Shown here: piece by piece, positions 1-49,857 of the stretch
How the letters are laid out: every line of letters begins with the position of its first letter
Position numbering within the stretch: the stretch's first letter is position 1
Origin: Escherichia phage PH1062
Sequence record: OQ680139.1
Strand: one strand, 5' to 3'
Length of the DNA: 49,857 bases
Program-made: the position numbers and the translations under genes
Notes under the pieces: generated by a model
Seen by the model: the letters and a program-made list of their open reading frames with translations, nothing else
What the model was told of the DNA's origin: nothing
The model's database searches: none

Positions 1-2910
1 TGCTTCAGTTTCGGTGGCTAGCGCCGTCTGAACTTCAGTTATGGAAGCTACAACCTCATCATCAATCTGTGCTTTAAGCTGCGTGAGAGCCTCTACGCGA
101 GCCTGAGTTTCGGTGGCTAGCGCCGTCTGAACTTCAGTTACGGAAGCTACAACCTCATCATCAATCTGTGCTTTAAGCTGCGTGAGAGCCTCTACGCGAG
201 CCTGAGTTTCATCGGCAATAAGATTCACTGCCTGAACGTATTCAGCCTTTCTCTTTCCGTTCTCCTTGGTCATTCGTCGAACGTCAGTATTGTTTGCAAG
301 TGCGTTTTCAAGAATTGACTCCGCCTGCGCCTGAATAGCTCTGTTTGAATCAATGGCGTTCTGCTGTAGGTACTTAAACCCTTCGGAATTCTCAATATCT
401 ACCTTAATTTCACCAATGATCGATTCCACGTCATCACTAGCCATTCCTCGAACAATGTCAGACCAGTCAGAGACGTTCCCAATCCTGTCTACCAATCTCG
501 CCCTGTACCAGTTCACATATCCTGCAGGTAGTGTCGAGTGCCAGTACTCGTACTGAGGGTATGGGATCATTGTTAACAGGCTTGCGTTCTCCTCGCCAGT
601 GTGACCTCCAGCGCCATTATCTGGTATCTGCTGCAACTCAGTGTAGGCAGTGTCTCCAGAACCTTCTGGGAAACCCCATTTAACCCGTATCCCAAACACC
701 TGGTCGTCAGATGCAGTTATGACTGTTGGTTTATCTGGCTTCCCAATCTTACCAGTCAATCCTACGCTGACAACTTCAGACCATGGCGACGTATTGCCAC
801 CGCTTGAAATGCTCCTTACACGAACGTGATAATTACCCGCATAAATCCCTTCAACCTCAACCTCTGAGTTAGCAGTGCGCGGTACATTCATCCAGTTACC
901 GTTATCCTTTCTCCACTGCACGTCGTACTTGCTCGCGTACTGAACTTTATCCCACCCTATCACCATTGTCTCAACGCTCATCCCCTGCACAATTCGAGAG
1001 TATGATGAAACAACAATGTTTTTTGGTGGCTGCATGTTGTCAGGATCTACAATACTGGTTGGTCGGTCATCAATATTTACTCCGTAGTCGATCTCGTCGT
1101 ATTTATTGGGATCATACTCAACCGCCGTAATGCTGTATGTGAACTCATCATCACCGTCACCCTTCGTGATTCCAGTTACGACGTATTGCTGCAAAGCCAC
1201 GTCAGTTCTGTCGATTGCGAAAACAGTGTTGGGCTTAACATCAAAACCAAAACCAACGTTAAGCTCAATGGTTTTCCCGTCCGCAGATACTTTTGAAATC
1301 GTCCGACGCACCGGATTTCCGTCAGCCTTGTTCACGATAATGAAATCACCAGCTCGCGCATCGACCTTAAAGTGTGTGAACACTTGCAGGCCTGACACTT
1401 CCATCACACGACCTGATAACGAAAGCGTCAGGTTACTTGACCAGAAGTTATCAGCGATTGCTACCACGTCGCCAATCATCGGAATCATACCCTCAAGGCC
1501 AGTAGCAAAACTCACCGTCGTGCTGCGAAGGTTTGTTTTGAGAACCCAACGGCCCCGTCGATTCGCTTCACTGCGTCGAGTGCATCCGATCGCCGTGATG
1601 CTTGTCGGGTTATGGCCGAAGCGCAATGAAGCGTTAAGGTCGAACACGCCCTCAATGTCCTGGCTGTACATGTTCTGCTCGTCGTCGAACGTGACGTTGC
1701 AGGTTGTGTACATGCTTTTTTCACTTGCGAACGTATAGGCAAATGAGCCATCAACGACGTTATCGTTAGTAAAAATATAAGACGCCTCTCTCGGTCGGTC
1801 GATGACAATTGAAAGGCTCTCTCCGTTCCAGAAGCTCATTCCTCGGAATATTGAGCAAATGTCTCGCACAAGATTGTACGCTTCAACCTGAGACTGAATC
1901 ACCACATCGCAAAGATAGCGAGGCTCCGTTCCTCCGTGACCGTCTGGCACTTTTTGGTCGCAGTATTGACCAGCGTCATATAGTGACCACTTATCAACCG
2001 CGATTCCCAATTCCCGTTGGTCGAGTCCGTAGCGCTGATTGGTGATCAAATCATAAAGCACCCACGCCGGATTATTTGACCATGCTTTTTTAAAACTCCC
2101 ATCCCATGTGCCGTTATACTCTCGAAGCTCTGGATTATAGTTGCTCGGAACGTTAATGAGCTTCCATTTCTTTTTCGTGCTAATGCTTGGGATTTGCGGG
2201 AATAGATCGCTGTTAAACTCGACGTAAACAAGACCAGTCAGAGGGTAACGGAATTTAGCATCAACCACTTCGGCATAAGACTGAATGTTTATCGTGTCAA
2301 CGACGCGCGCATCAGTTGAATCAGCCGTAACGCGGCGCACACGCAATAGAACCTGACTATTGAACGTTGGTAGGTCGATTCGCTTTGTTTTGTCATATCC
2401 GCTAATTGTCTTTCCGTCGATTACGTCTGATAAAACTTCCTGGTAGTTCCCGCCATCAACCGCCATATCTACGGCCCACTTCACGACCACGCCGACCATA
2501 TCTCCGTTTTCTTTCGTTGTAACGCCGCGAGGCATCAGGATCTTGACGCGGACGGCTGAAAGCTGCTTATTCGTCACCGAAATCACGTAAGGCGTCGTTG
2601 TTTTCAATTCACGACCTACAGTGAACTCAGCCGCCGTGTCGTTGAAGCCTTTGATGTAATCCTGAGTCTGCGTTCCAGGGCGAAACTCAGCCGTTACGCC
2701 TTCATAGTTAACCTCGCCGGATGGTGCAATTACAGGAACATCATTAAGATATAAGTCCTTTAATGAGAAATTCGCGTCAACCTCGCCATCACTAACAGCG
2801 AGCAAAACCTTAATCTTGTTGATTGAGATCAGGTTATCTTCCATCTCCTGTGGGGTATGCGGCTTGCTGCTGCCACCCTTTCGGCCAGTCACTACACTAT
2901 TTTTAATCAT
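1..2910 (-). CDS. Central tail fibre / host-specificity protein, lambda gpJ-like (5' ~970 codons; ORF runs off the window start and resumes at 49177..49857)
   Basis: Minus-strand frame open from ATG at 2908-2910 to nt 1; absent from ORF track because no stop lies inside the window. My translation contains ...GTEPRYLCDVV..., matching the gpJ pattern GTEPRITCNAY from memory. Confidence 0.85.
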   Translation of the reverse strand, partial: MIKNSVVTGRKGGSSKPHTPQEMEDNLISINKIKVLLAVSDGEVDANFSLKDLYLNDVPVIAPSGEVNYEGVTAEFRPGTQTQDYIKGFNDTAAEFTVGRELKTTTPYVISVTNKQLSAVRVKILMPRGVTTKENGDMVGVVVKWAVDMAVDGGNYQEVLSDVIDGKTISGYDKTKRIDLPTFNSQVLLRVRRVTADSTDARVVDTINIQSYAEVVDAKFRYPLTGLVYVEFNSDLFPQIPSISTKKKWKLINVPSNYNPELREYNGTWDGSFKKAWSNNPAWVLYDLITNQRYGLDQRELGIAVDKWSLYDAGQYCDQKVPDGHGGTEPRYLCDVVIQSQVEAYNLVRDICSIFRGMSFWNGESLSIVIDRPREASYIFTNDNVVDGSFAYTFASEKSMYTTCNVTFDDEQNMYSQDIEGVFDLNASLRFGHNPTSITAIGCTRRSEANRRGRWVLKTNLRSTTVSFATGLEGMIPMIGDVVAIADNFWSSNLTLSLSGRVMEVSGLQVFTHFKVDARAGDFIIVNKADGNPVRRTISKVSADGKTIELNVGFGFDVKPNTVFAIDRTDVALQQYVVTGITKGDGDDEFTYSITAVEYDPNKYDEIDYGVNIDDRPTSIVDPDNMQPPKNIVVSSYSRIVQGMSVETMVIGWDKVQYASKYDVQWRKDNGNWMNVPRTANSEVEVEGIYAGNYHVRVRSISSGGNTSPWSEVVSVGLTGKIGKPDKPTVITASDDQVFGIRVKWGFPEGSGDTAYTELQQIPDNGAGGHTGEENASLLTMIPYPQYEYWHSTLPAGYVNWYRARLVDRIGNVSDWSDIVRGMASDDVESIIGEIKVDIENSEGFKYLQQNAIDSNRAIQAQAESILENALANNTDVRRMTKENGKRKAEYVQAVNLIADETQARVEALTQLKAQIDDEVVASVTEVQTALATETQARVEALTQLKAQIDDEVVASITEVQTALATETEA
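7..204 (-). repeat. Two tandem in-frame 99 bp repeats (33 aa each) inside the J-like gene
   Basis: Units at ~7-105 and ~106-204 differ by one nt (ttatgg vs ttacgg); encode TQARVEALTQLKAQIDDEVVAS(V/I)TEVQTALATE twice. Confidence 0.9.
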
Positions 2911-2957
2911 GATGTTTAGCCTTTCGTGCGATTTATCGAAGTTTCATTATACAGGCA

Positions 2958-2981
2958 CAAAAAAACCCGCGCAAGGCGGGT
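2958..2981 (-). terminator. Intrinsic terminator between tail assembly gene I-like and J-like
   Basis: Hairpin ACCCGC-gcaag-GCGGGT followed by a T-run on the minus strand. Confidence 0.55.
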
Positions 2982-2986
2982 TTGAC

Positions 2987-3580
2987 TTATGCCATATCTT
3001 CCGCAACGCTGTAGGCTGAGAATGTTGCTCCTCCTACCGTTCGATACCCGTATGGCACGGGGATCGGGTTTCCTGCTGCTGTCGTGTTTACTGCGCCGCC
3101 GAAGGCGTATGATGGTTTGTTCTTGCTGCTTTGAACCTCCATCTTTGAGCCGCCTTGCTGTGGTGAAATCATCTGCATTACCCCACCTAGCACCATTGCG
3201 CCGCCCATCATAAATGCTGACGTTGCGAACGTACCCATTAGCGCCAGTGATGCACCGCCTGTGTAGAATGCCGCAACCATCATTACAGCGCCAACAACAA
3301 TCTGGAACATCCCGCCGTTTTTTGATCCAGTAGGGATCGGAATAATGCGGACCTCTTTAGCACAAACGAATGCCGACTCGTCATGCTGGCCTACATTCTT
3401 TCCGTCAACGAATACTGCGAAGTGCATACGTGAGCCGATCTCACTCTGCATGAACTCCTTAAACCCTTCCACCTGGGATGATAACGCCCGAATTGCTTCG
3501 GGGTATGAGTCAACGTCGAACTTATGGAAAACACCGAATCGACGGCCCAGCGAGCCGGATAGCTTGATTGTTTTTAACAT
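2987..3580 (-). CDS. Tail assembly protein, lambda gpI-like
   Basis: 197 aa; SKNGGMFQIVVGA and Gly/Ala-rich hydrophobic tail resemble gpI; sits between K-like and J-like genes. Confidence 0.6.
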   Translation of the reverse strand: MLKTIKLSGSLGRRFGVFHKFDVDSYPEAIRALSSQVEGFKEFMQSEIGSRMHFAVFVDGKNVGQHDESAFVCAKEVRIIPIPTGSKNGGMFQIVVGAVMMVAAFYTGGASLALMGTFATSAFMMGGAMVLGGVMQMISPQQGGSKMEVQSSKNKPSYAFGGAVNTTAAGNPIPVPYGYRTVGGATFSAYSVAEDMA

Positions 3581-4299
3581 TTGTCTAAGTCCTTATGTCT
3601 GCAAACCATTACTGTATGTTCCTGGAACCAGCCTGAGTAAATATCCGTCTTTGACAGCTTACCGAAGGCATGGTGAAGAAGTTGATTGTTTCCAAGGTAA
3701 ATTCCCGCATGATTCCATACTTCGGCCTGTAGTTTCATGATTACCATGTCACCAGGTTCAGGATCTTTTCCTGTTTCAACGAATCCCTCTTTGATGTAGT
3801 TATCCTGGTATAGATTCTCGCCATACTCAGGCTTCCACCATTCGTAAGGCTTTCGGAAGTCATTCAGGATCACGCCTTGCTCTTTGTGCCACGCCATAAC
3901 CAGCCCCCAACAATCGAATGAGCCAAGCGACCAGGGCCGACCAATCAGCGGCATGGCTTCTGGATGAACGATTCTCATGTCACCTTCTGGCAGACTTACA
4001 ATCACCCATGGCAATTCCATCTCATTCAATACGCATAGGTCATGTGCGCTTGGTAAAGTGGTCGCCCCGTCGCCAGTGTGACTATGGACGATGGCGATCG
4101 TGGTTAGGTCGGCGTCATCCTCAATGCAGGCGTACTGTACAGAATGAAGCTGAAAACCTTTTTCCGGCTCTGAGTGAACGTTGTCAATAGGCCAGTATTT
4201 TTGCACTCGGCCTTTCTGAGTAACCACCCCGCAACATTCATTGGGGTAAACTGATTTTGCATGTTCGAAGATTGCCATCTTAATTTTGCCGTTAATCAT
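3574..4299 (-). CDS. Tail assembly protein, lambda gpK-like (JAMM/MPN plus NlpC/P60-like)
   Basis: 241 aa; HSHTGDGATTLPSAHD fits the JAMM metal motif; gene order L-K-I-J. Confidence 0.6.
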   Translation of the reverse strand: MINGKIKMAIFEHAKSVYPNECCGVVTQKGRVQKYWPIDNVHSEPEKGFQLHSVQYACIEDDADLTTIAIVHSHTGDGATTLPSAHDLCVLNEMELPWVIVSLPEGDMRIVHPEAMPLIGRPWSLGSFDCWGLVMAWHKEQGVILNDFRKPYEWWKPEYGENLYQDNYIKEGFVETGKDPEPGDMVIMKLQAEVWNHAGIYLGNNQLLHHAFGKLSKTDIYSGWFQEHTVMVCRHKDLDKC

Positions 4300-5042
4300 T
4301 GGTTTTTCCTGTCAAGTGATGCGACCGCGCAGCCGCCGAAATCTAATTCATTTTTGTCGCCAAATCGTAATTTGCAGGCAGTTACCGTTCCTGCGCATAC
4401 GTCCTGTGATGGATCAGTTACTGGATTATTGTCTTTGTCAAACATCCGGCTTCCATTATAACCGCAACCGCGTCCGCTCCGATACCATCCACGCTGCGCC
4501 CAAAAGCAAACACTCTGAGTCACTCGCGGCGGGATCATGATTCCGTCCATATCATATGGTGAAGTCAGGTCGAATCGCGCAAGGTTCTGATCCACAAAGT
4601 TCGGTCGTTCAACGTAGTAAACGTATTTTCGGAAGTCACCAGCCGCAACGTTACCTGTGCTGCCTAGCATTTCGCGTGAGGTTATCCAGATAGTCACCTT
4701 GGCCTGCATCATGCCGTTGTAGGATCGGATAAGGGCCGATACTCTGCTGTCAAGGTTGGATAAGGTTAACTGTGGTTTTCCTGCCTTTCCGTTACCGTTT
4801 AGGTCAATGCCTGATATGCCGAAAGGACGAGCGCCATATTCATTTCCCTGAAAGGTGATTGTTTTTGGCTGAAGGCTACCGCCTGGCTGTGTGGCTGCGA
4901 GAATCTCCTCCGGCGTAAACTGGATGTTTTCGTTGTGCATCCTATATACTTGCGCTCCAAACTTTGTGCCATCTATGTCAATCAGCGTTATAATCTCGCC
5001 AGGAAAAAGCCCCTGCAAGACGTTCTCAAACTTAGGTGTCAT
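4296..5042 (-). CDS. Minor tail protein, lambda gpL-like
   Basis: 248 aa; Cys-rich C-terminus (C..C..C.C) as in gpL; position between M-like and K-like. Confidence 0.6.
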   Translation of the reverse strand: MTPKFENVLQGLFPGEIITLIDIDGTKFGAQVYRMHNENIQFTPEEILAATQPGGSLQPKTITFQGNEYGARPFGISGIDLNGNGKAGKPQLTLSNLDSRVSALIRSYNGMMQAKVTIWITSREMLGSTGNVAAGDFRKYVYYVERPNFVDQNLARFDLTSPYDMDGIMIPPRVTQSVCFWAQRGWYRSGRGCGYNGSRMFDKDNNPVTDPSQDVCAGTVTACKLRFGDKNELDFGGCAVASLDRKNQ

Positions 5043-5085
5043 GGGATTACCTCCAATAAAAAAGCCCCCGTTAGGAGGCTTTATT

Positions 5086-5433
5086 CTACACCGCTGTGAA
5101 GGCTTCTACAATGGTGCATTTTACGACAAGAAGGCCTCGACCGATTGGCTGAGTATTCAGCGTGTCAGGCTTCAATAGGAAGACGCCGATCTTGTCCTCC
5201 GGTGGGGTAAAGGCAAAGGCTTTCAGTCTGTGCGATCGCAAAAATTCGCGCACTTCTTTCCAGTCCTTGCCAACGTAACTGATTGAGTACTCTCGTCGCT
5301 CAGTGTTGTAGCCAGACGATGCAACCTGGCGGAATCCATTACCAAACTGCACCTGCCTGTCATTGTTGGTGACGGTCATCACGCCGCCACCATCCTGAAC
5401 CTGTACGCACCACTTGAAAACGTCTAGGGCCAT
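5086..5433 (-). CDS. Minor tail protein, lambda gpM-like
   Basis: 115 aa; immediately downstream of tape measure gene. Confidence 0.5.
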   Translation of the reverse strand: MALDVFKWCVQVQDGGGVMTVTNNDRQVQFGNGFRQVASSGYNTERREYSISYVGKDWKEVREFLRSHRLKAFAFTPPEDKIGVFLLKPDTLNTQPIGRGLLVVKCTIVEAFTAV

Positions 5434-5436
5434 TTA

Positions 5437-8343
5437 TTACGCTCCTGCTTTTCCGTTGATGTAATTGTAAACTTCGCCACCCTGGGAACATGATTCCTGA
5501 ATCATTTGCTTGAAAATCATTTTCACGCCCTGCTCCATGCCCTTCGGATCGCTACCGTTATTGATGCTAACAGGGATGCTACCAATTGTCACGCCGCCAG
5601 CCATGATTGCACTACCGCCGCCACCGCTTGTTGTTCCACCAACCACGCCGCCATTAGCATAACCGCGCATCATTCGATAAAGGTTATCGACGCCAATTCG
5701 CTTGGTAGCTTCCTTGGTCATGACAAACTCACCTTTATGAACCGTGCCTGCTGGCTCATACTTGCCGCCATCTCCGGTGTAACCGCCAGTGGCGAACCAC
5801 CCTGAGTTAGCGAAAGAGAATCCCTTGCCGCTGCCTATTCCCATTCCTGATAGTGAGTTAAAGATTACCATCTGCGTGATCATCTTAATGATCTGGCTGA
5901 TAATGCTTTTTGCAAAGTCTGCAAAGTTGGCCTGCCCCGTCATCAAGAACTCAGTCATCATGTCTGTCAAACCGTTCAGGGCGTTACTTGCGATATTTTC
6001 TACGTTTCCGTACATATCCATAGCACTCTCGCCGTAGTCCGCAAATGCTTTCTGCGCCCCAGCAAGCCAGTCTCCGCGCTTCTCATCCTCGTTGGCGTAA
6101 TACTCGTTCTGCTTGTCAATCATTTTCTTGAGCGCTTCATCATCCTGACCGCCGCCCTTAGCCATGTACTCCGCTCGGATCTTCTCAAGCTGAATCTGGC
6201 GCTCTGCCTCAAGTGTACCCATGGCGCGCGTGGCGTTAAGGCTTTTGCTCGCTGCGTCAATCTGCATGATGAACTTCATTGAGTCGTCATTCAGTTTGTT
6301 GATCTGCTCCTGCTTAACAATCTGATCACCAAGCTCTGCCTTTTCCTTCGCCAACGAGAGCACCTTTTGCTGACTGGCAAGCAATGCTTTTTCCTCGTTG
6401 GTCAGCTTACGCTTACTCTGTGCATCCTGGAGGATTGAAATCTGAGCCTCAGTAGCCCACAAAGCACGGCGCTGGCTTGAGATCTTGTCGTTAATCGACT
6501 TGTGATCTTCCAAAACTTTAAGCTGAGCTTTGAGAACGTAAAGTTCTTTATCAAGCTGCTCGGTAGCGCCCTTGGTTACTGCGCCGTTGCTCTTAGTTTT
6601 CTTCCGGTTCTTTTCCTCAATTTCTTTAGCTTCCTTCGCTACGGCTTCCTTTGTTTCCTTGGCGTATTGCTTCTCAAGATCACGTCGGCCCTTAAGCGCA
6701 TTGATGTAACCCATCTCGCCCTTTTCGACTCTCGCGTTAATAACATCCAGATCTTTTGCAAGGCTGTCGTAGGTGTCCTTGGAGTTCTTAACGATAGTCT
6801 GCTGTTCGTTGAGAATATCCTTACCGAAATCACTCATACCTGGCAGGCTTTGCGTGGCCTTGATTGCAGAGGCGATAAAGTTAGAAATGTATTCGTCACC
6901 CTTGGCGAGAATCATTTTAACCTGAATCACCGTGCCGCTAACCACATCAATGATGAGGTTTAGAGCACCAAGCGTATGATCTCCAACCCACCCCCAGGCG
7001 TCTGATGACCATTTCTTAATGTCATTCCACATCTTTTCAAGCGGCGTTGCAGTACCTGCAATCTTGCTCATGCGTTCTTCCATGGTGTCGGCAAACAGCT
7101 TGGTCGCCTCCGTCACAGCTTCGGTTTCGCCCTTGGCTTTAACAATCCCGTTAATGTAGGTCAATTGACCTTTCTCAAGGAAGTTGTATTGCTCGTTCAG
7201 CTTCGCCAGTCCTTTTACCGGATCATCTGCAATCTTGCCGAAGTCACTGATAATATCGCTCGTCGCTCGACCCGTTGCGGCTGACCATTCAGCGGTAGCG
7301 CGGGTAATATTCCTGATTTGGTCCTGAGTGTACTTACCACTTTTCGCAAGCTCAGTAGCAATTTCTCGCACAGATCCGATAGTCGCGTTGCTGGTATCCG
7401 CAATTTTGTTTGCAATCTGGTCAAGGTCCGCCGCGCTCGCCGCTGCAAATCCGCCAGTCTCAATCAAGGCGTTTTTCATATCTGTGATGGAGCGGTAGGA
7501 GTCGTAACCAGCTTTAGCAAGGCCAGCAAGTGCGATACCCATAGCGCCCATACCAACCGTTACCGGATTAAGGTAAGAAAGCAAAACTTTAAACGTATTC
7601 CCAACACCGCCGAACGAATCCTTGATCTGCCCGCCCTGCTGGATTGCAACCAGCCATACAGGCATACCGGAAGCAAGGGAGGTAACAACGTCAGTGATCT
7701 GCATTGGCAAGATGCGCAGCGCGTTCTTGTACTCGCCAGCGGAAAGGCCAGCCGCATTTGTCGCTACAGTCTGCTTGTTCATCGCTGCAATTAAAGGTGC
7801 GGCCTGAGTCGATACGCCAAGCTGTGCCGCCTTCAATTCGAGAAGCTCAGTCTTGGTCATTGTCGCAGCGTTAGCTTGTTCTTGCAGTGATTTAAGGAAC
7901 CTGTCAGCGTCCTTTGTTGCCGCCTCTTTGGCTTTTGAGTTAGCCATAGCCGCACGGCCTTCTTCGGTCAGCGCCATCTTGGATCGGTTAAGCGCATTGA
8001 TCTGAGTTTCAATCATGCTTGACAGATTGAAGAACTCGGCGTCTGGAACGAGGCCTTTACTCCAGAGGTTATCCAGGTCAACGCTCGCCTTCTGCAACTG
8101 GCGCATTTTTCCGATTGTAGGATCAATGGCTTTCTCTACGTCGGCAAATTCTTTCTTCTGGCGCTTAACCTCGTTGTTGAACTCTTTCATCTTCTGCTTT
8201 GCTACTTGCTCAGCATCAATGAAATTGTCAAAGCTCTTTCCGGCTGTGTTGTTCGCCCTGGATAAGTCATCCAGAGATTTAACCGCCGCATCAACCTGGG
8301 ATACGTCAACCCCAAGCGATAGCCCTGCAAATTTATCTGTCAT
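5437..8343 (-). CDS. Tail tape measure protein
   Basis: 968 aa, long coiled-coil-rich sequence with Gly-rich C-terminal segments; follows the G/G-T chaperone pair. Confidence 0.85.
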
Positions 8344-8355
8344 AAAACCCCCATA

Positions 8356-8379
8356 CGAAAAAAGCGCCCGTAGGCGCTA
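8356..8379 (-). terminator. Hairpin plus T-run between G-T and tape measure gene (attenuator-like)
   Basis: AGCGCC-cgta-GGCGCT followed by TTTTTT on the minus strand, directly after the G-T stop codon. Confidence 0.45.
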
Positions 8380-9008
8380 TTATTTTTTGTGCATCTGCTT
8401 AAGCGCTTCCGCTTCCATCACACGCACATCATTTAAGGCCATTTCTTCACAATCTATTTTATAGATTCGAAATAGCATAGGCAAGACATTATAATCAAGC
8501 CCGTAGGCTCCGGCTCCGGCAGATCTCCATTGCGTTTGCATCGCGGTGAATACTTCCCATGACTGGTATGTTTCCTCGTCGAACTGCAATATCTCCGGCT
8601 CTTCGTTGTCGTAGTCTTCACGGGTTAATCCGTATGCCTCAAGCTCTGAGTCGGTGGGCGCTCGCCTGAATAATAGCTCGACCGCCCGTTTTAGTTTTTT
8701 ACTCGGTAGCCAGCCAGCGCTTGAGTGTAGGTTGAGATCAGGCCACCAACAACGGCAGGGTAACTATCAACAAGCTTATTGATGTTTTCATCATTGAACT
8801 CGTCCTCAAGTTCCCACCCGCTAGCCAGGGATTTTACAAACTGAGCGCCAGTCTGTTTTTCTGCATTTTTCAGCGTGGCGTTAAGTTCGGATGACGTTAG
8901 CGCCTTGACAGTGAATGAAAACGAAGCTTCAACGCCGTTCGGCAATACGAATTTAACCGGAAGCGGGAAGTCTGGCAGGCGTTCAGATAGGGTTACTTTA
9001 AAGCTCAT
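8380..9008 (-). CDS. Tail assembly chaperone G-T fusion made by programmed -1 frameshift
   Basis: -1 frame after the slippery site stays open to 8380 and carries the T part (ORF track 8380..8589). Confidence 0.6.
8691..9008 (-). CDS. Tail assembly chaperone (G-like)
   Basis: 105 aa ORF ending ...YRVKN; slippery heptamer AAAAAAC lies on its last codons. Confidence 0.65.
   Translation of the reverse strand: MSFKVTLSERLPDFPLPVKFVLPNGVEASFSFTVKALTSSELNATLKNAEKQTGAQFVKSLASGWELEDEFNDENINKLVDSYPAVVGGLISTYTQALAGYRVKN
8694..8700 (-). other. Slippery heptamer A AAA AAC (programmed -1 ribosomal frameshift site)
   Basis: Minus-strand GTA AAA AAC TAA at the 3' end of the G-like ORF. Confidence 0.65.
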
Positions 9009-9053
9009 TGTTTTTTCCTCTTTGTTTGAATTGGTGATATTAAATCACAAATA

Positions 9054-9075
9054 GAAAAAGGGGGCAATAGCCCCC
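9054..9075 (-). terminator. Intrinsic terminator after major tail protein gene
   Basis: GGGGGC-tatt-GCCCCC plus T-run on the minus strand. Confidence 0.6.
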
Positions 9076-9080
9076 TTGCA

Positions 9081-9752
9081 TTACTCAGATTCTTTCATGT
9101 GCGTGTATTTGCCATCAAGCGAGATGGTCAGGATGGTCGTTTCATCTTCGTTCATCACCGTGTTAGGGATGTCATCGAAAGATGGCGTGCCAGAGAAGGT
9201 GCGGATCGGATAGCTTGCCTTCGGTACAAACATTCGCATAGCGCGCGTCTTGCCGTCTTCGTCGTAACCAATCAGAAGCTGCGTGATTGGGTTGGCGTAG
9301 TCGAAGTCGAACGTATACGCGATGGACGTCGCAGATTTAAAGGTCGGGATCTGCTTTTCACGGTAATCTGAAAAACACTGCTTGGTATAGAACTGCTGCT
9401 CGCCACCAGATTTTGCGATGTCGCTCACGCATGGAATCTCAATCCAGCTTTCGATCTTAACGAAAGTGGAAGCGCCGCCAGCGGGGAACTTGTTAAGGTC
9501 AGCCGTGGAAGTGTTCTTGTCGCCTTCAAGCGTGATTGATGTGTCGCTAACCACTTCTTTTACGCGCATTACGCGGTTTTTGAATGCAGCCCATACGCTT
9601 TCCAGCACCAGGACGTAATCGCCTTTCACAATGCCAGTGGTCGATGTAACAGTTGCTACCGGATCATCCGCGTTGCTTACTTTGCTTGCGTCAATTTCAG
9701 TAGCGGATCGGGTCTGCTCAATAAAGATTTGGGAACCGTTAGGAAGTGCCAT
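9081..9752 (-). CDS. Major tail protein
   Basis: 223 aa, located directly upstream of the chaperone pair and tape measure gene. Confidence 0.6.
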   Translation of the reverse strand: MALPNGSQIFIEQTRSATEIDASKVSNADDPVATVTSTTGIVKGDYVLVLESVWAAFKNRVMRVKEVVSDTSITLEGDKNTSTADLNKFPAGGASTFVKIESWIEIPCVSDIAKSGGEQQFYTKQCFSDYREKQIPTFKSATSIAYTFDFDYANPITQLLIGYDEDGKTRAMRMFVPKASYPIRTFSGTPSFDDIPNTVMNEDETTILTISLDGKYTHMKESE

Positions 9753-9765
9753 AGTTAATGCTCCT

Positions 9766-10185
9766 TTATTCGTCGTATTGTACTGTGAAGCGGATTGGAA
9801 TTAACCAGCCTCTTTGGGATTTCTGCACGGGCTTTTGGCTCGCGCCTTCAAAAATAAAACCTACAGAAAGGATTTTACCATCTTCGAAGAAATTAGCAAT
9901 TTCTTTTGCTAGCTTGCGCGCGTCATCCATGCCAGTATCAGGCGAAAAAACAATGCCAATTTGGACAAGGCCACGAATCCTGATACACTTCCGGCTCAAA
10001 GATTTGTACGTCTTCTCTGCCGGAATGTAATCAAACTTCAACCACGTAGAGCCATCGTCAGGCTCAGTGAACGCTACGTTCTCATACATGATAGGGAATC
10101 GACTTCCGAACTCACCATGTAGCGCCTTACGCGCCGCGACCGCTAGGTCATAATCGTCATAAACCATTTTTATTCCTTGATTCAA
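9766..10185 (-). CDS. Tail terminator / tail completion protein (putative)
   Basis: 139 aa; position between neck genes and major tail gene. Confidence 0.4.
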   Translation of the reverse strand: MNQGIKMVYDDYDLAVAARKALHGEFGSRFPIMYENVAFTEPDDGSTWLKFDYIPAEKTYKSLSRKCIRIRGLVQIGIVFSPDTGMDDARKLAKEIANFFEDGKILSVGFIFEGASQKPVQKSQRGWLIPIRFTVQYDE

Positions 10186-10600
10186 TAATTGCTTCTGCCA
10201 TGTAAGATCTCAACCGGATAGCCACTAGGCCAAGCACGCCAGCGGGAGCTTGCTGTGAATGTCCGTATTCCAGAGCATTGGCATAGATCAGCATGTTGGA
10301 AAAGTAGATTGTAGTCACCGCGCCGCCACGACCTAAAGGCAATACGTTAGCTGTTCGTATACCTGCGGCAATGGTAGCGTTACCGGATTTGTCATACTCA
10401 TTCAGCGCGTACATTGGAATGTGGTTATAGGTTATCTGCCAGTTAGCTCTGAAGCGACCAGTATCAACTGGTGATCTCTTAACTAAATCAGCGTGAACAG
10501 CCTTGACGAACTCACGAATAACATCATCAAGGCCAGATTTAACCTGCTTAATCCACTTATCTATATCGCCCTGGAACTTCCTGACGATATAGTTAGCCAT
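10157..10600 (-). CDS. Neck protein (putative)
   Basis: 147 aa; position in head-tail joining cluster. Confidence 0.35.
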   Translation of the reverse strand: MANYIVRKFQGDIDKWIKQVKSGLDDVIREFVKAVHADLVKRSPVDTGRFRANWQITYNHIPMYALNEYDKSGNATIAAGIRTANVLPLGRGGAVTTIYFSNMLIYANALEYGHSQQAPAGVLGLVAIRLRSYMAEAIIESRNKNGL

Positions 10601-10982
10601 GCGCCGCTACCTTACGCAAGATCGGACGGTATGCGATAACGTGAGATTGAGTCGGGTTAACTGGTCGATTATCAACGACGCGCCAGTGCTGGCCATCAAG
10701 GATGATAATCATCCCATTCTCAATCGGTGTAACGTTAGAAAAGAACGCACGCTTGTCGCCCAGCTTGATAGATTCGCCATCAATCATGTGATAGCTGATC
10801 GCTCGTACAGCGCCGAAAACTTTTCCGCGAACCTCCGGTACTTTCACCTCTTCACCGTCAACCATTTGGACTCCGCCGCCAGTGATGATAATGTCGAATC
10901 CGACCTCATCGTTTCCAGAGAAGGCATTAATCCCCTGATCGGTAAGCCTTTGGACTTCGTTATAATCAATCATCGCACACAC
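10593..10982 (-). CDS. Head-tail joining protein (putative)
   Basis: 129 aa; position and overlapping-stop gene arrangement. Confidence 0.35.
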   Translation of the reverse strand: MCAMIDYNEVQRLTDQGINAFSGNDEVGFDIIITGGGVQMVDGEEVKVPEVRGKVFGAVRAISYHMIDGESIKLGDKRAFFSNVTPIENGMIIILDGQHWRVVDNRPVNPTQSHVIAYRPILRKVAAHG

Positions 10983-11383
10983 CCCCGCGCCCTAATACCA
11001 GAGATAAGGCCGAAGCCGCCGCCTTTCTTCTTGTTGAGAACGTCGTACATTTTGCCCCATGGGGTTTGTGTAATCTGACGCCCATCAGTGTTCTGAGTTA
11101 CAGATCCGTAGCCAGTCGAAAATTCACCGCTCAGGGAGAACGACGTTACTCGCCGTGAGTAGTTCTCCAGACTTTCATTCTCTCCCTTCATTGCACCATC
11201 CAAAAACATCAAGTGCATGGTGTACAGGGCCAGCGCTTTGTAATAATCAGCGCCGAATTTGTTCTTGCACACGAATGACTCAGCCAGCATCATCCAGGCT
11301 AGGAAGGTGACGCTATCAACCTTTCGTAATGCTGGGGCCAACTGGCACATAAATTCGAACGCCTTAATCTGATCTTCATTCAT
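10970..11383 (-). CDS. Head-tail adaptor protein (putative)
   Basis: 137 aa; position downstream of capsid gene. Confidence 0.35.
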   Translation of the reverse strand: MNEDQIKAFEFMCQLAPALRKVDSVTFLAWMMLAESFVCKNKFGADYYKALALYTMHLMFLDGAMKGENESLENYSRRVTSFSLSGEFSTGYGSVTQNTDGRQITQTPWGKMYDVLNKKKGGGFGLISGIRARGCVR

Positions 11384-11400
11384 AGTAGCTTCCTCATGTT

Positions 11401-11426
11401 AAAAAAAAGGGACGCATCAGCGCCCC
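11401..11426 (-). terminator. Intrinsic terminator
   Basis: GGGGCGC-tgat-GCGTCCC followed by T8 on the minus strand. Confidence 0.55.
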
Positions 11427-11432
11427 TATAGG

Positions 11433-11705
11433 TTATTTGTATTCCTTGCCAGTTTCAAGATCTTCAATATCTTTTACTTCTTTTTCCGGCTTAACCTTCG
11501 CTGACTTTTTGATTTCGGCGATGTACTCACGCGTGCGCTTCGGATCATCTTCGAACTCAATGTCTTTACGTAAGAACAGGTATTTCAACGCCTGGGATTT
11601 GATTTGTTCCTCTGTTACTTCCAGAGTGTCATCAGGTTTTAGATCTTGCTTTTCGATACGAATCAGACAAGCGCCGATGTTCTTAATTACGTTTTTCTTA
11701 GCCAT
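11433..11705 (-). CDS. Hypothetical protein
   Basis: 90 aa Lys/Glu-rich ORF with its own sigma70-like promoter and terminator. Confidence 0.5.
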   Translation of the reverse strand: MAKKNVIKNIGACLIRIEKQDLKPDDTLEVTEEQIKSQALKYLFLRKDIEFEDDPKRTREYIAEIKKSAKVKPEKEVKDIEDLETGKEYK

Positions 11706-11752
11706 GTTTATTTCCTTTTGATTAGTTTAACGAGTGTATTGCCTAGGTGTTC

Positions 11753-11781
11753 AATGTAATTGTTTTGATGTTGCATGTCAA
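11753..11781 (-). promoter_or_regulatory. Sigma70-like promoter TTGACA-17-TACATT
   Basis: Consensus -35 with 17 bp spacer, immediately after the capsid-gene terminator. Confidence 0.5.
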
Positions 11782-11782
11782 T

Positions 11783-11811
11783 AAAAAAAGCCCCTGACGT
11801 TAATCAGGAGC
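11783..11811 (-). terminator. Intrinsic terminator after major capsid gene
   Basis: GCTCCTGA-ttaacg-TCAGGGGC plus T7 on the minus strand. Confidence 0.65.
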
Positions 11812-11817
11812 TTTATC

Positions 11818-12771
11818 TTACTTACCTACGCCAACCAGCATGATGATAGTCAGCGGTCGATAAACGATCAGACCAGTAGTTTTAGAAGTGCACGGGACTT
11901 TAAAGTGCAAATCCTTAGCCTGCATCGGGAGCATATTGAAAGATTCCGGGATCTCGATGCTCATGTTCATTGGGTCTTTCTCATACGCCAGAACAGCTTT
12001 AGTGCCTGCACCGTCGATATCTTCCAGTTCGGAGATGGAAGAGATGGTGATGCCACCGTTCTGAGACTTGAACCAGTCCAGATAGCTCATCGTGGTTTCC
12101 GGCATACGCTTAGCGAGCAATTTACGCTGGGACGGCGGGATAACGATGTCGGTGATTTTATGCTGACCATTGGTCAGGGTTTCCATCTTCTCGATCAGGT
12201 CGGTCAGTTCTTCGCTTGCTTTCTCTGCATCAGCCCATGCGCCAGTAGCGGAGGTTACGCGGGTGATGTTCGGATGGTCGAAAACAGAGATGATTTTGTG
12301 AGGCTTTGAGCCTTTGAAAACCAACTGGTTAACCAGAGTTTCGTGACCTTCGCGCGCCAGAGTGGCTTTACGATCCGACAGGCTTGAACCAAGTGCCGCA
12401 CCAGTTTTAATCTCGTCGATAGAGATCAGCCACGCGTTACCGAGGCGGTGAACTCGACCAGATTCCAGACTGTGAGTAGCGTCAACAGTTGGCAGGTCGT
12501 CGGTGTAGTCAGCGATAATCTTCGCCATGGTCACGCCGTCAAACTTGAGATATTCGAACAGGTTAGCGGTCGGGCTAATCTCAGTAGTGACAGGGAACAG
12601 AGCCAGCGCGGAGGTTTCAGGGTAAGCCGCTTCATACTGGCGCTTAAGCAACTGAGTCATCTGTTTGACAGTCCAGATGCCAAGCTGGTCGGCTTTGTTG
12701 CCGCTTACGCCAAGCTGGCGCATACCATTAGTGATCATATTCTGTTCGAAAGCGTCGAGTTTCATAGTCAT
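11818..12771 (-). CDS. Major capsid protein
   Basis: 317 aa; size and position after protease/scaffold and decoration genes. Confidence 0.7.
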   Translation of the reverse strand: MTMKLDAFEQNMITNGMRQLGVSGNKADQLGIWTVKQMTQLLKRQYEAAYPETSALALFPVTTEISPTANLFEYLKFDGVTMAKIIADYTDDLPTVDATHSLESGRVHRLGNAWLISIDEIKTGAALGSSLSDRKATLAREGHETLVNQLVFKGSKPHKIISVFDHPNITRVTSATGAWADAEKASEELTDLIEKMETLTNGQHKITDIVIPPSQRKLLAKRMPETTMSYLDWFKSQNGGITISSISELEDIDGAGTKAVLAYEKDPMNMSIEIPESFNMLPMQAKDLHFKVPCTSKTTGLIVYRPLTIIMLVGVGK

Positions 12772-12823
12772 AATTTGTTTTCCTTTGTTTGTTAGAAAGC
12801 CGTGATTAAGTTCACGGCTCTAT

Positions 12824-12842
12824 AATAGCACTTTTTGTTAAG
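12824..12842 (+). promoter_or_regulatory. Copy of the 19 bp family element in reverse orientation relative to the capsid gene
   Basis: AATAGCACTTTTTGTTAAG on the plus strand, ~55-70 nt upstream of the minus-strand capsid start. Confidence 0.45.
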
Positions 12843-12865
12843 CGCGCAATAGATTTTTATGCATT

Positions 12866-12885
12866 AAAAAAGGGGCCGAAGCCCC
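12866..12885 (-). terminator. Intrinsic terminator after decoration protein gene
   Basis: GGGGC-ttcg-GCCCC plus T6 on the minus strand. Confidence 0.6.
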
Positions 12886-12894
12886 GTAATTTAA

Positions 12895-13506
12895 TTAAGC
12901 CGCCGCGCCAGGGTCGCCCTTGTCACCTTTTGGACCTTGCGGACCAGTATCACCTTTATCGCCTTTCGGACCTTGAGGGCCAGTGTCACCTTTTGGACCT
13001 TGCGGACCAACAACGGGAGCACCAGCAGATTGAAGCAACTGAATCTGAACGAGATCATATGTAGCATCATCAGATGATAACTTCTGACCAGTAAATTTAT
13101 AACCAGTTGCAATATCGCCATCTCGAGCAACTACGCCATCTGAGTTAAACAATACCTGCTTGCCGTAAGAGTAATCGTCATCAAGTAAACCAGCCTTAAC
13201 GACAGGAACCCATACGCGACCATGTGTAAGAACGTTTACAGCAATTCCGTCTTCATATTCACCACTTGCAGAGTATGCGTGGCTCATAACTGAAACGCCA
13301 ATCAATGGTAGAGAACTGTCAGTAGCAACCTTGACTACTTTGTGCCCGTCAACGGCTTGTACTTCACTCACTGCGAGAAGTCGCCCGACAGGGATTGAAC
13401 CATCAGCCGCGCAAGCCCCGTCAACATTGTAAAGGGAGGTGTCTGCGATTTGACCAGCATACGCTTTAGCGCGATGTACTGTGTAAGAAGCTTTGATTAG
13501 TGCCAT
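12895..13506 (-). CDS. Putative capsid decoration protein with C-terminal collagen-like Gly-X-Y repeats
   Basis: 203 aa ending VGPQGPKGDTGPQGPKGDKGDTGPQGPKGDKGDPGAAA; lies between scaffold and capsid genes. Confidence 0.55.
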   Translation of the reverse strand: MALIKASYTVHRAKAYAGQIADTSLYNVDGACAADGSIPVGRLLAVSEVQAVDGHKVVKVATDSSLPLIGVSVMSHAYSASGEYEDGIAVNVLTHGRVWVPVVKAGLLDDDYSYGKQVLFNSDGVVARDGDIATGYKFTGQKLSSDDATYDLVQIQLLQSAGAPVVGPQGPKGDTGPQGPKGDKGDTGPQGPKGDKGDPGAAA

Positions 13507-13559
13507 GATATTTTTCCTTTTTCACTTAGAGATTAAGCGGCCTTTCGACCGCCATTTTA

Positions 13560-14690
13560 TTACTTACGGAAGCGAGCCTGCGGATCAGGAATCGCGTCAT
13601 CATCTTTGCCGCCTTGAGCGCCATCAGCTTTGTCGCCGTGCACTTTAATGCGTTGAGCAGCCATCTTATCAGAATCGCGTGCGATTTCATAAGACTGATT
13701 GATGTATGCGTCGGATTTTTCTTTCGCGTCAATGCCGAGAACTTCGTCAATGACTGCCAGCTTGATAGCTTTCTCGTCCAGGCCGTCGCACTTGATACCC
13801 ATTCCGGAAGCTAATGCGATAACAGCGCCCAGCGCGTCAGCTTTTTCCTTTGCTTCCGCCAGAGCCGCTTCGATCTGAGCCGGAATGCCGTCAACCTTTG
13901 CTTTCAGCGCATCACGCTCAGCTTGCAGGCCATCGACTTTAGCACCAGCTTGCTCTGCTGCGGTTTGCAGTTTGCCGATGTGGTCAGCTACGTCTTTGGA
14001 CACTTCCACTTCTGCGGAATCAATTTTGATTTTTACGGTCATGTTACTTTCCTCATTGGTTAATTGAACATGCTCATCATATTTAATTTCTTCTGAGCCG
14101 TCAAGGTTTAATCTGGCAATACCTGCACGCCCGTGCTTTACCTTGGCAACGTGGTTTGGGATGATGTTCGTTTGCAGCACGTCGAACTCTTCCCATTCGT
14201 CAGTCATGACGGTTCCGTTAGGGAATTGCGCCTCCATACCTTCGGTGTCATCTTTGAATACATACTCACCAGTATTGACGTTGCCCCACCCTTCGCGGTG
14301 AATGTCATTAGTCTTGTAACCAACAGACAATTCTGCGGCGTCGCCACGCTTGGCGGATTCAATGGATTCTTTATCGTGGATTACAATCGGACACTTCAAT
14401 CCGATTCCATCACGACGACCAGCACCGGATAGTGAGCCAACAACAATCTTTCGTGCGTTGCTTGTGCTTACTTCCTGGTGGCCCTCTACGATAGGCATAC
14501 CGCGAAACAGTTCCATCGCCTCGGCCTTGAACACTTCGTTGGCTGGTCGGAACTCACGCTGCATTGTTCCATCGGCACGCATATATTCCTGAATACCGAT
14601 TCGCGCGATGATTGGCTCGTCGTGCATGAATCCGTTCGAGTCAAAGCGCGCTTTCAGTTGCACGCTGTCATATCGTTGCTTGGTGGTCAT
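13560..14690 (-). CDS. Prohead protease / scaffolding protein (fused)
   Basis: 376 aa; Ala/Lys/Glu-rich coiled-coil C-terminal half; position between head morphogenesis and capsid genes. Confidence 0.5.
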   Translation of the reverse strand: MTTKQRYDSVQLKARFDSNGFMHDEPIIARIGIQEYMRADGTMQREFRPANEVFKAEAMELFRGMPIVEGHQEVSTSNARKIVVGSLSGAGRRDGIGLKCPIVIHDKESIESAKRGDAAELSVGYKTNDIHREGWGNVNTGEYVFKDDTEGMEAQFPNGTVMTDEWEEFDVLQTNIIPNHVAKVKHGRAGIARLNLDGSEEIKYDEHVQLTNEESNMTVKIKIDSAEVEVSKDVADHIGKLQTAAEQAGAKVDGLQAERDALKAKVDGIPAQIEAALAEAKEKADALGAVIALASGMGIKCDGLDEKAIKLAVIDEVLGIDAKEKSDAYINQSYEIARDSDKMAAQRIKVHGDKADGAQGGKDDDAIPDPQARFRK

Positions 14691-14699
14691 ATATTACCC

Positions 14700-15479
14700 T
14701 TATGTGATTAATTGTGATTGTTTGCTGGTTGACATATCTGGAATTGCCCAGCATCGGCAACCGTAAGGCTCACCAGGGAACGGGTGATCGCTTGAGATCT
14801 CAATGCGTTTACCTTCCCATTTCACGTGCTGCAATCGCTCGCGCTCATCCAGTTTACCATGCCAGAAATAGTGAGTTACTCCCGCATCATCCAGGCGCTG
14901 GCGCATCAGTACGCTGTTCCAGGTGGACACAATTCCACGCGAGCGATTCACGGTCCAGCCAGTATACACCTTGTATCGCTGCTTTAAAACTTCATCAATC
15001 TGCTGACTGGTTTTATTGCGCACGTTTTCGACGCGAATGTTTTGCGACCAGTCAGAGATGATGTCTCTCGCTAACTTTAAAATACTCGCCTCAGCCGAAC
15101 CGCGCCATTGCGATGACTTCTCGCGATACCATGACTCATTGGCATTCGCCCCCAGCACCCCAAGCAAGATTACAGACTGGTTCTTTCCGCCACCTGCTTT
15201 CTTTGCCACGTTGAGAAATTGCTTTGAGTTGAATTTATAAATAGTCAGCGCCAGCGACGGAAGTGTAGCAACAATCGCCGCGATAAGTCCGGATGCATAT
15301 TCCTCTAGCTCACTTTCTGCATCATTTATTTCTTCGTCCGAAGCGTCGAATCTCATACCGCCAGTAAGCGATCTGGCTTTCTTTGCCACCTCGCCAGCGA
15401 ATGTTGACAATGAGCGGCTAAGTTGCCGCTCGCTTGCTTCGGGATAACTCCATTGATTTACAATGCCGTTAACCTTCAT
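14700..15479 (-). CDS. Head morphogenesis protein (SPP1 gp7 / Mu F-like)
   Basis: 259 aa directly downstream of portal gene. Confidence 0.55.
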   Translation of the reverse strand: MKVNGIVNQWSYPEASERQLSRSLSTFAGEVAKKARSLTGGMRFDASDEEINDAESELEEYASGLIAAIVATLPSLALTIYKFNSKQFLNVAKKAGGGKNQSVILLGVLGANANESWYREKSSQWRGSAEASILKLARDIISDWSQNIRVENVRNKTSQQIDEVLKQRYKVYTGWTVNRSRGIVSTWNSVLMRQRLDDAGVTHYFWHGKLDERERLQHVKWEGKRIEISSDHPFPGEPYGCRCWAIPDMSTSKQSQLIT

Positions 15480-15481
15480 GA

Positions 15482-16756
15482 TTATTCCTCGTTGTTCACC
15501 TGCGGGTTAGTCGGTTCGATTTCAAGCTCCGGCGCTGGGCCTTGAATCTTGATAAAGTCTGCGATTGCCTCAAGTGTATCACGCGCCTCGTCACGGTCAA
15601 TGACCTGATCCGCCAATAGCTTTGAGATTGACTCAACGTTATTCTTCAACGTCTCGGATTGTTCTTTCTCGCTTGGCATTGATAGTGGCTCGAATCGAAC
15701 TGACCATTCCTCTTCCTGCACAATCATAGGAATTAACCACTCCAGAAGCGGCCTGTAATACTCGTTACGCTTGCGGTCAATCATCTTGTAGAAAGTCTCA
15801 AGCGCTGTGTTCTGGCTCGCTGACACGCCGCCTACGTTCTTATTCTTGAGGATAATCTCATGAATCTGTGAGTAGTTAACGATGCGGTCCATCTTCTTAT
15901 CAAGGAAAGCATCAACGCCGCCAATGTCAGAGTTAAGAACGTCGTATTCTTCGTCAGTGGCATCAATGCCAATAGTCCTTCCTACGCCGCTGTTATCATC
16001 AACCTGCGCAAGTCGAAGCCGTGCTGCGTAACGACCTTCGTCATCGTCGCACAAATCCGCCAACCCTTTAGCTTTCCATACGCCCTGCTGCTTACGGCGC
16101 AATAGCTGTGTGGCAAGTTCTTCGCAGTAGTTGTAGTCCAAAATGGCATCAATCAATCCCTTGCTCAACACCGATGCGCCCCATTCGTTATTTTGCGCAC
16201 GAATTGAGTTAGGCAATCGCTCGCCAGAGTTAACATAGACTCTCGTGTAGTGAACATCGTATTCCGGTACGCCTCCGCCAGGGTTGATGGTATAAATCTT
16301 CGGCATGCCATAGCGAGGGTTGCGCGCGTTCTTCTCTCGGTCCTTGATGCGAATCTGCTCTTTTTCGTATACGCGGATTGATTCAAGCTGAGCACCTTCC
16401 TTGATTGGTGATGTCAGGAGTCGGTTGTCACGGACGACGGCGACGATGGCGGAACCACCATAAAGCCGCTCCCATGAGAACGCCTCGACAATCTGCTTGT
16501 TCAGCTTCATGCCATCCCACAAAGATTTGAACGCCTTCTCATCCTTCACCCCGTCCAGGCCGAATCCAGGGAAAACCATTTCCTCTGGAATAACATCGAC
16601 AATTTTCTTAGCCATAGGATCATCAATGTAAAACTGCGTCACATACATCTGATCGTATAGCGATGCAAGCGCGCCTCCTGCCGTACCTTCACCCTTAAAC
16701 GTCTTGTTGTAAGAGTCGGTCTTAACGCTTTTTTTACTCATCTGTTTTTCTCCCAA
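15482..16756 (-). CDS. Portal protein
   Basis: 424 aa; position after terminase large subunit. Confidence 0.8.
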   Translation of the reverse strand: MGEKQMSKKSVKTDSYNKTFKGEGTAGGALASLYDQMYVTQFYIDDPMAKKIVDVIPEEMVFPGFGLDGVKDEKAFKSLWDGMKLNKQIVEAFSWERLYGGSAIVAVVRDNRLLTSPIKEGAQLESIRVYEKEQIRIKDREKNARNPRYGMPKIYTINPGGGVPEYDVHYTRVYVNSGERLPNSIRAQNNEWGASVLSKGLIDAILDYNYCEELATQLLRRKQQGVWKAKGLADLCDDDEGRYAARLRLAQVDDNSGVGRTIGIDATDEEYDVLNSDIGGVDAFLDKKMDRIVNYSQIHEIILKNKNVGGVSASQNTALETFYKMIDRKRNEYYRPLLEWLIPMIVQEEEWSVRFEPLSMPSEKEQSETLKNNVESISKLLADQVIDRDEARDTLEAIADFIKIQGPAPELEIEPTNPQVNNEE

Positions 16757-16784
16757 TAAAAAAGGCTAGGTTGTTAGCCTAGCC
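16757..16784 (-). terminator. Hairpin plus T-run between HNH gene and portal gene
   Basis: GGCTAGG-ctaacaa-CCTAGCC followed by T6 on the minus strand. Confidence 0.5.
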
Positions 16785-16797
16785 ATTATACATGAGT

Positions 16798-17346
16798 TTA
16801 GCAATTCTCGCTATCCTTGCCGTGGTTTGTGTGATACCCAAGCTCATGCTCCGCGCTCTTCCTTGCGCAAACCGCATCAAACCAGTCATTATACCTGCCA
16901 AGATTTTTGTTCTTTCCGTCATCACCCATTATGCAAGCCATCCACATTTCATCGCGAGAATACCATGTAACACCTACGCAACCGCTTTTATTCCTTTTTG
17001 ATATTGAAAGGTTTCTGTTGTTTCCTCTATAGCTTTTAAGTTCAAGGTTTTCTATCCTATCATCATCTCTTACGTGGTTTATATGATCAATAACAAACCC
17101 TTTTGGAACGCTGGCTGCATTATTGTGAATACACCACACAATATGTGATCGTGGTATTTTCTTTTCAATACCTCCAATTGTAATCCACACATACCAGTAT
17201 CCGTTTGATTTATCTAGGTATCCAGCAGTATTGCCAACCATCCTATTAAACGCGTGATATGCACTCCTTTTACTAAAATCACTTTCTGGCCTTCCATTCC
17301 AGAAAACCTCTCCGCTTTTGTATGTAAAAATATCGCTGAATCTCAC
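16798..17346 (-). CDS. HNH homing endonuclease with AP2-type DNA-binding domain
   Basis: IDHINHVRDDDRIENLEL then NKSGCVGVTWYSRDEMWMACI; paralogous to 20784..21302 and 40529..41077. Confidence 0.75.
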   Translation of the reverse strand: MRFSDIFTYKSGEVFWNGRPESDFSKRSAYHAFNRMVGNTAGYLDKSNGYWYVWITIGGIEKKIPRSHIVWCIHNNAASVPKGFVIDHINHVRDDDRIENLELKSYRGNNRNLSISKRNKSGCVGVTWYSRDEMWMACIMGDDGKNKNLGRYNDWFDAVCARKSAEHELGYHTNHGKDSENC

Positions 17347-17396
17347 CTTAACACCTCATTAACTTTATTTATCTACACTAAATTATACAAAGCACG

Positions 17397-19007
17397 CTAA
17401 GGCGTGTTTTGACTTTTAGTGCTTTTCCTGAGTCCTGCGAGTTTTTTCATTCGTGCTACCGGATCATCAAGCAAGTTCATTTCGAAGTTTCCAGCATCAA
17501 CCACGTTATCCACTATATCATCGTGAGGATGGCTATCATCAAAGGTGAAGCCTACCAGTTCCGCTTCCATTTCAGTAAGCATTGGGTGAGATTCAGGAAA
17601 AACGATTCGCCCTGCTTTCATGATTGGTGCTGCGTCCATTGCACGCGTAACCTTGTCGGTATCTCGCTGCACTGGCGTGATGTCAATCGGGAGCTTCTTG
17701 TTAATTGACTGGATCAGGCCCGTACCGCTCGCTTTGTCTTCAATGTAAACCTTGCGTAATGACGTCTTGTTCTCCTTCGCCCACTTAAAGCAGTTGCCAT
17801 AAAAGTTAAGGGCCATCGTCTCAAGGTCCGGCGCTTCCCACTTACCGCGAATGCCGTCGATGAAATATACGCGATCCTTATACTTGCCCCACAAAACAAA
17901 GACGCTGTAGTCGTGAATTTCCTCGGCCTTCTGCGCAGTATCCGCAGTGGTAAAAAGGTATTCGAAGCGATCCGGTTTTGGCATATTGGCTTTCTCGCCG
18001 TCGCCGTAATACTGGAACCAGTCCGACTTAAACGCATTGCCACCAAGCGCAATGGGCTTCTGCTGATACTGAGACTCGAAGGTGTACAGGTCAGCTTCGC
18101 GCAACGCCAGTAGGCTTTCTGCGCTCTCCTTCGCGGGCCAGAAAGAGAAGTGCTCAACCCCGTCAATCATTACCGATGGGGACGATAGCACGTCTCTGTC
18201 AAATTCCTCTTTCAACCAGTCAGGAAGCGTGTCTCTGTATTCCTCAGTTACCAGCGCCGGAATGATTACCTGCTCAAACTTCATGCCACCCATACCTCCA
18301 TTCATCAGGAACCAAGTCGCATCGTTTACGTGTAGCCGCTGCTGGACAACAACGCATGGTGTCTTGTCATTCATTCTTCGCGATCGAACGGTGTTCTTTA
18401 ACAGCGTATGACCAGCCTTTCTCTTTACTGCTGAGTATAGGTCTTTCGGCTTCTCAGGGTCATCAAGCGTCAGCATACCAGTGAAGCCATCATCCATATA
18501 TCCACCACGCTTACCAGTTACCTGACCACCTATGGCTCGCGATGTTAACGTCAGCCACGCCTTGTCATTACTGTTTAGCGCTGTAATGTCTCCTCCTGAA
18601 GCCTTTGCTAGTTTGCAAGGCCATAACTCCTGGAACTCGTCAGATCCTATAATTTCACGAGTCCTGATCCCGTTGTCCTTAACAAGGCTATCTGAGAATG
18701 AAAGGTTCAGATTCCTTATCTTCTCACTCCTGAACATGCAATACACTGGCATGTGTATAGAAAAGATCTCAGTTTTGCCAGATCCGGGTGTGATATTGAA
18801 TATGATGTTTTGTATATCACCATTGATTATTTGCTCAACCTTCCAGCAAAGGTAGTTGAAATGCCAGTTCGACCTAAACTTTTGAGCCTGTATCAAAGCA
18901 AACCATATCTTCATGAAGTTATTAAATGAGTCCTCGCTCATTACCTTTATCACCGCCTTCTCTTTCTCCGTTAGGTTTTCCCATATCAAAATGTCTTTAC
19001 TAGCCAT
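17397..19007 (-). CDS. Terminase large subunit
   Basis: 536 aa; P-loop-like ITPGSGKTE, acidic C-terminal nuclease region; follows small subunit. Confidence 0.85.
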   Translation of the reverse strand: MASKDILIWENLTEKEKAVIKVMSEDSFNNFMKIWFALIQAQKFRSNWHFNYLCWKVEQIINGDIQNIIFNITPGSGKTEIFSIHMPVYCMFRSEKIRNLNLSFSDSLVKDNGIRTREIIGSDEFQELWPCKLAKASGGDITALNSNDKAWLTLTSRAIGGQVTGKRGGYMDDGFTGMLTLDDPEKPKDLYSAVKRKAGHTLLKNTVRSRRMNDKTPCVVVQQRLHVNDATWFLMNGGMGGMKFEQVIIPALVTEEYRDTLPDWLKEEFDRDVLSSPSVMIDGVEHFSFWPAKESAESLLALREADLYTFESQYQQKPIALGGNAFKSDWFQYYGDGEKANMPKPDRFEYLFTTADTAQKAEEIHDYSVFVLWGKYKDRVYFIDGIRGKWEAPDLETMALNFYGNCFKWAKENKTSLRKVYIEDKASGTGLIQSINKKLPIDITPVQRDTDKVTRAMDAAPIMKAGRIVFPESHPMLTEMEAELVGFTFDDSHPHDDIVDNVVDAGNFEMNLLDDPVARMKKLAGLRKSTKSQNTP

Positions 19008-19046
19008 GATTCCCCCGCTCCCCGTGAATGGATTCTGTTTATCAAT

Positions 19047-19565
19047 TTAAATCTTATCAAGAACGCTTCTTACGGCATCCTCAACAGTCTGGGTGTCATT
19101 GACTACATTGTTGACGTTAACCTCAGCGGCCTTGTCAATGCCAATTTCTTTACCTACGAATCCAGCGTTAATGATATTTGATGCAGCAAGCTGATATTTT
19201 TGCTCACGGATGACTGAGTCAACGAACTCCATCACTTCAGCGAATCCAGGTGATGCGCGCCAGCTCTGAATTGATCTTGCCGTAACTCCGCAGTACAGGC
19301 AGAAGCCATTCAAAGTGAAGATGCGAGGCTTATGCACTAGGTTTTCAGTGACAACGCCCTGGAAGCTCGCCGTTTCGATTGCCTTAATTGCCTGGTCCTC
19401 GGCCCATGAGAAATATTTAACCGCAAGGTTGAATACAGTCTCTGGTGTCATTGGGTGGCGGTGGCTCAGGTTGGCGATATCGCCATACTTTTTATTGTAC
19501 AGCTCTTTGAAGTTGCCAATGCGCACCTTCTCTTGAGCGGTGCTGGTGAAGTTTTCATCTTTCAT
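19047..19565 (-). CDS. Terminase small subunit
   Basis: 172 aa immediately upstream of the large subunit. Confidence 0.6.
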   Translation of the reverse strand: MKDENFTSTAQEKVRIGNFKELYNKKYGDIANLSHRHPMTPETVFNLAVKYFSWAEDQAIKAIETASFQGVVTENLVHKPRIFTLNGFCLYCGVTARSIQSWRASPGFAEVMEFVDSVIREQKYQLAASNIINAGFVGKEIGIDKAAEVNVNNVVNDTQTVEDAVRSVLDKI

Positions 19566-19616
19566 GGTTTCATCCTCTTGTTGAATAGGAAGGAATTATA
19601 CCAGATTGCATGGCGT

Positions 19617-19638
19617 AAAAAAGCCCCAATTAAGGGGC
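19617..19638 (-). terminator. Intrinsic terminator before the packaging module
   Basis: GCCCC-ttaatt-GGGGC plus T6 on the minus strand. Confidence 0.55.
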
Positions 19639-19692
19639 TCCTGTTTAAGATACATGTTGTTAAAGTGCAAGGCACTTGCCAACCCATTGGTA

Positions 19693-19875
19693 TTAATATT
19701 CGTAATGACCTTCATTCCACATGGCCATCTCGTCAAAAACAGCCTTCTTGTAAGACTCGAAGCTACCATCCTTAACTTCATCATGAATGTGCTCGCATCT
19801 ATATGCTGCTATGTAAGCATCCTGGTTGATAATTCCGTAAAACTCAAATGCTTTGATTAGATTTTCAATACCCAT
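19693..19875 (-). CDS. Hypothetical protein
   Basis: 60 aa ORF. Confidence 0.4.
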   Translation of the reverse strand: MGIENLIKAFEFYGIINQDAYIAAYRCEHIHDEVKDGSFESYKKAVFDEMAMWNEGHYEY

Positions 19876-20027
19876 CTTAATACCCCTTTTGCTTTTTCTT
19901 CTTTCGTTAATTGATGTAATGATTATGCCTACATCTAATCAATTCATCAAATCAATTTATTAATCGAATCGATTGAGTATATTTATCTTTGATATGAAAA
20001 AAGCACCCCGAAGGATGCTTAAATGAA

Positions 20028-20261
20028 TCAATCAACGTATTTGATGGCCCCAGGCTTCCGCCCCGATCGAATATCGTTAATCTCGTTAAACACTGAGATG
20101 AACTTACCGGATACTCGCCACTGCTTTTTCTTCTCATCGTATCGCGCTTGTGCGAATTGTCCGCGCCTGATTAGCTTAGCTACCCAGGCGCAGGAAAGCG
20201 AAATGTTCAGGACGGAAGCGAGAATAAAACCATAAAAAAAACCATAAATAAACATCAGCAT
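20028..20261 (-). CDS. Hypothetical membrane protein
   Basis: 77 aa; hydrophobic N-terminal segment MLMFIYGFFYGFILASVL. Confidence 0.45.
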   Translation of the reverse strand: MLMFIYGFFYGFILASVLNISLSCAWVAKLIRRGQFAQARYDEKKKQWRVSGKFISVFNEINDIRSGRKPGAIKYVD

Positions 20262-20452
20262 GAAATACCCCTTACATAATTAACTAAAAATTTATGAGTC
20301 GTTGTATCGACTCCGCTCATTTCCTTCACCTTTGAAACAGCTTCTTCGGAGTTACTGGCCTCAACCTTTGCTTCAAAGTTTTGCTTACAAGATGCGCATG
20401 TGCGCCCCATTAGCAAAATAGTTAGCTTGACCTCAAACATATCAAACCTCAT
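20255..20452 (-). CDS. Hypothetical protein
   Basis: 65 aa ORF. Confidence 0.35.
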   Translation of the reverse strand: MRFDMFEVKLTILLMGRTCASCKQNFEAKVEASNSEEAVSKVKEMSGVDTTTHKFLVNYVRGISC

Positions 20453-20583
20453 TGTTAGGTCCGGTTACGGAGTCCGGCGGGCTTTCACAATGCCCCGATT
20501 TTTTGCGGCTTACGAACCGCTCGTTGCCACTTGGTGGCCTCGTCTGTTTACGAGATTAAAGATACCAGTCAGTGAGATGGTTG

Positions 20584-20778
20584 TCAATCAACTTTTTTAA
20601 AAGTTCCATACGTCGGGCAAACAGGGTAGTCGATCGCGACCTTGTTCCCCTCGTCACTGTAGACGTAAACGTATCCCTGGGAATCAACTTTTTCCACTGT
20701 GTACTCGCAGCCAGTAAAGAACTCATAACCGCGCGCGCCGATACACTTGATCACGTCACCCTTCTTGATCTTACTCAT
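20584..20778 (-). CDS. Hypothetical protein
   Basis: 64 aa ORF. Confidence 0.4.
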   Translation of the reverse strand: MSKIKKGDVIKCIGARGYEFFTGCEYTVEKVDSQGYVYVYSDEGNKVAIDYPVCPTYGTFKKVD

Positions 20779-20783
20779 AGATT

Positions 20784-21302
20784 TTACACCTTTAATTTTC
20801 TTCCATGGTTTACATGGTAACCAAATTCAATTTCAGCACTAAGCCTAGCAGCCACCGCATCATCGAAGTTATTGAAATACCCAAGACTGATTGCCTTTCT
20901 ATCCTTTGAAATTACCGCCTTCCACTTCTTATCCCTGCTCTGCCATGACACTCCAGTTACACCGCTTTTGTTTCTAACGCTCCTTGATTGATTCATGCCG
21001 TTTTCGATATGCGTAACAAGCCTTAAATTTTCCATCCTGTTATCTGACCTACTGTGGTTTATATGATCAATCTGCATCCCTTCTGGTATTCTCCCCATTA
21101 CAGACTCCCATATAATCCTATGAGCCAAGTAAAGCCTATTTTCAAACCTAACCTTTATATAACCATCTCTTTTGCACTTGCATCCAGCTACCGATCCGAC
21201 AACTACCTTTCTGCTTAATTTAAATGCCCATATTAGGTCGCCGCTTGACTCATCATATGAAAGGTAATCATTTATATCAATCATAAATACATTCTCCATC
21301 AT
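20784..21302 (-). CDS. HNH homing endonuclease with AP2-type DNA-binding domain
   Basis: IDHINHSRSDNRMENLRLVTHIENG then NKSGVTGVSWQSRDKKWKAVI. Confidence 0.75.
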   Translation of the reverse strand: MMENVFMIDINDYLSYDESSGDLIWAFKLSRKVVVGSVAGCKCKRDGYIKVRFENRLYLAHRIIWESVMGRIPEGMQIDHINHSRSDNRMENLRLVTHIENGMNQSRSVRNKSGVTGVSWQSRDKKWKAVISKDRKAISLGYFNNFDDAVAARLSAEIEFGYHVNHGRKLKV

Positions 21303-21516
21303 CCCGCCTTCCGCATCTACCCTCTATGTATCCAGCAATCCAAATAAAACGAGAGCGCGATATAATGGTCGCTACGGCATCATGGTGCTTGGTAATAATT
21401 GAGGCAACCATCTTATCATCTTTGCGATCTTTCTTGCTCAGGTTGGCATACGCTGCGTTTAATTTCTTGGCCTTGGCCTTTACTGCGTTCATCTGCGGAT
21501 CGGTTAATCCAAACAT
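21277..21516 (-). CDS. Hypothetical protein
   Basis: 79 aa ORF; overlaps the HNH gene start. Confidence 0.35.
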   Translation of the reverse strand: MFGLTDPQMNAVKAKAKKLNAAYANLSKKDRKDDKMVASIITKHHDAVATIISRSRFIWIAGYIEGRCGRRDDGECIYD

Positions 21517-21652
21517 TTCTCTTTCACCTCTTTGTATTGTTTAACCGCACCGCCGAGAACATTACGCGCTGCCTCGGCTGATTCCTTCGTATCGTGAACG
21601 GTGCGATGAATCTCTTTTCCGAACTTGCCTACTCCGTATGTGTGAATGTAAA

Positions 21653-21865
21653 TCATTCTTCAATCACCTTATATTCATTTTCGCTAATGCTGATTTCGTT
21701 GCCAACATGCACAAACTCTGTTTCACGGATAGCCTGGATTGAAAGGTCGCCGTCCTTGTATTTACCTGACACTTCAACCACGTCTCCGACTTTGAAGCCA
21801 CAATCTTCCAGAGTAAGAGCGTCGTCATCAGTGATATAGTTAACGTCGATAATTTCAATTTTCAT
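21653..21865 (-). CDS. Hypothetical protein
   Basis: 70 aa; AGGAAGCAGAAATG RBS-start right after family promoter A. Confidence 0.55.
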   Translation of the reverse strand: MKIEIIDVNYITDDDALTLEDCGFKVGDVVEVSGKYKDGDLSIQAIRETEFVHVGNEISISENEYKVIEE

Positions 21866-21895
21866 TTCTGCTTCCTCGTTCGTTTCGATGGGGTA

Positions 21896-21940
21896 ACTAT
21901 ACCGCTACCCCGATTCTGAGTTTTAACAAAAAGTGCTATC
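21896..21940 (-). promoter_or_regulatory. Family promoter A: 20 bp element, 19 bp spacer, TATAGT
   Basis: Sense strand AATAGCACTTTTTGTTAAAA; -10 sits in the loop of inverted repeat GGGGTA/TACCCC; followed by CCCATCGAAACGAA. Confidence 0.55.
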
Positions 21941-22117
21941 GCCGGTGATTTCGTGCATTCTTTTTCAACACCAACCATATTTTAAAACTGAAGATTTCAG
22001 GTTTGGTGAATCGTCGCTTCCCGTACTGTCGGCAAAGGCGGCGAACTCGTCGCTTATCCATCCGAAGGTCAGTAATTATCTTTTCTGATTTGATTAGCTT
22101 CATGACTAGTCCCCTTC

Positions 22118-22264
22118 GTTTTCGTCAAACTGTTGATTGTTGATCTGTTTAATTACTTCCCTCATAACTTCTGGCCGATCTAACTGGCCGTATCGAATTT
22201 TCTTTATAGAAATCGCCTCTTTAAGCTCTGCTGCTTGCTTGTCTGACAGGTTGATAGTAATCAT
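22118..22264 (-). CDS. Small hypothetical protein (48 aa; below ORF-track cutoff)
   Basis: My translation MITINLSDKQAAELKEAISIKK...; GAGAGGAAAGCAGAATG RBS-start ~30 nt after promoter B -10. Confidence 0.4.
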
Positions 22265-22293
22265 TCTGCTTTCCTCTCGCTTGGTGTGAACTA

Positions 22294-22339
22294 ACTATAA
22301 CAAAACCCGCCGGAGCGGGTTTAGCAATTCGTGCTATTT
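22294..22339 (-). promoter_or_regulatory. Family promoter B: element, hairpin spacer, TATAGT
   Basis: AAATAGCACGAATTGCTAAA; spacer holds CCCGC-tccg-GCGGG plus TTTT; element overlaps the TAA stop of 22338..22955. Confidence 0.55.
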
Positions 22340-22955
22340 ACCAAGGAATATCATCGGCCCATTCGTCGATTGCTGGTCGGATACCGCAGGCGCGAACCAC
22401 TGCCATGACGCCGCCGTCAATATCACCATTCACCAGATGCACGTCATGCTCGTTATATTTCTTGTAATCAGGAAAATGCGATTCCTTGATGCGTATGTAA
22501 TCACGGCTATCTCCCGCGAAGTTCTTGCCATCCATGAATAGGCGGACCAGGGTAACATCGTGACCATCTTCAACGAGTCGAATCACTTCATCGGGGAATC
22601 CGCCATCAGTGCAAACAAAACAGAATCCTTCATCACACAGACGGATATGTTCGCTCATCAGCTTACCGAACTGCTGGTTGCCAAAAAGCGGCTTTACCAC
22701 TGTTTCGCTAATCCAGATCATGAACTCACGGCAGGTCTTTCCACCAAGAAAGCTCTGGGGCTGCTCTTTCTGATCGCGGTCGTCGTATGCAGTGATGAAC
22801 TTTGAGAAGGCCCTGGCCCCAAGGATGGATGCGGCAATCTCAAACATCGGACGCTTGAAGCTGGTAGGGATGCAGTTGTAATCCGCTGCGAGCGCGTTGC
22901 CGATCGTGTCTTTACCAACCGAGGCTGGACCGTTGAGAATGATAATTTTTGACAT
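22338..22955 (-). CDS. P-loop kinase, dNMP kinase / polynucleotide kinase-like
   Basis: 205 aa; N-terminal ILNGPASVGKDT Walker A with the GKDT signature. Confidence 0.5.
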   Translation of the reverse strand: MSKIIILNGPASVGKDTIGNALAADYNCIPTSFKRPMFEIAASILGARAFSKFITAYDDRDQKEQPQSFLGGKTCREFMIWISETVVKPLFGNQQFGKLMSEHIRLCDEGFCFVCTDGGFPDEVIRLVEDGHDVTLVRLFMDGKNFAGDSRDYIRIKESHFPDYKKYNEHDVHLVNGDIDGGVMAVVRACGIRPAIDEWADDIPW

Positions 22956-23075
22956 TTGTGTTAATCCTCGTTATTGTGCCGCCATGCGTATTAAGCATGA
23001 GCTTTGCGTATTTTTAGTCTACATAGTGCAGGATAATATCAACGCCCCTGCTGCTGAATTTATGTTCGTATATCG

Positions 23076-23615
23076 TCACTTATGATGCACGCCATGCGAT
23101 CCGACGCCAGCATGTAGTTTATCGCCATAGTCACACACCTGGTATGTGGTGATGCCTAGGCTTCGAAAGTGAGCGATTACGTTAGGACTGTCATCAAATG
23201 CTGCCGTAATTTGATGCAAGCCAATATACCGCAAGAACTCCTCTTTGATGATGGTATCCTTTCGGTTATCACTTGCCTGGCGCATGACCATAACGTTATA
23301 TTTTGCTCCAGCATCATGAAGCCACTGAGTAGAAATCTCACACACCTCGTCTGAACGCCCTGTTAGAATAATGATGAACGCGCCGGAGTCAAACAGGCTA
23401 TTCATTACCTGAATAGTTGACTCGATAGGCTGATCATATTCTGAAAGTCGATTGAACTCAGACCATGACTCAGTAAGGTGCAAATCCTTTGTAGGCAACT
23501 TATGCAAACGATGCGATCCGTCAGATAAAGTTCCGTCGTAATCAAACAGGTAGACTGGCTTATTGATTGCGTCTGTGTTCAAGTGGTGCTTAATCATGGC
23601 GTACATCTGATTCAT
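23076..23615 (-). CDS. HAD-superfamily phosphatase (polynucleotide 3'-phosphatase / nucleotidase-like)
   Basis: 179 aa; LFDYDGTLSDG matches HAD motif I. Confidence 0.55.
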   Translation of the reverse strand: MNQMYAMIKHHLNTDAINKPVYLFDYDGTLSDGSHRLHKLPTKDLHLTESWSEFNRLSEYDQPIESTIQVMNSLFDSGAFIIILTGRSDEVCEISTQWLHDAGAKYNVMVMRQASDNRKDTIIKEEFLRYIGLHQITAAFDDSPNVIAHFRSLGITTYQVCDYGDKLHAGVGSHGVHHK

Positions 23616-23648
23616 TGGTTAACTTCCTTTCGTGTGGTTGATGTGTGG

Positions 23649-23693
23649 ATTATACCAGTCAGGATGAATCCCCTTTTAACAAAACGTGCTATT
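23649..23693 (-). promoter_or_regulatory. Family promoter C: element, 19 bp, TGgTATAAT
   Basis: AATAGCACGTTTTGTTAAAA; extended -10; element contains the TAG stop of 23689..24432. Confidence 0.55.
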
Positions 23694-24432
23694 TAATATA
23701 GAACTGAGCCACTACTCCGTCATAAATATTTAGGGCTGCGTATGCGTCAACTAACTCGCCATTAGCATTTATTACATTACCAACTTTCAATGCTCTCCAG
23801 CGGTAATCACCTTTTAGTCCAGAGAGGAAGGCATCTTGCGTGATGTGAATGACGCTCGGTTTATGACCTGTTTCACACTCGTCTACTTCATAATCATATT
23901 CTCCACCCTTGATGAAGCCATTCCCGCCAACGTAATAGCAAACCGCCACCTTGCGATCATTCTCTGACTCGCATTCGCCTACTGACATGGTAAGCGCCTT
24001 GCCTTCACCGAAATTGCTACCGAAAGTGAACTTGGCATCTTTCGTCAGGTAATCAAACTTTGCGCCATCATCCACGATGGTCTTGCCTGGGCCAGCCGCA
24101 AGCTCATTCACGAATGCATCGACAGTGCTGTGACACGGATCGCCATTGTACTTAGGCAAATCATTGAGCAATTGCTCACATGCTTCGTGCACCAGCTTAC
24201 CTACAGTTTCTTTGATTGCCTGCTCAACATGGTCAGCGATAATCGACGGTGCAGAAATTTGATGTTTTTGAGTCGATTCTAAGGCCTTTAAGCGTGCCTG
24301 TAAGGACTCGATTTCTTTTTTATGCATTGCGTAGGATACCCATGCTCCATCGTCGCAGGATTGCATTCCGACGCCGTGAATATTGACGCTGGTTGGCACT
24401 GACACAGGGATATAACGGTTGATGCTGTTCAT
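23689..24432 (-). CDS. Hypothetical protein
   Basis: 247 aa; no motif recognised. Confidence 0.6.
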   Translation of the reverse strand: MNSINRYIPVSVPTSVNIHGVGMQSCDDGAWVSYAMHKKEIESLQARLKALESTQKHQISAPSIIADHVEQAIKETVGKLVHEACEQLLNDLPKYNGDPCHSTVDAFVNELAAGPGKTIVDDGAKFDYLTKDAKFTFGSNFGEGKALTMSVGECESENDRKVAVCYYVGGNGFIKGGEYDYEVDECETGHKPSVIHITQDAFLSGLKGDYRWRALKVGNVINANGELVDAYAALNIYDGVVAQFYIK

Positions 24433-24473
24433 ATGTGATTCCTCAGTTGGTTTGTGTTCACTTGACAGGAGAC

Positions 24474-24518
24474 ACTATAGCTAATGTCTCCGAGCAAGTT
24501 TTAACAAAAAGTGCTATT
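24474..24518 (-). promoter_or_regulatory. Family promoter D: element, 19 bp, TATAGT
   Basis: AATAGCACTTTTTGTTAAAA; -10 in loop of GGAGACA/TGTCTCC; element encodes the last codons NSTFC and stop of 24501..24731. Confidence 0.55.
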
Positions 24519-24731
24519 CGATGAATCCGGCGCGAATTGCAGTTTCAAGTGTGCATACTGCTTAGCCGTCAGTGATGAGTGATAGGTAAAGATGCCAGCC
24601 TGGATACCCTTTACCAACTGATCCTGCGTAATGCCTGAGATATTAATAATCCCGTGTCCGCCACCAGTACGCAGGACCACATCGCCGACCGCACAAAATT
24701 CAATGCCTTTGCTGTTAGTGTAGACTTGCAT
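24501..24731 (-). CDS. Hypothetical protein
   Basis: 76 aa; good RBS AAGGGG. Confidence 0.5.
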   Translation of the reverse strand: MQVYTNSKGIEFCAVGDVVLRTGGGHGIINISGITQDQLVKGIQAGIFTYHSSLTAKQYAHLKLQFAPDSSNSTFC

Positions 24732-24918
24732 TTTTTAACCCCTTAACCTGACATGCTGTTCCTGTTCGGATGGCTGTTACTAAAAGAGTGAACACTGTAG
24801 CCTGGCTTATAGCCTTAAGCCATCGACCATGTTTTGGGTAGTAGACGTATCCAGTTCCACACGATACGGCGTACCATAAGCTACCTCGTCTGAAAACTAT
24901 TGGCTTCAACGGAATCAT
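24715..24918 (-). CDS. Hypothetical protein
   Basis: 67 aa ORF overlapping both neighbours at start/stop. Confidence 0.3.
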   Translation of the reverse strand: MIPLKPIVFRRGSLWYAVSCGTGYVYYPKHGRWLKAISQATVFTLLVTAIRTGTACQVKGLKNASLH

Positions 24919-25304
24919 AAGTAACCCTTCCCTACAGTTTCTCCAACTTCACGTGATGCCTTTAACTTGTTCCAGAAATCGAACGGGCCGACTGGCTCCC
25001 ATGCTTTCGGTTTGCCTGGCTCATTCCACCAACCGAGAACTGCCGCACTGCCGTAGCATGAATCCATCTGGCGACCGTCGCTGAAATAGCTTTTGAATAC
25101 GCGATTCAGTTCATCACCGCCAACCTTGATTGAGTTAGCTTGAGACTCAATTCCATATTTCTTCTCTAACTCCGTAGGCTCATCAATGAACCCCTCCACA
25201 ACGATCGGGTAAGAACCAGGATCGCGTGGGTTAGTCTCTTTCGGATGGAGCTTGAAGTATTCAAGCTCGGCATAGATGCTAGGGTTAAGTAAACGTACTT
25301 TCAT
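24915..25304 (-). CDS. Hypothetical protein
   Basis: 129 aa; ~43 nt after promoter E -10. Confidence 0.6.
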   Translation of the reverse strand: MKVRLLNPSIYAELEYFKLHPKETNPRDPGSYPIVVEGFIDEPTELEKKYGIESQANSIKVGGDELNRVFKSYFSDGRQMDSCYGSAAVLGWWNEPGKPKAWEPVGPFDFWNKLKASREVGETVGKGYL

Positions 25305-25347
25305 TTGTTAATCCTCTGTGATTGGTTATCTCTGCTTCAATAAGTCC

Positions 25348-25393
25348 ACTATATCAAATGGACTTGCGGAAGGTTTAGCAATTCGTGCTATTT
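25348..25393 (-). promoter_or_regulatory. Family promoter E: element, 20 bp, TATAGT
   Basis: AAATAGCACGAATTGCTAAA; -10 in loop of AAGTCCA/TGGACTT. Confidence 0.55.
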
Positions 25394-25482
25394 AACCACT
25401 ATCAGAAAGATAATCACCAGGAACAGAAGCACCCAGGATAACCCGACAAAAAGCAATTGCAGCACGTCAACTAATTTGAACT

Positions 25483-25701
25483 TCATAGCACTTCAACCTC
25501 ATCCTCTACAAAGGGCCAGTCGCCTGGTGCCATTCCTTTCTTGCTGAGCGCCGGAAGGAAGTCAGCGCCAACCATGTACATCGGACCCTCATCATCTTCT
25601 TCATATTTCCAGGCCATCGCCACTACTGGCAGCTTGCTTTTATCAACGCCCTGATACGGAGACTTGATAATGCGAATCTTAATCATTTCTTCATTGTTCA
25701 T
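25483..25701 (-). CDS. Hypothetical protein (start moved to internal Met with RBS)
   Basis: ORF track 25483..25800 overlaps the upstream paralog; Met at MNNEEMIKIRI has a GGAG RBS. Confidence 0.4.
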   Translation of the reverse strand: MNNEEMIKIRIIKSPYQGVDKSKLPVVAMAWKYEEDDEGPMYMVGADFLPALSKKGMAPGDWPFVEDEVEVL

Positions 25702-25897
25702 TGTGGCGCTCCATGTAGTCAGCCATTTTGATAAGGTGCTCACCCATTGCTCGGACAGTAGCCGGATCTTGCATTGGGAATGCTCCAGAGTCGTCGTCAA
25801 TAACGATTTCGACAGTGACGTTATCGCTATTGGTCATCGTGTCAATCCAGCAATCGTCATCGTCCATATCCTGGAAGCGCTTGCGATCGGTAATCAT
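25691..25897 (-). CDS. Small acidic protein, paralog family member 5 (most divergent)
   Basis: 68 aa; C-terminal PATVRAMGEHLIKMADYMERH aligns with the family motif. Confidence 0.5.
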   Translation of the reverse strand: MITDRKRFQDMDDDDCWIDTMTNSDNVTVEIVIDDDSGAFPMQDPATVRAMGEHLIKMADYMERHNEQ

Positions 25898-26118
25898 AAA
25901 ACCCCCTTCTCAGCGCGGTGGGCCGCTTCCATCAGGTGACACGCCAGTTGGCGCGCCTGGTCTGGCGTGTACAGCATGTAAGTGCTTGGGTATGATTCTT
26001 CGTGAGGATTGAAGTCAAGGCGCACCTTGAAAGTCACACGATCATTGCTGTGAATCTTCACAGCCTCAATTTCGGCCTGCTCGTTGTAGTCGTCTGCAAT
26101 GCGCACTTTAGTGCTCAT
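25894..26118 (-). CDS. Small acidic protein, paralog family member 4
   Basis: 74 aa; VRLDFNPHEESYPSTYMLYTPDQARQLACHLMEAAHRAE. Confidence 0.6.
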   Translation of the reverse strand: MSTKVRIADDYNEQAEIEAVKIHSNDRVTFKVRLDFNPHEESYPSTYMLYTPDQARQLACHLMEAAHRAEKGVL

Positions 26119-26157
26119 AAATTACCCCTTAGTTGATTGTTTCACTTCAATGAGTGC

Positions 26158-26202
26158 ACTATAGCAAATGCACTCACGGCAGTTTTAACAAAAAGTGCTA
26201 TT
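26158..26202 (-). promoter_or_regulatory. Family promoter F: element, 19 bp, TATAGT
   Basis: AATAGCACTTTTTGTTAAAA; -10 in loop of TGAGTGCA/TGCACTCA; element contains the TAG stop of 26198..26398. Confidence 0.55.
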
Positions 26203-26398
26203 CTATCACCTTCACTACCTTCTCTTTGCGATACGGTGCGCCGGACTTATGCAGCCAGTAGCGGGCCTGGGTAAGAGTACCCATTTTCTCAACCGTTACC
26301 CACCAGAACCAGGCGACTCGCTTCTGCACGGCGAACCATATGACCGGATCGCTGAAAGCTGTCTCGGTCCTGATCATCACTATGCGATACTTCTTCAT
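26198..26398 (-). CDS. Hypothetical protein
   Basis: 66 aa Trp-rich ORF, start/stop-coupled to neighbours. Confidence 0.4.
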   Translation of the reverse strand: MKKYRIVMIRTETAFSDPVIWFAVQKRVAWFWWVTVEKMGTLTQARYWLHKSGAPYRKEKVVKVIE

Positions 26399-26601
26399 GC
26401 CTGGTCTCTCCCTAGCTGGTTGTTGGCCTTGTTGGCTGCTGACACCAGTGCCGCCGCCATTGCCAGTGCCTGATCTGGAGTTAGAAATACCATCTCATCG
26501 CTAGCCAGGATTTCAACTTGGTCACTCTCCGCGCCTACCTCAAAGTAATCAGCGTAAAGGCATTTTACAAACACTGGAAAATTGATGTTTTTGTTGCTCA
26601 T
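26395..26601 (-). CDS. Small acidic protein, paralog family member 3
   Basis: 68 aa; VEILASDEMVFLTPDQALAMAAALVSAANKA. Confidence 0.55.
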   Translation of the reverse strand: MSNKNINFPVFVKCLYADYFEVGAESDQVEILASDEMVFLTPDQALAMAAALVSAANKANNQLGRDQA

Positions 26602-26708
26602 ATATCACCTCTAAATGGGCCTGTAACGGCCCGTTATTTTACTTACCCAATCGCCCATGCGACTTGAGATTATGTCGGTAGAGCTGCATTACGTGCTCAT
26701 TATGGTGA

Positions 26709-26930
26709 CTACTCATCTGATTCTGCCTCCACTTCCTCAGCCGCCAGGATTAGCGCCGCCGCCAGCTCGCGAGCCTGCTCAGCTGTGTAGGCCATTGCAG
26801 TTCCACCACCATAACGAGAATCTGGTGAAAGGTCCAGGTGAACACGCTTACGCATCTTGCCGAATGGAATCTTAATCACGGATACTTCAGTTTCCTTATC
26901 CCAAGATGAATTGACTCGAATATCTTTCAT
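26709..26930 (-). CDS. Small acidic protein, paralog family member 2
   Basis: 73 aa; VHLDLSPDSRYGGGTAMAYTAEQARELAAALILAAEEVE. Confidence 0.6.
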   Translation of the reverse strand: MKDIRVNSSWDKETEVSVIKIPFGKMRKRVHLDLSPDSRYGGGTAMAYTAEQARELAAALILAAEEVEAESDE

Positions 26931-27139
26931 TGCTTTTCCGCCTCGTCCGCTGCCAGGATTAATGCTGCCGCTAATTTTCTAGCCGCGTCAGGTGAGTATT
27001 GCATCAGTGTCTGGCAATCTCCGTATTCGTCAGGATTGAAGTCTAGGTTAACAACATGCCCGCGAACGGTTCCCATCGTGACGCTGACCTCTGCTTGGTC
27101 AAAGTGAACATCGTCAATACGTACAGCTTCCATAATCAT
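26927..27139 (-). CDS. Small acidic protein, paralog family member 1 (start moved to internal Met)
   Basis: VNLDFNPDEYGDCQTLMQYSPDAARKLAAALILAADEAE; track start 27187 lies inside promoter G, so Met at MIMEAV with AAGAGG RBS is more likely. Confidence 0.55.
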   Translation of the reverse strand: MIMEAVRIDDVHFDQAEVSVTMGTVRGHVVNLDFNPDEYGDCQTLMQYSPDAARKLAAALILAADEAEKQ

Positions 27140-27163
27140 TTCCTCTTTGTTGTCGATATGGTA

Positions 27164-27208
27164 ATCATAGCTGACTACCCCACCCATTGTTTAACAATTC
27201 GTGCTATT
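27164..27208 (-). promoter_or_regulatory. Family promoter G: element, 20 bp, TATGAT
   Basis: AATAGCACGAATTGTTAAA variant. Confidence 0.5.
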
Positions 27209-27398
27209 TGATTCGTCTCATATGCTGCGTTCGGTGTTTTTCCAGATAATCACACCGAGCTTTGGCTATAGAAAAATCACTATACGAACTATCAGTTGAT
27301 GAATGAGTTATGCCAGAAATCATAACTTGAAAAACTCCCTTTAATTGCATCACCCAAAAATCACCATTTTCATATGCTATGTTTGATTTTTTTAACAT
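27204..27398 (-). CDS. Hypothetical protein (start moved to internal Met)
   Basis: Track start (GTG 27458) lies inside promoter H; Met at MLKKSNIAYENGDFW is downstream of the -10. Confidence 0.4.
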   Translation of the reverse strand: MLKKSNIAYENGDFWVMQLKGVFQVMISGITHSSTDSSYSDFSIAKARCDYLEKHRTQHMRRIK

Positions 27399-27435
27399 TT
27401 TATCCACCAATCCAATTCTTGTTTTCGATGTTGTA

Positions 27436-27481
27436 ATTATACCGATTCCTTGCGGCACTGGTTTAGCAATTCGTGCTATTG
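27436..27481 (-). promoter_or_regulatory. Family promoter H: element, 20 bp, TATAAT
   Basis: AATAGCACGAATTGCTAAA; element encodes NSTNC and stop of 27463..27690. Confidence 0.55.
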
Positions 27482-27690
27482 CGAACGATTTCGAATTTAG
27501 CCATTATGACGCCAAGGCTTTTTATCATAAGAGCTTCACCTATCGTCTTCACTATGTACTCATTGCCATCAACCTTGATGTAGTATGAGCCATTAAAGCG
27601 AGTGATTGGCTTAGCCTTGTATATCCCACCATTCACGACTGAAAGGTTGTGGTGATTGGCTTGCCTTACATACACACATTTTATAAGCAT
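27463..27690 (-). CDS. Hypothetical protein
   Basis: 75 aa ending ...NSTNC. Confidence 0.5.
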   Translation of the reverse strand: MLIKCVYVRQANHHNLSVVNGGIYKAKPITRFNGSYYIKVDGNEYIVKTIGEALMIKSLGVIMAKFEIVRNSTNC

Positions 27691-28256
27691 TAATGCTCAC
27701 CATTCAGGAGAGATTTCGCTTTCCGGTAGAACTGGATGGCCTTCTCCACCTCATCGGCATCATAGCCATGAATCATGTCTGAGCTTGCCTGCAATTTGCT
27801 ATGAGATTTGCGCTCAACCGATCTCCATGAGTCGCACCACTTGTGAATGTCTCTCCCATACATGCCCACCAGGTATGGGTGTGCATATATCTTGTCACCA
27901 ATAAGGCAAATGATTCCAGCGTCCTGTAGTGATGGTAGGATGTTGTCAATCAGGTTATTCATTACTCCATTACGCTCGACGAACGGCTGGACCTTTCTGA
28001 TCGCCTCATATGTTGAGCGAACTCCCACAACGCCTTTTCCATTTATCGCTTGCTTCCAGATATTTTCAACCACGACGCATTGTTCACGATTTAGGTTTGC
28101 GCGACGCATAACTTCTACTTCGCACCAGTACTTTTGTGACTGTCGGTATCCGTTAGCATTGATTGCAATTCGTAGTGGTGGAAGCCCATCTTCCGTAGCA
28201 ATCTTCATAATCTGCTCATCTGTCAGCTTCTCTTCGTTAAAATCAAACATCCCCAT
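27690..28256 (-). CDS. Short paralog of the 30528..32111 NTPase (shares its N- and C-terminal domains, lacks the P-loop core)
   Basis: N-terminus MGMFDFNEEKLTDEQIMKIATEDGLPPLRIAINANGYRQSQ and segment INGKGVVGVRSTYEAIRKVQPF...LIGDKIYAHPYLVG match both ends of the 527 aa protein. Confidence 0.6.
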   Translation of the reverse strand: MGMFDFNEEKLTDEQIMKIATEDGLPPLRIAINANGYRQSQKYWCEVEVMRRANLNREQCVVVENIWKQAINGKGVVGVRSTYEAIRKVQPFVERNGVMNNLIDNILPSLQDAGIICLIGDKIYAHPYLVGMYGRDIHKWCDSWRSVERKSHSKLQASSDMIHGYDADEVEKAIQFYRKAKSLLNGEH

Positions 28257-28777
28257 TATTTCGTCTCCCTAATCATTTCCTGGTACATTTTGATTGCCTT
28301 GATGGCTCCTGTAATCTCATCGCCTTCAAACTCAGTCACGGATGGCATCAGCTTGAGTATTTTGACCTTAAAGTCGCTCACGGCCTTCTCTGCAATCTGG
28401 CCGTTTGCCTTCACTCGCTTTCCTGTCTGGATTGCGCCATCAACCAAAGACAGATAAGCACAACGAACCTCTACGTCATCACCGAAATCACCATCCTTAA
28501 TTGAAAGTTTTGCACGAACGTTTGCCGCCTGTATCTCTGGCATCCTGGCTACCGTATTGGCGACATATGACGCCTTCAGCTTTGACATGCTGTATCTGCC
28601 ACCTACATCCAGATCCTCACGACTTATGCCTCCCATATCACTAGATGTGAGGCCGTAAACCTGGCGAGCTATTAGATGGATTGGGACGTGGTAGCTGCGG
28701 TTCTCGGACTTGAGCGCTTGCTCCGCCATGTAGCGGACGACATCGCCCAGGCTTACGTGTTGATTATGATTTGACAT
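28256..28777 (-). CDS. Hypothetical protein, first gene of the leftward operon
   Basis: 173 aa; first ORF downstream of the sigma70-like promoter at 28820-28848. Confidence 0.6.
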   Translation of the reverse strand: MSNHNQHVSLGDVVRYMAEQALKSENRSYHVPIHLIARQVYGLTSSDMGGISREDLDVGGRYSMSKLKASYVANTVARMPEIQAANVRAKLSIKDGDFGDDVEVRCAYLSLVDGAIQTGKRVKANGQIAEKAVSDFKVKILKLMPSVTEFEGDEITGAIKAIKMYQEMIRETK

Positions 28778-28819
28778 AGATATTACTCCTGATTGGTGGT
28801 CTTCGTTAAGATGGGTGCA

Positions 28820-28848
28820 ATACTACCAGTGTGGTTACATGTTATCAA
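28820..28848 (-). promoter_or_regulatory. Sigma70-like early promoter TTGATA-17-TAGTAT (leftward)
   Basis: Hexamers at 17 bp spacing ~45 nt upstream of 28777; spacer carries GTGGTTACATGT, also found at 47464-47475. Confidence 0.5.
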
Positions 28849-29068
28849 GTGTTATTGATGCAAGTGTTCGACTTAGTTACGTTTTGCGACCTCTCGCCCC
28901 AGATATAGCTCAATGTAAAGTCTGCGTATAGTTTGTAGATAAGTATTTTTAGCAAATGGGCCCCTACATGACCTTTTATTCCTACAATGTCGTCATATTC
29001 CTACAGGTGTAGGAAAATATCATAGAAAACTATCGCAATATCACATATCCACTATCTACATTATCTAC

Positions 29069-29145
29069 ATATATATATATTAATAATAATAATATAGATA
29101 AATGGTTATTATATAAGGATATTTTAATGTAACCATGGCGTAATT
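29069..29145. repeat. AT-rich conserved block, copy 1
   Basis: (AT)n, AATAATAATAA, GATATTTTAATGTAAC and GCGTAA in the same order as at 47687-47757. Confidence 0.7.
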
Positions 29146-29410
29146 CAGCGTGATATGCGTACATGATTCCTACGGAGTGCTGGTGTGTCTACATGGCATA
29201 ACATGCATAACGCGTATGCGCTAGAAACGTGTGGCGGGAAAGTCCTACCAGGAGATCAAGGGATCAGATCTCACCCCATCATTCCCCCCATCAATGAATC
29301 ATTGCTCAATTCGCAACAATCGAAAACATCATTGCAAACGATGCAATATTGCTATATGTGCAATAGTGAAGTGAATTATTGCAATAGCTGCAACAATCCA
29401 TAAATCGAAC

Positions 29411-29456
29411 GAATAGCACTTTTTGCTAAAGACATAAATCATCATTCTGGTAATAT
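29411..29456 (+). promoter_or_regulatory. Family promoter I (rightward): element, 20 bp, TAATAT
   Basis: GAATAGCACTTTTTGCTAAA on the plus strand; first rightward-oriented copy after the AT-rich region. Confidence 0.5.
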
Positions 29457-29642
29457 GTATCTCAAGGAAGCAGTGAAGCGAACGCCAAGTAGCTACTTCC
29501 CAGAAGTCGAATCGTCCAGATGAAAAATGCTGGCGAGTGTTGAGAAAGGGCACGTTGAGTCACTTCCGAACAGGTAAACTCCTAGACACCTTCTCCGGCA
29601 GCAAAGTCTGACCGGGTTCTTCGAAAAAGCAGTGAAGGTATT

Positions 29643-29688
29643 GAATAGCACGAAATGTTAAAACAGAAGTGAAGAAAGCAGGTATAGT
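29643..29688 (+). promoter_or_regulatory. Family promoter I2 (rightward): element, 20 bp, TATAGT
   Basis: GAATAGCACGAAATGTTAAAA; 126 nt upstream of 29815. Confidence 0.5.
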
Positions 29689-29814
29689 CAGTACATAGAG
29701 AACGGGGTGGGAAGTAAAGAGCCGAACGGCCTCCTGATGGAACAGGATAACCACTAAAGCAGAGATGACATCAAAGCGAACCTCTAGCAAAGCACAGTAA
29801 ACCATTGACGAGAG

Positions 29815-30039
29815 ATGAAAATGAACCAGGATCTTAATAAAATTGCTTTCAACAATACCATCGCTGACATTGCTGCCAAGGTAGATCTATCCCGCAATCC
29901 CGTTAAGCAGATCGCTTCTGAGTGTGAGTTCTTCGCATCGCAGATTGAAGGTGACGAATACAAGAGAGTGTTTGCAGCCCTAAGTAAATGCAAAACACGC
30001 AAAGCAATGAGTATAATCATCAATAGCACGAATTGCTAA
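29815..30039 (+). CDS. Hypothetical protein
   Basis: 74 aa ending ...NSTNC, the last five codons being the family element. Confidence 0.5.
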   Translation: MKMNQDLNKIAFNNTIADIAAKVDLSRNPVKQIASECEFFASQIEGDEYKRVFAALSKCKTRKAMSIIINSTNC

Positions 30040-30066
30040 AGCCCTTCGGGGCTTTTCCTGTATATT
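30022..30066 (+). promoter_or_regulatory. Family promoter J (rightward): element, terminator-like hairpin spacer, TATATT
   Basis: AATAGCACGAATTGCTAAA; spacer GCCC-ttcg-GGGC plus TTTT; followed by CATCCCATCGAAACGAA; 36 nt to ATG 30103. Confidence 0.55.
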
Positions 30067-30102
30067 CATCCCATCGAAACGAAACACAAAAAGGCAAACA
30101 AA

Positions 30103-30456
30103 ATGACTACTACTATTACTAGAAACTGGATTAGCAACGAAAATGTACTCTATAAAGCTCGCGTTAAAAATGGCGTAGAGCAAATCAAGAAAGATGGAAA
30201 ATGGATTAACCTTGAAGAGCGCGGCAAGTACATCAAGACAAAGACCATTTACTGCACAAAGGTTAATCATCGCTCATCCATTCGTAAGTACTTCACTGAA
30301 GGGAAGCGATATCAAGTGGATCTCCATGCTGGACTTGGGCAGCGCGCTGGATACATTTACGATAAGGAGGGCAGCGCATGGCAGCTATATCGTGACGAAG
30401 ATGTTGGGTTTGTATCACTGTGTGGAACTTATCGCTGGGAAGCTCAGTACAAATAA
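30103..30456 (+). CDS. Hypothetical protein
   Basis: 117 aa. Confidence 0.6.
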   Translation: MTTTITRNWISNENVLYKARVKNGVEQIKKDGKWINLEERGKYIKTKTIYCTKVNHRSSIRKYFTEGKRYQVDLHAGLGQRAGYIYDKEGSAWQLYRDEDVGFVSLCGTYRWEAQYK

Positions 30457-30527
30457 GTAGCATTTTTTGGCAAGCGGTCTTACCATAGGTGCGTTAACAT
30501 TGGCGCACCAACTAAGGAGTTATTTTA

Positions 30528-32111
30528 ATGTTTGATTTCAACGAAGATAAATTGTCAATCGATCAGGTCATGGCTGTAGCCGCTGCCGATAACCTGCCAC
30601 CTCTACGCGTAGCAATCAACGCGAACGGGTACAGGCAAAGCCAGTCATTCTGGAAAGCCCCAACAGAGATTGACTCAGGCGGTGACAAATATCCGGTAAT
30701 TTCACTTGGTAACGATTATGATGTCGTTGGTAAACTGTCAAGCAATGCCGCTCGTTCTGTTCAGTTCCCCGAGTCGTCCGCTTACATGCATTTCCTCGGA
30801 TGCATATCAGCCGCCATGCTGGGCCGATTTACGGTTGAGTATCACGGAACACAACAGCCTACCGCGCTGTACGTCGTAACCAGTCAGCCGCCATCGACGG
30901 GTAAATCAGCCATTAACTCACTTTCGCTGGCCCCGATGATCGCAGAGACTGAGCGACTCAACGAGATCAGAAAGCGTGACCGCAAGAAGATTATGGCTAA
31001 GCTCTCCGCTCTATCCAAGGAGATGAAGCAGGAGAAATCACCATCTGATATGGCGGCTCTGTTTGAGGAGAAAGAGGAGCTTGAAGAAAAACTTGAACGA
31101 CTCTGTGACATCGTTTTCCCCGTATCCGACACCACGCCGGAAGGTCTTGCGCGAATCAACAACCGCCAGGGAAACTTTGCAGTGATCTCGGATGAAGCAA
31201 CGAGCGTGAACTCACTGTTAGGCATGACCTATGGTGACGGCTCAAAGAAAACGAACAGCGAGCTTGTGCTTAAGGCGTGGGATGCTGGTAACGTATCTAT
31301 CGCCCGTGCGAACGCAGACAATAACATGAGCTTCATTGCGATGGGCTGCATATCTGTAATTGCACAGGATGAAACAATCAACGCGATCATGAATGCTGGT
31401 GCGCGTGGTATCGGTGTGTCAGAACGTTTCTTGCTTGTGCGTGAGAAGTCATTCCTTGGCGAGCGTGTATTCGTTGACGAAAAAGGAGAATCAACATACG
31501 AGCCTATTGATGGCGGACTCAAGGCGGACTACTTCCGTCTGGTCCATGAGATCATGAGCGAACACGAAGTCAACCTGACAGTAAGCACGTCGGCGATGAA
31601 ATATCTCAACCGTGCGCGTCAGGATATGGAACCTCACCTTGCGGACGGCGGGAAGTATTCACACACAATGCTTCGCGGCGCGCTGGGTAAGTTCGATAAG
31701 CAGGCTATCAGGATCGCGGCTGTTCTTCACACTGTGCGTAACTGGTTTAATCCCAATGGCGGGAGTCCGCAGAAGTCCAGAGAGATTGAGCTTGACACAA
31801 TGCAGGAAGCGGTAATTATGTTCCAGGAACTGAGTAAGACTTATCTGTCATCTGCAAACGCTGCTGGTCATGCTGGCGACCATGCGGAGATGAATAAGCT
31901 GATCGATATTCTGATCAAGCAAGGTAAGAACGGGAAAGGCGTTGTAGGTGTACGATCCCTATATGAAGCGGCTCGCAAGGTTAAACCCTTTGAAGGGCAA
32001 AGTGGTGTAATGACTCGCATCAAAGATCACCTGATCCCTATGCTTGATGAGAAGAACTACACGTGCCTGATTGGTGATAAAATTTACATTAATCCGCGAC
32101 TGCTGGGGTAA
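30528..32111 (+). CDS. P-loop NTPase of unknown function (putative replication-associated ATPase)
   Basis: 527 aa; Walker A QPPSTGKSA, Walker B-like FAVISDEA; termini shared with 27690..28256. Confidence 0.55.
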   Translation: MFDFNEDKLSIDQVMAVAAADNLPPLRVAINANGYRQSQSFWKAPTEIDSGGDKYPVISLGNDYDVVGKLSSNAARSVQFPESSAYMHFLGCISAAMLGRFTVEYHGTQQPTALYVVTSQPPSTGKSAINSLSLAPMIAETERLNEIRKRDRKKIMAKLSALSKEMKQEKSPSDMAALFEEKEELEEKLERLCDIVFPVSDTTPEGLARINNRQGNFAVISDEATSVNSLLGMTYGDGSKKTNSELVLKAWDAGNVSIARANADNNMSFIAMGCISVIAQDETINAIMNAGARGIGVSERFLLVREKSFLGERVFVDEKGESTYEPIDGGLKADYFRLVHEIMSEHEVNLTVSTSAMKYLNRARQDMEPHLADGGKYSHTMLRGALGKFDKQAIRIAAVLHTVRNWFNPNGGSPQKSREIELDTMQEAVIMFQELSKTYLSSANAAGHAGDHAEMNKLIDILIKQGKNGKGVVGVRSLYEAARKVKPFEGQSGVMTRIKDHLIPMLDEKNYTCLIGDKIYINPRLLG

Positions 32112-32114
32112 ATT

Positions 32115-32489
32115 ATGTTCCTGCTCGACGTGTACAGGTTTTGTGAAGGCTATGAAAAGTTCAACCGTCAGCACCTGGCGGTGTTCATATACAAGCACAG
32201 GGAGTGCGAGCGTCTTGCGAAGGCCGCAGGCGTGACTCCTCGCTATTTCGCATCATCATCATCAAAGGAGTTTATTGCAAGATGTATGGCAGAAGGATAC
32301 CTTGACGGCGTGAACAACTGGTACTGGTCAAAAGGTGCGCAAAAAAGGCCATTTGAATTTCATTTCAGGTGCTATGGCGGTGAGAGCGATCGCTATACAT
32401 GGGAGATGATGAACATAGAGAAGATGAGCGATAATGAGTTATTCGGAAAGCCAGGTAGTAATCGACGCGATAATCAGATGCAGTTCTGA
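32115..32489 (+). CDS. Hypothetical protein
   Basis: 124 aa. Confidence 0.5.
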   Translation: MFLLDVYRFCEGYEKFNRQHLAVFIYKHRECERLAKAAGVTPRYFASSSSKEFIARCMAEGYLDGVNNWYWSKGAQKRPFEFHFRCYGGESDRYTWEMMNIEKMSDNELFGKPGSNRRDNQMQF

Positions 32490-32628
32490 GAATGGTATCA
32501 GTGAGGATGGGCTTAACCAAGCCCTTCTCTCAATGCTTAACTCATCCATGCGCGCCGGGCGACGTGATGAGCATACGTTGTGCAATAATGAAGGTGAATT
32601 GTTGCTGCTGGTGCAAAGATTTGGGTAA
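32434..32628 (+). CDS. Hypothetical protein (overlaps previous ORF; one of the two may be shorter)
   Basis: 64 aa ORF ending before the bidirectional terminator. Confidence 0.3.
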   Translation: MSYSESQVVIDAIIRCSSENGISEDGLNQALLSMLNSSMRAGRRDEHTLCNNEGELLLLVQRFG

Positions 32629-32661
32629 AAAAAGGGAGCCTTTCGGCTCCTTTTATTTTTT
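32627..32661. terminator. Bidirectional intrinsic terminator between the rightward operon and the lysis genes
   Basis: GGGAGCC-tttc-GGCTCC flanked by an A-run and TTTTATTTTTT. Confidence 0.7.
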
Positions 32662-33039
32662 GCGTCGTTCGAGCAAGATTGAAAAAGCAATCATCGCAAT
32701 TCCGATGAACAGGAATACCAGTCCGGCAATCAGATTACCTTTCTCATCGTTCCTGATCTCAATCTTATCAGCGATGATGGTGTCAGCCTTGATGCTTGAG
32801 GTGCTGACAGACTTCCCGTTTGACGTATCAACCTTTCCTACCTTTGAATCTTTGATAGTGGTGTCGTTGTCGTTTGACTTATCCACCTTTCCGGTAACGC
32901 CTACCGTTTGCTTCACGTTCTCAGCCCCAGCCTGCGCACTGATTTCTGGCTTGCTGCCAATTAATCCGGTCAGCGCAGATGTTGCTGAGCACCCAGATAA
33001 AGCCATGCACATTACTAACGCTGCAATCCACTTAAACAT
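32653..33039 (-). CDS. Unimolecular spanin (u-spanin), phage T1 gp11 type
   Basis: 128 aa; N-terminal lipoprotein signal with lipobox LSGC, Thr/Ser/Lys-rich periplasmic region, C-terminal transmembrane helix. Confidence 0.7.
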   Translation of the reverse strand: MFKWIAALVMCMALSGCSATSALTGLIGSKPEISAQAGAENVKQTVGVTGKVDKSNDNDTTIKDSKVGKVDTSNGKSVSTSSIKADTIIADKIEIRNDEKGNLIAGLVFLFIGIAMIAFSILLERRKK

Positions 33040-33500
33040 AACTTAATCTCCTCATTCCTGCGATTCACTAACCCCTTAACGACAACCTTCTTGCCATTAA
33101 CGGTAGCCTTTGTCCACATCCCGAGAGCCTTGCAACCCTGCTCAATCTTACCCTGGTTAATTAACTTAACGGCAGTAGATTTCCTCATCGCTGAGCCGCC
33201 AACATTGTAGCTAAAGCTGATTAAAGCCGCCCTTGTTTGCGGTGAGATTGGGTAGGTGACTGCATTCTGAACATACTTAGCATGAATCTGAATGTGCTTC
33301 TCCAGCAAGTTCCGGCACTCCCTGTTACTGTAGCTCTTGCCCCATATCACATCGGAGCCAGTAACTCCAGCGCAGACCGTAGGCACTCCAGCAATGTCCA
33401 TGTATGGCTTGTTCTCCACGCCTTCTACAAGATCAATGAGCGGTGCTGCAATGTATATTGCTGCAGCCGTCGCCGCACTAATTACAAGCTTCTGCTTCAT
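33015..33500 (-). CDS. SAR endolysin (GH24 lysozyme, phage 21 R21-like)
   Basis: 161 aa; weakly hydrophobic Ala/Gly-rich N-terminus then E-x8-D-x5-T catalytic spacing (LVEGVENKPYMDIAGVPTVCAGVTG). Confidence 0.8.
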   Translation of the reverse strand: MKQKLVISAATAAAIYIAAPLIDLVEGVENKPYMDIAGVPTVCAGVTGSDVIWGKSYSNRECRNLLEKHIQIHAKYVQNAVTYPISPQTRAALISFSYNVGGSAMRKSTAVKLINQGKIEQGCKALGMWTKATVNGKKVVVKGLVNRRNEEIKLCLSGLQR

Positions 33501-33725
33501 TTATTTACTCCTTATCTTGATTGCTGTTTTTAAGTCTCCTGATTCAAGAGCGCGCCTAATGGCCTGGCTATCCTTAAACTTCCAGTAAGCCCCCCAAGCT
33601 CCAAAAATTATCAGAGCGATAAGGCTGATTATTGCTATGGTCATTTGACCAGTCGCTGCGCCAGTCACCGCAGCTCCGCCAGTTGATGCTGTAGCAGCGT
33701 TAATTACTTCCCTCATGTGATCCAC
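33501..33725 (-). CDS. Holin (pinholin-like, two TMDs)
   Basis: 74 aa; Gly/Ala-rich TMD1, hydrophobic TMD2, basic C-terminus; directly upstream of the SAR endolysin. Confidence 0.65.
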   Translation of the reverse strand: MDHMREVINAATASTGGAAVTGAATGQMTIAIISLIALIIFGAWGAYWKFKDSQAIRRALESGDLKTAIKIRSK

Positions 33726-33795
33726 CTTTTATTTATTTGTCAATGTTTCAGTTAGTAAAAACATGATACATTAGCGCCGCTCGTAAAAGAAGCAT

Positions 33796-33821
33796 AAAAA
33801 AAGGGAGCCTAAAGGCTCCCC
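33796..33821 (-). terminator. Intrinsic terminator
   Basis: GGGGAGCC-ttta-GGCTCCC plus T7 on the minus strand. Confidence 0.6.
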
Positions 33822-33847
33822 GTTCGTAACGTTATGTTTTTAATGCG

Positions 33848-34021
33848 CTAGTCAGCAATAATAAATTCAAGCAGCGCACCATCAATCAGCGCAAAAATCC
33901 ACGTCATATCGTCGCCGTAAATCTTGTAGTTACCGTCACCTTGATACTCGGCGCTGTACGGATTGTTGACAGTGAAAGGCAGGGTTTTAGATGTGTTCTT
34001 AACGCAAAATAATTTAACCAT
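33848..34021 (-). CDS. Small hypothetical protein (~57 aa; below ORF-track cutoff)
   Basis: My translation MVKLFCVKNTSKTLPF...; AAGAGG RBS just downstream of promoter K. Confidence 0.35.
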   Translation of the reverse strand: MVKLFCVKNTSKTLPFTVNNPYSAEYQGDGNYKIYGDDMTWIFALIDGALLEFIIAD

Positions 34022-34048
34022 GATTGAATCCTCTTTGAGTGAGATATG

Positions 34049-34094
34049 AATATAGCGCCTTCCGGCGCTATAGTGTTAGGCAATTCGTGCTATC
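34049..34094 (-). promoter_or_regulatory. Family promoter K: element variant, 21 bp hairpin spacer, TATATT
   Basis: GATAGCACGAATTGCCTAA; spacer is inverted repeat TATAGCGCC-ggaa-GGCGCTATA; element overlaps the TGA stop of 34093..35235. Confidence 0.45.
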
Positions 34095-35235
34095 AGATGT
34101 CGCTCATTTCAGGACGGTAAATAAATCGACCTACTTCGCCGAACTCCTTGGAGTAGACGATTACCGCCGCCTGGCGATACGAGCGCCAACCGCCGCGCGC
34201 CGTATAGGCATCTTTCGCGCCCAACTGACCATGAACCTCATCAATGCCAAGTGTACCCTCAGTGATCGTCTGGTGATGCCAGTGCCCCGAGTGAGTGTAA
34301 ATATATTTGCTCGTACCGAACTCTTCGCGGAAGTCAGTAGCCATTGCCGCCAGTCGAGTATCTGCTTTCTTCATGGTGTGACCATGAGTGTATCCCAGCA
34401 ATGTTTTGCCCCACTTGGTACGGTGAAGAATCATAGGTGAAACATCAACCGTTACGCGCGCCTCATCTTCAAAGTATGCTGCCATTGCCGCACGAAGCCA
34501 AATCATACCCGCCTGGTCATGGTTTCCCTCAATGATCTGGATTTCGACTTCTTCGTGCTTATCCAGCATCTGCGCCACCGCGCGGCGTACGGAACGGATT
34601 GCAACGTGAACTAGCTTGGCGTATCGACTATCCTGATCCAGTACGTGACCGCTTGCAGGCGTTACTGCGTCCAGGCCATCAGAGTGAAGGAAGTCACCGC
34701 CGATTAACAGGACTGCTTTCTTAGCCTTCGGAGATACGCCGACAGAATAATCAAAGAAGTTTTTCAGTACTTTCTCTGAGATGTCGGTGCTGTAGTTCTC
34801 GCCGCATTCGTGTTTATGGGCCATCGCGCCAATGTGCAGGTCGAATACAGGATAGAGCGCCAGGAGATTCTCATCATAGTTAGTCTCACCAATGATAGGT
34901 TGAGCCGTCGCACGTGGGAGTTCGTCACAGAATGCTTCAATTGCAGCATCCATCATTGCGGCTAATTTCTCCTTGTCCCGATCGGTCTTAACCCAGCGCA
35001 CGACCTCGGAACCGTCAGCGCGAATCATGGTTGACGTGCCTTTAACCTGAAAGCCATCTGGCACGTGTACGCTTACGTGTTTATTCCCGTGGAACTCACC
35101 GCGCTTTGCCAGGCGGCTTGAGCGCTGCTCAACAGTTCGAATGTTCATCCCGTATTCCTGGGCAATCTGGCGGAGTGTTTTACCAGCTTCGCGCTCAGCA
35201 ATGAATTGTTCGTCAGTGATTTTTTGAATAGCCAT
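34093..35235 (-). CDS. Calcineurin-like metallophosphoesterase with N-terminal HTH-like domain
   Basis: 380 aa; FDLHIG, GGDFLHSDG, GNHD, GHTH and HWHH motifs. Confidence 0.6.
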   Translation of the reverse strand: MAIQKITDEQFIAEREAGKTLRQIAQEYGMNIRTVEQRSSRLAKRGEFHGNKHVSVHVPDGFQVKGTSTMIRADGSEVVRWVKTDRDKEKLAAMMDAAIEAFCDELPRATAQPIIGETNYDENLLALYPVFDLHIGAMAHKHECGENYSTDISEKVLKNFFDYSVGVSPKAKKAVLLIGGDFLHSDGLDAVTPASGHVLDQDSRYAKLVHVAIRSVRRAVAQMLDKHEEVEIQIIEGNHDQAGMIWLRAAMAAYFEDEARVTVDVSPMILHRTKWGKTLLGYTHGHTMKKADTRLAAMATDFREEFGTSKYIYTHSGHWHHQTITEGTLGIDEVHGQLGAKDAYTARGGWRSYRQAAVIVYSKEFGEVGRFIYRPEMSDI

Positions 35236-35318
35236 TTTTGTAAATCCTTATCGTGTTAGTAAGTAGATGATAATAAAACCAATTAGCGGCGGTAATAATA
35301 CAGGAATTAAGCAGCGCA

Positions 35319-35609
35319 TCAAATCTTTTTCAACCATGTTGTTAAAGTATATGGCTCAACCGCTTCACCTGCCGTCTCTGATTCGCTGGGGACCATCATA
35401 CCAGTTGACGGGCTAAAATACATCAGGCGATAACCGCCACCGCGCGAACATGGCACATCTTCGAAATCCGAAGGCAACCAGTCAGAGAAAGGGATAATTG
35501 CGAACGTCTCATCATTATTGCTACACGTGGGATAAATTCCAGCGTCAAAATCAAGCCCTGGTAAATTCACTTGTATCTCCTCGCGGCGTCTTTTGTCGCC
35601 TGAATGCAA
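35319..35609 (-). CDS. Hypothetical protein (true start may be GTG near 35573)
   Basis: 96 aa ORF; ATG start overlaps upstream gene by ~40 nt. Confidence 0.35.
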   Translation of the reverse strand: MHSGDKRRREEIQVNLPGLDFDAGIYPTCSNNDETFAIIPFSDWLPSDFEDVPCSRGGGYRLMYFSPSTGMMVPSESETAGEAVEPYTLTTWLKKI

Positions 35610-35812
35610 GCCTTGTAGTCAATCTTAACAGGAGTTGCGGGAACTCTGATTAGCTTACGAGGCCTTTCATGTATATACGTCATCTTTCCGTTGAATATGA
35701 CGCATATATCTTTAATATCGAAATACTTGGCTATAAGCGCAATATCATCACTTATTCCCGCCTCCTTGCAGTGATTCCAAACAGCCTGACGGCCTACCTC
35801 AACAGTTACCAT
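35567..35812 (-). CDS. Hypothetical protein (start moved to internal Met)
   Basis: Track ORF 35567..35950 overlaps 35799..36032; Met at MVTVEVGRQ gives a coupled start. Confidence 0.4.
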   Translation of the reverse strand: MVTVEVGRQAVWNHCKEAGISDDIALIAKYFDIKDICVIFNGKMTYIHERPRKLIRVPATPVKIDYKACIQATKDAARRYK

Positions 35813-36032
35813 AAATGTCAAAGCTCCCCGACATGGCCTGATAATCTGCGACAGGCAAATGACCATAAGCGCCCTTGAGATAAGTAACAGCAATAACCTC
35901 ATCCAGAACGCCATCCTTGCCAAGTGCCAGCGCTTCAATCGCACACTCATTAGCCAGGCGAAGCAGGTGCGGCAATAAAATATTTTTACGGTATGCCTGC
36001 TGGTTGTAAGTGCTAAAAGGTTGCTTCTTCAT
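35799..36032 (-). CDS. Hypothetical protein
   Basis: 77 aa; ~30 nt after promoter L -10. Confidence 0.5.
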   Translation of the reverse strand: MKKQPFSTYNQQAYRKNILLPHLLRLANECAIEALALGKDGVLDEVIAVTYLKGAYGHLPVADYQAMSGSFDIYGNC

Positions 36033-36062
36033 GATGATTCCTCGTCTCGTTGGTATGAAAGA

Positions 36063-36107
36063 AGTATACCCGCGCGGCGGCGGGTATGTTTAGCAATTCG
36101 TGCTATT
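36063..36107 (-). promoter_or_regulatory. Family promoter L: element, 20 bp hairpin spacer, TATACT
   Basis: AATAGCACGAATTGCTAAA; spacer ACCCGC-cgccgc-GCGGGT; element overlaps TAA stop of 36106..36342. Confidence 0.5.
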
Positions 36108-36342
36108 ACGCGAAATCCTCGGGGCAATCGCGCTTATAGTCTTCCAGATCTTTACGTATTGCACGGCTCCAGCTATTAAGTGGCTTATCTCTAATCTCTT
36201 CAAATGACATATCCAGATCTGAGAACTCCCAAGCGTCACCATTAAACCCCGATTTAGTTAGCTCCTTGCAGACGATCGCGCGGAATAAAAGATACTGACC
36301 ATTGTGGTTTAGATTAATTTTCATACCGCTCATTTTAAACAC
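36106..36342 (-). CDS. Hypothetical protein
   Basis: 78 aa. Confidence 0.5.
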   Translation of the reverse strand: MFKMSGMKINLNHNGQYLLFRAIVCKELTKSGFNGDAWEFSDLDMSFEEIRDKPLNSWSRAIRKDLEDYKRDCPEDFA

Positions 36343-37063
36343 TCCGTTTACGTGGTTTCTTACGGCTTACGCCAGGGCAAATATCAGCGACGCTAACATA
36401 TGTAGTCTTCTGCGTCTCGCCTTCTTTCAGTTTTCGCATGACAAAAATCACGCTACCTTTATTGTTGCCATCGACAGGCTTTCCTGTCAGTCCAGAGATG
36501 AAGGCCAGGCGCCCAGTCCGGCAATATTCCTGACCGTCAATCTCCGTGATGTCAGCCTCGATCCAGATGATTTCAGCCGCGTTACGTCTTGCTTCGGCAA
36601 ACCACGCCGTTGAGTTATCACCAGGAAGCAACATATCAATCTGATTGTTGTGTTCCATTTGCTCAATCGCTTTCTTCACGAAAGTATCTGGATGTGAGTA
36701 CGGAGGATTCAGCCAGATGTGCTTATTGCTACCCCACCAGATTTTGAGGCAGTTCACTTGTTCGCTGTAGAACTTTTCGCAAACAGCATTGTTAGCGCTG
36801 GCGGCGGCGTCAATGTCATACTTCCCATAACGCGACTCCATCCATGAGATCACTTCGCGGTCGGTGGCCCAAAGGTCACGAACTGCGTCAGGCGTCTTGC
36901 TTCCGGCGTATCGGTTTCCAGTTACCCGATAGAAGGTGTCCGGCTTAACCGACTGATAATGACCGTTACCAGGAACAAGCGCATTGGTAACAAAGTTTTC
37001 ACGCTCGATCTGTTCAAAGCTAACGAATGTGTCATGGGTATCTTTGTCATTTGAGTCGATCAT
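36335..37063 (-). CDS. dam: DNA N6-adenine methyltransferase (phage Dam-type)
   Basis: 242 aa; DIDAAAS (AdoMet-binding-like) and NPPY catalytic motif. Confidence 0.75.
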   Translation of the reverse strand: MIDSNDKDTHDTFVSFEQIERENFVTNALVPGNGHYQSVKPDTFYRVTGNRYAGSKTPDAVRDLWATDREVISWMESRYGKYDIDAAASANNAVCEKFYSEQVNCLKIWWGSNKHIWLNPPYSHPDTFVKKAIEQMEHNNQIDMLLPGDNSTAWFAEARRNAAEIIWIEADITEIDGQEYCRTGRLAFISGLTGKPVDGNNKGSVIFVMRKLKEGETQKTTYVSVADICPGVSRKKPRKRSV

Positions 37064-37064
37064 C

Positions 37065-37337
37065 TTATTTAACCTCGGTAACTTTGCAGTTATTCACAGC
37101 GACGAACCCGCCGACGCTAACTTTTACCTGACTTTCAGTCACGTTATAAACTGCCTTGCCTAAGAAAGTTTGCAGTTCATAGTGATCGCCTTCACGCTCA
37201 ATAACAACGCCCTTATCTGAAACAATCTGTGACTTGGTTACTGTGAAGGATTCCTTGCCGCAATCGTAAAACTTGGTATCTTCTGCGCAACCTGCCATTG
37301 CCACAACTGCCAGTAAAGCGATGATTGACTTTTTCAT
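37065..37337 (-). CDS. Putative lipoprotein
   Basis: 90 aa; signal peptide MKKSIIALLAVVAMAGC with lipobox. Confidence 0.55.
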   Translation of the reverse strand: MKKSIIALLAVVAMAGCAEDTKFYDCGKESFTVTKSQIVSDKGVVIEREGDHYELQTFLGKAVYNVTESQVKVSVGGFVAVNNCKVTEVK

Positions 37338-37376
37338 TTTGATTTCCTTGGTTGGTTACTTCGTTTCGATGAAGTG

Positions 37377-37421
37377 ATAATACATCACCTCACCGATTCG
37401 TCTTTAGCAATTCGTGCTATT
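37377..37421 (-). promoter_or_regulatory. Family promoter M: element, 20 bp, TATTAT
   Basis: AATAGCACGAATTGCTAAA encodes NSTNC and stop of 37404..37832; followed by CTTCATCGAAACGAAGT. Confidence 0.55.
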
Positions 37422-37832
37422 CAGCATATCAGCAACTGCTTTCTTGTATTCCTCCTGGCCGTATGCCACCGCAGCGAACCCGCCACGCTCTCGGACACGC
37501 CGGAGGAAAGCCTTCTGCTCCTTGCTGACTGGTGATGCCTTTCCTTTCCCGCTCTTATTGACGCGCTTCAATTCTATGGCCCCGAAAGGATATTTGCCGA
37601 ACGGACCGAGAAGGAATACAAAGTCACTAACCCCCTTCAATAATCCGCTCTGAGCGTCCTTTAACGCTGTGTGGATATGCTTCTTGTTCTCATTAACGGC
37701 GTGCCAGAACAGCAAATCACCATGCCTAACCTTCGTCCAGGTCACACAATCGACCTGGTGTTTGTTCTCGGTCCATGTATCCGATTTGTCTGGATTGTAA
37801 TATTCCAGGTAGTCGACTTTATCTGTGATCAT
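37404..37832 (-). CDS. VRR-NUC domain nuclease (putative)
   Basis: 142 aa; D-x(n)-E-x-K-like core VSDFVFLLGPFGKYPFGAIELK. Confidence 0.5.
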   Translation of the reverse strand: MITDKVDYLEYYNPDKSDTWTENKHQVDCVTWTKVRHGDLLFWHAVNENKKHIHTALKDAQSGLLKGVSDFVFLLGPFGKYPFGAIELKRVNKSGKGKASPVSKEQKAFLRRVRERGGFAAVAYGQEEYKKAVADMLNSTNC

Positions 37833-39931
37833 AAGTTACCGTCCAATCCAAAATCCTTACGTGAGATAATATCCTCACCCTTTGCATTCTTGCGGTGAGT
37901 TACCCGCACCGGATGTGCTATGTGGTGAGCATTGTTTAAAATCATTTTCGCACTTCTGTAAGCCGCCATTAATTTTGCGATCTTACTGTCATGCACGTGA
38001 GGCAATACCCCTTTTTGTTTCCATATCGTGTGACATACCTGTGCCGTTGATTGAGGGAAAAACTTCTCATACGCGATGAAGTTAACTCCCACTGAGTCTG
38101 TCAGGTCGTACCGATAAAGAATACCAGTCTGATTACGTGTCAGCGTTACTTCAAAGCTGTTAACTGTGCACCAGTCGTTTTTGGTGTAAGCCTTACCAGT
38201 CAGGTTATCATTGGGATCTTTCAGGCTCACGTCACAGCAACGGCATATTCTCGCCACTACGTCATTCTCAGCGCCACACCCCTTAACGATAACCTCGCCA
38301 GTGCGATCATCAATTTGGTCTTCGCAGATACGAGACTTCCAGAAATACTCACAACGATTGCCATTTTCGTCTCTGTGAATGCAGCGGCGGGCGTAAAAAC
38401 TGTTCTCGGTTCCGCACAGTTCACATTTTTTCGGTTCTTTCTTACCATCAAAGCGGCGCTGGTACTGAGCCTCTTCAAGAATAGGATCGAAGTAAAGCTG
38501 ACCAAGCTCATCCATAGTGCCAGCGAAATCCCATACCAGGTGATCTTCCTTCACCATTCCCATCGCTTTTTGCCACGGCTTAAGCAATCGCATACCTCTA
38601 CCAAGCAACTGTATTAGAAGGGTGAGCGAGCCGATCTTGCGAAGGATTACCGAAAAATCCCAAAACGGAACGTTAACGCCAGTGGTTAGCGCCACCACCT
38701 GGAATATGTATTTAATCTCGCCACGGTTCGCCGCCTCAAGTATCTCTTGTCGTTTTTTGGTGTTCGTCTTCTCCGTGATGATCTCATAGGTAGCGTCAGG
38801 TGGCAGATAGCTCGCTGCCTCCTTGCAGTGTCGCTGACCTGCGCATGTAATCAGTACGCCATTTCGCTTTTTCGCTTCCTCTACGACCATCCCCATGATT
38901 CGCTTGGTCATGCTGGCGTTGTCATGGATTTTCTTCTCCATCGCCTTCATTTCTTTCTGACTGAAGTCAGCTGTTCCATCCTGACTGGACGCCTTGAACT
39001 CATCCAGATCATATCCAGCGTCACCGACACTTCCGAAAATGGTTGGGACAACAGAGCCGAACTCAATCAGGTAGCTGGTGTCGATGTTAGTAACCTGCTC
39101 GCGCCAGAATCCAGGTAGCTTAGGGTTATCAACAACGATCGGGGCCGTTCCTCTGAACTCGGAACCAGTCATGCCGAAGATGCGTAATTCCTTCCCGTTC
39201 TTCTCTTTACAGCGGCGCATCAATTCAGTGATAATGATCGTGTACTGGCTTCGCTTGGTTCCAAGAACAGGCTCGCCAGTCTTCCGGTTTATCAGCAATT
39301 GCTTATCCATCACCTGAACGCCAACCTCTACGCCATCAAGGTATCCATTGGCATAGCCTTCGCTGTTTTTCGGGTATTCAACGAATACACGCTCATCCTT
39401 TTCAGTGAGCATCATTTCAATCGTCTCTTCGTTGTCGATGGCGGCGGCGAGGTCTTCCCAATCCACCTGGTGACATTCATCAATACCCAGAACCATAGGT
39501 GTAAAATCACCAAGCGCCTTAAACAGACCGTTTGCAACCGATCCTTCCGAACCGACAACGATTGGGAAGTAAGCTGATTTTGTGTTCAAGCCAGCACAGT
39601 AAACTGAGTTAGGAACGCCAAAGTTTGAGATCTCCTCACTATCCTGAGCAACAATATCTCCCTGGCGCGCAAGAATCATCATCGACAAGCCCATCTCTTT
39701 GACGCGAGATGCGATCATGGCAAAGCCGATTGTTTTACCTGCCGACACTGACGCCTTAACGATGAATGGATGCTTATAACGAGCAATACGCTTTCCGATC
39801 TCATCATACATCACGCACTGATACTCGTAAGGAACCATATCACCGAACGTGAATTTATCCTGAATCTCTTTAATCTTTTGCGGGCCAAGTTCTTCTATCT
39901 GTTTTTTAATGGATTTAATGCGCATAGCCAT
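37829..39931 (-). CDS. SF2 DNA helicase (DExH) with C-terminal Cys-rich zinc-finger region
   Basis: 700 aa; Walker A VSAGKTIGF, DECH box GIDECHQ, C-terminal Cys clusters. Confidence 0.75.
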   Translation of the reverse strand: MAMRIKSIKKQIEELGPQKIKEIQDKFTFGDMVPYEYQCVMYDEIGKRIARYKHPFIVKASVSAGKTIGFAMIASRVKEMGLSMMILARQGDIVAQDSEEISNFGVPNSVYCAGLNTKSAYFPIVVGSEGSVANGLFKALGDFTPMVLGIDECHQVDWEDLAAAIDNEETIEMMLTEKDERVFVEYPKNSEGYANGYLDGVEVGVQVMDKQLLINRKTGEPVLGTKRSQYTIIITELMRRCKEKNGKELRIFGMTGSEFRGTAPIVVDNPKLPGFWREQVTNIDTSYLIEFGSVVPTIFGSVGDAGYDLDEFKASSQDGTADFSQKEMKAMEKKIHDNASMTKRIMGMVVEEAKKRNGVLITCAGQRHCKEAASYLPPDATYEIITEKTNTKKRQEILEAANRGEIKYIFQVVALTTGVNVPFWDFSVILRKIGSLTLLIQLLGRGMRLLKPWQKAMGMVKEDHLVWDFAGTMDELGQLYFDPILEEAQYQRRFDGKKEPKKCELCGTENSFYARRCIHRDENGNRCEYFWKSRICEDQIDDRTGEVIVKGCGAENDVVARICRCCDVSLKDPNDNLTGKAYTKNDWCTVNSFEVTLTRNQTGILYRYDLTDSVGVNFIAYEKFFPQSTAQVCHTIWKQKGVLPHVHDSKIAKLMAAYRSAKMILNNAHHIAHPVRVTHRKNAKGEDIISRKDFGLDGNL

Positions 39932-39968
39932 AGTATTAAATGCCTTTCATGTTCGTTCGATTGACGTT

Positions 39969-40012
39969 ATAATAACAACCATCGAAACCAATGTTTAACA
40001 AAAAGTGCTATT
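39969..40012 (-). promoter_or_regulatory. Family promoter N: element, 18 bp, TATTAT, upstream of helicase operon
   Basis: AATAGCACTTTTTGTTAAAC; lies in the divergent region between helicase and 40024..40497. Confidence 0.5.
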
Positions 40013-40023
40013 GAGGTGATAAA

Positions 40024-40497
40024 ATGAATGCAACTGATAAGCGTACTCTTAACGGTAACAACGGAACTATCCGCACGGAAGATAAGAAGCAGCGTAAGCG
40101 ACCGTCAGGTTACTATGTTCTCAAGGATGAAGTAAAGGCCGGATTAAGAGCGCGACTTGATATTGTATTTGAGTTCTACGGCAGCAAGGCGAATATGGCG
40201 AAGCAATTAAAAGTTACTCGCCAGGCGGTCGAAGAATGGTTTAAGCGTGGCATGATGTCGGCACGCGGCGCTCAACTGGCGCACAACAGATATAAGCGAA
40301 CTGGCGAAGGGTTCCGCGCTACATTCTGCCGACCGGATTTGCAATTCGACGGCAACGGTAAACCGCTGACACTGCGTTGCAAAAAGCGTCACATGCTGCG
40401 CGTCGTCACCGAGGCTGAACTAGCCACTAAGCCTGAATGTCGCTCATGGCGAAAAATTAAAGCAGCAAACGAAGCAGCACGAAAAGCTAAAGAATGA
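40024..40497 (+). CDS. Cro/YdaS-like helix-turn-helix DNA-binding protein (putative regulator)
   Basis: 157 aa; YGSKANMAKQLKVTRQAVEEWFKRGMMSARGAQLAH resembles Cro/YdaS HTH; basic termini. Confidence 0.5.
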   Translation: MNATDKRTLNGNNGTIRTEDKKQRKRPSGYYVLKDEVKAGLRARLDIVFEFYGSKANMAKQLKVTRQAVEEWFKRGMMSARGAQLAHNRYKRTGEGFRATFCRPDLQFDGNGKPLTLRCKKRHMLRVVTEAELATKPECRSWRKIKAANEAARKAKE

Positions 40498-40528
40498 CAA
40501 TCAAGGGGCGCTAGCCCCTTCATCTGAT

Positions 40529-41077
40529 CTATCTATCTCCGTCACACCCAAACTCACCATGATAATAATTACTGGCTTTTAAGTACGCTTCACGCGCCGA
40601 CTCCTTTGTGGTATGCCTTCCTAGCCATATTTTTTTATTATTAACCCATATCCACGCCGTGTACTTCCCTGTTTGCTTGCAGAATCCAACGCCTTTTACT
40701 CCTGATGTATTGTGAGATGGTTTTTTCATATTTCTATTGTTCTCAGATGATGACGCTTCCCTTAGGTTTTCTATCCTATTATCAGTCCTGATCCCGTTTT
40801 TATGATCTATATACTTAGAAGGCCATTCACCTTTACAAAGCGCCCATGAAACCCTATGGCATTTAACGTCGAATCCGAAAAATCTGAAAACCTTATAACC
40901 AGATTTATGGACCGTTCCGGCCTCATCTCCAGCCTTAACCCTATTAGATGTGCTTTTTACCCAAATTATAACTCCGTTGTCGTATTTAAGGTAATTCCTA
41001 AGCATATCAATACTAATCAATGACTCTTTTGCCTTCATTAAATCAAAGTCTTTGCTCATTTCATTTTCCTCATTCAT
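40529..41077 (-). CDS. HNH homing endonuclease with AP2-type domain (start may be Met at ~41059)
   Basis: YIDHKNGIRTDNRIENLREASSSEN then SGVKGVGFCKQTGKYTAWI; minus-strand gene inside a plus-strand block. Confidence 0.75.
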   Translation of the reverse strand: MNEENEMSKDFDLMKAKESLISIDMLRNYLKYDNGVIIWVKSTSNRVKAGDEAGTVHKSGYKVFRFFGFDVKCHRVSWALCKGEWPSKYIDHKNGIRTDNRIENLREASSSENNRNMKKPSHNTSGVKGVGFCKQTGKYTAWIWVNNKKIWLGRHTTKESAREAYLKASNYYHGEFGCDGDR

Positions 41078-41091
41078 GTGTTATGCTTTTA

Positions 41092-41121
41092 ATCATACCA
41101 ACCGTAACATGAGATAGTCAA
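41092..41121 (-). promoter_or_regulatory. Sigma70-like promoter TTGACT-18-TATGAT for the HNH gene
   Basis: Hexamers on the minus strand; -35 overlaps the primase start codon region. Confidence 0.45.
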
Positions 41122-42047
41122 TGATGGATATGTATCAAAAAGAGGAAGTTATACCTTACATGAAGGGTCTTTGGAGGGAAGCTCTGCAATCAATATGTGG
41201 CCTTGATAACTCATACTTCACGAAGCGACATGGGCCATGCCCGCATTGCTTTGGAAAGGACCGTTTTCGCTGGACTGACAATATTAACACCCCAGGCGAC
41301 GGCGGCGCGATCTGTAACTCATGCGGAAACGACTCAGGGATCGGTTGGTTGATGAAGTTAACTGGTATGCCATATAGCGAATGCATAAACATCCTGGGGA
41401 GATTTCTTGGAAAGGTTCCGCAGGAATACATTGTCAAGGCGAACAAGAAAGCGCGCAGGACTCCGGTAGCTGGCATCAATGTCATGATGGCAGATCATGA
41501 AGCGGTAATGAAAGTTATGGGGCGCACGGAGAAGCGTGTAAATACGCCACTAAGCATGTTTGAGTCACTGCCTACTGAATCATTCGATGTCGGCGTAAAA
41601 CTTCGTGAGGATGGCGGTGAGAGCGTATTTCACACCATACCGTGTCAACTTGTGCATGAGGATGGTCTTGATGACGAGTTTTGCAATATTTTGATTATTG
41701 ATGAAGAAGGAAGGGAGTCATTTTACGCGAAGAAATACACGAGTTGCTCAGTTGCCGTGACTGGTAAAACTGAAAAGGCGATATACTTATGCCTGAACTG
41801 GATTGATGCTCAGCATATTGCATTTCACACAAAGCAAGAAGTGTGGGCCTGTTTCACCCCTGAAAACCTCGAGATGGTTGCGTACAGATACAAAGGGGAT
41901 CGGGAGGTAATGGTGGCATGCGAACCGTCTGACAAAGAAACTTTGTATATGGCGGATGACCGACAATTAAAAATAATCATCCCGAACCCGGGAGGATACC
42001 GTTCAGGAATGCAAGCCAAGCTGTTCTCAGCAAGCGATCTGCTCTAA
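41121..42047 (+). CDS. DNA primase (zinc-ribbon plus catalytic domain)
   Basis: 308 aa; N-terminal GPCPHCFGKDRFRWTD...AICNSCG zinc-binding motif. Confidence 0.6.
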   Translation: MMDMYQKEEVIPYMKGLWREALQSICGLDNSYFTKRHGPCPHCFGKDRFRWTDNINTPGDGGAICNSCGNDSGIGWLMKLTGMPYSECINILGRFLGKVPQEYIVKANKKARRTPVAGINVMMADHEAVMKVMGRTEKRVNTPLSMFESLPTESFDVGVKLREDGGESVFHTIPCQLVHEDGLDDEFCNILIIDEEGRESFYAKKYTSCSVAVTGKTEKAIYLCLNWIDAQHIAFHTKQEVWACFTPENLEMVAYRYKGDREVMVACEPSDKETLYMADDRQLKIIIPNPGGYRSGMQAKLFSASDLL

Positions 42048-42068
42048 CCGTCTTCGGGCGGTTTTTTG
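42048..42068 (+). terminator. Intrinsic terminator after primase gene
   Basis: CCGTC-ttcg-GGCGG followed by TTTTTTGTT. Confidence 0.65.
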
Positions 42069-42076
42069 TTGCCCAG

Positions 42077-42105
42077 TTGCAAGACTCATAACACAATGAT
42101 AAAAT
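42077..42105 (+). promoter_or_regulatory. Sigma70-like promoter TTGCAA-17-TAAAAT for side tail fibre gene
   Basis: Predicted start site falls at the first nt of the inverted family element 42111-42130. Confidence 0.45.
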
Positions 42106-42110
42106 CTATG

Positions 42111-42130
42111 TTTAGCAATTCGTGCTATTT
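42111..42130 (-). promoter_or_regulatory. Family element in reverse orientation at the tail fibre promoter (operator-like position)
   Basis: TTTAGCAATTCGTGCTATTT on the plus strand between two plus-strand genes; ends 19 nt before ATG 42149. Confidence 0.45.
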
Positions 42131-42148
42131 ACTTAAGGAGTTTATATT

Positions 42149-44758
42149 ATGGCTTTATACAGACGCGGTACAGCATCAATGGATGCAGACGGAACGGTTC
42201 ACGGAACCGATACAAAATGGAACGATCAGCTTGCTCTGATTCGCGTAGGTGCAACTATCGTATTCCTGGAGCAACCAATTAAGCTGGCGGTAATCAGCGA
42301 TATTGTGAGCGACACAGAGCTAAAGGCTATCTCTACGGATGGTCAGACTGCCGCTGACGGAAAGTATGTAATCTTGCTTAACGATTCATTGACCGTTAAC
42401 GGGCTTGCGCAAAACGTTGCTGAGACGCTTCGGTACTACCAGAGCAAAGAGACCGAGATTGCTGGGGCAATGGATATCATTGCGAGTCTGGATATGGATA
42501 ACCTTAACCGTATCATTGAGGAAATTAAGGCGAACAAATCAGCCGCAGAATCTGCGCAGAATCAAGCGGAGCTTGCTCGCGACGCATCCGCTGCAAACCG
42601 TGATGCCGCAAGTCAATTTGCAACATCGGCAGAGCAAAGCAAGAATGCAGCAAAGACCAGTGAGACGAACGCCAACAACGCAAAGACCGACGCAGAGACA
42701 GCTAAATCACAGGCAGTAACTGCTAAAGACCAGGCTAAAGTATTTCGTGACGAGGCAGAGCAACTCGCAAATGGTGCCGATGCATCAAATAAGGTTGATA
42801 AAGTTGGGTCCGCTATCAACACCCCAACCAGCGTTGCTGACATGCTAAAAAGATTGCGAGACACGATAAAGGGTGGATTCTGGCGAGTTGATGATATAAG
42901 TCAGTTTCCATCCGGGCAAATGGCCCCGTTCAGATACGGTTCAGGGATTTGCGGCGGCGCTGGTGACACATTTTTTGCGTTTAACGTTGACTGGCAGTCC
43001 TCTAGCGTAAAGGTTTTCTCGGGAAACAATGACGCTATCAACGGAGAGTCTGGATATATTAGCTCTATTGAGCTGGCTAAACTTGGTACAAATGGGGACT
43101 TGGCGATCGCGGACGGCGGGACGGGAGCATCTAACGACCAGGGGGCGCGCGCCAACCTTCAGGCGATGCACGAGCGTCAAGCACCGTTGTTAAGCGAAGA
43201 CCTTAACGTATTAAAAGGGGATAAGGCTGGATTTTATTACACTAACATAAGTGCGAACGCGACCACGGATAAAAACTACCCAGTAGGCAAGGCTGGATGC
43301 CTTCTGGTCCAGAAAACTGGAGCTAACGACCCAAAAAGCTGCGTACAGACCTACACCGAATATAACAGCGGGCGAAGATTCATGCGGTGGATCTCGAATG
43401 GCGCGACAGACACCTGGTCGAACTGGTACGAACTGTATAACTCTGGGTCGTCGCCGACTTTTAATGGTAAAGTGACGGTGCCGCAGGTTGCGGTTGGCAC
43501 GGCTACTCTGCGGCCGGTAACTCCCGGAGAAGGAAGCGGAGACGGGGTTGTTTGGGAATCCAGCAACGCCACGGAGGCGAGTTTTGGCATTGCGAATGTT
43601 GGCGGCGGGTCTGCGGTGTTCCACAACTATTCAAAACCAGCAAACGGGTCTGGCGTGGCTACCGGAGTGCTTATTGGTGGGTACGGGTCGCGCCCGTGGA
43701 CTGGTACTACATATACGGACCACTCAAACGTGTCGCAGCACTTCCTCATGGACGGGACCGCTTCGGATACTAACCACGGCGGCTGGTTTAGGTTGCTAAC
43801 AACCCCATTGAATAAGACCAATGCAGATCGTAGGCAAACATTCGCGACCAGCAACAACGGCGACCTTTATATAGGTTTCGATGTACCTATGGGGCTTTAT
43901 AAGATAACGCAGGAAAGTTACAACGGATTGGAAATATTAAACGGTCGCGGTCTTAAACAAGTAAATAACACAGCTAATGAAATAGCCTTAATCACCCCAC
44001 GAAACGGGGCAACAGCTAATATAAATTTCAGAGGTGTAGCTTTTAATGGCTCAATGACCGGAGTTAAAGGTGCCACTCAGCAGGGAGACAACTTGTGGCT
44101 GTCTTTTGCAGGGCATGACGGTGTAAGATTCACGGGTGCCGCTGCCGGTATGCGGATTCAGGCGTCGACTGGATGGTCAGCCACAAACACGCAATGCGGA
44201 ATAACGTTTGCGACAACGAAAGCAGGGTCCACGCAGAGGGTGGATCGGTGGAGCATTACGAGCGACGGGTCGCTGTCCCCAGCTGCGGACAACGCATACC
44301 CGATCGGCAGTGCAGTCTCCCGTGTTAGTGCGGTCTACGCAGCAAACGGGGCCATACAGACCTCGGACGCAAGACTCAAGACCGAGGTTAGGGGTTTAAC
44401 AGAGGAGGAGATGGGCGCCGCTAAAGCAATCGCCCGCGAGTTTGGCTTTTTCCGGTGGCTTGAGAGAGTAGCCGAAGAGGGCGACGATGCGAGGCTCCAT
44501 GCAGGTATTACCGTGCAGAAAGTGATGGAAATCATGCGGTCTTACGGTCTGGACCCCTTGAAGTATGGATTCGTGTGTTACGACGAATGGGAGGAGACTT
44601 CAGAGGTTATCAGTGACCCCGATGATAATTCGAAGTCGACGATCAATATAACCCCCGCAGGCAATAGATATAGCTTGCGATATTCGGAACTAAACGTGTT
44701 TATCGCCAGAGGACTTGAGCAAAGAATCTCAGAACTGGAGGCTAAGTTAGCTGGTTGA
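42149..44758 (+). CDS. Side tail fibre with C-terminal intramolecular chaperone (peptidase S74) domain
   Basis: 869 aa; Ala-rich coiled-coil repeats; autoproteolysis-type motif SDARLK followed by HAGITVQKV...YSLRYSELNVFIARGLEQRISELEAKL. Confidence 0.75.
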   Translation: MALYRRGTASMDADGTVHGTDTKWNDQLALIRVGATIVFLEQPIKLAVISDIVSDTELKAISTDGQTAADGKYVILLNDSLTVNGLAQNVAETLRYYQSKETEIAGAMDIIASLDMDNLNRIIEEIKANKSAAESAQNQAELARDASAANRDAASQFATSAEQSKNAAKTSETNANNAKTDAETAKSQAVTAKDQAKVFRDEAEQLANGADASNKVDKVGSAINTPTSVADMLKRLRDTIKGGFWRVDDISQFPSGQMAPFRYGSGICGGAGDTFFAFNVDWQSSSVKVFSGNNDAINGESGYISSIELAKLGTNGDLAIADGGTGASNDQGARANLQAMHERQAPLLSEDLNVLKGDKAGFYYTNISANATTDKNYPVGKAGCLLVQKTGANDPKSCVQTYTEYNSGRRFMRWISNGATDTWSNWYELYNSGSSPTFNGKVTVPQVAVGTATLRPVTPGEGSGDGVVWESSNATEASFGIANVGGGSAVFHNYSKPANGSGVATGVLIGGYGSRPWTGTTYTDHSNVSQHFLMDGTASDTNHGGWFRLLTTPLNKTNADRRQTFATSNNGDLYIGFDVPMGLYKITQESYNGLEILNGRGLKQVNNTANEIALITPRNGATANINFRGVAFNGSMTGVKGATQQGDNLWLSFAGHDGVRFTGAAAGMRIQASTGWSATNTQCGITFATTKAGSTQRVDRWSITSDGSLSPAADNAYPIGSAVSRVSAVYAANGAIQTSDARLKTEVRGLTEEEMGAAKAIAREFGFFRWLERVAEEGDDARLHAGITVQKVMEIMRSYGLDPLKYGFVCYDEWEETSEVISDPDDNSKSTINITPAGNRYSLRYSELNVFIARGLEQRISELEAKLAG

Positions 44759-45084
44759 GAATGCAAGGCCTGGTCTTTCTAAGGTTGGCGGGTACACTTA
44801 CACCCTGAAAAAAGACGGAATGCCTTACGCTGGTATTATCGCTCAGGAGTTTATGGATGTAGTGCCGTGAGCTGTTAGCTCATATGAGGATTACGCTGAG
44901 CTTCAAGGTCCGACACTTGACGGGAAGGAACTTATTGGTAAGCAACGATTCTTCCAGGTTGACTACGCGGCTATCGCAGCTTACGAGGTGCAGGTGTGTA
45001 AAGAGCAGGAGGAAGAGATTGTTTCCTTAAGGAATGACGTTGATGAATTGAAATTGATTGTAAAATCGTTGCTTGATAGCAAGT
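44751..45084 (+). pseudogene. Degraded second intramolecular-chaperone module downstream of the tail fibre gene
   Basis: +1 frame after the fibre stop reads ...GGYTYTLKKDGMPYAGIIAQEFMDVVP, in-frame TGA, then ...QRFFQVDYAAIAAYEVQVCKEQEEEIVSLRNDVDELKLIVKSLLDSK; no start codon. Confidence 0.55.
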
Positions 45085-45115
45085 AAAAGAAAGCCCCGCA
45101 ATGCGGGGCTTTTTG
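45085..45115. terminator. Bidirectional intrinsic terminator between tail fibre region and ssb
   Basis: AGCCCCGCA-a-TGCGGGGCT flanked by A/T runs on both strands. Confidence 0.7.
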
Positions 45116-45589
45116 TCAGAATGGAATATCATCGTCGAACTGATTTTGCTGCTGTGGTGACTGATTTGGTTGCTGATTCTGGCGTTGTTGCTTCTGTTTC
45201 TGAGGATGCTGTTGCTGCTGTCGTTGCTGGCCTTGATTCTGCTGCTGCGCAGACTCACGCTGGCTGAATTGAAGTTGAGGCCGGATCATTTCAGCAGTAA
45301 CGTAAACAGTCCCGTCATTACCTTGGCGAGAAGATAAGTGAAGTGTATCGGCAGAAATTGAAACAACATTCCCTTCCTGGAACGCCTCATCATACCACTG
45401 CATGACATTTTCTTTTGCGAAGAATGTAGCGCGGTAGTTACTGTAAACCGTCTCATCCTCGCCCTGCTGATTGCGAATCTTCATGCGTTCTGACAGTTCA
45501 ACGGCGTACATTTTCCAACGACCGTTGTTGTTGCTGCCTTCTTTGGTGTATGGCGCTTTGCGGATCTGACCAGTGATTACGTGTGGCAT
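45116..45589 (-). CDS. ssb: Single-stranded DNA-binding protein
   Basis: 157 aa; Gln-rich linker and acidic C-terminal tip DDDIPF. Confidence 0.85.
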   Translation of the reverse strand: MPHVITGQIRKAPYTKEGSNNNGRWKMYAVELSERMKIRNQQGEDETVYSNYRATFFAKENVMQWYDEAFQEGNVVSISADTLHLSSRQGNDGTVYVTAEMIRPQLQFSQRESAQQQNQGQQRQQQQHPQKQKQQRQNQQPNQSPQQQNQFDDDIPF

Positions 45590-45627
45590 TGTATTTTCCT
45601 TTTTGGATGGGGCAGAAGCCCCGTTAA

Positions 45628-46284
45628 TTAGAATTGTTCGATGGATTCAGATTGTACAGGTTCGGGCGGTGCATTTGCAACCTTGTCTTCAACCTTTTGA
45701 GTATCGGCCTTTTTCGCTGGCTGGAAACCGCGAGCGTTACCGATACTCAGTTCAGCCTTGCGCTTCTGCAAGTGGTCTTCTGCAATCTTCCATTCCGCCG
45801 CGCCAAGTGAACCTTTCGCGCTCTTATAGATAACCTGGAGGTCTTCCAGTTTTTCACAGTTGGCGATAAGTTTTTTGTAGTCCGCTGCCGTTCGCTTCGC
45901 AATTTCTGCATCGTCATCGCTCTGAGTGATTCCAAGCGCTGCGCACAATGCGTAACGGCGACCGTATGATGTTGTTGAGCCGTAAGCCTGGGCGCTAATC
46001 TTCTCGATCGGCATGTTGTACTGGAACGCAAGCCACTCACCGGAGCTGTGAAGGATGAGTGTTTCAATATGCATTACCTTTTCTGTTGACGTGTCCAGAT
46101 TTGACTGGATAACCATAAGGTCATGCTCTTTTAGTGCTGGCTCTACGGCCTCCAGAACGTCCGTCAGGTTTGAGTAATGGTTTTTCAGGTGAGTGTTGAA
46201 GCCTGATTTTTTTGCGATTGCAAACTGCTTTTTAGCTGCAATTAGAGCGGCTGAAACATTCGAAAACTTCTCTGATGTACGCAT
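45628..46284 (-). CDS. erf: Erf-family single-strand annealing protein
   Basis: 218 aa; N-terminal pattern typical of Erf as I recall it; adjacent to ssb and exonuclease. Confidence 0.6.
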   Translation of the reverse strand: MRTSEKFSNVSAALIAAKKQFAIAKKSGFNTHLKNHYSNLTDVLEAVEPALKEHDLMVIQSNLDTSTEKVMHIETLILHSSGEWLAFQYNMPIEKISAQAYGSTTSYGRRYALCAALGITQSDDDAEIAKRTAADYKKLIANCEKLEDLQVIYKSAKGSLGAAEWKIAEDHLQKRKAELSIGNARGFQPAKKADTQKVEDKVANAPPEPVQSESIEQF

Positions 46285-46321
46285 TATATATACCTTTGTT
46301 TACTTCGTTTGATTTACGGTG

Positions 46322-46365
46322 ATTATAGCAAATCACCGCATTCTTGTTTAGCAAAAAGTGCTACG
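46322..46365 (-). promoter_or_regulatory. Family promoter P: element, 19 bp, TATAAT
   Basis: CGTAGCACTTTTTGCTAAA variant; overlaps TAG stop of the exonuclease gene; followed by ATCAAACGAAGTAAAC. Confidence 0.5.
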
Positions 46366-47416
46366 CTTCCAGGATGTGCTTGAACTGCTTTTTAATCCAA
46401 TCAGGAGTCTCAAGCTCAATCTCTGGTTCGCCGTTGCTGTATGAAGGCCATACGTCATTCGCTTCGCACATTGAGAAAGTATGAATAACGCTCATGTACT
46501 GCGCACGACCAATCTTAAGCTGATCGCTACTCATGCGGTAAGCCATAGGAAAGTAAGGCTCTTTCTTCTCCTGGGCCAGCAAGCGCACAACCACAGGTCG
46601 CGTTTCCTCAAAGCATTTAACGAACAGGTCACGCTGCAATGCCATCTTGAGGTAATATCCAAGGTTGAACGCCAGGCGCGGGAACTCGGTCGGGTTGGCG
46701 CTCATTGTCGTTTTGTAATCAGTGATGACGACGATTTCAGGGTGAATCTCAGGATCGTAACCCATGCGCCGGATGGCTTCTGGATCATTAATGATGTCAA
46801 CATGGTCAAGTCGCACCTTGACTTTAACGCCACAGATTACGCCGAACAAAGAATACTCACGGAATGCCGTTTCGCTGTTCATGCAAGCGTTATGCTCAGG
46901 AATCATTTCAAGAACCTGGCGCATACTGACGCAAGCGTCGTAGTCTTCCGCCTTAACCAGTTCCACGCCATCTGCCCACGCCTGACATTGTGCGATCATA
47001 TCAATCAGCCACATGACGTTGAGGTCTTCGCCGCAATCAACCATCATCTTGATCAGTTCTGGATATTGCTTGCCGCTTGTACCAGTCAGGCCAAATGATT
47101 TTAATTTCGTTGCCAATGCCGCCTGGCTAGTGATTACGTTTTCAATCTCGCTATCTTTCGGTGCGCGGCGATACTTGCGTTCAAACAGTGCCTTACTCTC
47201 GAAATTGGTATGCGACTGCGTACCGAAGACAAGTGCCTTAGTCGTCGAGTTCATTTCAAACTTCCACGCCGCAGGGCAAGTACTGTGGATCTTGCTGAGT
47301 GACGATCCTGATACGTACTTGGCGGTCCATTCGTCTTTGCTGTGATAGAAATCGTTGCTCATTTCTTCTGACGTGAAATATTGAAAAAGTGGCTTAGTCA
47401 TCTCTTTAATCCTCAT
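46361..47416 (-). CDS. PD-(D/E)xK family exonuclease (RecE / lambda-Exo-like partner of Erf)
   Basis: 351 aa; IVVITDYKTT fits the D-x(n)-(D/E)-x-K core. Confidence 0.5.
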   Translation of the reverse strand: MRIKEMTKPLFQYFTSEEMSNDFYHSKDEWTAKYVSGSSLSKIHSTCPAAWKFEMNSTTKALVFGTQSHTNFESKALFERKYRRAPKDSEIENVITSQAALATKLKSFGLTGTSGKQYPELIKMMVDCGEDLNVMWLIDMIAQCQAWADGVELVKAEDYDACVSMRQVLEMIPEHNACMNSETAFREYSLFGVICGVKVKVRLDHVDIINDPEAIRRMGYDPEIHPEIVVITDYKTTMSANPTEFPRLAFNLGYYLKMALQRDLFVKCFEETRPVVVRLLAQEKKEPYFPMAYRMSSDQLKIGRAQYMSVIHTFSMCEANDVWPSYSNGEPEIELETPDWIKKQFKHILEA

Positions 47417-47434
47417 TTGTTGTTGATGTGGGTA

Positions 47435-47462
47435 ACTATACGCGCTTGGTTGCCTTAGTCAA
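47435..47462 (-). promoter_or_regulatory. Sigma70-like early promoter TTGACT-16-TATAGT (leftward)
   Basis: Hexamers just upstream of 47416; GTGGTTACATGT abuts the -35. Confidence 0.5.
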
Positions 47463-47686
47463 GTGGTTACATGTAGATATTTGTAATCACGTGTATGCAA
47501 TGGCGTTAGTTACATAAAATGGCTATCCAGCCCAGCTATGGCTTGATGTAAACATCGTGTATATCGTGTATACCACTTTTCGCGGATGGTGCATTAGTGT
47601 ATGCGTGATTAGATACTGTATAAATATACATATTAGAAATTTATAAGCGGAATACTCTATAGAAGTAGTTACACGATATACACAGT

Positions 47687-47757
47687 AATATATATATAAT
47701 AATAATAAGAGTAAAAGGTTGATATATATAGATATTTTAATGTAACTAATGCGTAAA
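47687..47757. repeat. AT-rich conserved block, copy 2
   Basis: Same sub-motifs and order as copy 1 at 29069-29145. Confidence 0.7.
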
Positions 47758-47855
47758 TCTGCGTAACAGCGCGTATATCATTTTCAGCGGAAGAGATTGT
47801 ATACATCGAGTTACATCGGTTACGTGTATATCGTTGCATTTGCATACTTGACACC

Positions 47856-47900
47856 AAAAAGCACGAATTGCTAAAACTCAATTAATGGTTGGTGTATAGT
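47856..47900 (+). promoter_or_regulatory. Family promoter Q (rightward): element, 18 bp, TATAGT
   Basis: AAAAGCACGAATTGCTAAAA; followed by CACTCAATCGAAACGAA. Confidence 0.5.
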
Positions 47901-47939
47901 CACTCAATCGAAACGAAATTCACTTGCTAAGGACTCAAA

Positions 47940-48182
47940 ATGACTAACTTCATCAAATCGGCAATCATAGCAGCAGCAGTAATCATGACCGTAGGTTGTT
48001 CTTCTGGTCCACGACCTGATGGATGGTGTGCCACTCAGGCAAATGGTGTTTGCGTAGCCAAGTGGAGGGGCGGCGTAGTTGTTCCAGCAGGTGAGGTTGA
48101 TGTTCGCTATGCTGGTATTGAATCAAAAGCAGGTGGCGGATACGGCGGTTCAGTTTCAGATCACGGATCTAAGGAGTGGTAA
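47940..48182 (+). CDS. Small lipoprotein, Cor-like superinfection-exclusion candidate
   Basis: 80 aa; signal peptide with lipobox (…IMTVGC); size and position beside tail fibre genes as for Cor in T1/phi80-type phages. Confidence 0.45.
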
Positions 48183-48183
48183 T

Positions 48184-49146
48184 ATGGGGCAGGGTATATT
48201 GATCGATCTTAACGATGGAAGGCCAGCTATGGAGATAACTGCAGGATTGAGAGCACCTGCTGTGACTGGTTCAATAAATACTAACGGGCTTTCTACTCCG
48301 GCTAATTCATGGGATTTTGGATTATCCATGTCACCTGGCTCAACGGCTTTCTGCCTACCAACAAAGGCGGTTCACGTTGATGCTTATGATGTAATACCAG
48401 AAGTGTATTATATGAACGGATTTCAAAAGGTTAATGATGGTGTAGGAAGGATAACGCTAAGTAACTTCAACGGTGCCAATGGTCGAATAATTGACTTTGG
48501 AGGTAACTGCTTTGAAATACTACCAGCTTCATCCTCATCAAGCCCCGGTATACTAGTTGAAAACTCGACTGACTTCCTGGCCATATCAAGTAATTCAAGG
48601 CTAATGTCTGCAGCGTGGGTTGGAGGGATGCAAGTAAATGGAGCAGCATCTCTTCCTGTTAGTGGTATTCCTTTCGGTAAGTGGGATAACCCAAACGTGT
48701 CGCTTGAGAGTGATGGGAGTACGATATGGTGCAGGGATGCAAATTACGGCGGAATTGATGACGTTGGCGCAAGCACTTACGTACAGCTGGTTATATTCAA
48801 AAATGAGCCGCCGCCAGCAGGCCCGGGTATTACAATGTCAAACGGATCTGGCCAGATTGTTTTCTCTAGTGTTCGCAGGCCTTTCGTTCTTGGTGGGTTC
48901 ATTCAGATTAACAATGGATACCAGTCAATCAATGGTGGATTCTTCCCGCTTCTTAGGTGCGGTGCTACGGCTAGAGTTACTGGAGGCTATAACAACCTAC
49001 GTTATAAGGGCGTTTGCATGTCTGGAGGTTCTGTCAGGGCAGTTCCCGGCTCTGTAATAGGTAACTACTCGACTCAGACTGGCGCGCAATTCCCATTCGA
49101 CACAAACATATCAATGGCACTTCCATTTATTCCTAACTTCTACTAA
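48184..49146 (+). CDS. Hypothetical protein, candidate receptor-binding tail protein (start moved to Met after lipoprotein stop)
   Basis: 320 aa Gly/Ser/Asn-rich; AAGGAG RBS; ORF-track start 48079 overlaps the lipoprotein gene. Confidence 0.45.
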   Translation: MGQGILIDLNDGRPAMEITAGLRAPAVTGSINTNGLSTPANSWDFGLSMSPGSTAFCLPTKAVHVDAYDVIPEVYYMNGFQKVNDGVGRITLSNFNGANGRIIDFGGNCFEILPASSSSSPGILVENSTDFLAISSNSRLMSAAWVGGMQVNGAASLPVSGIPFGKWDNPNVSLESDGSTIWCRDANYGGIDDVGASTYVQLVIFKNEPPPAGPGITMSNGSGQIVFSSVRRPFVLGGFIQINNGYQSINGGFFPLLRCGATARVTGGYNNLRYKGVCMSGGSVRAVPGSVIGNYSTQTGAQFPFDTNISMALPFIPNFY

Positions 49147-49170
49147 AAGAAAAAGCCCCGAAAGGGGCTT
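49147..49170. terminator. Bidirectional terminator between 48184..49146 and the J-like gene
   Basis: GCCCC-gaaa-GGGGC flanked by A-run and T-rich tract. Confidence 0.65.
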
Positions 49171-49176
49171 AATCGT

Positions 49177-49857
49177 TTACCACACTCCAACTACAACTCT
49201 ACCTCCTCCAGGTAGGTTTACCGTGATTCCATTCCCGTTAATCTGGACCGTATCATTCACGCCATTAAAAGCAAAATTACCTTCAGCAGCCCTAACCTCA
49301 CCTCGAACAACTACGTTATTGAACTCACAAGCCCCGTCCTTGCCTATGCCCCATCCTTGAGATCCAGCAACATAGTTATTTGATTGAATTCTGTTACCAA
49401 TCTTGGCATTAGTGATTGAGCCATCCTTGATCACAGCGCTCTGGATGAACACTTGGTTATTCTCAACCACGAAAGGCAATGCCCACTGACCGGAACCAGA
49501 ACCAATCCCGTTACTGATCGCGAATCTGTTAGCGTCAAATATGAACTGACTCTTAACACCAGCACCGCTTCCAACAAGTTCCATGCTCATCCCTGCGCTA
49601 TATTCAACCCCATTATATTTTAGACCTAACTTAACACCGTACTGAGCGCCAGCGGATTCCGCATCAACCCAGGAGTCAAGTTTTTCATTCAGTGCTGCCT
49701 GCGTATCGCCAAGTTGAGCGCTCAAAGCTGTGTCGGCAGTAGTCCTTGCTTCAGTTTCGGTGGCTAGCGCCGTCTGAACTTCAGTTATGGAAGCTACAAC
49801 CTCATCATCAATCTGTGCTTTAAGCTGCGTGAGAGCCTCTACGCGAGCCTGAGTTTC
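49177..49857 (-). CDS. Central tail fibre J-like protein, 3' end (same gene as 1..2910 across the circular junction)
   Basis: ORF track 49177..49725 is an internal-Met fragment; the frame stays open upstream to the window end, and the window end equals the window start. Confidence 0.8.
   Translation of the reverse strand, partial: ETQARVEALTQLKAQIDDEVVASITEVQTALATETEARTTADTALSAQLGDTQAALNEKLDSWVDAESAGAQYGVKLGLKYNGVEYSAGMSMELVGSGAGVKSQFIFDANRFAISNGIGSGSGQWALPFVVENNQVFIQSAVIKDGSITNAKIGNRIQSNNYVAGSQGWGIGKDGACEFNNVVVRGEVRAAEGNFAFNGVNDTVQINGNGITVNLPGGGRVVVGVW
49747..49857. repeat. 111 nt terminal overlap identical to nt 1-111 (circular contig closure)
   Basis: Exact identity including the ttatgg variant of the first repeat copy. 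Confidence 0.85.

Follow-up and report, generated by a model that had tools for sequence, protein, structure and literature searches.

A conserved gene-free gap in a T1-like phage genome

T1-like phages are classic laboratory contaminants and phage-therapy candidates. The window analysed here, the 49,857 nucleotides of sequence record OQ680139.1 (Escherichia phage PH1062), is a complete Drexlerviridae (T1-like) genome with the T1/Rtp gene order and ~92–95% identity to Nouzillyvirus phage P817 and to p111. Positions 28778–29410 form a divergent untranslated gap between small early genes, read leftward, and the operon of a DUF3987 NTPase ('helicase'), read rightward (Table 1). The first-pass annotation had taken this stretch to be non-coding, and the comparison bears it out: 128 phage records match the gap, marking it as a conserved non-coding stretch, and most of the matches listed have no gene annotated under them. 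We rejected a coding role for the gap because its open reading frames are short and not conserved; a 72-aa frame at 29185–29403 is disrupted by a 4-nt indel in most aligned relatives. The repeats previously listed (GCATAAC twice, the TTGCAA/TGCAAT units and others) and the (AT)n tract were all recovered in place. Seventeen distinct 8-mers are present at least twice in the gap, compared with 6.3 ± 3.2 in dinucleotide-preserving shuffles, a number attained in 2 of 300 shuffles; the simple AT/TAA tract accounts for part of the excess.

Several searches returned nothing. At gathering score, Rfam matched nothing in the window (the sole hit in 28700–30150 has E = 0.78), and a tRNA search found none. 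We rejected a structured RNA at the ORF-poor rightward stretch 29462–29645, where the fold was no better than those of shuffles (z = +0.72). GC skew tracks gene orientation and is uninformative as an origin indicator, and a literature search on Drexlerviridae found no transcript maps and no origin data. Neither the repeat block at the right of the gap nor the AT-rich module at its left matched any sequence among E. coli genomes or plasmids, satellites and plasmid origins having been considered.

Table 1 Features of the gap, of its paralog and of the phage genes considered with them
Feature	Coordinates	Strand	Basis
Small terminase, presumed pac-binding protein	19047–19565	−	Pfam GP3_package, E = 2e-9
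188-aa stand-alone paralog of the helicase C-terminal domain	27690–28256	−	Homology
Leftward early sigma-70-type promoter of the DUF7174 operon (predicted)	28820–28848	−	Consensus scans
Operator-like set: ATTCCTACA direct repeat and palindrome	28978–29018		Repeat searches
ATCTACAT twice, 9 nt apart, adjoining the AT tract on the left	29054–29070	+	Repeat search
(AT)n(TAA)n tract (~29066–29095), then TAAATGGTTATTATATAAGGATATTTTAATG core	29066–29127		Duplex stability
ATGTAAC (inverted GTTACAT), then three GCGT	29127–29160		Motif and paralog comparison
GCATAAC twice (29196, 29205) and conserved TAACGCGTATGCG	29196–29220	+	Repeat search
Three GATC sites (29254, 29262, 29267), putative first-cut zone	29254–29270		Site count and aligned termini
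Near-invariant block across genera, candidate pac recognition region	29295–29410		Multiple alignment of 12 relatives, repeats
First rightward promoter, family-specific class (predicted)	29412–29456	+	Box and −10 scan
DUF3987 NTPase ('helicase'), candidate origin-binding helicase	30528–32111	+	Pfam DUF3987, E = 3e-39
Phage Dam methyltransferase	36335–37063	−	Pfam PF05869, E = 7e-60
Paralogous control module, second divergent gap	47417–47901		Self-comparison, motif scans

Predicted promoters at both ends of the gap

The suggestion that the gap is a regulatory hub gains support from its operator-like repeats and from two predicted promoters, a conserved leftward one of sigma-70 type and the first of the rightward ones. 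The predicted leftward promoter has a −35 hexamer TTGATA (28848–28843), a 17-nt spacer and a TG-extended −10 TAGTAT (28825–28820), followed by a start codon at 28777. Most of 12 aligned relatives retain its −35 (tatcaa on the + strand) and a TAnnAT −10, so that hexamers, a spacing within 16–18 nt and conservation coincide on this side of the gap; the rightward side has no canonical −35, only a 21-nt box with a −10. Promoter-like sites were no commoner in our scan than in shuffles (7 versus 6.5 ± 2.3), and the promoter calls are consensus matches. The leftward promoter would be read by unmodified host RNA polymerase and would drive the long early operon that heads for the terminase genes.

The operator-like set consists of two copies of ATTCCTACA, at 28978 and 28997, the only two in the genome, and a palindrome, TTCCTACA-GG-TGTAGGAA, spanning 28995–29018, with a fourth half-site at ~29167. 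GTAGGAA occurs four times in the gap and three times in the remainder of the genome. Phages Sd1 and 12210I have TTCTGACA-GG-TGTCAGAA instead, with both arms changed and the dyad preserved; in the alignment of relatives the palindrome element was not found in Rtp, ES and IME542.

At the right-hand end, a 21-nt box, AATAGCACTTTTTGCTAAAG (29412–29431), is followed after 19 nt by a TG-extended −10, TAATAT (29451–29456). The window contains 18 copies of the box, and in 13 of them a TATAGT-like hexamer follows at one constant distance; that distance also recurs in Rtp (15 of 19 copies), Msk (11 of 17) and T1 (12 of 20). The box was already known from TLS as an element of unknown function (PMC11447400). 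Its TAGCA-N5-TGCTA dyad stands a fixed 22 nt upstream of the TATAGT-like hexamer, which matches class II promoters in geometry only. The dyad would thereby be placed near −42, upstream of a −10 and without a −35, a geometry that, by analogy, is typical of promoters requiring a dimeric activator. A 15-bp dyad near −42 and a good −10 are shared with class II activator promoters (CRP/FNR at −41.5, lambda cI at PRM) and T4 MotA middle promoters, as are the missing −35 at the usual spacing and the large number of copies that precede genes and are oriented with their transcription. The 21-nt boxes thus gain a testable reading, as activator-binding halves of promoters. A Cro-like HTH protein (40024–40497), 89% identical to that of Rtp in a neighbourhood of genes only 43–50% identical, is only a candidate for the activator. 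An RNA-level role may also be considered, as an RNA hairpin with a G-U wobble fits the box too.

We rejected two other assignments of the box. A sigma-54 promoter would have TGGCAC-N5-TTGC, whereas the box reads TAGCAC-N3-TTGC, with AG for GG and a spacer 2 nt shorter, and a sigma-70 −10 stands at a fixed distance after it. Taking its TTGCTA as a plain −35 would require a 22-nt spacer.

An AT-rich module present twice in the genome

The left 450 nt of the gap is a collinear paralog of a second divergent gap at 47417–47860. A ~75-bp block common to the gap and 47687–47757 had been noted before; the match is real and larger than described, with 29073–29168 aligning to 47688–47782 (79.6% over 98 nt, E = 7e-15). 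Globally, 28778–~29225 is collinear with 47417–~47860 at 69% identity over 435 aligned positions, and the alignment score of 240 compares with 93 ± 11 for shuffles and a maximum of 118.5 among 200 random genomic segments. Common to both copies are a predicted leftward sigma-70 promoter (TTGACT-16-TATAGT, 47462–47435, in the paralog), an AT tract, an IHF-like core, GCGT repeats and flanking GTTACAY. The paralog gap likewise continues from ATGTAAC and three GCGT to a 21-nt-box promoter (box 47858–47875, −10 at 47896–47901); self-BLAST and motif counts found no pac-type block in 47417–47901. The second gap is conserved, and largely unannotated, in 143 phage records.

An AT tract forms the centre of the module. 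Positions 29068–29127 are the least stable 60-bp duplex of the 49.9-kb genome (z = 5.5) and the paralog tract at 47685–47744 comes second (z = 5.1), ahead of the next unrelated site at 19935–19994 (3.5), all of which measures low stability only. Both paralogs of three phages preserve the tract and its core, which can also be recognised in T1 and TLS. The paralog (47712, − strand) and the Msk R1 copy have an exact IHF core, WATCAANNNNTTR; at 29066–29127 it has two mismatches. We regard this segment as a candidate DNA-unwinding element or IHF-bent segment. The AT tract once linked to the T1 pac belongs to a module present twice per genome and is therefore unlikely to be a determinant of pac specificity.

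Short motifs border the tract, with TACAY/GTTACAY in inverted orientation on either side. The left-hand ATCTACAT copies start at 29054 and 29063, and the second is a one-mismatch DnaA box (TTATCTACA); relatives and the paralog retain two TACAY units (TATACA, GTTACAC) at this position and do not retain the DnaA-box match. On the right, GCGT recurs at 29138, 29148 and 29157, 9–10 nt or about one helical turn apart, within cores of 4–6 nt, and the same ATGTAAC/GCGT arrangement is found in the paralog (GCGT at 47751, 47761 and 47771), in Rtp, in Msk and in T1 R1 (GGCGTAATTTGGCGTAATTT). Further right, TAACG(C/T)GTAT is retained in orthologs and paralog. GTTACAY is enriched in both gaps in four phages; here 7 of its 13 genome copies lie within 2.3% of the window (p = 5e-9). 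In TLS both copies read TGTTCAC ... AT tract ... GTGAACA in place of GTTACAY. Because the same switch of flanking motif is found in both TLS copies, a single sequence-specific phage protein probably binds both copies of the module. When the window, Rtp, T1 and TLS were compared, neither the helicase winged helix nor the HTH regulator correlated with flanking-motif type, and a link to either was rejected; winged-helix similarity is 55% between the window and T1, which have the same motif, and 64% between the window and TLS, which differ. Either an origin or an array of operators for the divergent promoters could account for the twin module.

A repeat block at the packaging termini of relatives

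The right-hand block is near-invariant across Braunvirinae, Rogunavirinae and Nouzillyvirus, and its flanks diverge on both sides. It contains ATCATTGC (29298, 29328), ATTATTGC (29375), GCAACAATC (29313, 29390), TGCAAT(A) (29342, 29359, 29380) and TTGCAA (29332, 29379), a GCAAT|ATTGC dyad centred at 29347/8 and a 32-nt imperfect direct repeat (29295–29326 and 29372–29403). As would be required of a pac recognition sequence, GCAATATTGC occurs once in the genome; two of the three genome copies of GCAACAATC lie inside the block, and self-BLAST detected no second block.

Packaging termini of T1-like relatives converge on this region. In the T1 record, a terminal repeat of 2,800 bp is annotated from the very start, which lies 538 nt before the first early gene; position 1 falls in the second GCAACAATCACATC of the T1 counterpart of the block, and TLS position 1 is in the equivalent place. 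Restriction analysis had located the TLS pac site (PMC11447400), the MSK terminus was called by PhageTerm at 36,862, forward (p = 1.6e-9; PMC8421802), the UDF157lw record was re-opened according to a PhageTerm result (PMC10838988), and the authors of SU57 put a T1-like pac site in the same untranslated region (PMC7718038). The MSK terminus, presuming identical numbering in paper and GenBank record, aligns to 29263 and UDF157lw position 1 aligns to 29270, 7 nt away, with packaging leftward as in T1. The termini of four relatives (T1, TLS, MSK and UDF157lw) fall in or beside the block, by alignment to PH1062 only, and the divergent gap is the same as in T1, which has ATCATTGCA and GCAACAATC in common with PH1062. 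Because these four termini map in or next to the block, its TGCAAT/TTGCAA units are best read as a candidate pac region rather than as origin iterons.

Homology would place the packaging start of PH1062 within ~150 bp, the cut zone being carried over by alignment from relatives only ~70–77% identical across the gap. The small terminase, a P22 gp3 family member with 28% identity to the gp3 proteins of P22-type phages such as phage L, may bind the repeat block (29295–29410). The large terminase would then make the first cut ~25–45 nt left of the block, near 29263–29270, on the triple GATC, and headful packaging would proceed leftward through the early genes. The three GATC sites are the sole cluster of three within 20 nt among the genome's 199, and in aligned relatives the triple is specific to the Nouzillyvirus-like lineage; the phage Dam could methylate it. 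T1 position 1, lying within its block rather than left of it, runs against this geometry, and the geometry of the cut varies between lineages.

Known pac sites resemble the candidate in some respects. The T1 and TLS sites share its setting in the divergent gap that separates small early genes from the DUF3987 helicase operon, its packaging direction and its small-terminase family. T1 differs in having neither the central dyad nor TGCAATA units, and in a position 1 within the block where the MSK and UDF157lw termini map ~25–32 nt left of it; the TLS block is an AATCA-type repeat. In phage P1, pac comprises GATC-containing hexamer repeats around an IHF site, and Dam methylation controls cleavage. 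PH1062 similarly has a GATC cluster at the putative cut, an encoded Dam and an IHF-like core within ~150 nt, but only three GATC sites, on one side and in the Nouzillyvirus-like lineage only, with no TGATCA/G hexamer arrays and a terminase of the P22 gp3 family rather than PacA/PacB. The P22 pac site is located inside the small-terminase gene, whereas the PH1062 site is ~10 kb away from terS. The match of the small terminase to Pfam GP3_package is shared with the P22/Sf6 system, and Rtp-type relatives have ATCTGAAG at the block centre, the core of the P22 pac sequence GAAGATTTATCTGAAGTCGTTA quoted in PMC11447400; the chance expectation for such an 8-mer match is ~0.05 by simple arithmetic, and the window has AAACGATG in place of this 8-mer. 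If the pac reading is true, the finding is an ordinary syntenic feature of Drexlerviridae.

The block is nearly identical to that of Rtp and clearly different from that of T1, and the small terminase does not co-vary with it (54% identity to Rtp, 52% to T1). It follows instead the adjacent DUF3987 helicase (93% versus 57%) and the unlinked HTH regulator (89% versus 53%), a pattern that a helicase or regulator site would explain no less well than pac. Segment by segment, the small terminase is no closer to the Rtp protein than to the T1 protein, so this comparison neither supports nor excludes its binding. Block and helicase operon are also physically linked, being adjacent in a mosaic genome, which confounds the comparison.

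Origin, operator and packaging readings compared

The gap most likely contains an early promoter, a packaging start site and a twice-occurring AT-rich module that is the best origin candidate of the family. On the features aligned here, we think it rather probable that it acts in cis as the principal control region of a T1-like phage, composed of four adjacent elements rather than one origin. The first-pass annotation had offered a replication origin as one candidate, pointing to short direct repeats, among them TTGCAA/TGCAAT units at 29290–29400, beside an AT-rich tract; on the corresponding reading these units would be iterons bound by the NTPase and its mini paralog, and the AT tract would be the element they unwind. 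An origin is neither shown nor excluded by our analysis, and an origin-like signature does exist around the AT tract; the iteron argument fails as it was put. Spacing between the units is uneven (17, 21 and 9 nt), they lie ~200 nt from the tract, the block as a whole is ~170–230 nt from it across variable DNA, and in place of at least three direct repeats of 17–22 bp in helical phase, the only phased set is the GCGT triplet. The packaging termini of four relatives lie in or beside the block, and Rtp keeps the block yet lacks the mini paralog. The several repeat families and dyad of the block, the winged helix of DNA-binding type shared by helicase and paralog, and the co-variation of the block with the helicase rather than the small terminase speak for the iteron proposal, although the last is confounded by adjacency; on balance we consider it quite improbable. 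A DnaA-dependent origin was rejected as well, since the only DnaA boxes are two one-mismatch copies without conservation in relatives.

Two recent papers report having found no replication origin for T1-like phages (PMC11447400, PMC7718038). An origin in the AT module, with its 47.7-kb paralog as a second, would be compatible with a pac function of the neighbouring block, and we hold it as a tentative possibility, short of an even chance. A phage protein would bind the inverted flanking motifs and the phased GCGT, IHF would bend the DNA and the AT tract would melt; the DUF3987 helicase would then be loaded together with a separate primase. Consistent with this, no duplex segment elsewhere in the genome is as unstable as the two AT tracts, low stability being all that 29068–29127 displays of an adjacent unwinding element. 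The layout of inverted repeats, AT tract, IHF-like core and phased repeats is conserved in both copies in five phages, and the TLS flanking motif is altered in both copies at once. The AT module has no sigma-70 promoter with at least 9 of 12 matches inside it, and its tract is separated from the leftward promoter by ~220 nt and from the rightward promoter by 110 nt or more. The neighbouring helicase, 93% identical to the Rtp and Msk proteins where structural genes are ~50% identical, has a C-terminal winged-helix domain (aa 439–526) homologous to the 188-aa protein. In a fold search the winged helices of helicase and paralog were most like those of Orc/Cdc6 initiators; sequence searches with the C-terminal domain gave nothing useful in PDB or Pfam, and only the fold search was informative. 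On the other side, the repeat cores are short (4–7 nt), the DnaA-box match has a mismatch and is lost in relatives, winged-helix similarity does not track flanking-motif type, GC skew is uninformative, and regulated divergent promoters just as typically have AT-rich DNA that is bent by IHF and coated with protein. Iterons measure 17–22 bp and ORB elements ~22–36 bp, longer units than the PH1062 cores, and PH1062 has no Rep or Orc homolog by sequence. A meltable AT tract, IHF-type core, phased repeats and flanking inverted repeats are nonetheless shared with pSC101/R6K gamma, archaeal ORB/Orc1-Cdc6 and SPP1 origins, and a winged helix of the Orc/Cdc6 type is present on the neighbouring NTPase. 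Two copies per genome are also found in SPP1, with its early and late origins, oriL and oriR (PMC3485210). A bolder version, which we find somewhat doubtful, would have Drexlerviridae carry two paralogous origins of archaeal/viral-like type, one per large divergent gap and one of them adjoining pac, served by the Orc/Cdc6-like DUF3987 helicase with the stand-alone domain as regulator.

The gap might instead be purely transcriptional, its repeats serving at both gaps as operators through which phage regulators time the change from early to later promoters and its AT tract as a bent or H-NS/IHF-bound spacer. Both gaps part divergent units with predicted promoters, the dyad of the palindrome at 28995–29018 survives two-arm changes in Sd1 and 12210I, the Cro-like HTH protein is 89% identical to that of Rtp amid neighbours at 43–50%, and only 2 nt separate the end of the block from the 21-nt box. 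On this view the block, lying ahead of the first rightward promoter, would serve as a regulator array, and the nearby termini would be incidental. Such an account leaves unexplained the convergence of four independent terminus determinations on one spot; the second gap works without such a block, and the AT module is too distant from either core promoter to be an UP element. We judge it rather unlikely.

Under the reading of the AT modules as twin origins, their flanking motifs would co-evolve in both copies, as GTTACAY in T1, Rtp and PH1062 and as TGTTCAC in TLS. The comparison names two short, clonable candidate origin modules.

A conserved, multi-part control region

The gene-free stretch at 28778-29410 (gap 1), which a first-pass annotation had described as non-coding and repeat-dense, held up well under comparison. 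Every short repeat named there was recovered in place, and 17 8-mers occur at least twice, compared with 6.3 ± 3.2 in dinucleotide shuffles. The stretch matches 128 phage records, with no gene annotated under the match in most of the records listed, and its sole sizeable ORF is broken by an indel in most aligned relatives. The block reported as shared with 47.7 kb proved larger than described (98 nt, 79.6% identity) and is the best-kept part of a longer similarity, in which 28778 to ~29225 is collinear with 47417 to ~47860 (435 positions at 69% identity, a score well beyond those of shuffles or random genomic segments). The AT tract in the gap is the least stable 60-bp stretch genome-wide (z = 5.5); the second lies inside the block shared with 47.7 kb (z = 5.1), and the next unrelated site reaches 3.5.

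We mapped conservation in an alignment of twelve relatives from several genera. Variable sequence at 28850-29040 and 29225-29290 borders a conserved module around the AT tract, and an island at 29295-29432, ending in the 21-nt box of this phage family, is almost invariant. In contrast, the adjacent DUF7174 protein is just ~32-55% identical among the same phages. We conclude that the gap is a genuine control region, conserved and composed of several parts. Its variable part holds a palindrome, TTCCTACA-GG-TGTAGGAA, at 28995-29018; phages Sd1 and 12210I have TTCTGACA-GG-TGTCAGAA instead, and the dyad is thus preserved through changes in both arms, as might be expected for the operator of a co-evolving dimeric protein. 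Rtp, ES and IME542 have lost the palindrome.

Features of the control region and its surroundings
Feature	Position	Strand	Details
Small terminase (TerS)	19047-19565		In leftward operon
21-nt box copies, examples	21922, 22320, 23675, 24500, 25374, 26184, 27190, 27462	-	
Leftward operon	from 28777	-	DUF7174 gene, 188-aa protein, many small genes, TerS, large terminase, portal, structural genes
Predicted leftward promoter	28848-28820	-	TTGATA-17-TAGTAT with TG; conserved in alignment
AT module	29054-29165		In order: two TACAY units; (AT)n(TAA)n; TAAA(A/T)GGTTGATATATATAGATATT; ATGTAAC; three GCGT, 9-10 nt apart; TAACGNGTAT
Near-invariant block	29295-29410		ATCATTGC(A); GCAACAATC twice; TGCAATA three times; dyad of GCAAT and ATTGC; 32-nt imperfect direct repeat
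21-nt box at right edge of gap	29412-29431 (predicted promoter to 29456)	+	ATAGCAC-N3-TTGNTAAA
21-nt box copies, examples	29645, 30023, 47858	+	
527-aa DUF3987 NTPase, annotated helicase	30528-32111		Rightward side, after small ORFs
Flanking motifs in TLS	gap 1, ~410-430 and ~143; gap 2, ~2770 and ~2998		TLS sequences' own numbering

The invariant block and a probable packaging start

The TGCAAT and TTGCAA units that the first-pass annotation had taken for origin iterons are present and sit inside the near-invariant island, at the point where the packaging starts of relatives align. A terminal repeat of 2,800 bp is annotated at the start of the T1 reference record, 538 nt before the first early gene, and on the circularised record position 1 falls inside the T1 counterpart of the block, within the second GCAACAATCACATC copy (of two). 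In TLS, where the pac site is known from restriction mapping (PMC11447400), position 1 occupies the corresponding place. The MSK packaging start called by PhageTerm (36,862, forward strand, p = 1.6e-9; PMC8421802) aligns to 29263, and the first base of UDF157lw, a record re-opened according to its PhageTerm result (PMC10838988), aligns to 29270; these independent termini, from different subfamilies, are 7 nt apart after alignment. In every case packaging runs leftward in the window orientation, through the early genes toward the terminase. The authors of the SU57 study likewise placed the pac site of T1-like phages within this untranslated region (PMC7718038).

Four outside lines (T1, TLS, MSK and UDF157lw) would thus place the headful packaging start at the block, and we consider it probable that the block is the pac region. 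Its repeats, the most conserved in the gap, most likely mark a packaging start already known for the T1-like family; that they serve as iterons appears improbable. The block does not co-vary with TerS, which is 54% identical to that of Rtp and 52% identical to that of T1, evenly along its length, whereas the block is near-identical to that of Rtp and merely motif-similar to that of T1. Across phages it instead follows the helicase and helix-turn-helix (HTH) modules and may on that account be a site for the helicase or a regulator, although linkage can explain the association with the helicase, since the block adjoins the helicase operon.

The cut zone transferred from these relatives contains GATC at 29254, 29262 and 29267; nowhere else among the genome's 199 GATC sites do three fall within 20 nt. 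The phage encodes a Dam methylase, and the combination may parallel the Dam-controlled pac site of P1; the triple GATC is limited to the window's lineage among the twelve aligned relatives. At the block centre (29337-29344), Rtp, Msk, JulesPiccard and Sd1 have ATCTGAAG where the window has AAACGATG. The former is identical to the pac core of P22, and the small terminases of these Rtp-type relatives are homologues of P22 gp3; a chance 8-mer match is expected ~0.05 times, and we treat it as a lead only.

A duplicated AT module

The AT module recurs in the second divergent gap, near 47.7 kb, and we compared its core in six sequences, both copies from the window, Rtp and Msk. Read on the opposite strand, TAAAAGGTTGATA gives a perfect IHF core, WATCAANNNNTTR. 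The genome has just five such perfect matches, one of them in the paralogous copy at 47712; the 29.1-kb copy has two mismatches, and one of the two Msk copies (R1) is exact. The two gaps are enriched in GTTACAY in 4/4 phages tested: in the window, 7 of 13 copies fall in 2.3% of the genome (p = 5e-9), with 5/8 in T1, 7/18 in Msk and 4/17 in Rtp. A pair of copies in inverted orientation brackets the AT tract. The two gaps of T1 are also similar to one another (z = 8.6). In TLS, TGTTCAC and GTGAACA stand on opposite sides of the AT tract in both gaps, in place of the GTTACAY of T1, Rtp, Msk and the window; the two TLS copies thus differ jointly, a pattern that a single phage protein recognising the pair would produce. 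TGTTCAC may also resemble the P4 satellite phage's type I iteron, TGTTCACC.

This layout matches expectation for an origin, and to that extent the first-pass reading of the gap as an origin is partly supported, but the repeat cores are short, and the match to a DnaA box is weak and not kept by relatives. Nor does winged-helix identity follow the flanking motif: it is 55% between the window and T1, which share a motif type, and 64% between the window and TLS, which do not. We regard an origin here as possible but doubtful. The module would fit equally well as a set of operators timing the two divergent promoter pairs. Distances from the AT tract to the core promoters are ~220 nt (leftward) and at least 110 nt (rightward), and within the module a consensus scan gave no sigma-70 site scoring 9/12 or better. 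A role in pac specificity is unlikely, since the module has a second copy in a gap from which packaging does not start. The present evidence does not separate an origin from a regulatory array. Two studies of T1-like phages could identify no replication origin (PMC11447400, PMC7718038); as a candidate origin pair the twin module could be the new part of the finding, and it now offers a short, testable target.

The 21-nt box and the rightward side

A dispersed 21-nt repeat was described in TLS, its function left open (PMC11447400). The window has 18 good copies, all oriented with transcription, and in 13/18 the spacing to a downstream TATAGT-like hexamer is identical (15/19 in Rtp, 11/17 in Msk, 12/20 in T1). 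By geometry only, the dyad TAGCA-N5-TGCTA is centred near -42, as in class II activator-dependent promoters. The boxes look like activator-binding halves of phage-specific promoters, with the Cro-like HTH protein at 40024-40497 a candidate activator. They may alternatively act as RNA hairpins: about half of the copies read TTGTTA, and pairing in RNA is still possible by G-U wobble. We rejected TTGNTA as a -35 element, which at 22 nt from the -10 is too far, and a sigma-54 reading, for which neither the spacing nor the GG dinucleotide fits.

Right of the first predicted rightward promoter, 29462-29815 (~350 nt) has no plus-strand ORF of at least 40 aa and no Rfam match, and the RNA fold downstream of the promoter is no better than shuffles (z = +0.72). 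It contains the predicted box promoter at 29645 and AAGCAGTGAAG-like units at 29465, 29624 and 29661. Tiny peptides or an unstructured leader are possible. Nearly the same stretch occurs in Rtp; Msk, C119 and others run directly into a gene.

Genome context

The window, 49,857 nt long, is the complete genome of a T1-like phage (Drexlerviridae) and shares its gene order with T1 and Rtp; around the gap, P817 and p111 match it at ~92-95% identity. Positions 1-111 are identical to 49747-49857, and the window thus wraps a circular assembly. A 99-nt-period tandem repeat links 7-111 with 106-210 (99% identity).

In comparisons with Rtp and Msk, identity is 93% for the DUF3987 helicase (89-92% for its C-terminal domain) and 89% for the unlinked HTH protein, whereas terminase, portal, capsid, primase and a 700-aa helicase reach only 43-56%. 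T1 shows another pattern (primase 92%, helicase 57%). Comparing 30103-32111, 40024-40497 and 41121-42047 with Rtp, Msk and T1 revealed a sharp mosaic: the DUF3987 helicase, a gp07-like protein and the HTH regulator are 79-94% identical to the Rtp/Msk versions, and the HTH gene forms a conserved island flanked by two divergent neighbours. Between it and the primase, an HNH endonuclease with an AP2 DNA-binding domain (40529-41077, minus strand) lies downstream of a strong sigma-70-like promoter, TTGACT-18-TATGAT with TG (41121-41092), and is probably a mobile homing-endonuclease gene.

Follow-up and report, generated by a model that had tools for sequence, protein, structure and literature searches.

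Behind the first of two tandem early promoters of Escherichia phage PH1062 lies a 90-nt core (positions 29509-29598) that is non-coding, lies in a promoter context, is conserved across phage families and has a fold in which base changes are compensated. The element is absent from Rfam and from the annotations of all 12 records that carry it. The window examined here is the whole stretch of DNA, 49,857 nucleotides of record OQ680139.1. The original prediction had singled out positions 29457-29814 as apparently non-coding transcribed DNA and overlooked the decisive feature, which is that the core is common to Seuratvirus and Vequintavirinae phages. Our preferred reading, to which we give a little less than an even chance, is that the region is a non-coding transcription unit, of which the first half forms a self-contained and horizontally mobile cassette for an early-expressed functional RNA that binds a host factor. 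We infer that the core is transcribed, binds such a factor and acts in trans, the first of these from the promoters alone.

Promoters and coding potential of the region

The window comes from a T1-like phage (Drexlerviridae), with BUCT-XGG-1 and Rtp as its nearest relatives. A TAGCA-N5-TGCTA motif occurs in it 21 times (1.6 expected), and the oriented form of this promoter family, AATAGCAC-N4-TG(C/T)TAAA, has 17 copies. A TATAGT/TATAAT-like hexamer follows at an offset of exactly 38 in 14 of the 17 and at 37 in two more, and the direction of the motif is that of the genes. Nearly every T1-like gene has its own promoter of this family, which can now be defined as AATAGCAC-N4-TGCTAAA with a -10 at a fixed 38-nt offset. 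Two rightward family promoters in tandem had been predicted, and the motif count and the fixed offset bear this out. The features that frame the region are as follows.

Promoter I, 29412-29456, plus strand: motif AATAGCACTTTTTGCTAAAG at 29412-29431, extended -10 TGgTAATAT with its hexamer at 29451-29456, predicted start at about 29464.
Promoter I2, 29644-29688, plus strand: motif AATAGCACGAAATGTTAAA at about 29644-29663, -10 TATAGT at 29683-29688, predicted start at about 29695.
First protein gene, 29815-30039, plus strand: 74 aa, rtp75-like, 42% amino acid identity to Rtp75, probable start ATG 29821.
Terminator-like hairpin, 30038-30058, plus strand: AAAGCCC-UUCG-GGGCUUU plus U, inside the third family promoter, read from the sequence.

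Promoter I is kept in more than 35 T1-like records. For the other gene-facing copies of the family, the distance from the -10 to the nearest following ORF that has 40 codons or more and a Shine-Dalgarno sequence is 24-43 nt; it is 358 nt for promoter I and 126 nt for I2, and both are clear outliers. The first gene had been placed at 29815, but ATG 29821 is the likelier start because a GAGAG Shine-Dalgarno sequence, as read by eye, abuts 29815. The hairpin at 30038-30058, not called by a strict terminator scan, is probably the 3' end of the I and I2 transcripts.

The roughly 360 nt behind promoters I and I2 proved to be non-coding, as predicted, with no conserved ORF. The more specific claim that no ORF exceeds about 16 codons was incorrect: the plus strand has one ORF of 22 codons, whose ATG at 29455 precedes the predicted start site of promoter I, and one of 24 codons (GTG 29537), and the minus strand has ORFs of 52-81 codons. 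None of the ORFs on either strand is conserved across carriers of the core, and those on the minus strand vary by carrier. A 1-nt indel in SLUR75 and WildeMaa shifts all frames across the core, which is therefore not coding along its length. When in-frame ORF conservation was assessed across the homologues, the indel and stop codons broke each frame and a single 7-codon ORF survived.

Mini-ORF, 29520-29543, plus strand: ATG AAA AAT GCT GGC GAG TGT TGA (MKNAGEC-stop), starting in the loop of hairpin P0 and with its stop overlapping the 5' strand of stem P1 (both described below).

This ORF is intact in 11 of 11 homologues as MK(N/K)AG(E/K)C-stop. It is preceded by a good Shine-Dalgarno sequence only in Seuratvirus; that of the T1-like phages is weak and the Vequintavirinae have none that is usable.

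A 90-nt core conserved in three phage families

The core was compared with 50,697 phage records by blastn (E <= 1), and only 12 carriers were found, at 83-98% identity: four Drexlerviridae, three Seuratvirus and five Vequintavirinae. No lambdoid phage was among them (HK022 is possibly not in the collection). Among the carriers are siphoviruses from two families as well as a large myovirus; the three families, all of E. coli phages, are unrelated, and within each lineage only a small minority of the phages has the core. The core DNA is unannotated in all 12 records and always co-oriented with the downstream genes. Isolates of two carriers have been described, Rtp and WildeMaa (Bas23 of the BASEL collection), which should bring deletion, read-through and pull-down work within reach.

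Across the three families 71 of 98 alignment columns are invariant, in a comparison set of only eight distinct sequences from three lineages. Within the T1-like carriers the core is 95-98% identical and the 5' module that precedes it 93%, while the neighbouring protein genes share 42-48% amino acid and 55% nucleotide identity. Between families the flanks are unalignable and the core is a conserved island. This conservation probably reflects selection; the high identity could partly come from recent transfer.

Searches of other collections were largely negative. Over the whole window Rfam 15 gave zero matches at gathering score, and by E-value the best matches within 29300-29900 (at least 0.95) were eukaryotic snoRNA and lncRNA models and the bacterial sRNA model ES003, far below gathering score. 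The covariance-model search that had been suggested thus recovered no Rfam family, but our own model of the core, R1, scored 117 bits with one copy per genome. Pattern scans for the core, with the returned loci rechecked using R1, recovered only Rtp itself from IMG/VR and nothing from JGI metagenomes or GTDB genomes. ARAGORN found no tRNA or tmRNA genes in the window. By blastn the element matched none of 5,426 E. coli genomes and none of 72,556 plasmids, and we therefore reject a host or plasmid origin, or mimicry. Duplex energies against E. coli tRNA-Glu, 5S, 4.5S, 6S, RNase P RNA and the tmRNA region were at chance level (z -0.9 to +0.9); 16S and 23S were covered by a shared-word check only. 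Identities of 10 nt were seen with 4.5S RNA (AAGGAAGCAG) and RNase P RNA (GGTAAACTCC), but chance alone would give about two words of this kind in the set of targets tested. On inspection by eye an ops/RfaH site, boxA, K-turn, T-loop, hammerhead core and tRNA anticodon-loop mimic were dropped, as was a CsrA sponge, for which the GGA motifs are too few. No description of the element was found in the literature by phage name, topic or exact sequence words.

The alignment shows a predicted two-hairpin fold with compensatory changes, on which RNAalifold and a hand-drawn structure concur.

P0 hairpin, 29516-29519/29530-29533, plus strand.
P1 stem, 29542-29549/29589-29595, plus strand.
7x7 internal loop, plus strand: GCACGUU/CUAGACA, above P1.
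P2 stem, 29557-29559/29579-29581, plus strand.
P3 stem, 29563-29567/29573-29577, plus strand: pentaloop GAACA at 29568-29572.

In this fold 94.7% of alignment cells are paired; sliding the partners leaves no more than 64%. Both sides have changed in three compensatory pairs, and the loops are invariant. In P0, CCAG/CUGG becomes CCGG/CCGG, so that a synonymous GCT/GCC change is mirrored in the paired base. Two pairs of the P3 stem covary, and outside the T1-like phages its substitutions always keep pairing; in the T1-like version two pairs are mismatched. The P3 pentaloop is GAACA, GAAUA or GAAAA, varying at the fourth base only, and the indel falls in the P1 bulge. P1 and P2 are invariant among carriers and therefore have no covariation support. 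The versions of the core fold no more stably than shuffled sequences (z +0.25 to +1.4). Alternative pairings were found: GUGU/GCAC against P1 and, in Seuratvirus, the 5' flank with the core's 3' strand. A globally structured RNA was rejected, as the 353-nt transcript (z = +0.8) and the 182-nt transcript were also no better than shuffled.

Further segments and repeats surround the core.

5' module, 29464-29508, plus strand: GAAGCAGUGA ... AAGUA ... GAAGUCGAAUC, containing a palindrome at 29488-29497.
3' hairpin, 29594-29616, plus strand: UCCGG-N13-CCGGG followed by GUUCUUCG; not a terminator (none called).
Leader B, 29695-29790, plus strand: second conserved non-coding segment, with the hairpin CCUG-AUGGAA-CAGG and several GGA motifs.
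A(G/A)CAG(T/A)GAAG-type repeats, 29465-29478, 29624-29637 and 29661-29674, plus strand: three copies found by repeat search.

The two-block pattern of the 5' module is also present in the Vequintavirinae carriers and in core-less Salmonella phages of the Grimontviridae; the module is duplicated in the Seuratvirus and Vequintavirinae versions, and an IMG/VR scan added one match, a Grimontviridae-like contig. The palindrome noted earlier is present in the window (AGTAGCTACT at 29488-29497) but not conserved, reading AGTAGCTGCC in Rtp and ZL19. Similarly, the stretch had been called rich in GAAG/AGCAGTGAAG-type repeats; the three copies, starting at 29465, 29624 and 29661, are real but local, and window-wide enrichment is marginal (21 matches to the AGCAGTGAAG-type word against 13 expected, a count reached by 4 of 100 shuffles). 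The Seuratvirus SA80RD equivalent of the 3' hairpin carries a compensatory change, CCGG/CCGG to CCGA/UCGG. Leader B is restricted to the four T1-like carriers and is 93-94% identical to Rtp and ZL19; the gene 3' of it has about 55% DNA identity. The folding z of leader B is +0.2, and its segment GAACAGGATAACCACTA echoes GAACAGGTAAACTCCTA of the core.

In every carrier the core lies just 3' of a strong sigma-70 promoter and heads a transcription unit. The Seuratvirus promoter is TAGACA-17-TACTAT, and homology with sister phages breaks exactly at the -10/start site; the unit stands in place of one or two small protein genes of Greed and slur01. T1-like sisters have a gene, for example PAPS-reductase-like, within about 60 nt of the same promoter, and in general sister phages have small accessory protein genes in the slot of the core. 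The Vequintavirinae core lies inside an array of small early genes; in A7_1 it is bracketed by two promoters, each 11/12 consensus, and a hairpin followed by a T run was seen by eye upstream. A complete second promoter separates the element from the next gene in the T1-like and Vequintavirinae carriers. Genes downstream of the core show no homology between families. A gene-specific leader was rejected, since the rtp75-like genes of Klebsiella, Pantoea and Dhillonvirus phages lack the element and have intergenic gaps of 55-66 nt. All-against-all comparison of the ORFs of the window with those in the 16-22 kb surrounding the element in WildeMaa and A7_1 revealed no shared partner protein next to the element; proteins shared by the carriers are HNH endonucleases elsewhere only, none within about 8 kb of the element. 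A protein of about 86 aa has 59% identity between the window and A7_1.

In the window, in A7_1 and in SA80RD, the plus-strand interval from the core to the gene after it contains no intrinsic terminator, and no conserved 3'-end signal follows the core in any lineage. The discrete 100-250 nt species envisaged in the original prediction is therefore not defined by any terminator; a trans-acting species of that kind would need processing. Read-through into the downstream genes is likely, and a cis role would fit equally well. The unit is 61-63% purine in all lineages, with G exceeding C in nearly every 78-nt window of the unit in this phage; a composition of this kind would suit an RNA kept untranslated, since it would serve Rho poorly as a substrate.

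Proposed function and alternative readings

We propose that host RNA polymerase starts at promoter I (about 29464) as infection begins, and that the product would be a purine-rich RNA without a translated reading frame. The core would fold into the short P0 and a long interrupted hairpin (P1, the 7x7 loop, P2, and P3 with its GAAnA pentaloop) and would be recognized sequence-specifically by an E. coli macromolecule, serving as an aptamer-like binding platform or a decoy. Such recognition is suggested by the long invariant unpaired runs combined with ordinary stability. The cassette would occupy an accessory-gene slot behind the first early promoter and function independently of the following gene. 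An approximately 90-nt non-coding element that is better conserved than its neighbour genes, in an early-gene slot, suggests a host-directed RNA working in any genome background. The suggestion of a small RNA, a structured leader or an RNA decoy holds as far as a non-coding, promoter-driven stretch with a conserved, probably structured element; the whole 353 nt folds no better than shuffled sequence, and sequence alone cannot separate the three.

More tentatively, the element could be a portable, protein-independent RNA device, either a new RNA polymerase reprogrammer unrelated to put or a decoy against a host defence or takeover target. It might then be seen as an 'RNA moron' swapped among unrelated lytic coliphages in slots otherwise used for small counter-defence proteins. 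To our knowledge, almost all known examples of accessory cargo of lytic phages are proteins.

The alternative that survives best, though we consider it unlikely, is a cis-acting modifier of the transcription complex of the HK022 put or lambda nut type. The nascent core would bind its own RNA polymerase, alone or with a host factor, and allow it to read through terminators or pauses such as 30038-30058. This is consistent with a core that heads an early unit behind a sigma-70 promoter and leads into the genes with no terminator in between, and with terminators downstream in the window and, according to that record's annotation, in SA80RD. It also agrees with a pair of stem-loops, about 85 nt in all, that have invariant unpaired bases, and with a boxB-shaped P3 (5-bp stem, GAAnA loop, fourth base alone variable), and a mechanism that uses only the host polymerase would be portable among unrelated phages and indifferent to the following gene. 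However, the second promoter before the next gene in the T1-like and Vequintavirinae carriers, together with family promoters for individual genes, means that antitermination would add little, and sporadic occurrence is unexpected for a core regulatory device. Moreover, there was no sequence similarity to lambdoid records, no boxA by eye, no shared N-like protein nearby, and a conserved -10-like pause element was not seen.

It is improbable that the core instead serves in RNA processing or stability, for example as a site for RNase III or RNase E of the kind found in the T7 early leader, and so trims or protects early mRNA and sets the downstream 5' end. Its helices, of 7, 3 and 5 bp, are short and of unremarkable stability, and each genome has a single copy, whereas sites for processing are usually repeated from one cistron to the next. 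Conservation of 90 bases and invariant loops exceeds what generic sites need, and the equally conserved P0 and 5' linker would be left unexplained. In favour of processing are the leader position between promoter and genes, the P1-loop-P2-P3 arrangement (about 26 layers) with a large internal loop, whose outline resembles the irregular T7 RNase III hairpins, and the portability of a host-enzyme mechanism between phages.

Equally doubtful is the view that the element has no function of its own and is recently transferred leader DNA that hitch-hikes with mosaic exchange at promoters. Mosaic exchange at conserved promoters is common among phages, these lineages also swap small genes (the 59% identical protein of about 86 aa in the window and A7_1), and the distribution is very narrow, with 12 records, only Rtp in IMG/VR and none in JGI metagenomes or GTDB. 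Nevertheless, the core is the only part conserved between families, the remainder of the homologous unit being too diverged to align; substitutions are clustered in one stem and compensated, and the element is retained in three genome backgrounds in which it replaces protein genes.

Slighter still is the probability of a DNA-level site, such as a packaging (pac) site, origin region or operator. The element does adjoin a divergent intergenic region, which has AT-rich palindromes and repeats of the TGCAATA type, and it is no more than a few hundred bases from the points at which several T1-like records are opened. Proteins could also bind at the long invariant runs and at a GTTGAG direct repeat. 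Each phage lineage, however, has its own terminases, replication proteins and regulators, whereas the core occurs in three unrelated families and is absent from most of their members. Its hairpins are preserved by compensatory changes, its orientation to promoter and genes is constant, the unit begins at the transcription start site, and the Vequintavirinae core sits among small early genes.

Least probable of all is a translated leader, in which the 7-codon ORF would act through its peptide, or else as a switch that senses the ribosome and remodels P0 and P1: its integrity in all 11 sequences, the third codon positions that make up two of its three variable sites, the overlap of its stop with the P1 5' strand, the near-consensus Seuratvirus Shine-Dalgarno sequence (GGAAGGUGA, 10 nt upstream) and the alternative pairings given above speak for it, but that sequence is unusable in Vequintavirinae and weak in T1-like phages, the synonymous GCT/GCC change is explained by RNA pairing in P0, conservation runs 55 nt past the stop codon, and no terminator or sequestered start site was found for a switch to control.

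Comparison with known systems

The put RNA of HK022 is about 70 nt, forms two stem-loops just downstream of PL, is protein-independent and has its binding site in E. coli polymerase, on the zinc-binding domain of beta' (PMC9378689). By analogy, the core would resemble put as a predicted compact two-stem-loop RNA (70-90 nt) 3' of an early sigma-70 promoter that would require host machinery only and be indifferent to the gene that follows; unpaired bases are important in put. The core has its two predicted hairpins within about 85 nt, beginning 45-105 nt past the predicted start site, and their stems are arranged differently from those of put (PMC9378689). Unlike put, which has two long stems with a triplex, the core has a short hairpin with an A-rich loop and a long interrupted hairpin, and the two share no sequence similarity. 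The core is also sporadic and accessory, with a second promoter downstream in two of the three lineages.

The 5-bp P3 stem with its purine-rich GAAnA pentaloop, a GNRA-like pentaloop, resembles the boxB hairpin of lambda nut, and the early leader position is likewise similar. The lambda boxB loops, GAAAA and GAAGA, vary at the fourth base. In contrast to nut, no boxA (CGCUCUUA-like) was seen by eye in any version of the unit and no N-like arginine-rich protein is common to the carriers; the conserved region of the core is six times longer than boxB.

T7 RNase III sites are irregular hairpins of about two helical turns, and in outline the hairpin geometry of the core is compatible with them. 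Like R0.3 and R1.1, the core is predicted to form an irregular hairpin with an internal loop between early promoters and genes, and tandem promoters accompany a structured non-coding stretch. It differs from them in being single-copy, in its shorter helices and larger internal loop, and in lacking sequence similarity.

As non-coding accessory cargo with horizontal spread and its own promoters, the unit would resemble pseudo-ToxI of PhiTE, anti-CRISPR RNAs and the prophage sRNAs DicF and AgvB. Unlike pseudo-ToxI, with its tandem 36-nt repeats (about 34-45 nt in type III antitoxin RNAs), the core has no tandem repeats, and the unit only the three dispersed 14-nt GAAG-type repeats. It also lacks the CRISPR-repeat similarity of anti-CRISPR RNAs, the terminator and U tail of Hfq-type sRNAs, and, in contrast to RNA decoys and prophage sRNAs, detectable similarity or complementarity to E. 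coli genomes or plasmids.

In the PeSL (promoter-early stem-loop) cassettes of T4-type phages, recombination at promoter sequences shuffles modules. The cassette described here likewise has its boundaries at promoters, and the unit of two lineages has a copy of the lineage's own promoter type on either side, which suggests insertion or exchange by recombination at promoters. Such cassette exchange at promoters is brought out by the present analysis; unlike in T4, the cargo is an RNA element rather than an ORF.

Rightward promoters and the non-coding stretch

The genome is that of a T1-like siphovirus (Drexlerviridae). The stretch, about 90% identical to its counterparts in BUCT-XGG-1 (Nouzillyvirus), Rtp and ZL19, occupies the right-hand side of an intergenic zone between divergent genes, and the leftward genes end at 28777. 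The features concerned are:

27690-28256 (-): 188-aa ORF
29030-29410: zone upstream of promoter I
29451-29456 (+): -10 hexamer of promoter I
29464-29508: 5' module
29509-29598 (+): conserved 90-nt core
29683-29688 (+): -10 hexamer of promoter I2
29695-29790: leader B
29815/29821 (+): start of the rightward operon
30528-32111 (+): 527-aa DUF3987 protein, within that operon

The original prediction of two tandem family promoters driving about 360 nt of non-coding DNA was confirmed. The dyad TAGCA-N5-TGCTA occurs 21 times in the window against 1.6 expected, and the oriented motif AATAGCAC-N4-TG[CT]TAAA has 17 copies, 14 of them with a TATAGT/TATAAT-like hexamer exactly 38 nt from the motif start and 2 more with one at 37 nt. 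Motif orientation matches gene direction without exception; the sites include 21939 (-), 22337 (-), 23692 (-), 30023 (+) and 47858 (+). Because these promoters have no -35 at 17 bp, a generic sigma-70 scan overlooks them. The dyad, centred near -45 to -50, resembles a site at which an activator or the alpha C-terminal domain would bind. Copies followed by a gene have a Shine-Dalgarno-bearing ORF starting 24-43 nt past the -10, whereas the gene lies 358 nt from promoter I and 126 nt from promoter I2. The stretch thus genuinely departs from the family pattern; it is a non-coding unit whose promoters are credible. Two motif copies, 42128 (-) and 12825 (+), have no -10 at the usual offset and no nearby gene, and the former runs into a GC-rich hairpin, AACCGCCCGAAGACGGTT.

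Other details of the prediction fared less well. ORFs longer than about 16 codons do occur (22 and 24 codons on the + strand, 52-81 on the - strand), but none is conserved. The GAAG-type repeats have three local copies, but the word is just marginally enriched window-wide. Rtp and ZL19 do not retain the palindrome at 29488-29497, and ATG 29821 is a more probable start for the first gene than 29815. The suggested covariance search matched the stretch to no Rfam family. No tRNA or tmRNA was found in the window, and a host or plasmid origin was rejected, as searches against E. coli genomes and plasmids gave no match. Complementarity to E. coli 5S, 4.5S, 6S, RNase P, tRNA-Glu and tmRNA-region sequences was not detectable, with 16S and 23S covered by a shared-word check only. 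Two exact 10-nt identities, AAGGAAGCAG (29464-29473) with 4.5S RNA (domain IV, 3' strand) and GGTAAACTCC (29574-29583) with RNase P RNA, were also seen; chance alone predicts about two words of this kind across the targets examined.

The Rtp counterpart of the 527-aa protein is annotated as a DNA helicase. The 188-aa ORF is a 'mini' paralogue of this protein (69% identical over the N-terminal 42 aa, 45% over the C-terminal 92 aa) that lacks the entire central DUF3987 domain, and the two genes point apart across the divergent intergenic region. In zone 29030-29410, AT-rich palindromes overlap one another at 29053-29115, and TTGCAATA/ATTGCAA-type motifs recur at 29295-29403. A number of T1-like GenBank records were opened within or beside this zone, a possible operator, origin or pac region.

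Distribution and setting of the core

When 29400-29830 was used as a blastn query, four T1-like records aligned along most of its length. Matches to a segment of about 90 nt extended to the Seuratvirus siphoviruses SLUR75, WildeMaa/Bas23 and SA80RD at 82-92%, and to the Vequintavirinae myoviruses A7_1, A5-4, A73, LTH01 and UPEC06 at a similar level. The core is thus carried by 12 of 50,697 phage records, none with a CDS annotated over it, and a covariance model found exactly one copy per genome. Several patterns and the covariance model revealed no further members in IMG/VR, JGI metagenomes or GTDB genomes, and literature searches, exact-sequence searches included, found no description of it. 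In over 35 other T1-like records the match is confined to promoter I and divergence follows; in the two inspected, GaoY1-9D and OzMSK, the first gene lies about 60 nt past the promoter I counterpart.

Genomic setting of the core in three lineages
Window and T1-like carriers: family promoter I upstream; promoter I2, leader B and the first gene downstream
Seuratvirus: divergent intergenic region; TAGACA-17-TACTAT promoter upstream; first rightward gene about 80 nt downstream, with no second promoter
A7_1 (Vequintavirinae): long array of small early genes; TTGACA-17-TATTAT promoter (11/12 match) upstream, preceded by a hairpin and T run identified by eye; a second 11/12 promoter downstream, ahead of the next small gene

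No + strand intrinsic terminator was found after the core in any of the three lineages. The SA80RD promoter is common to Greed and slur01 as far as the -10, where homology ends, which places the start of the RNA unit at the transcription start site; homology picks up again at the next gene's start codon. In the intervening place Greed and slur01 have one or two small ORFan genes, and SLUR75 and SA80RD have the RNA unit. The unit fills a variable cassette slot that elsewhere holds accessory proteins, such as a PAPS-reductase-like protein in the T1-like sister GaoY1-9D. The core thus moves between unrelated coliphages, heading early transcription units in an accessory slot.

No protein common to the three families was found adjoining the core. 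Three HNH-endonuclease-like ORFs of about 180 aa on the window's - strand (one near 20790-21320) are 34-45% identical to homing endonucleases of the Seuratvirus carriers, and in the window none of them adjoins the RNA element. These lineages exchange small early genes as well, as indicated by an approximately 86-aa protein with three window paralogues (- strand ORFs near 26000-27200) and up to 59% identity to an A7_1 protein (L053, 15470-15679).

The 5' module has a two-block pattern, GAAGCAGTGA followed 20-50 nt on by GAAGTCGAATC, shared by the window, the Vequintavirinae carriers and core-less Grimontviridae Salmonella phages, and present in 1 contig among 2.9 million in IMG/VR. In the Grimontviridae loci (L050, Salmonella phage SE131, record 76-2139; L051; L054) the left end is unannotated over more than 2 kb; this region has a TAGACA-17-TATAGT promoter and then the module (GAAGCAGTGATG..AAAGTA..GAAGTCGAATCCGAC), with no core. 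Leader B is conserved among T1-like carriers alone. GGA motifs occur in it several times alongside the hairpin CCUG-AUGGAA-CAGG, part of it echoes the core (GAACAGGATAACCACTA versus GAACAGGTAAACTCCTA), and in all T1-like carriers a short ORF, M(T/A)SKRTS..., reaches the gene start.

Conservation and predicted structure

Compared with Rtp and ZL19, identity was 93% in the 5' module, 95-98% in the core and 93-94% in leader B, against about 55% (nt; 42-44% aa) in the next gene. Likewise, the downstream genes of SLUR75 and SA80RD are 48% identical (aa), whereas their cores are nearly identical. Over the three families 71 of 98 core alignment columns are invariant. The flanks are unalignable between families, although short 5'-module blocks persist. 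The genes downstream are mutually unrelated among the families, and rtp75-like genes, such as the one at 29815/29821, also occur elsewhere without the element. The core thus stands out as a conserved island within an older, diverged unit, which favors purifying selection over recent transfer alone. Stop codons and a 1-nt insertion in SLUR75 and WildeMaa break every frame across the core, and the sole ORF common to all versions has 7 codons (29520-29543, MK[NK]AG[EK]C*).

The core is conserved and probably structured. RNAalifold and an independently drawn structure, both derived from the same core sequences (8 distinct), were concordant in predicting:

29516-19 / 29530-33: helix P0, with a 10-nt A-rich loop, followed by an 8-nt linker
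29542-49 / 29589-95: helix P1, with one bulge
P1-P2 junction: 7x7 internal loop, GCACGUU / CUAGACA
29557-59 / 29579-81: helix P2
29563-67 / 29573-77: helix P3, with a GAAnA pentaloop

Paired cells amounted to 94.7%, against 41-64% with the partners slid. Three pairs showed two-sided changes (A-U to G-C in P0; G-C to C-G and C-G to U-A in P3) and one P3 pair became a G-U wobble. The P1 bulge accommodates the SLUR75 insertion, pentaloop variation is confined to the fourth base (C, U or A), and in SA80RD a change in a 3' hairpin at 29594-29616 is compensated. P1 and P2 are invariant, so that variation neither supports nor contradicts them, and the T1-like P3 has two mismatches. Fold stability is ordinary (z +0.25 to +1.4), and alternative local pairings are possible. 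Together with the invariant 'unpaired' runs, this average stability points to sequence-specific recognition, not a mere stable hairpin.

Candidate functions

The suggestion of a small RNA, structured leader or decoy pointed in the right direction, but was unspecific and overlooked the shared 90-nt core. From sequence comparison we infer that the core acts as RNA, because its orientation is constant, the unit's 5' boundary coincides with the transcription start site, changes are compensatory and composition is purine-rich. An excess of purines, with G above C, suits an untranslated RNA that must escape Rho. The core would presumably bind a host macromolecule. Tentatively, we favor an autonomous accessory RNA, for example a sponge, a decoy or a hijacker acting on an E. 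coli factor, that would function whatever gene lies downstream, since the element is sporadic within each lineage, replaces accessory protein genes and in two lineages keeps a complete promoter downstream.

The main rival, a cis-acting device like put or nut, the early antiterminator RNAs of HK022 and lambda, would account for the head-of-operon position, the missing terminator and the ability of the element to work in different phages. An RNA of about 70 nt that needs no protein, put has two stem-loops, lies just downstream of PL and binds the beta' zinc-binding domain (PMC9378689). P3 resembles a boxB hairpin. However, the sporadic distribution and the promoters downstream of the element make such a device unlikely. 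An RNase processing or stability site is improbable. So is a functionless hitch-hiker. We consider a DNA-level site very improbable. A mini-ORF switch deserves the least credence.

Conservation across families is surprising, and the RNA family is small. As two carriers are described isolates, the element should be testable. Its position is similar to that of known phage early-leader RNAs, but the element is related to none of them and is an undescribed candidate RNA family.

Follow-up and report, generated by a model that had tools for sequence, protein, structure and literature searches.

The fibre locus and its promoter

The window, i.e. the whole 49,857-nucleotide stretch that was analysed (Escherichia phage PH1062, OQ680139.1), is the near-complete genome of a T1-like phage (Tunavirus, Drexlerviridae). 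The region considered here runs from the end of the primase open reading frame, at 42047, into the tail fibre gene, and the primase-fibre region is 85-92% identical to those of T1, ADB-2, IME18 and others. Between the two genes lie an intrinsic terminator, a sigma70-type promoter and an inverted copy of an element that recurs across the window (Table 1). The same primase terminator is carried as an annotation in phages Chapo and T1, and it would isolate the fibre gene from upstream transcription.

The promoter, TTGCAA-17-TGaTAAAAT with a 17-nt spacer, occupies 42077-42105, 3' of the terminator. The 18-mer core of the element lies at 42111-42128; the plus strand at 42111-42130 reads TTTAGCAATTCGTGCTATTT and begins 5 bp after the -10, and the minus strand of the inverted element reads AAATAGCACGAATTGCTAAAca. 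From the end of the element to the fibre ATG (42149) the distance is 19 nt. A sequence-only reading of this DNA had given the hexamers and their spacing, the position of the element and the distance to the ATG, and all of these coordinates are correct when the sequence is re-read. Its description of the element as inverted is likewise borne out, as the fibre copy points away from its gene and 17-18 others point toward theirs.

Taken by itself the promoter match is not significant, with 3 such matches found against 1.8 +/- 1.4 expected. Support for it comes from a comparison of the window with 13 Tunavirus relatives (14 genomes), in which the spacer changes and the hexamers and the element do not. 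The 13 relatives keep the terminator and show no change in the -35, the extended -10 or the element; the conserved segments are TTGCAAG, ACAATGATAAAATC and (C/T)TTAGCAATT(C/A)GTGCTATTTAC(T/C)TAAGGAG, and the substitutions are concentrated at 42084-42092, within the promoter spacer, and in the 4 nt that separate the -10 from the element. Such a pattern of substitution would be expected for a working sigma70 promoter followed by a working protein site. The features of a sigma70 extended -10 promoter (hexamers, 17-nt spacer, TG and conservation) are all present, and the annotators of phage Chapo also placed a promoter at the slot upstream of the fibre gene.

Table 1. Features of the window discussed in the text, and elements in the equivalent fibre slot of other phages.
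Feature	Coordinates	Strand	Remarks
Forward copy at the J-like tail-tip gene	2915..2932	-	Between TATAAT and ATG, overlapping the SD; no -10 at family spacing
Second inverted copy, major capsid promoter	12825..12842	+	Takes up the spacer of TTGCGC-16-TGcTATTAT (gene on minus strand)
Copy at the helicase/pir-like divergence	39994..40011	-	Forms class II-type helicase promoter; reverse between promoter and SD of the divergent pir-like gene
Pir-like regulator, 157 aa	40024..40497	+	Cro-type single HTH, candidate factor; homologue of T1 Pir/Orf23
Intrinsic terminator of primase gene	42046..42069	+	Hairpin 42046-42063 and T-run; kept in 13 relatives
-35-like hexamer TTGCAA, fibre promoter	42077..42082	+	TTGCAA(G) invariant in 14 Tunavirus sequences
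Extended -10 TGaTAAAAT, fibre promoter	42097..42105	+	TG 42097-98, hexamer 42100-42105; ACAATGATAAAATC invariant in 14 sequences
Predicted transcription start window, fibre promoter	42110..42114	+	Inferred: 5-9 nt 3' of the -10 hexamer
Inverted family element, marbox-like, candidate operator	42109..42130	-	Perfect family copy; position and orientation conserved
Shine-Dalgarno (SD) AAGGAG, fibre gene	42135..42140	+	
Tail fibre gene, 869 aa	42149..44758	+	C-terminal Peptidase_S74 / endosialidase chaperone domain; relatives annotated tail fibre
IME347 (Badaguanvirus), reverse marbox between fibre -10 and SD			17.1 bits
U136B (Tlsvirus), reverse marbox between fibre -10 and SD			16.4 bits
EcoS-95 (Warwickvirus), reverse marbox between fibre -10 and SD			15.2 bits
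12210I (Veterinaerplatzvirus), reverse marbox between fibre -10 and SD			15.2 bits
Raoultella phage K50, reverse marbox between fibre -10 and SD			13.8 bits
Vc1 (recorded on Vibrio), fibre-slot reverse marbox			13.1 bits, marginal
Motto (recorded on Pseudomonas), fibre-slot reverse marbox			10.7 bits, marginal

A repeat family in the window and in T1

The fibre element has zero mismatches to the commonest 20-mer of the window. This 20-mer family has 12 window copies at three or fewer mismatches (0 expected from 100 shuffles), and the core ATAGCAC-N4-TGYTAAA, with up to two mismatches, occurs 21 times in the window and 23 times in T1; the family density is about one copy per 2.5 kb. Forward orientation, i.e. 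toward the downstream gene, is seen in 17-18 window copies, the 18th (at 17408) having been found by PWM. TAnnnT follows 17 window copies at 19-21 nt, exactly 20 in 13 of the 17, and is missing from the fibre copy. Forward copies are followed by a -10-like TATAnT, usually with a G at -14, and then by a leader, SD and ATG. Their promoters have no -35 at 17 bp, and the TTGCTA within the element was ruled out as a -35 because it sits 22 nt from the -10.

Conservation within the family is asymmetric. The left part is always ATAGCAC and the right part TG(C/T)TAAA, and C7 and A17-18 have no symmetric partners. A symmetric dimer site was rejected on this ground, and also because TAGCA-N5-TGCTA is palindromic only in one subtype of the element, G. 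Sigma54 promoters (-24/-12) have the consensus TGGCAC-N5-TTGC, with GG and GC 10 bp apart; the element, AGCAC-N4-TGC, is 2 bp shorter, has no GG and is followed by a conserved TATAnT at 20 nt, and was not accepted as such a promoter. A fibre-directed promoter formed by the element's own TGcTATTTA was also discarded, as the hexamer has no T at -7 and the start would land in the SD.

A re-annotation of phage TLS in 2024 described a 21-nt direct repeat, aaATAGCACnnnTTGnTAAAA, in 21 copies of subtypes G, T and A, and noted it also in T1, Rtp and Rogue1 (PMC11447400). The repeats were described as lying along the direction of transcription, ~76 nt upstream of start codons, and their function was posed as an open question, with a stoperator, an enhancer and an UP element suggested (PMC11447400). 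The element of the window belongs to the same family, agreeing in consensus, in the G/T/A subtypes and in the number of copies per genome (~21); the minus strand at 42130-42110, AAATAGCACGAATTGCTAAAC, differs from aaATAGCACnnnTTGnTAAAA at the last base only. The fibre copy is nevertheless atypical for the 21-nt repeat in lying opposite to its gene and so close to the ATG, and reversed, core-overlapping copies are absent from the TLS description, as is the marbox identity set out below (PMC11447400). None of the repeats is annotated in the T1 GenBank record.

Match of the element to the E. coli marbox at the sequence level

MarA, SoxS and Rob, monomeric activators with two HTHs each, bind a 20-bp site, the marbox. 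ChIP-seq of MarA gave the consensus gcactaattgctaaa (PMC5684230). The fibre copy, with the phage G-type core GCACGAATTGCTAAA, agrees with gcactaattgctaaa at 14 of 15 positions. Within its 20-bp marbox frame (42109-42128) it also fits every specified position of the degenerate consensus A(not G)RGCACRWWNNRYYAAA(not G)N, including the flanking ATA and the trailing base.

A PWM was built from 30 E. coli MarA ChIP sites only (PMC5684230), with the median site score of 13.5 bits as the threshold. At or above this median there are 26 matches in the window and 26 in T1, compared with 1.7 (max 5) in simulated sequence. The commonest phage copies, which make up 19 of the 26 window matches, lie at 17.9-18.9 bits, higher than 25 of the 30 E. 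coli sites, and the fibre copy scores 18.9 bits (consensus 20.1). Among the phage 15-mers are exact copies of E. coli sites with in vitro MarA binding ('+++'), such as those of yneO, pheP, grxA/ybjC and ypeC. Judged by its letters, the family element is indistinguishable from an E. coli marbox. The sequence-only reading did not spot this match. Searches of one literature library (motif strings; marbox with phage; MarA/SoxS with T1-like) returned no link of the T1/TLS repeats to marboxes.

The resemblance of the family to the marbox, as read from sequence, is one of sequence, asymmetry, orientation and spacing. Class II sites, according to published descriptions, are forward, overlap the -35 and lie near -41. 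In E. coli MG1655 the micF promoter reads GCACTGAATGTCAAA, 20 nt, TAGAAT, 7 nt, +1, and the forward phage copies have the same orientation and the same spacing of 20 nt to an extended -10. Altogether 17-18 window copies other than the fibre one have class II geometry, with their centre near -41, and ~18 phage copies are alike to class II promoters of MarA/SoxS/Rob (RamA) such as micF in sequence, asymmetry, forward orientation, spacing and centre. In the forward copies the marbox would replace the -35, giving class II-type promoters for small early genes and for replication/recombination genes. It had been suggested that the factor acting at the fibre gene is the same that activates other promoters, and the placing of the forward copies at the exact position of a class II activator makes this plausible.

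The fibre copy does not have class II geometry, being reversed and downstream of the -10, and the hexamer 20 nt away on its own strand, TATGAG, is unconserved. Nor is it a class I site. In class I marbox promoters a reverse site is centred -56 to -85 from the start, and the start would then be at ~42175-42204, within the fibre ORF. The phage sites also differ from E. coli marboxes in lying on a virulent genome, where binding of the host proteins is putative.

Copies at other late promoters and at pir

The fibre copy is one of several that overlap a promoter core or lie just after it. The arrangement at the capsid promoter is common to T1 and TLS, where the repeat is numbered DR7. At the J-like gene TATAAT is followed after 13 nt by a forward marbox, and likewise in T1 and TLS (DR8). 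T1 has extra copies, one overlapping the terS -10 and one upstream of the SD of the tape-measure chaperone. In general, late transcription units begin with a terminator and an ordinary sigma70 promoter, several of them with a marbox in or just after the core in either orientation. Marboxes of mixed orientation at late promoter cores fit steric control better than oriented activation.

The copy between the helicase and pir-like genes has a mapped counterpart in T1, and the helicase marbox is found in all 11 Drexlerviridae loci sampled outside Tunavirus. The T1 Ppir reads TTGAAT-17-TATAAT; 20 nt downstream of it comes a reverse marbox, which it shares with the divergent helicase promoter, the -10 of which overlaps the pir -10. 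Ppir was negatively regulated in T1 reporter assays (PMC6737242). By analogy, T1 Ppir serves as an earlier example of a promoter that has a reverse copy downstream and is under negative control.

The fibre arrangement outside Tunavirus

Beyond Tunavirus the intergenic DNA cannot be aligned, yet the same order of features recurs, from the terminator and the extended -10 promoter through 5-12 nt to a reverse marbox, the SD and the fibre ATG. The equivalent extended -10s in the fibre slot of other genera include TGcTATTAT, TGaTACAAT and TTGCAT-17-CATAAT. Reverse marboxes were found by PWM scoring between the fibre -10 and SD of phages of five other lineages (Table 1); in these copies the central bases differ and the marbox-defining positions are retained. 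The gap between the -10 and the element is 11-12 bp in the other genera compared with 5 in the window. Among the Drexlerviridae sampled by the same scoring, AHS24, egaa and KP36 have no reverse marbox in the fibre slot. As it is absent or decayed in some Drexlerviridae, the fibre-slot marbox is dispensable.

The inverted copy as a proposed operator

The fibre gene would be transcribed from a standard sigma70 promoter of the extended -10 type that closely follows the primase terminator. With +1 predicted at ~42112, the site at 42109-42128 spans about -3 to +17, i.e. it lies within -35 to +25 of the predicted promoter. In E. coli, marboxes that overlap core promoters can repress, as at pbpG with MarA, SoxS and Rob. 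Further cases of core-overlapping repression by these proteins are rob, purA and hdeA. The fibre site resembles those of the pbpG type in lying within -35 to +25 of a sigma70 promoter and in that the same proteins activate elsewhere. However, the known sites overlap the spacer or the -35 and the fibre site overlaps the start; the capsid copy (12825-12842) is closer to pbpG and rob.

A protein on the inverted marbox should block binding of RNA polymerase, promoter opening or escape at the fibre promoter, and a factor that activates the class II promoters would then repress the fibre promoter for as long as its occupancy stays high. We infer that a protein binds there in vivo, and its effect would be negative by analogy with T1 Ppir and E. 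coli pbpG. The sequence-only reading had called this a classic operator position; its placing across the start of a conserved promoter and the reverse copies in several genera speak for that proposal. In our judgement the chances are about even that the fibre element is a real binding site working as an operator, its most likely effect being to hold the fibre gene down. The capsid and J-gene promoters look to be built like the fibre promoter. How repression might be relieved late in infection is speculative: the factor could be titrated on replicated phage DNA, or unstable MarA and SoxS could decay.

Candidate binding factors

The candidate factors are host MarA/SoxS/Rob and phage Pir, and the host proteins are somewhat favoured on sequence grounds. 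Pfam searches of 9 window ORFs revealed no AraC/MarA-type protein. A profile from three query sequences (MarA, SoxS and Rob), run against all six-frame ORFs of the window, gave a best E of 0.019 (10 bits) in a doubtful ORF. The product of 40024-40497 matches T1 Pir/Orf23 (phmmer 2.8e-41); its model (pLDDT 87.8) has a single Cro-like HTH, with Xfaso-1 Cro and N15 Cro as the best PDB matches.

In T1 reporters Pir activates Pdam and Phol and represses Ppir and PrecE, and Orf65 activates its own promoter, which is independent of Pir, and represses Ppir (PMC6737242). When mapped in T1, Pdam and Porf65 are class II-type marbox promoters, the Porf65 copy being perfect, and Phol and PrecE have no marbox. 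The targets of Pir do not track the element, as two of them carry no marbox and Porf65, with its perfect marbox, is Pir-independent. We recognised no Pir box common to the four T1 reporter promoters, and the window has no homologue of T1 Orf65.

The points for a host factor are the identity of sequence with the marbox, the class II geometry and the independence of Porf65 from Pir. It is also somewhat favoured by the logic of timing, in that late genes should be held down by a factor that is present early and declines later. Counting against it are the scarcity of MarA and SoxS without stress and the sequestration of most Rob, and the retention of the elements in T1-like phages recorded on Vibrio and Pseudomonas.

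Alternative explanations

The same operator could be bound instead by a Pir dimer at the pseudo-palindrome TAGCA-N5-TGCTA, the likeness to the marbox being mimicry or coincidence. This is possible, although we regard it with some doubt. T1 Pir activates Pdam, a promoter of the class II type, and represses Ppir, where a reverse copy follows the -10; a pir homologue lies beside the helicase marbox at all 11 sampled loci outside Tunavirus; all the sampled phages that bear marboxes also carry Pir, and the two outgroups that lack marboxes, Skatevirus BS5 and Vibrio phage 1.278.O, lack it as well; the elements are kept in phages recorded on Vibrio and Pseudomonas; and half-sites ~10 bp apart would suit an HTH dimer. 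However, the asymmetric conservation of the element fits a monomer with two HTHs and the Pir model has one, Pir acts on the marbox-less Phol and PrecE with no effect on Porf65, and a repressor that accumulates in infection would shut off late structural genes when they are needed.

The sign of the effect at the fibre site is not guaranteed. MarA activates from inside the core promoter at flgBP2, perturbing base pairing beside its site (PMC12781870), and yadG shows that the orientation rules are not absolute and that non-canonical positions can activate. At the fibre promoter, where the element is 5 bp from the -10, a factor might similarly distort the DNA and aid opening, or the element might serve as a barrier against read-through. 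We think a positive or architectural role of this kind unlikely, as the flgBP2 marbox lies upstream of the melted region of a promoter read by the melting-defective sigma28, whereas the fibre site covers +1 to ~+17, where polymerase must grip the downstream duplex, and the fibre promoter already has a good extended -10. The different gap in other genera also argues against a precise helical requirement. It is more improbable still that the element is a relic without present function, derived from a duplicated divergent promoter region or kept as a homology patch for module exchange. The pir/helicase region does have the same layout of reverse element and SD, there is close similarity between the fibre leader of U136B, TTTAACAAAAAATGCTATGAGGTG, and the window's pir leader, TTTAACAAAAAGTGCTATTGAGGTG, the element has been lost in some lineages, and fibre genes are mosaic. 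Yet the marbox-defining positions have been kept across lineages whose primases are 44-71% identical and whose surrounding intergenic DNA cannot be aligned, and the same design recurs at other late promoters. A role as RNA seems very improbable: the element would make up nt ~1-20 of the mRNA, right next to the SD, and a 5-bp hairpin, UAGCA/UGCUA, that might affect stability or translation is predicted in the 5' UTR, but the fold is no better than those of shuffles (-6.6 kcal/mol, z = -0.19), the fibre 5' UTR has no Rfam match, U136B and K50 have lost the pairing and kept the marbox-defining bases, and the rest of the family sits 5' of the start sites. Least credible of all is an antisense transcript into the primase gene from a minus-strand class II-type promoter, which had been put forward as the alternative to an operator. 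The accompanying remark that the element leaves a -10 no room in its own orientation is misleading, since on the primase side, which it faces, there is room; the hexamer there at the family's spacing is TATGAG (the reverse complement of 42085-42090), which shares its first TA with a -10 and is not conserved. In all 14 Tunavirus genomes this hexamer has a G at -7 and is otherwise free to vary (TACCTG in T1, TACACG, TATCAG, TATTGG), and the bases that vary fall within the sense promoter's spacer. Nothing -10-like is found at that spacing in other genera, no minus-strand promoter appeared in the scan, and there is no gene or conserved ORF there to express.

Comparison with other phage systems and significance

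What is new here is that the T1/TLS family element equals, by sequence, the host marbox in class II geometry. In T4, middle promoters carry a MotA box centred at -30, whose use requires the phage proteins MotA and AsiA. There too a box used across the phage genome takes the place of the -35 while a sigma70 -10 is retained, and it defines a temporal class. In contrast, the box in the window lies near -41 and equals a host activator site, and no MotA- or AsiA-like proteins are evident. Mycobacteriophage L5 shares with the window many intergenic copies of an asymmetric site. The L5 stoperators are 13-bp sites, oriented with transcription, that are bound by the prophage repressor and block elongation; the window phage, however, is of virulent type, most of its copies are fixed 20 nt upstream of a -10, and orientation at late promoters is mixed. 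The fixed distance points to promoters rather than roadblocks, and no L5-like repressor was identified.

The marbox reading turns a published open question on the T1/TLS repeats into a directly testable hypothesis, in which one factor would activate ~18 promoters that lack a -35 and repress a few late promoters. The inverted fibre copy offers the clearest test, as neither a divergent gene nor an alternative promoter is present there. We would go further only tentatively and suggest, as a possibility of rather low probability, that Drexlerviridae wire ~20 promoters per genome to host MarA/SoxS/Rob, with class II activation of early/middle genes, core-overlapping repression of the fibre, capsid and J genes, and a switch by lost occupancy, through titration or through Lon-dependent decay of MarA and SoxS after host shut-off. 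Were such host wiring family-wide, it would answer the question of the 21-nt repeat in T1 and TLS.

T1-like phages, which are used in phage therapy, are also frequent contaminants in laboratories and industry. If Pir is the factor, a phage protein would mimic marbox specificity and could rewire the host mar regulon. If instead the host proteins MarA, SoxS and Rob bind, phage development would be tied to the antibiotic-tolerance regulon and to the oxidative-stress state of the cell, which would bear on the combination of phages with antibiotics and on host range.

Inverted repeats at the class II-type promoters

Most class II-type promoters, in which a forward marbox (the family repeat matching by sequence the site that MarA, SoxS and Rob bind in E. 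coli) is followed after 20 nt by an extended -10, carry a perfect inverted repeat with arms of 6-10 bp in the stretch that runs from the element to the predicted start. The -10 hexamer usually lies inside the loop, e.g. AAGTCCA-tttgatatag-TGGACTT. The arm sequences differ from promoter to promoter and co-vary among orthologues (AAGGCCA/TGGCCTT in T1), and the best stem has a mean of 4.0 in the window and 5.5 in T1, against 1.2-1.4 in shuffles. The 3' arm ends at approximately +1, and the hairpin therefore falls outside the promoter's own transcript.

Coordinates of the features discussed
Feature	Window	T1 (L003)	Strand
Inverted-repeat promoters	21922-21939, 24500-24517, 25374-25391, 26184-26201, 46347-46364, plus others	1450, 2269, 3535, 4344, 4864, 47616	
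Capsid-gene promoter region	12771-12900	15045-15145	minus (window)
Degenerate marbox upstream of portal gene	16797-16814		
182-aa ORF	16798-17346		
Marbox within large terminase gene	17408-17425		
Divergent helicase and pir-like promoters	39960-40023		
-10 hexamer TATTAT, helicase/pir-like region			minus
-10 hexamer TATAAT, helicase/pir-like region			plus
Marbox at 3' end of pir ORF	40474-40491		
HNH endonuclease gene	40529-41077		minus

Helicase, pir-like and primase genes

The promoters of the helicase and pir-like genes are divergent, and their -10 hexamers overlap, one on each strand. Because of this overlap, activation of the marbox-dependent helicase promoter should keep polymerase off the pir promoter, and such exclusion should offer a simple route to the negative regulation of pir reported from T1 reporters (PMC6737242). 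The pir-like gene is separated from the primase gene by a gene for an AP2-domain HNH endonuclease. The marbox that T1 and other genera have upstream of primase is still present in the window, at the pir ORF's 3' end, and there it no longer has a -10 at the family spacing.

Capsid, terminase and portal genes

The spacer of the capsid-gene promoter holds a reverse marbox in both the window and T1. Directly after this marbox, in the 5' UTR and upstream of the SD, is a hairpin (agccgtga/tcacggct), to which a T-run is added in T1; it could act as an attenuator or as a stabilising 5' hairpin. The large terminase gene contains, in its 3' end, a class II-type marbox promoter (AAAGCACTAAAAGTCAAA-20-TATAAT) with the 182-aa ORF downstream, and the degenerate marbox upstream of the portal gene (ATAGCGAG...) has a TATAAT just 6 nt away.

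Marbox subtypes and their distribution

Across the window, T1 and the loci of other Drexlerviridae (L017-L029), the central 4 nt of the marbox do not vary freely but form discrete subtypes (GAAT, TTTT and TAAT/AAAT). The helicase/pir marbox is T-type in every genus sampled, and at other promoters the subtype switches among orthologues. Affinity, or the factor concerned, may differ from one subtype to another.

A scan of IMG/VR viral contigs found at least 120 stretches that contain the G-type 18-mer ATAGCACGAATTGCTAAA without mismatch; among the matches listed, nearly all are 41-53 kb, as are T1-like genomes. The same marbox-type promoters occur at the helicase and VRR-NUC/dam positions of the Drexlerviridae phages Vc1 and Motto, with recorded hosts Vibrio cholerae and Pseudomonas aeruginosa respectively, where the marboxes score 16.6-18.9 bits (matrix from E. 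coli MarA sites). Either the hosts are doubtfully recorded, or enterobacterial MarA/SoxS/Rob are not required for the element.

Follow-up and report, generated by a model that had tools for sequence, protein, structure and literature searches.

Probable remnant of a replaced fibre chaperone behind the chimeric lateral tail fibre gene of Escherichia phage PH1062

The lateral tail fibre gene and the sequence behind it

The window analysed here is the whole 49,857-nucleotide stretch of Escherichia phage PH1062 (OQ680139.1), and all coordinates refer to it. A chimeric lateral tail fibre gene coding for 869 aa lies on the + strand at 42149–44758, as assigned from the ORF list, its translation and matches to PHROG tail fibre families. 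It begins with a Tunavirus-like N-terminal anchor (42149–42648, + strand) and ends with a phiEco273-like imported distal module (43449–44758, + strand) that comprises the receptor-binding part and a chaperone of its own. The sequence-only reading of this DNA placed a complete S74-type chaperone domain at the end of the fibre ORF, and this is borne out: an S74/ICA chaperone of the T5 pb1 type occupies 44363–44755 (+ strand), Pfam Peptidase_S74 (PF13884) matches residues 739–800 over positions 1–57 of its 58-position profile (E 4.3e-8, 33.8 bits), and the T5 L-shaped tail fibre with its chaperone (PDB 4uw8) matches the last 169 aa end to end (E 6.6e-48), with a further match of the C-terminal chaperone to PDB 7y5s (E 1.6e-48). 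The Ser-x4-Lys dyad, absolutely conserved in S74/ICA domains (PMC3742443), is present as S739 DARL K744 (Ser739 at 44363–65), and the 131 aa C-terminal to the cleavage site are predicted to be released from the fibre.

Immediately behind the fibre gene there are about 330 bases that read, in the +1 frame relative to the fibre ORF, as the end of a second and different chaperone. We refer to this segment (44759–45086, + strand) as the relic; by blastn and tblastn it corresponds to codons 14–122 plus the TAA of the C-terminal S74 chaperone of a formerly resident fibre. The frame from 44751 reads LVENARPGLSKVGGYTYTLKKDGMPYAGIIAQEFMDVVP*AVSSYEDY...SLLDSK* and ends at the TAA at 45084–86. The second chaperone-like frame broken by a TGA, as originally described, is thus confirmed, with the TGA at 44868–44870 (+ strand) and with matches to both Pfam S74 and tail fibre PHROGs. 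This TGA is the single internal stop and there are no indels, which fits a recent origin and is by itself no proof of non-function. Pfam S74 matches the relic at profile positions 20–57 of 58 only (22.2 bits, the cut-off being 22; E 1.7e-4). The relic is truncated: it retains only 109 terminal codons, compared with 781 and 786 codons in the intact homologues XJA18 and ULIM2, and starts 12 residues past the serine of their catalytic SDRELK, which is missing.

The relic is not in frame at the C-terminus of any ORF, and the original observation that it lacks a start codon also holds. A TAG at 44748–44750 (+ strand; read from the sequence with a frame check) closes its frame directly upstream, the sole ATG ahead of the internal TGA would give a 16-aa peptide, and the sole start past it, a GTG at 44988 (32 aa), has no suitable spacing to Shine-Dalgarno-like bases; inspection of the sequence found no Shine-Dalgarno sequence ahead of either the ATG or the GTG. 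All elements of the sequence-only reading are found where it had placed them.

A GC-rich hairpin with flanking A and T runs follows at 45090–45112 and was identified in a terminator scan as a bidirectional intrinsic terminator. Beyond it lies a convergent SSB-like gene (45116–45589, − strand) taken from the ORF list, whose 157-aa product ends in FDDDIPF and has no Pfam match. The same hairpin is present 3' of the intact fibre genes of XJA18, ULIM2 and SA12KD, and the annotations of SA12KD and Chapo list it as a terminator. The terminator would serve both convergent transcripts, those of the fibre and the SSB gene, and was probably kept from the resident locus; the position of the relic relative to it and to the SSB gene is that of intact Tunavirus fibres. 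Homology to P817 and p111 starts at 45087/45116 and continues onward, marking where a Nouzillyvirus-like backbone resumes; the Tunavirus-like block gives way to this backbone at 45087–45139.

Homology, relatives and substitution pattern of the relic

The comparison with fibre C-termini of related phages that had been proposed gives a clear result, with 44757–45083 aligning to the final ~110 codons of the intact T1-like fibre genes of XJA18 and ULIM2 at 77% DNA identity (blastn E ~1e-84 to 1e-86). In tblastn the translated relic matches residues 13–122 of the chaperone domain in the XJA18 fibre with 81% identity (E 1.4e-58). Matches of this strength lie far beyond chance. The relic also matches tail fibre PHROGs at their extreme C-termini (phrog_6578, E 2.7e-30), the MYRF ICA structure 7dc3, and E. 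coli prophage genes named in RefSeq as S74 family peptidases. Third codon positions account for 52 of the 74 differences from the intact genes and dN/dS is 0.06–0.07, indicating a coding ancestry in exactly the frame of the relic; this same-frame homology to intact fibre C-termini establishes its descent from an S74/ICA domain.

With two Pfam S74 domains adjoining, one might suppose that the fibre's own chaperone was duplicated in tandem and the copies then diverged, but the probability of this is negligible. The two share only 25% amino acid identity over 59 residues (E 0.002) and no nucleotide homology, a direct repeat is undetectable, and the DNA of the relic resembles the fibre ends of other phages and is still followed by their terminator; duplication is refuted by these observations. 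No repeats link the relic to anything in 41000–46000, and the idea of an invertible segment was rejected.

An intact parent allele with more than 77% nucleotide identity was not found in the phage collection in either near or distant search modes, and we therefore infer the true resident allele. Scans of viral and metagenome contigs with relic-specific 23-mers and 21-mers gave no matches, and a degenerate pattern for the 3' part of the relic recovered from viral contigs only a single JGI contig. In E. coli genomes the matches to the relic, at 71–76%, are confined to the conserved S74 core of prophage fibres. A protein database search with a repaired relic gave only two hits, one in L011, a fibre gene cut off at the contig end, and the other in the metagenome contig L012. 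No relics were found by tblastn 3' of the P817, p111 and Chapo fibres.

The gut metagenome contig L012 (ERZ987937) has the identical junction, frame offset and upstream TAG, and is 96.4% identical to PH1062 over 836 aligned bases, with five differences in 455 nt of the fibre. The PH1062 sequence CCG TGA GCT is CCG GAA GCT in L012, a change of two adjacent bases, and the codon at 44868–70 is GAA (Glu) in L012 and in all intact homologues. The TGA is thus private to PH1062 and arose after the junction was made. In L012 the 3' arm is ULIM2-like and the SSB flank is of Tunavirus type, so that recombination took place in or beside the relic after it had formed. In the Tunavirus AV106 the relic, again of this allele (94–96% identity to that of PH1062), is shorter: 113 nt have been lost, and it sits behind a different Dhillonvirus-derived fibre end and ~80 nt of Dhillonvirus-specific flank; it may have originated independently, or a second replacement may have occurred on top of an arrangement like that in PH1062.

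These copies bear on the earlier concern that the offset and stops are sequencing errors, or that two phages have been misassembled. The privacy of the TGA, two adjacent substitutions from GAA, would suit such an artefact, but the concern is largely answered by an independent assembly that shares junction, offset and TAG, by a fibre end (LEAKLAG*) with the same last residues and stop in phiEco273, and by the analogous arrangement in AV106; we regard an artefact as extremely improbable.

Selection on the relic is relaxed, as judged from tests that rest on small counts of 5–9 substitutions. The PH1062 and AV106 relics differ at nine sites (2, 4 and 3 at the three codon positions) with a dN/dS of 0.69, compared with 0.066 for the functional fibre N-terminus in the same pair (Fisher p 0.004–0.03), and all five codons changed between the PH1062 and L012 relics are nonsynonymous (p 2e-4 under an omega of 0.06). 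With a dN/dS of about 0.7 among relic copies, the changes look neutral. Truncation, the absence of translation signals and, on these small counts, relaxed constraint are all features of a pseudogene.

Some role as a protein could still be envisaged, either as a fibre extension recoded by a +1 frameshift and readthrough of the TGA, or as a small chaperone acting in trans. The frame is otherwise open over 109 codons, L012 has no internal stop and was given an 88-aa protein from an internal Met by a gene caller, and a 37-aa ORF is annotated in the AV106 relic. Automated callers, however, yield small ORFs on any open stretch, and several features make expression very unlikely. The upstream TAG leaves only 5 nt, GCT GG(T), ahead of the fibre TGA with no slippery motif, and an extension would end at the internal TGA after 37 codons. 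Any product would lack the Ser–Lys dyad and the first 12 domain residues, the internal starts have no Shine-Dalgarno sequence, substitutions among the relic copies are mostly nonsynonymous, and in any case everything past Ser739 is predicted to be removed by cleavage (PMC3742443). Programmed recoding was rejected from the geometry of the TAG and TGA and from a downstream frame that is broken in PH1062, shorter in AV106 and unconstrained. The relic is better annotated as a pseudogene fragment than as a hypothetical protein, a misannotation that has already occurred for the AV106 equivalent (WPK33244.1) and for the 88-aa metagenome call.

The last ~37 chaperone codons (44975–45086, + strand) form a conserved arm, recognised by alignment and by a synonymous divergence from XJA18 and ULIM2 (pS 0.23–0.46) far below that of the preceding 35 codons (~1.0), and this low divergence holds for intact and relic copies alike. 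In addition, the PH1062 and AV106 relics differ by 4%, whereas the synonymous divergence of the fibre N-terminus in that pair is about 0.2, reflecting either a later exchange of the relic region or slower than neutral evolution. The relic could accordingly be retained for a role at the DNA or RNA level, either forming with the bidirectional terminator a right-hand homology arm for repeated exchange of fibre cassettes, or spacing or stabilising the 3' end of the fibre mRNA, and both the recombination seen in L012 and the Tunavirus-like/Nouzillyvirus boundary at 45087–45139 are in keeping with the former. We consider this unlikely. The arm was not used in the event that created the relic, whose right join coincides with the stop codon of the donor; low divergence is explained equally well if the arm belongs to the backbone and not to the cassette; the 5' two thirds show no such conservation and lost the 113 nt in AV106; and use of the relic as a recombination substrate would not mean that it is under selection. 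There is no RNA family match or unusual folding: Rfam has no match to the relic region at the gathering score, with sub-threshold matches centred on the terminator hairpin, and the folding energy of the relic is like that of shuffles (z −0.37). A related and similarly doubtful suggestion is that the last ~110 nt and the terminator are a recurrent landing pad for self-contained fibre modules in Tunavirus, Nouzillyvirus and Dhillonvirus genomes; if so, relics would persist as the right-hand arm for the next swap, and the locus would be a cassette site and not a random mosaic.

Fibre mosaicism and the origin of the relic

Comparison of the fibre gene with its two closest classes of relatives shows where the parental sequences meet. 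Identity to ULIM2 per 100 nt is 93–99% at 42149–42648 and falls to 67–69% by 43249–43448, and no similarity to ULIM2, XJA18 or AV106 is found in 43449–44758. Identity to phiEco273 is 82–97% over most of 43449–44748, with a dip to 77–79% at 44049–44248; blastn of 42680–44768 gives 83%, and megablast gives 93.4% over 44300–44768 (469 nt), ending ~10 nt past the fibre stop. The fibre's own chaperone is 92% identical in protein to that of phiEco273, and the 3' end of this Dhillonvirus fibre gene is the closest database relative of the imported module. The fibre thus switches from Tunavirus-like to phiEco273-like at ~43250–43450, in a middle part common to both parental fibre families, and remains so to the stop codon.

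The right-hand recombination junction lies at 44757–44758, where the final GA of the incoming TGA stop also occurs in the resident sequence. The donor proxy alone matches at 44752, 44754 and 44756, and the resident proxy alone at 44759, 44762 and 44764. Given this 2-nt overlap, and the low amino acid identity and lack of nucleotide homology between the two chaperones, the right join was illegitimate or microhomology-mediated and not a product of homologous recombination between them; only the left crossover falls within sequence common to both parents. The sequence-only reading regarded the relic as the footprint of a fibre replacement by recombination inside the conserved chaperone region. 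The replacement of part of the fibre is well supported by the native terminator and SSB context and by the switch to phiEco273-like sequence, but the position of the crossover needs revision: it is inside the resident chaperone, 12 codons past the catalytic Ser, and in the incoming DNA it is at the stop codon, in a non-homologous join.

The relic is very probably a real pseudogene remnant of an older fibre gene, left by a swap of the distal part in the course of ordinary mosaicism, and we propose the following order of events. The ancestor would have had a Tunavirus-type lateral tail fibre gene with an XJA18/ULIM2-type S74 C-terminus, and behind it the bidirectional terminator and then the SSB gene in convergent orientation. 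Its distal part was presumably replaced by a piece of another fibre, most similar among known sequences to that of phiEco273, which supplied its own T5 pb1-type chaperone and stop codon; a Dhillonvirus donor and this direction of transfer are suggested by a single database relative. The left crossover would have been mid-gene at ~43250–43450, where both fibre families are homologous, and the right end joined illegitimately through the 2-nt overlap, placing the incoming stop 12 codons into the resident domain and leaving the old chaperone end out of frame. The final 109 old codons would thus have remained, flanked by the new stop and the old terminator, in the +1 frame and with neither the Ser–Lys dyad nor a start. 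The relic is presumably transcribed as the fibre 3' UTR and untranslated, and would since have drifted neutrally, gaining its TGA in the PH1062 genome. The block of primase 3' part, chimeric fibre and relic would now reside in a Nouzillyvirus-like backbone, with its right boundary in the terminator and SSB tail.

Relation to known systems

The relic is a commonplace trace of mosaic evolution in phages, consistent with everything known and raising no new questions. It does document the flow of fibre modules among Dhillonvirus-like, Tunavirus-like and Nouzillyvirus-like genomes, with one junction located to 2 nt, and it shows that a T1-like fibre stem can accept a complete distal module equipped with an S74 chaperone of its own. 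For host-range design in the Drexlerviridae the corresponding rule would be to place the left junction in the common middle region, the right one needing no homology.

S74/ICA domains are auto-processing intramolecular chaperones at the ends of phage fibres and spikes, as in the K1F endosialidase, T5 pb1 and the GA-1 neck appendage, and are also present in eukaryotic MYRF. The relic shares homology with the body and the C-terminal helical part of these domains, but it is a fragment that lacks the dyad, is out of frame and bears a stop, and as judged from these features it cannot be expected to act as a chaperone or a protease.

Narrow keyword searches of open-access text found no described S74 or fibre relics. 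The relevant passages of one report relate fibre genes across Dhillonvirus, Tunavirus and Kuravirus (PMC11430396), and PH1062, with its Tunavirus-like N-terminus (93–99%) and Dhillonvirus-like distal module, resembles the lateral tail fibre exchanges between Drexlerviridae and Dhillonvirus as far as those passages describe them. The passages on fibre exchange located by keyword do not mention remnants of the replaced gene, whereas PH1062 keeps its 3' end, and it is this that allows one junction to be mapped so closely.

A different parallel is provided by the K1E/K1-5/SP6-like phages, in which truncated tail-protein ORFs lie beside the active one. In both situations a dead fragment of a former host-recognition gene adjoins the current one, but those phages belong to another group, and the PH1062 remnant is the C-terminal self-cleaving chaperone and not an N-terminal or adaptor part.

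The tail fibre gene and the frame behind it

The tail fibre gene (42149-44758, plus strand; 869 aa) terminates at a TGA at 44756-58 and ends, as the sequence-only reading had proposed, with a complete S74-type chaperone. Residues 739-800 match Pfam PF13884 over profile positions 1-57 of 58 (E 4.3e-8). The C-terminal 169 aa can be aligned, right up to its end, with the T5 L-shaped tail fibre and its chaperone (PDB 4uw8, E 6.6e-48), and they also match a second phage tail fibre of known structure (7y5s, E 1.6e-48). S74/ICA domains have been studied in detail, and their Ser-Lys dyad and cleavage mechanism are described in PMC3742443. The Ser-x4-Lys motif of the fibre's own domain is S739/K744, a position that predicts the release of 131 residues on self-cleavage.

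Immediately after the fibre stop the +1 frame translates as LVENARPGLSKVGGYTYTLKKDGMPYAGIIAQEFMDVVP, a stop (TGA, 44868-70), AVSSYEDYAELQGPTLDGKELIGKQRFFQVDYAAIAAYEVQVCKEQEEEIVSLRNDVDELKLIVKSLLDSK and a terminal stop (TAA, 45084-86). We refer to this segment (44759-45086, plus strand) as the relic. Its frame is closed just upstream by a TAG at 44748-50, and neither the window sequence nor the ORF list provides a usable start codon in it. A chaperone-like stretch with an in-frame TGA and no start had been described here (44751-45084), accurately in both content and position according to the translation and ORF list. A terminator scan places a GC-rich hairpin at 45090-45112, a bidirectional terminator that ends the fibre transcript as well as that of the convergent SSB-like gene (45116-45589, minus strand; 157 aa). 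The latter occupies the SSB position and ends in an acidic tail, FDDDIPF, but has no Pfam match at E <= 0.001; Tunavirus relatives have a different version of 137-141 aa.

Recoding into the relic is implausible, as the upstream TAG and the fibre TGA are five bases apart and there is no slippery motif; a recoded extension would end after 37 codons, and anything past Ser739 would be cleaved off anyway. In an Rfam search of the relic no family reaches its gathering score, the weak matches all lying on the terminator hairpin, and the relic RNA folds no better than shuffled sequences (z -0.37).

Origin of the relic and the fibre junctions

The relic translation matches Pfam S74 over profile positions 20-57 of 58 only (E 1.7e-4), the far C-terminal ends of eleven PHROG tail fibre families (strongest for phrog_6578, at positions 1095-1197 of 1210, E 2.7e-30) and the MYRF ICA domain (7dc3, E 3.7e-4). 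BLAST against related fibre C-termini upholds its reading as a chaperone remnant, with a 77% DNA match over 392 nt to the 3' ends of the fibre genes annotated in Escherichia phages XJA18 and ULIM2, which have intact T1-like fibres (E about 1e-84 to 1e-86); identity to the fibre 3' end of SA12KD is 74%. The relic protein corresponds to residues 13-122 of the XJA18 chaperone domain (81% identity, E 1.4e-58), and several independent sequence measures thus place the homology beyond chance. Third codon positions hold 52-54 of the 74-75 differences from XJA18 and ULIM2, and dN/dS is 0.06-0.07, pointing clearly to a coding ancestry in exactly the +1 frame.

In XJA18, ULIM2 and SA12KD the counterpart of the relic closes, in frame, a fibre of 657-786 aa, and the terminator hairpin and SSB gene found 3' of the relic come next there too. 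The relic is therefore in its native right-hand context, and would be resident sequence rather than an insertion. Intact homologues read SSDRELKDNIKPI-ENAR..., and because the relic begins at ENAR, the catalytic Ser, the Lys and 12 residues counted from the Ser are absent.

The fibre gene itself is a mosaic. Positions 42149-42648 are 93-99% identical to Tunavirus ULIM2, 92-98% to Tunavirus AV106 and about 90% to T1; 42649-43248 are 81-89% identical to ULIM2 and 55-79% to the Dhillonvirus phiEco273 fibre; and 43249-43448 are about 67% identical to ULIM2 and phiEco273 alike. From 43449 to 44748 identity to phiEco273 is 82-97% (77-79% at 44049-44248), with no detectable similarity to Tunavirus fibres. 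This pattern puts the left crossover inside sequence common to both fibre families. The conserved N-terminus is the part that attaches to the virion; according to PMC8594841, no other region is conserved in the lateral fibres of Drexlerviridae.

At the right end, 44300-44768 is 93.4% identical to phiEco273, and the fibre's final C-terminal residues and stop codon are identical to it. The window agrees with the donor proxy alone at 44752, 44754 and 44756, and with the proxy for the resident sequence alone at 44759, 44762 and 44764, so that the overlap is the GA of the incoming TGA. Amino-acid identity between the two chaperone types is only 25% over 59 aa. The mosaic fibre and the relic homology support the earlier proposal of a fibre replacement by recombination. 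The mechanism it proposed needs a single correction: the right-hand join was illegitimate or microhomology-mediated and not a homologous exchange within a conserved chaperone region. The same divergence excludes tandem duplication of the fibre's own chaperone, and no repeats link the relic to other parts of the locus. The octamer GCTGGTTG at the junction (44750-44757) agrees with the E. coli Chi octamer GCTGGTGG in 7/8 positions; it derives from the incoming fibre's last codons, and the match is probably a coincidence.

Other copies and their decay

A 1184-nt gut-metagenome contig (L012; k127_17216, ENA ERZ987937) was located through a database protein that is merely an ORF call on its relic; this public 88-aa 'protein' (P0001) is just the open part from an internal Met. 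The fibre 3' end of L012 has 5 differences from the window in 455 nt, with an identical junction, frame offset and upstream TAG, so the junction is real and older than the split of the two sequences. The junction region (L012 456-783) has no internal stop, reading CCG GAA GCT for CCG TGA GCT in the window, whose TGA is a later two-base change in its own lineage. L012 has an SSB flank of the Tunavirus type and resembles ULIM2 over roughly the final 100 nt of its relic; at the relic's right end, recombination has gone on.

The fibre N-terminus of AV106 (OR352937) is 92-98% identical to that of the window, and its distal fibre belongs to another Dhillonvirus type (GeorgBuechner/bob group, about 82%). 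Behind that lie about 80 nt of flank specific to Dhillonvirus (92%) and then a relic of this chaperone allele that is shorter than the window's (4001-4214; window 44870-45139 at 94-96% identity). This is a second replacement, joined at another point on the right, and was either independent or came on top of a window-like arrangement. The AV106 relic begins exactly at the codon that reads TGA in the window. The 37-aa hypothetical protein that GenBank places within it (WPK33244.1) is probably an artefact of annotation. The fibre of Dhillonvirus PC2 (ON184124, 2947-3312) ends in a relic-type, ULIM2-like chaperone with 87% protein identity to that of XJA18. Each chaperone type thus occurs in both genera, and transfer direction is unreadable from chaperone type alone.

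The window and AV106 relics show 9 differences (codon positions 2/4/3; dN/dS 0.69), against 5 nonsynonymous and 20 synonymous changes in the functional fibre N-terminus of this pair (dN/dS 0.066; Fisher p 0.004-0.03 depending on rounding). Between the window and L012, 5/5 changed codons in 44759-44985 are nonsynonymous (probability 2e-4 under ancestral constraint, 0.29 under neutrality), and over the middle 35 codons any two of the three relic copies are separated by 0-1 synonymous and 2-5 nonsynonymous changes. These counts, though low, all agree.

Synonymous divergence (pS) is 0.23-0.46 in the final 37 codons of the chaperone gene and about 1.0 in the 35 before them, in intact and relic copies alike. 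The relics of the window and AV106 are 4% different, below the divergence at synonymous sites of their functional N-termini (dS about 0.2). Homologues of 44975-45139 (L002, AV106, L005, L006 and L012) take in the gene's last ~110 nt, the terminator and the C-terminal tail of SSB and are near-identical in DNA; in those Tunavirus members synonymous sites of the chaperone sequence upstream are saturated, a pattern suggestive of a recombination boundary in common. In the simplest reading the 3' arm and terminator belong to the exchanging backbone and are homogenised by recombination; a 3' arm used again and again by fibre cassettes as a landing pad is the less likely reading.

Genome setting and comparison with known fibre loci

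Beyond an interval of roughly 41130/41622-45139 the window resembles Nouzillyvirus: P817 is 93.6% identical up to 40506 and 90% identical from 45116 onward, with p111 much the same (92% up to 41621). The chimeric fibre and relic have thus moved as a block into another genus-level backbone, the block's right boundary lying in the terminator/SSB tail. This Tunavirus-like block (41130-45139; primase 3' part, fibre and relic) forms a second, larger layer of mosaicism around the relic, with ULIM2 87% identical over 41130-43462 and L012 96% over 44304-45139. Between a Cro/YdaS-like ORF and the primase lies a homing-endonuclease-like gene with HNH_3 and AP2 domains (40529-41077, minus strand; 182 aa), which p111 shares. 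P817 lacks it, with a gap of just 40 nt or so between the homologous flanks, and the gene has the look of a mobile insertion.

That lateral fibre loci vary in Drexlerviridae and that fibre genes are related across genera is documented in PMC8594841 and PMC11430396. A narrow literature search found no leftover S74 fragment marking a fibre swap. Leftover gene pieces alongside exchanged receptor-binding genes are a well-known phenomenon, and the value of the relic is modest, lying mainly in the correction it brings to annotation and in its being a natural example of the grafting of a self-contained fibre module.

Follow-up and report, generated by a model that had tools for sequence, protein, structure and literature searches.

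Why would a phage genome carry two AT-rich divergent regions that look alike, and what could they be for? In Escherichia phage PH1062 (OQ680139.1; the window is the whole analysed stretch of 49,857 nt), the initial annotation had noted that the region between the exonuclease and lipoprotein operons (R2) repeats motifs of another control region (R1), and had read these two hubs, ~18.6 kb apart, as suggesting two origins or a site of a shared regulator. All motifs that it listed for 47417-47939 are found where it had placed them, as are their R1 counterparts, including a 16-mer and a 12-mer, and the two copies of the 16-mer lie 18,613 nt apart. Since the start codon of the minus-strand exonuclease gene ends at 47416 and the ATG of the lipoprotein gene stands at 47940, these positions are exactly the intergenic region, which is homologous to the ST29/ST30 intergenic region of T1:

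47417-47939, no strand: R2, divergent non-coding region between the exonuclease operon (leftward) and the cor-type lipoprotein operon (rightward)
46361-47416, minus strand: RecE/ExoVIII-like exonuclease (open reading frame and Pfam PDDEXK/DUF3799)
47940-48182, plus strand: cor-type lipoprotein (open reading frame and Pfam Phage_lipoprotein PF24052)

The simplest explanation would be a chance resemblance of two promoter regions, as both have a high AT content and similarity is inflated by simple (AT)n/(AAT)n repeats. The composition-matched shuffling that had been named as a possible refutation was run, and AT-richness alone fails to explain the likeness. Local alignment of R1 and R2 gives a score of 91, against 22.9±2.7 in dinucleotide shuffles (z=25) and 31.3±4.8 in shuffles of 40-nt blocks, which retain local AT-richness (z=12.5, maximum 56), and outside the low-complexity tract, the non-simple core scores 61 against 16±2.7. 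As the likeness is also kept in many genomes, and is borne out by a 26-copy alignment and a sequence profile, chance is refuted and retains a practically negligible probability; the comparison supports the view that the two hubs have a functional cis element in common, and not AT-richness only. The profile HMM was built on other phages' copies, leaving out the window, P817, Rtp, ESCO41 and ETEP102, and it has exactly two strong matches in the window, which makes the shared element ~200 nt long, more than was first described. Its order is fixed: two tandem 9-mers, an A/T tract, TGTAAC, three GCGTA in 10-bp phase and three phased repeats. With 64% identity and no concerted evolution, the copies have diverged anciently, and the R2 core (47641-47835) and R1 core (29018-29225) appear to be ancient paralogs, two copies of one cis element of the origin type, with the following parts:

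47641-47835, plus strand: R2 copy of the conserved ~200-nt element, an origin-like block (leave-out profile HMM, E=2.6e-50)
47667-47684, plus strand: left iterons, tandem 9-mers AGTTACACG ATATACACA of the WTACAY type, complement of RYGTAW
47686-47708, no strand: pure A/T tract (AT)n(AAT)n, candidate DNA-unwinding element (duplex stability)
47712-47724, minus strand: TATCAACCTTTTA, exact match to the IHF core consensus WATCAANNNNTTR within the invariant TAAAAGGTTGATA (consensus match only)
47731-47746, plus strand: 16-mer GATATTTTAATGTAAC with an inverted GTTACAT iteron, only at 47731 and 29118
47751-47776, plus strand: three GCGTA(A/T) repeats at exact 10-bp spacing (starts 47751, 47761 and 47771)
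47798-47833, plus strand: right iterons TGTATACATCG AGTTACATCG GTTACGTGTATATCG in 9-10-bp phase
47503-47519, plus strand: outlying iteron GCGTTAGTTACATAAAA, inverted partner of the 16-mer region
47554-47572, plus strand: tandem ATCGTGTATA x2, GYGTAW iterons of 9-bp period (copies start at 47554 and 47563)
29018-29225, plus strand: R1 copy of the ~200-nt element (leave-out profile HMM, E=1.8e-40)
29053-29070: R1 9-mers
29069-29096: R1 A/T tract
29118-29133: R1 16-mer
29138-29162: R1 GCGTA x3
29186-29220: R1 right iterons

Several shorter motifs belong to the same two places. AATAATAATAA, with the (AT)n inside 47686-47708, occurs in the window only at 47698 and 29082, GCGTAA is found at 47751 and 47761 in R2 and at 29138 in R1, TTGCAT stands twice in R2 (47834 and 47840), and CGTGTATA has three copies in R2 and none elsewhere. 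Moreover, the 16-mer region is 88% complementary to its inverted-repeat partner at 47503-47519, and the tandem ATCGTGTATA is a perfect inverted partner of 47670-47683. The underlying iteron can be written as RYGTAW (complement WTACAY), with the variants GTTACAT, ATATACAC, GCGTAA and GTGTATA, and it recurs on both sides of the tract at a spacing of 9-10 bp, which puts the sites on one helix face. Clustered, helically phased short repeats of this kind (the three GCGTA, the tandem 9-mers, the right iterons) are what an iteron origin would show. The iteron is short and degenerate, and its enrichment is strong in R2 (five GTTACAY where 0.08 are expected, 15 WTACAY where 0.94 are expected) and weak in R1. 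Two further places were considered as additional sites and rejected: a mini-cluster of GYGTAW in the primase gene (~41526-41730), which is unorganised and has no A/T tract, and a third divergent hub (39932-40023), which has neither iterons nor tract. R1 and R2 contain no exact DnaA box (TTWTNCACA), and boxes with at most one mismatch (three in R1 where 1.8 are expected, two in R2 where 0.9 are; p~0.25) are not enriched as they would be in an oriC-like origin; GATC does not cluster either, R2 having none.

Comparative genomics, which had been suggested as a check, shows that the co-oriented two-copy design is conserved family-wide, and this strengthens the idea of two hubs with a shared cis element. 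The block is found in 121 phage records, and Nouzillyvirus, Braunvirinae and Rogunavirinae all have both copies in the same orientation. In other phages as well, R1 and R2 are significantly similar and co-oriented (Rtp z=24.9, TLS z=7.8, T1 z=6.2), and 26 copies from both loci and three subfamilies or genera keep one and the same order of parts when aligned. Among these, all 26 keep the left 9-mers as nnnTACAyn ATATACAyA, the central repeats are kept at both loci as GCGTA..t..GCGT.a.a..gCGTA, and the right iterons, likewise at both, as T.TACA..G..T.AC.t...T.ACG.GTA. The T1 and TLS versions have diverged, each with its own iteron common to both loci: TGTTACA occurs twice in R1, four times in R2 and nowhere else in T1, TGTTCAC twice in R1, twice in R2 and four times elsewhere in TLS, and GTTACAT twice in R1, four times in R2 and three times elsewhere in this window. 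Iterons that are lineage-specific and yet common to both loci point to a co-evolving reader encoded by the phage. Outside the family, the block has no BLAST match among PLSDB plasmids or in the full set of complete E. coli genomes, and a scan of IMG/VR for the exact 16-mer gave 75 loci, nearly all of them chance matches in unrelated AT-rich contigs and a handful T1-like. Related-locus searches returned a single locus with the DUF7174 gene beside R1, and 38 loci with the exonuclease, mostly of the T1/TLS type, in which the A/T tract alone aligns.

The R2 block is also better conserved than what surrounds it: compared with Rtp, it is 93-97% identical across 47633-47840, against ~50% for the exonuclease and ~75% for the lipoprotein. 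Stretches of 35 nt and more are invariant in R2, which exceeds the needs of a mere unwinding element and in that respect speaks against an origin. The neighbours vary: to one side there is an exonuclease, a Rha antirepressor or a set of small ORFs, to the other cor or a DNA-binding protein, and TLS retains the element although the region there lacks a divergent gene. Could the block then be an architectural or recombination element, i.e. a platform for host IHF, H-NS or Fis or a conserved linker, kept alike through frequent homologous exchange at module boundaries and not for a role in replication or transcription? The exchangeable flanks fit this, as does the way in which relatives' BLAST matches break in or beside R2 (many end at ~47830, others begin at 47481 or 47657) within a strongly mosaic genome, whose primase is 92% identical to that of T1 and whose helicase is 92% identical to that of Rtp. 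R2 also adjoins the exo/Erf/SSB recombination genes, and the block holds one of the five exact IHF core matches of the genome (p=0.015). This match is kept in most aligned copies, but missing from several. Furthermore, a passive linker leaves unexplained the ordered, phased iterons and the ancient second copy, as well as lineage-specific iterons common to both loci, so that we consider an architectural or recombination role decidedly unlikely.

Conservation of this degree might also reflect a product encoded by the block, a small RNA or a small protein. A few records do annotate a hypothetical protein over it, a 70-aa ORF with a TTG start runs across it on the minus strand (47669-47881), and there is a weak terminator-like site at 47760-47773. 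However, Rfam has no match at gathering score or E<=1, the predicted single-sequence folding of both strands of both blocks is no better than that of shuffles (z -1.1 to +1.0), and what is conserved are units of 9-10 bp, not codons. Between close relatives, the A/T tract differs by indels of 1-2 nt, and any ORF running through it would be broken by them. We therefore regard a coding or RNA function as very improbable.

What sets the two tracts apart most is their duplex stability, calculated here as nearest-neighbour energy only. The R1 tract is the least stable DNA of the genome (-54.3 kcal/mol per 60 nt) and the 60-nt window from 47685 in R2 is the second (dG -56.6 kcal/mol), followed by a third site at -65.0 and a genome mean of -83.1±5.2 kcal/mol. 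The two rank as the least stable windows whether 30, 60 or 100 nt are taken, and in T1, Rtp and TLS, too, the two least stable 60-nt windows are the R1 and R2 tracts (four of the four genomes tested); in each of them, a gap of 7-9 kcal/mol separates the two tracts from the third site, and both are over 5 SD away from the mean. An A/T tract of such low stability, ~22-28 nt long in each copy and adjoining iterons, has the make-up of the DNA-unwinding element of an iteron origin. Strong or regulated promoter regions, too, typically have AT-rich tracts with repeats close by, an observation that counts against an origin. The promoter-related features are:

47435-47462, minus strand: predicted sigma-70 promoter of the exonuclease operon, TTGACT-16-TATAGT (promoter scan, 10/12)
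47463-47474, plus strand: 12-mer GTGGTTACATGT, extended copy of the iteron, directly next to the -35 of the exonuclease promoter (leftward)
28820-28848, minus strand: predicted R1 leftward promoter TTGATA-17-TAGTAT (9/12 match), with the 12-mer (28831-28842) in the spacer
47858-47876, plus strand: T1-family 21-nt direct repeat AAAGCACGAATTGCTAAAA, 13/14 match to ATAGCACnnnTTGnTAAA

The -35 hexamer TTGACT spans 47462 to 47457 on the minus strand, and TAGTCAA, which includes it, is conserved across T1, TLS and other loci. In the window, the 12-mer occurs only at 47463 and 28831, and this restriction to the two leftward promoters is, at the level of sequence, what a shared operator would show; ESCO41, T1 and L084 carry an iteron-like sequence at the equivalent place. 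On the other side of R2, the direct repeat at 47858-47876 precedes the ATG of the lipoprotein gene by 64 nt and points in the direction of its transcription, as the family repeat ATAGCACnnnTTGnTAAA(A) does upstream of genes, and is followed by a -10-like TATAGT at 47895-47900; this assignment concerns that sub-part of R2 only. About 20 co-oriented copies stand upstream of genes in the window, with a -10-like hexamer 21-22 nt later. The T1-like repeat, aaATAGCACnnnTTGnTAAAA, has one copy in R2 (47858-47876) and two in R1 (29413 and 29645), and was described in TLS as a 21-nt direct repeat oriented with transcription and of unknown function (PMC11447400). It differs from the shared block and explains neither the A/T tract nor the iterons; the R2 copy is likely a promoter element of the lipoprotein operon, separate from the block.

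So which protein would read the iterons? A phage protein is the likely reader, and the following genes come into question:

30528-32111, plus strand: DUF3987 AAA+ helicase with a C-terminal lid and winged-helix (WH) module, putative initiator and iteron reader
27690-28256, minus strand: 188-aa 'mini' helicase paralog, N-terminal 42 aa plus C-terminal WH module, without the ATPase core
40024-40497, plus strand: Cro/YdaS-like HTH regulator (phrog_2856 transcriptional regulator; weak Pfam P22_Cro/YdaS matches)

The helicase gene lies 1.3 kb from R1, and the WH module (residues ~436-527 of the helicase) that it has in common with the mini-paralog finds its best match in the origin-recognition proteins Orc1/Orc2/Cdc6. 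In a sequence search of the PDB, the helicase had no significant match, the best having E=0.12, and the primase none at E<=1. The mini-paralog, a possible modulator, is not universal, being absent from T1 and TLS and reduced to a remnant in Rtp. The Cro/YdaS-like protein is the rival candidate for iteron binding. In four-lineage alignments and family-wide tblastn identities, the helicase WH module and this regulator co-segregate with the block type equally well, and T1 has the GTTACA iteron too, despite only 54-56% identity in the WH domain.

If the iterons were operators for a phage regulator such as this Cro-like protein, R1 and R2 could be a transcriptional control hub only, at which four divergent early operons are switched together and the tract serves as curved or upstream DNA or supplies extra promoters. 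Both are divergent promoter regions of early operons, and the 12-mer, with its placement against the exonuclease -35 and inside the R1 spacer and its iteron-like equivalents in other lineages, would suit such an operator. Promoter-like hexamers lie inside the tract on both strands, where other annotators mark promoters, and 128 records contain a regulator of the window's type (at least 80% identity), a number close to the 121 of the block. However, the in-block promoter matches reach merely 9/12 and are no commoner than in shuffles, as is the total of promoter-like sites (4 against 3.7±2.0, and 4 against 3.2±2.0). The conserved block is centred, with its tract, ~190-320 nt from each predicted flanking promoter hexamer, which is too far for an UP element. 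Moreover, the block persists in TLS without the divergent gene, the regulator's own promoter region has no iterons, and operators do not need an extreme instability that is unique in the genome to exactly two sites in four genomes. As such, we hold a purely transcriptional hub to be a serious contender, though on the unlikely side.

The reading that we prefer, tentatively and at somewhat less than an even chance, is that R1 and R2 are two iteron-flanked DNA-unwinding elements, serving as replication origins or as an origin and a helper site; the pair would be the best current candidates for the family's replication origins or for a shared control site. The anatomy favours an origin-like element because the tracts are the least stable, iterons stand on both sides, promoters are ~190-320 nt away, and TLS has kept the block. 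Of the original proposal, the shared cis element thus stands, whereas the choice between two origins and a shared regulator is one that we infer from sequence features. The 12-mer at the leftward promoters fits the regulator reading, and the two roles are not mutually exclusive.

Mechanistically, a phage-encoded, sequence-specific protein would coat the phased iterons, preferably the DUF3987 helicase through its Orc/Cdc6-like WH module, or alternatively the Cro-like HTH protein. Its binding may wrap or bend the DNA, which in most copies has an IHF-like, bend-prone segment between the iteron arrays, and melt the A/T tract on the negatively supercoiled genome. The helicase would then load at the melted tract, the phage Zn-ribbon primase would prime and a host polymerase extend, with the two copies acting as two origins or as an origin and a helper site. 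Through the 12-mer iterons at the two leftward early promoters, binding of the same protein could also be tied to early transcription. Neither GC skew nor gene orientation was used as evidence on origins, because transcription direction confounds both; gene orientation around both sites is only partly co-directional with forks starting there, which by itself would go against origins. The idea of a pac site at R1 was set aside; a further pac at R2 would be at odds with the report of just one submolar pac fragment.

A bolder version, which we think unlikely, would make the two sites an obligatory cooperating pair and the origin system of the whole Drexlerviridae. The DUF3987 helicase would self-initiate in Orc/Cdc6 fashion via its WH module and read lineage-specific iterons at both sites, which it might bridge by looping, and in some lineages the ATPase-less mini-paralog would compete with it for the iterons and so tune firing. 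Were this true, the helicase-initiator would load itself and have a natural dominant-negative regulator, and a classic T-phage would for the first time have a defined origin system. T1 is one of the original T-phages; phages related to it are abundant as coliphages, notorious for contaminating laboratories and candidates for therapy. The two bounded ~200-bp candidates have a clear internal grammar, are conserved family-wide and are directly testable, with proteins nominated. If confirmed, they would define an origin and its initiator specificity in a very mosaic phage family, explain why the block is conserved above neighbouring genes, and supply parts for engineering T1-like phages; if they form a regulatory hub instead, the shared control site of early operons is identified.

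How do these elements compare with known systems? For T1-like phages, no origin is known according to the TLS and SU57 papers (PMC11447400, PMC7718038), so the role is vacant; the TLS paper reports no iteron-like repeats anywhere in that genome (PMC11447400). Like lambda ori, oriC and iteron plasmids, R1 and R2 place phased repeats beside a weak AT-rich segment, with a possible IHF-type bend. They differ from oriC-type origins in their DnaA boxes (none exact, those with one mismatch unenriched) and in the lack of GATC clustering, and from lambda ori, which lies inside the initiator gene, in their location. The satellite phage P4 has two separate cis regions, ori and crr, with the same iteron TGTTCACC, which we take to resemble the TLS iteron TGTTCAC. 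P4 alpha is a primase, helicase and winged helix in one, whereas the T1-like primase and DUF3987 helicase are separate genes, and DUF3987 is not of the SF3 fold of alpha. What they do have in common is an element-encoded helicase with a C-terminal WH domain, which in alpha binds the origin; such a domain is also found in the helicase ORF904 of pRN1 (PMC2777425). In SPP1, a Bacillus siphovirus that is likewise virulent and pac-packaging, G38P binds two discrete regions, oriL and oriR, the iterons of oriL adjoining an AT-rich unwinding element (PMC5737612), and these two initiator-bound regions parallel R1 and R2. There, oriL is part of gene 38, and its binder is an unrelated replisome organiser in a system reconstituted in vitro, whereas the T1-family elements are intergenic and have candidate binders. 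In the Pri-Rep-ori origins of PICIs and SaPIs, an AT-rich stretch, the putative melting site, has a set of short iterons on either side, and these element-specific iterons are read by a helicase-type initiator that the element itself encodes (PMC6092414). Unlike these, the T1-family elements come in two copies per genome, 18.6 kb apart, with heterogeneous iteron variants (RYGTAW) and a candidate initiator only, and lie in divergent early-promoter regions, not immediately downstream of rep; the arrangement of iterons flanking an AT-rich tract on both sides is the same.

This DNA is the whole genome, circularly permuted, of a T1-like siphovirus (Drexlerviridae), with the Nouzillyvirus phages P817/ESCO41 as its nearest relatives (~91% identity in the exonuclease region). 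The records of T1, Rtp and TLS are in the opposite orientation. At its ends (1-2986 and 49177-49857) the tail-tip J gene is seemingly split, and from the gene order in T1 and Rtp we infer that the genome was opened inside J. Its two AT-rich control regions, R1 and R2, are situated as follows:

28778-29814: R1, a very long non-coding stretch from the DUF7174 gene (leftward) to small early genes and the DUF3987 helicase (rightward); its counterpart in T1, Rtp and TLS is the divergent region at the map ends
46361-47416, minus strand: exonuclease, RecE/ExoVIII-like (PDDEXK/DUF3799)
47417-47939: R2, a divergent non-coding region, exactly the exonuclease-to-lipoprotein gap; equals the T1 ST29/ST30 intergenic region
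47940-48182, plus strand: cor-type lipoprotein (PF24052)

The initial annotation had described R1 and R2 as two similar hubs ~18.6 kb apart, and all the motifs it listed were found where it had placed them. The 16-mer GATATTTTAATGTAAC, the 12-mer GTGGTTACATGT and AATAATAATAA each occur twice in the 49.9 kb, once per region, in identical order and orientation. Local alignment of R1 with R2 scores 91, compared to 22.9±2.7 for dinucleotide shuffles and 31.3±4.8 for 40-nt block shuffles, which preserve local AT-richness; without simple repeats, the score is 61 versus 16±2.7. As the observed scores are far above the shuffled ones, AT-richness alone, the objection that the annotation had itself raised, does not explain the likeness, and the probability of a chance resemblance is negligible. 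The short repeats, including the previously noted ATCGTGTATA and the 12-mer, are all reducible to one iteron family, RYGTAW and its complement WTACAY.

The likeness of the two hubs extends to related phages. Copies of a shared block, representing both loci, were gathered from P817, ETEP102, ESCO41, Rtp, IME542, IME253, CEB_EC3a, 12210I, Msk, AN_ECEAS, JeanPiccard, AugustePiccard, N35, ES, Sd1, phiEB49, AHP24/42, Phagiculus and an IMG/VR contig of uncultivated origin. Aligned with MAFFT, 26 copies from the two loci follow a single conserved order across about 200 nt:

Part 1: two tandem 9-mers, nGTTACAyG ATATACAyA
Part 2: a pure A/T tract, (AT)n(AAT)n
Part 3: TAA-A.GGTTg.TATATA..GAT.TT.T..TGTAAC
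Part 4: GCGTA x3, at 10-bp spacing
Part 5: a short spacer
Part 6: three more repeats at 9-10-bp spacing, T.TACAy.g…T(T/A)ACAT…T(T/A)ACGyGTAT

A profile HMM of the block, from which the copies of PH1062, P817, Rtp, ESCO41 and ETEP102 were left out, matches the window strongly at exactly two places: 47641-47835 (E=3e-50) in R2 and 29018-29225 (E=2e-40) in R1; no other match has E<0.05. An exact IHF core, TATCAACCTTTTA, matching the consensus, is located at 47712-47724 inside the invariant TAAAAGGTTGATA segment; some block copies lack it. We consider an architectural or recombination-linker role of the block improbable.

Duplex stability was calculated from nearest-neighbour energies. The genome's two least stable 60-nt windows start at 29068 (-54.3 kcal/mol) and 47685 (-56.6), the third reaching -65.0 and the mean being -83.1±5.2; windows of 30 and 100 nt gave the same ranking. 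T1, Rtp and TLS likewise have their two weakest 60-nt sites exactly at the R1 and R2 tracts, with a gap of 7-9 kcal/mol before the third. A pair of sites extremely prone to melting, and no third, is thus a family invariant, at conserved map positions. In its anatomy the block corresponds to an unwinding element flanked by iterons, which are phased and stand on either side of the genome's most meltable DNA.

Mean identity is 86% among R2 copies and 66% among R1 copies. Between R1 and R2 it averages 64% (58-73% inside one genome), so the duplication is old and concerted evolution is absent; features still common to both paralogs have been maintained by selection. Between PH1062 and Rtp, identity peaks at 93-97% over 47633-47840, versus ~50% in the exonuclease gene and ~75% in the lipoprotein gene. 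The neighbours of the block depend on the lineage, being an exonuclease, a Rha-type antirepressor or small ORFs on one side, and cor or a DNA-binding protein on the other. TLS lacks the divergent gene (order J, terminator, recE), yet its exonuclease gene is preceded by an A/T tract at the same distance, ~310-390 nt. The block of T1 and TLS has diverged beyond the reach of BLAST; within genomes, R1 and R2 are still co-oriented and significantly similar (T1 z=6.2, TLS z=7.8, Rtp z=24.9). The iterons are lineage-specific, yet common to both loci of each lineage: TGTTACA in T1 (R1 2, R2 4, rest of genome 0), TGTTCAC in TLS (2, 2 and 4) and GTTACAT in PH1062 (2, 4 and 3). Such co-variation between the loci favours a reader (the protein presumed to bind the iterons) that is encoded by the phage, sequence-specific and co-evolving, over a host factor.

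Several other identities of the block were rejected. Rfam yielded no match to it, even at E<=1, and its RNA folding is in no excess over shuffles (z -1.1 to +1.0), which speaks against a known or structured RNA; the tract differs by 1-2-nt indels among close relatives, which speaks against a coding sequence. That the block encodes an RNA or peptide is very improbable. An oriC-like element was discarded, R1 and R2 being devoid of exact DnaA boxes, of enrichment in near-matches and of a GATC cluster, and so was borrowing from host or plasmid, BLAST against 5,426 E. coli genomes and PLSDB having returned nothing.

Promoter-related elements include the following, DR being the 21-nt direct repeat of T1-like phages:

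47462->47435, leftward: predicted exonuclease promoter, TTGACT-16-TATAGT, a good sigma-70 match
47858-47876: DR before the rightward lipoprotein operon, with a -10-like TATAGT 21 nt downstream
29413, 29645, 30023, 47858, plus strand: example DR sites
21922, 22320, 23675, 24500, 25374, 26184, 27190, 27462, minus strand: example DR sites
36089, 37403, 39994, 42111, 46347, minus strand: further example DR sites

The R2 12-mer directly adjoins the -35 of the predicted exonuclease promoter, the R1 12-mer lies inside the spacer of a predicted leftward promoter (TTGATA-17-TAGTAT), and other lineages have an iteron-like sequence at the equivalent spot beside a conserved TAGTCAA. Through these extra iteron copies, occupancy by the reader would be coupled to early transcription. 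The same placement is consistent with a purely transcriptional operator hub, which we rank second and regard as rather unlikely. Between the A/T tracts and the -35 hexamers of the leftward promoters there are 221 and 224 nt, and between the tracts and the rightward elements ~190 nt (R2, TATAGT hexamer) and ~320 nt (R1, first DR), so that the tracts are too distant to act as UP elements.

About 20 co-oriented DR copies (consensus ATAGCACnnnTTGyTAAA) occur in the window, oriented with transcription at nearly all sites; their function is listed as an open question in the TLS paper (PMC11447400). The four plus-strand DRs inspected have a -10-like hexamer (TATAGT, TAATAT or TATATT) constantly 21-22 nt on. 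Since this spacing exceeds what a normal -35 would allow, it suggests a distinct promoter class requiring an activator or modified RNA polymerase.

Candidate trans factors, with the helicase and the HTH protein as the possible readers, are:

27690-28256, minus strand: 188-aa "mini" paralog of the DUF3987 helicase, just left of R1
30528-32111, plus strand: DUF3987 helicase (Pfam E=3e-39), 1.3 kb right of the R1 block
40024-40497: Cro/YdaS-like HTH protein, the rival candidate for the reader

For a mobile element, 5'-3' helicase activity has been demonstrated for a DUF3987 protein that partners a primase (PMC11724360). The mini paralog retains the first 42 residues of the helicase (69% identity) and its last ~92 (45%) without the ATPase core, and the model of its C-terminal lid/winged-helix module best matches Orc/Cdc6 winged-helix modules; the helicase therefore ends in an initiator-like winged-helix module, a layout also found in P4 alpha and pRN1 ORF904 (PMC2777425). 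Many Braunvirinae, Rogunavirinae and Nouzillyvirus carry the mini paralog and Rtp a remnant only (rtp2); being absent from T1 and TLS, it cannot be essential. Block type, helicase module and Cro-like regulator co-segregate across the mosaic family, with identities to Rtp of 95%, 92% and 88-89%; records with the block number 121, and those reaching >=80% identity 134 for the helicase module and 128 for the regulator. This pattern fits helicase and regulator equally well as the reader. The primase does not co-segregate (92% aa identity to T1, 43% to Rtp). The regulator's own promoter region contains no iterons.

The replication module is strongly mosaic: identity to Rtp is 92% for the helicase and 88% for the regulator, against just 53-56% to T1 for both. 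An HNH-AP2 homing-endonuclease gene (40529-41077) separates regulator and primase. An excess of GYGTAW in the primase gene (~41526-41730; 6 per 250 nt versus a mean of 0.58) shows neither phasing nor an A/T tract, and is probably chance or coding bias.

R1 has further features of its own. Segment 29509-29598 (~90-95 nt, GAATCGTCCAGATGAAAAATGCTGGC…GACACCTTCTCCGG) shares 85-89% identity with intergenic stretches in unrelated coliphages (Vequintavirinae A7_1 and A73, Seuratvirus WildeMaa), and aligns closely with the corresponding Rtp segment. It carries a compensatory change in at least one hairpin (CCAG…CTGG versus CCGG…CCGG), has no Rfam match, folds as a single sequence no better than shuffles, and could represent an ncRNA or 5' leader, so far undescribed, that moves between phage families. 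Around it and the second DR lie AGCAGTGAAG / AGAAGTGAAG repeats (29472-29481, 29632-29641, 29666-29675). TTGCAA/TGCAAT-type repeats at 29300-29396 (at least 8 copies, ~10-12-nt spacing) form, with the adjacent DR, the part of R1 most widely conserved across the family (80-88% identity). The GenBank records of Rtp, Rogue1, ESCO41, XT34 and IMM-001 begin or end within the equivalent of 29348-29393, which may be pac-related or merely follow the T1 numbering convention. Upstream of the R1 block, 28979-29013 holds the R1-private TTCCTACA x2 and the palindrome CCTACAGGTGTAGG; ATTCCTAC (3 copies) and AGCAGTGA (2 copies) occur in R1 and nowhere else in the window.

Published papers report no origin found for T1-like phages (PMC11447400, PMC7718038), and TLS is stated to lack iteron-type repeats (PMC11447400). 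We found no prior description of the two-copy element in the openly accessible literature. The kind of element is already well known, and the block would be a new member for T1-like phages; if true, it fills a long-standing gap, the origin, for a classic phage family. Our first-ranked, still tentative reading is that R1 and R2 are two origin-type elements, either two origins or an origin and a helper site, at which the reader would bind, the tract melt and replication initiate. The iteron and unwinding anatomy leads to this reading together with two precedents. PICI origins are described in these very terms, with iterons on both sides of the melting site (PMC6092414), like the iterons flanking meltable AT-rich DNA in the R1 and R2 blocks. 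SPP1, a virulent pac phage, has two discrete initiator-bound regions in one genome (PMC5737612), and thus provides a precedent for the paired arrangement proposed for PH1062.
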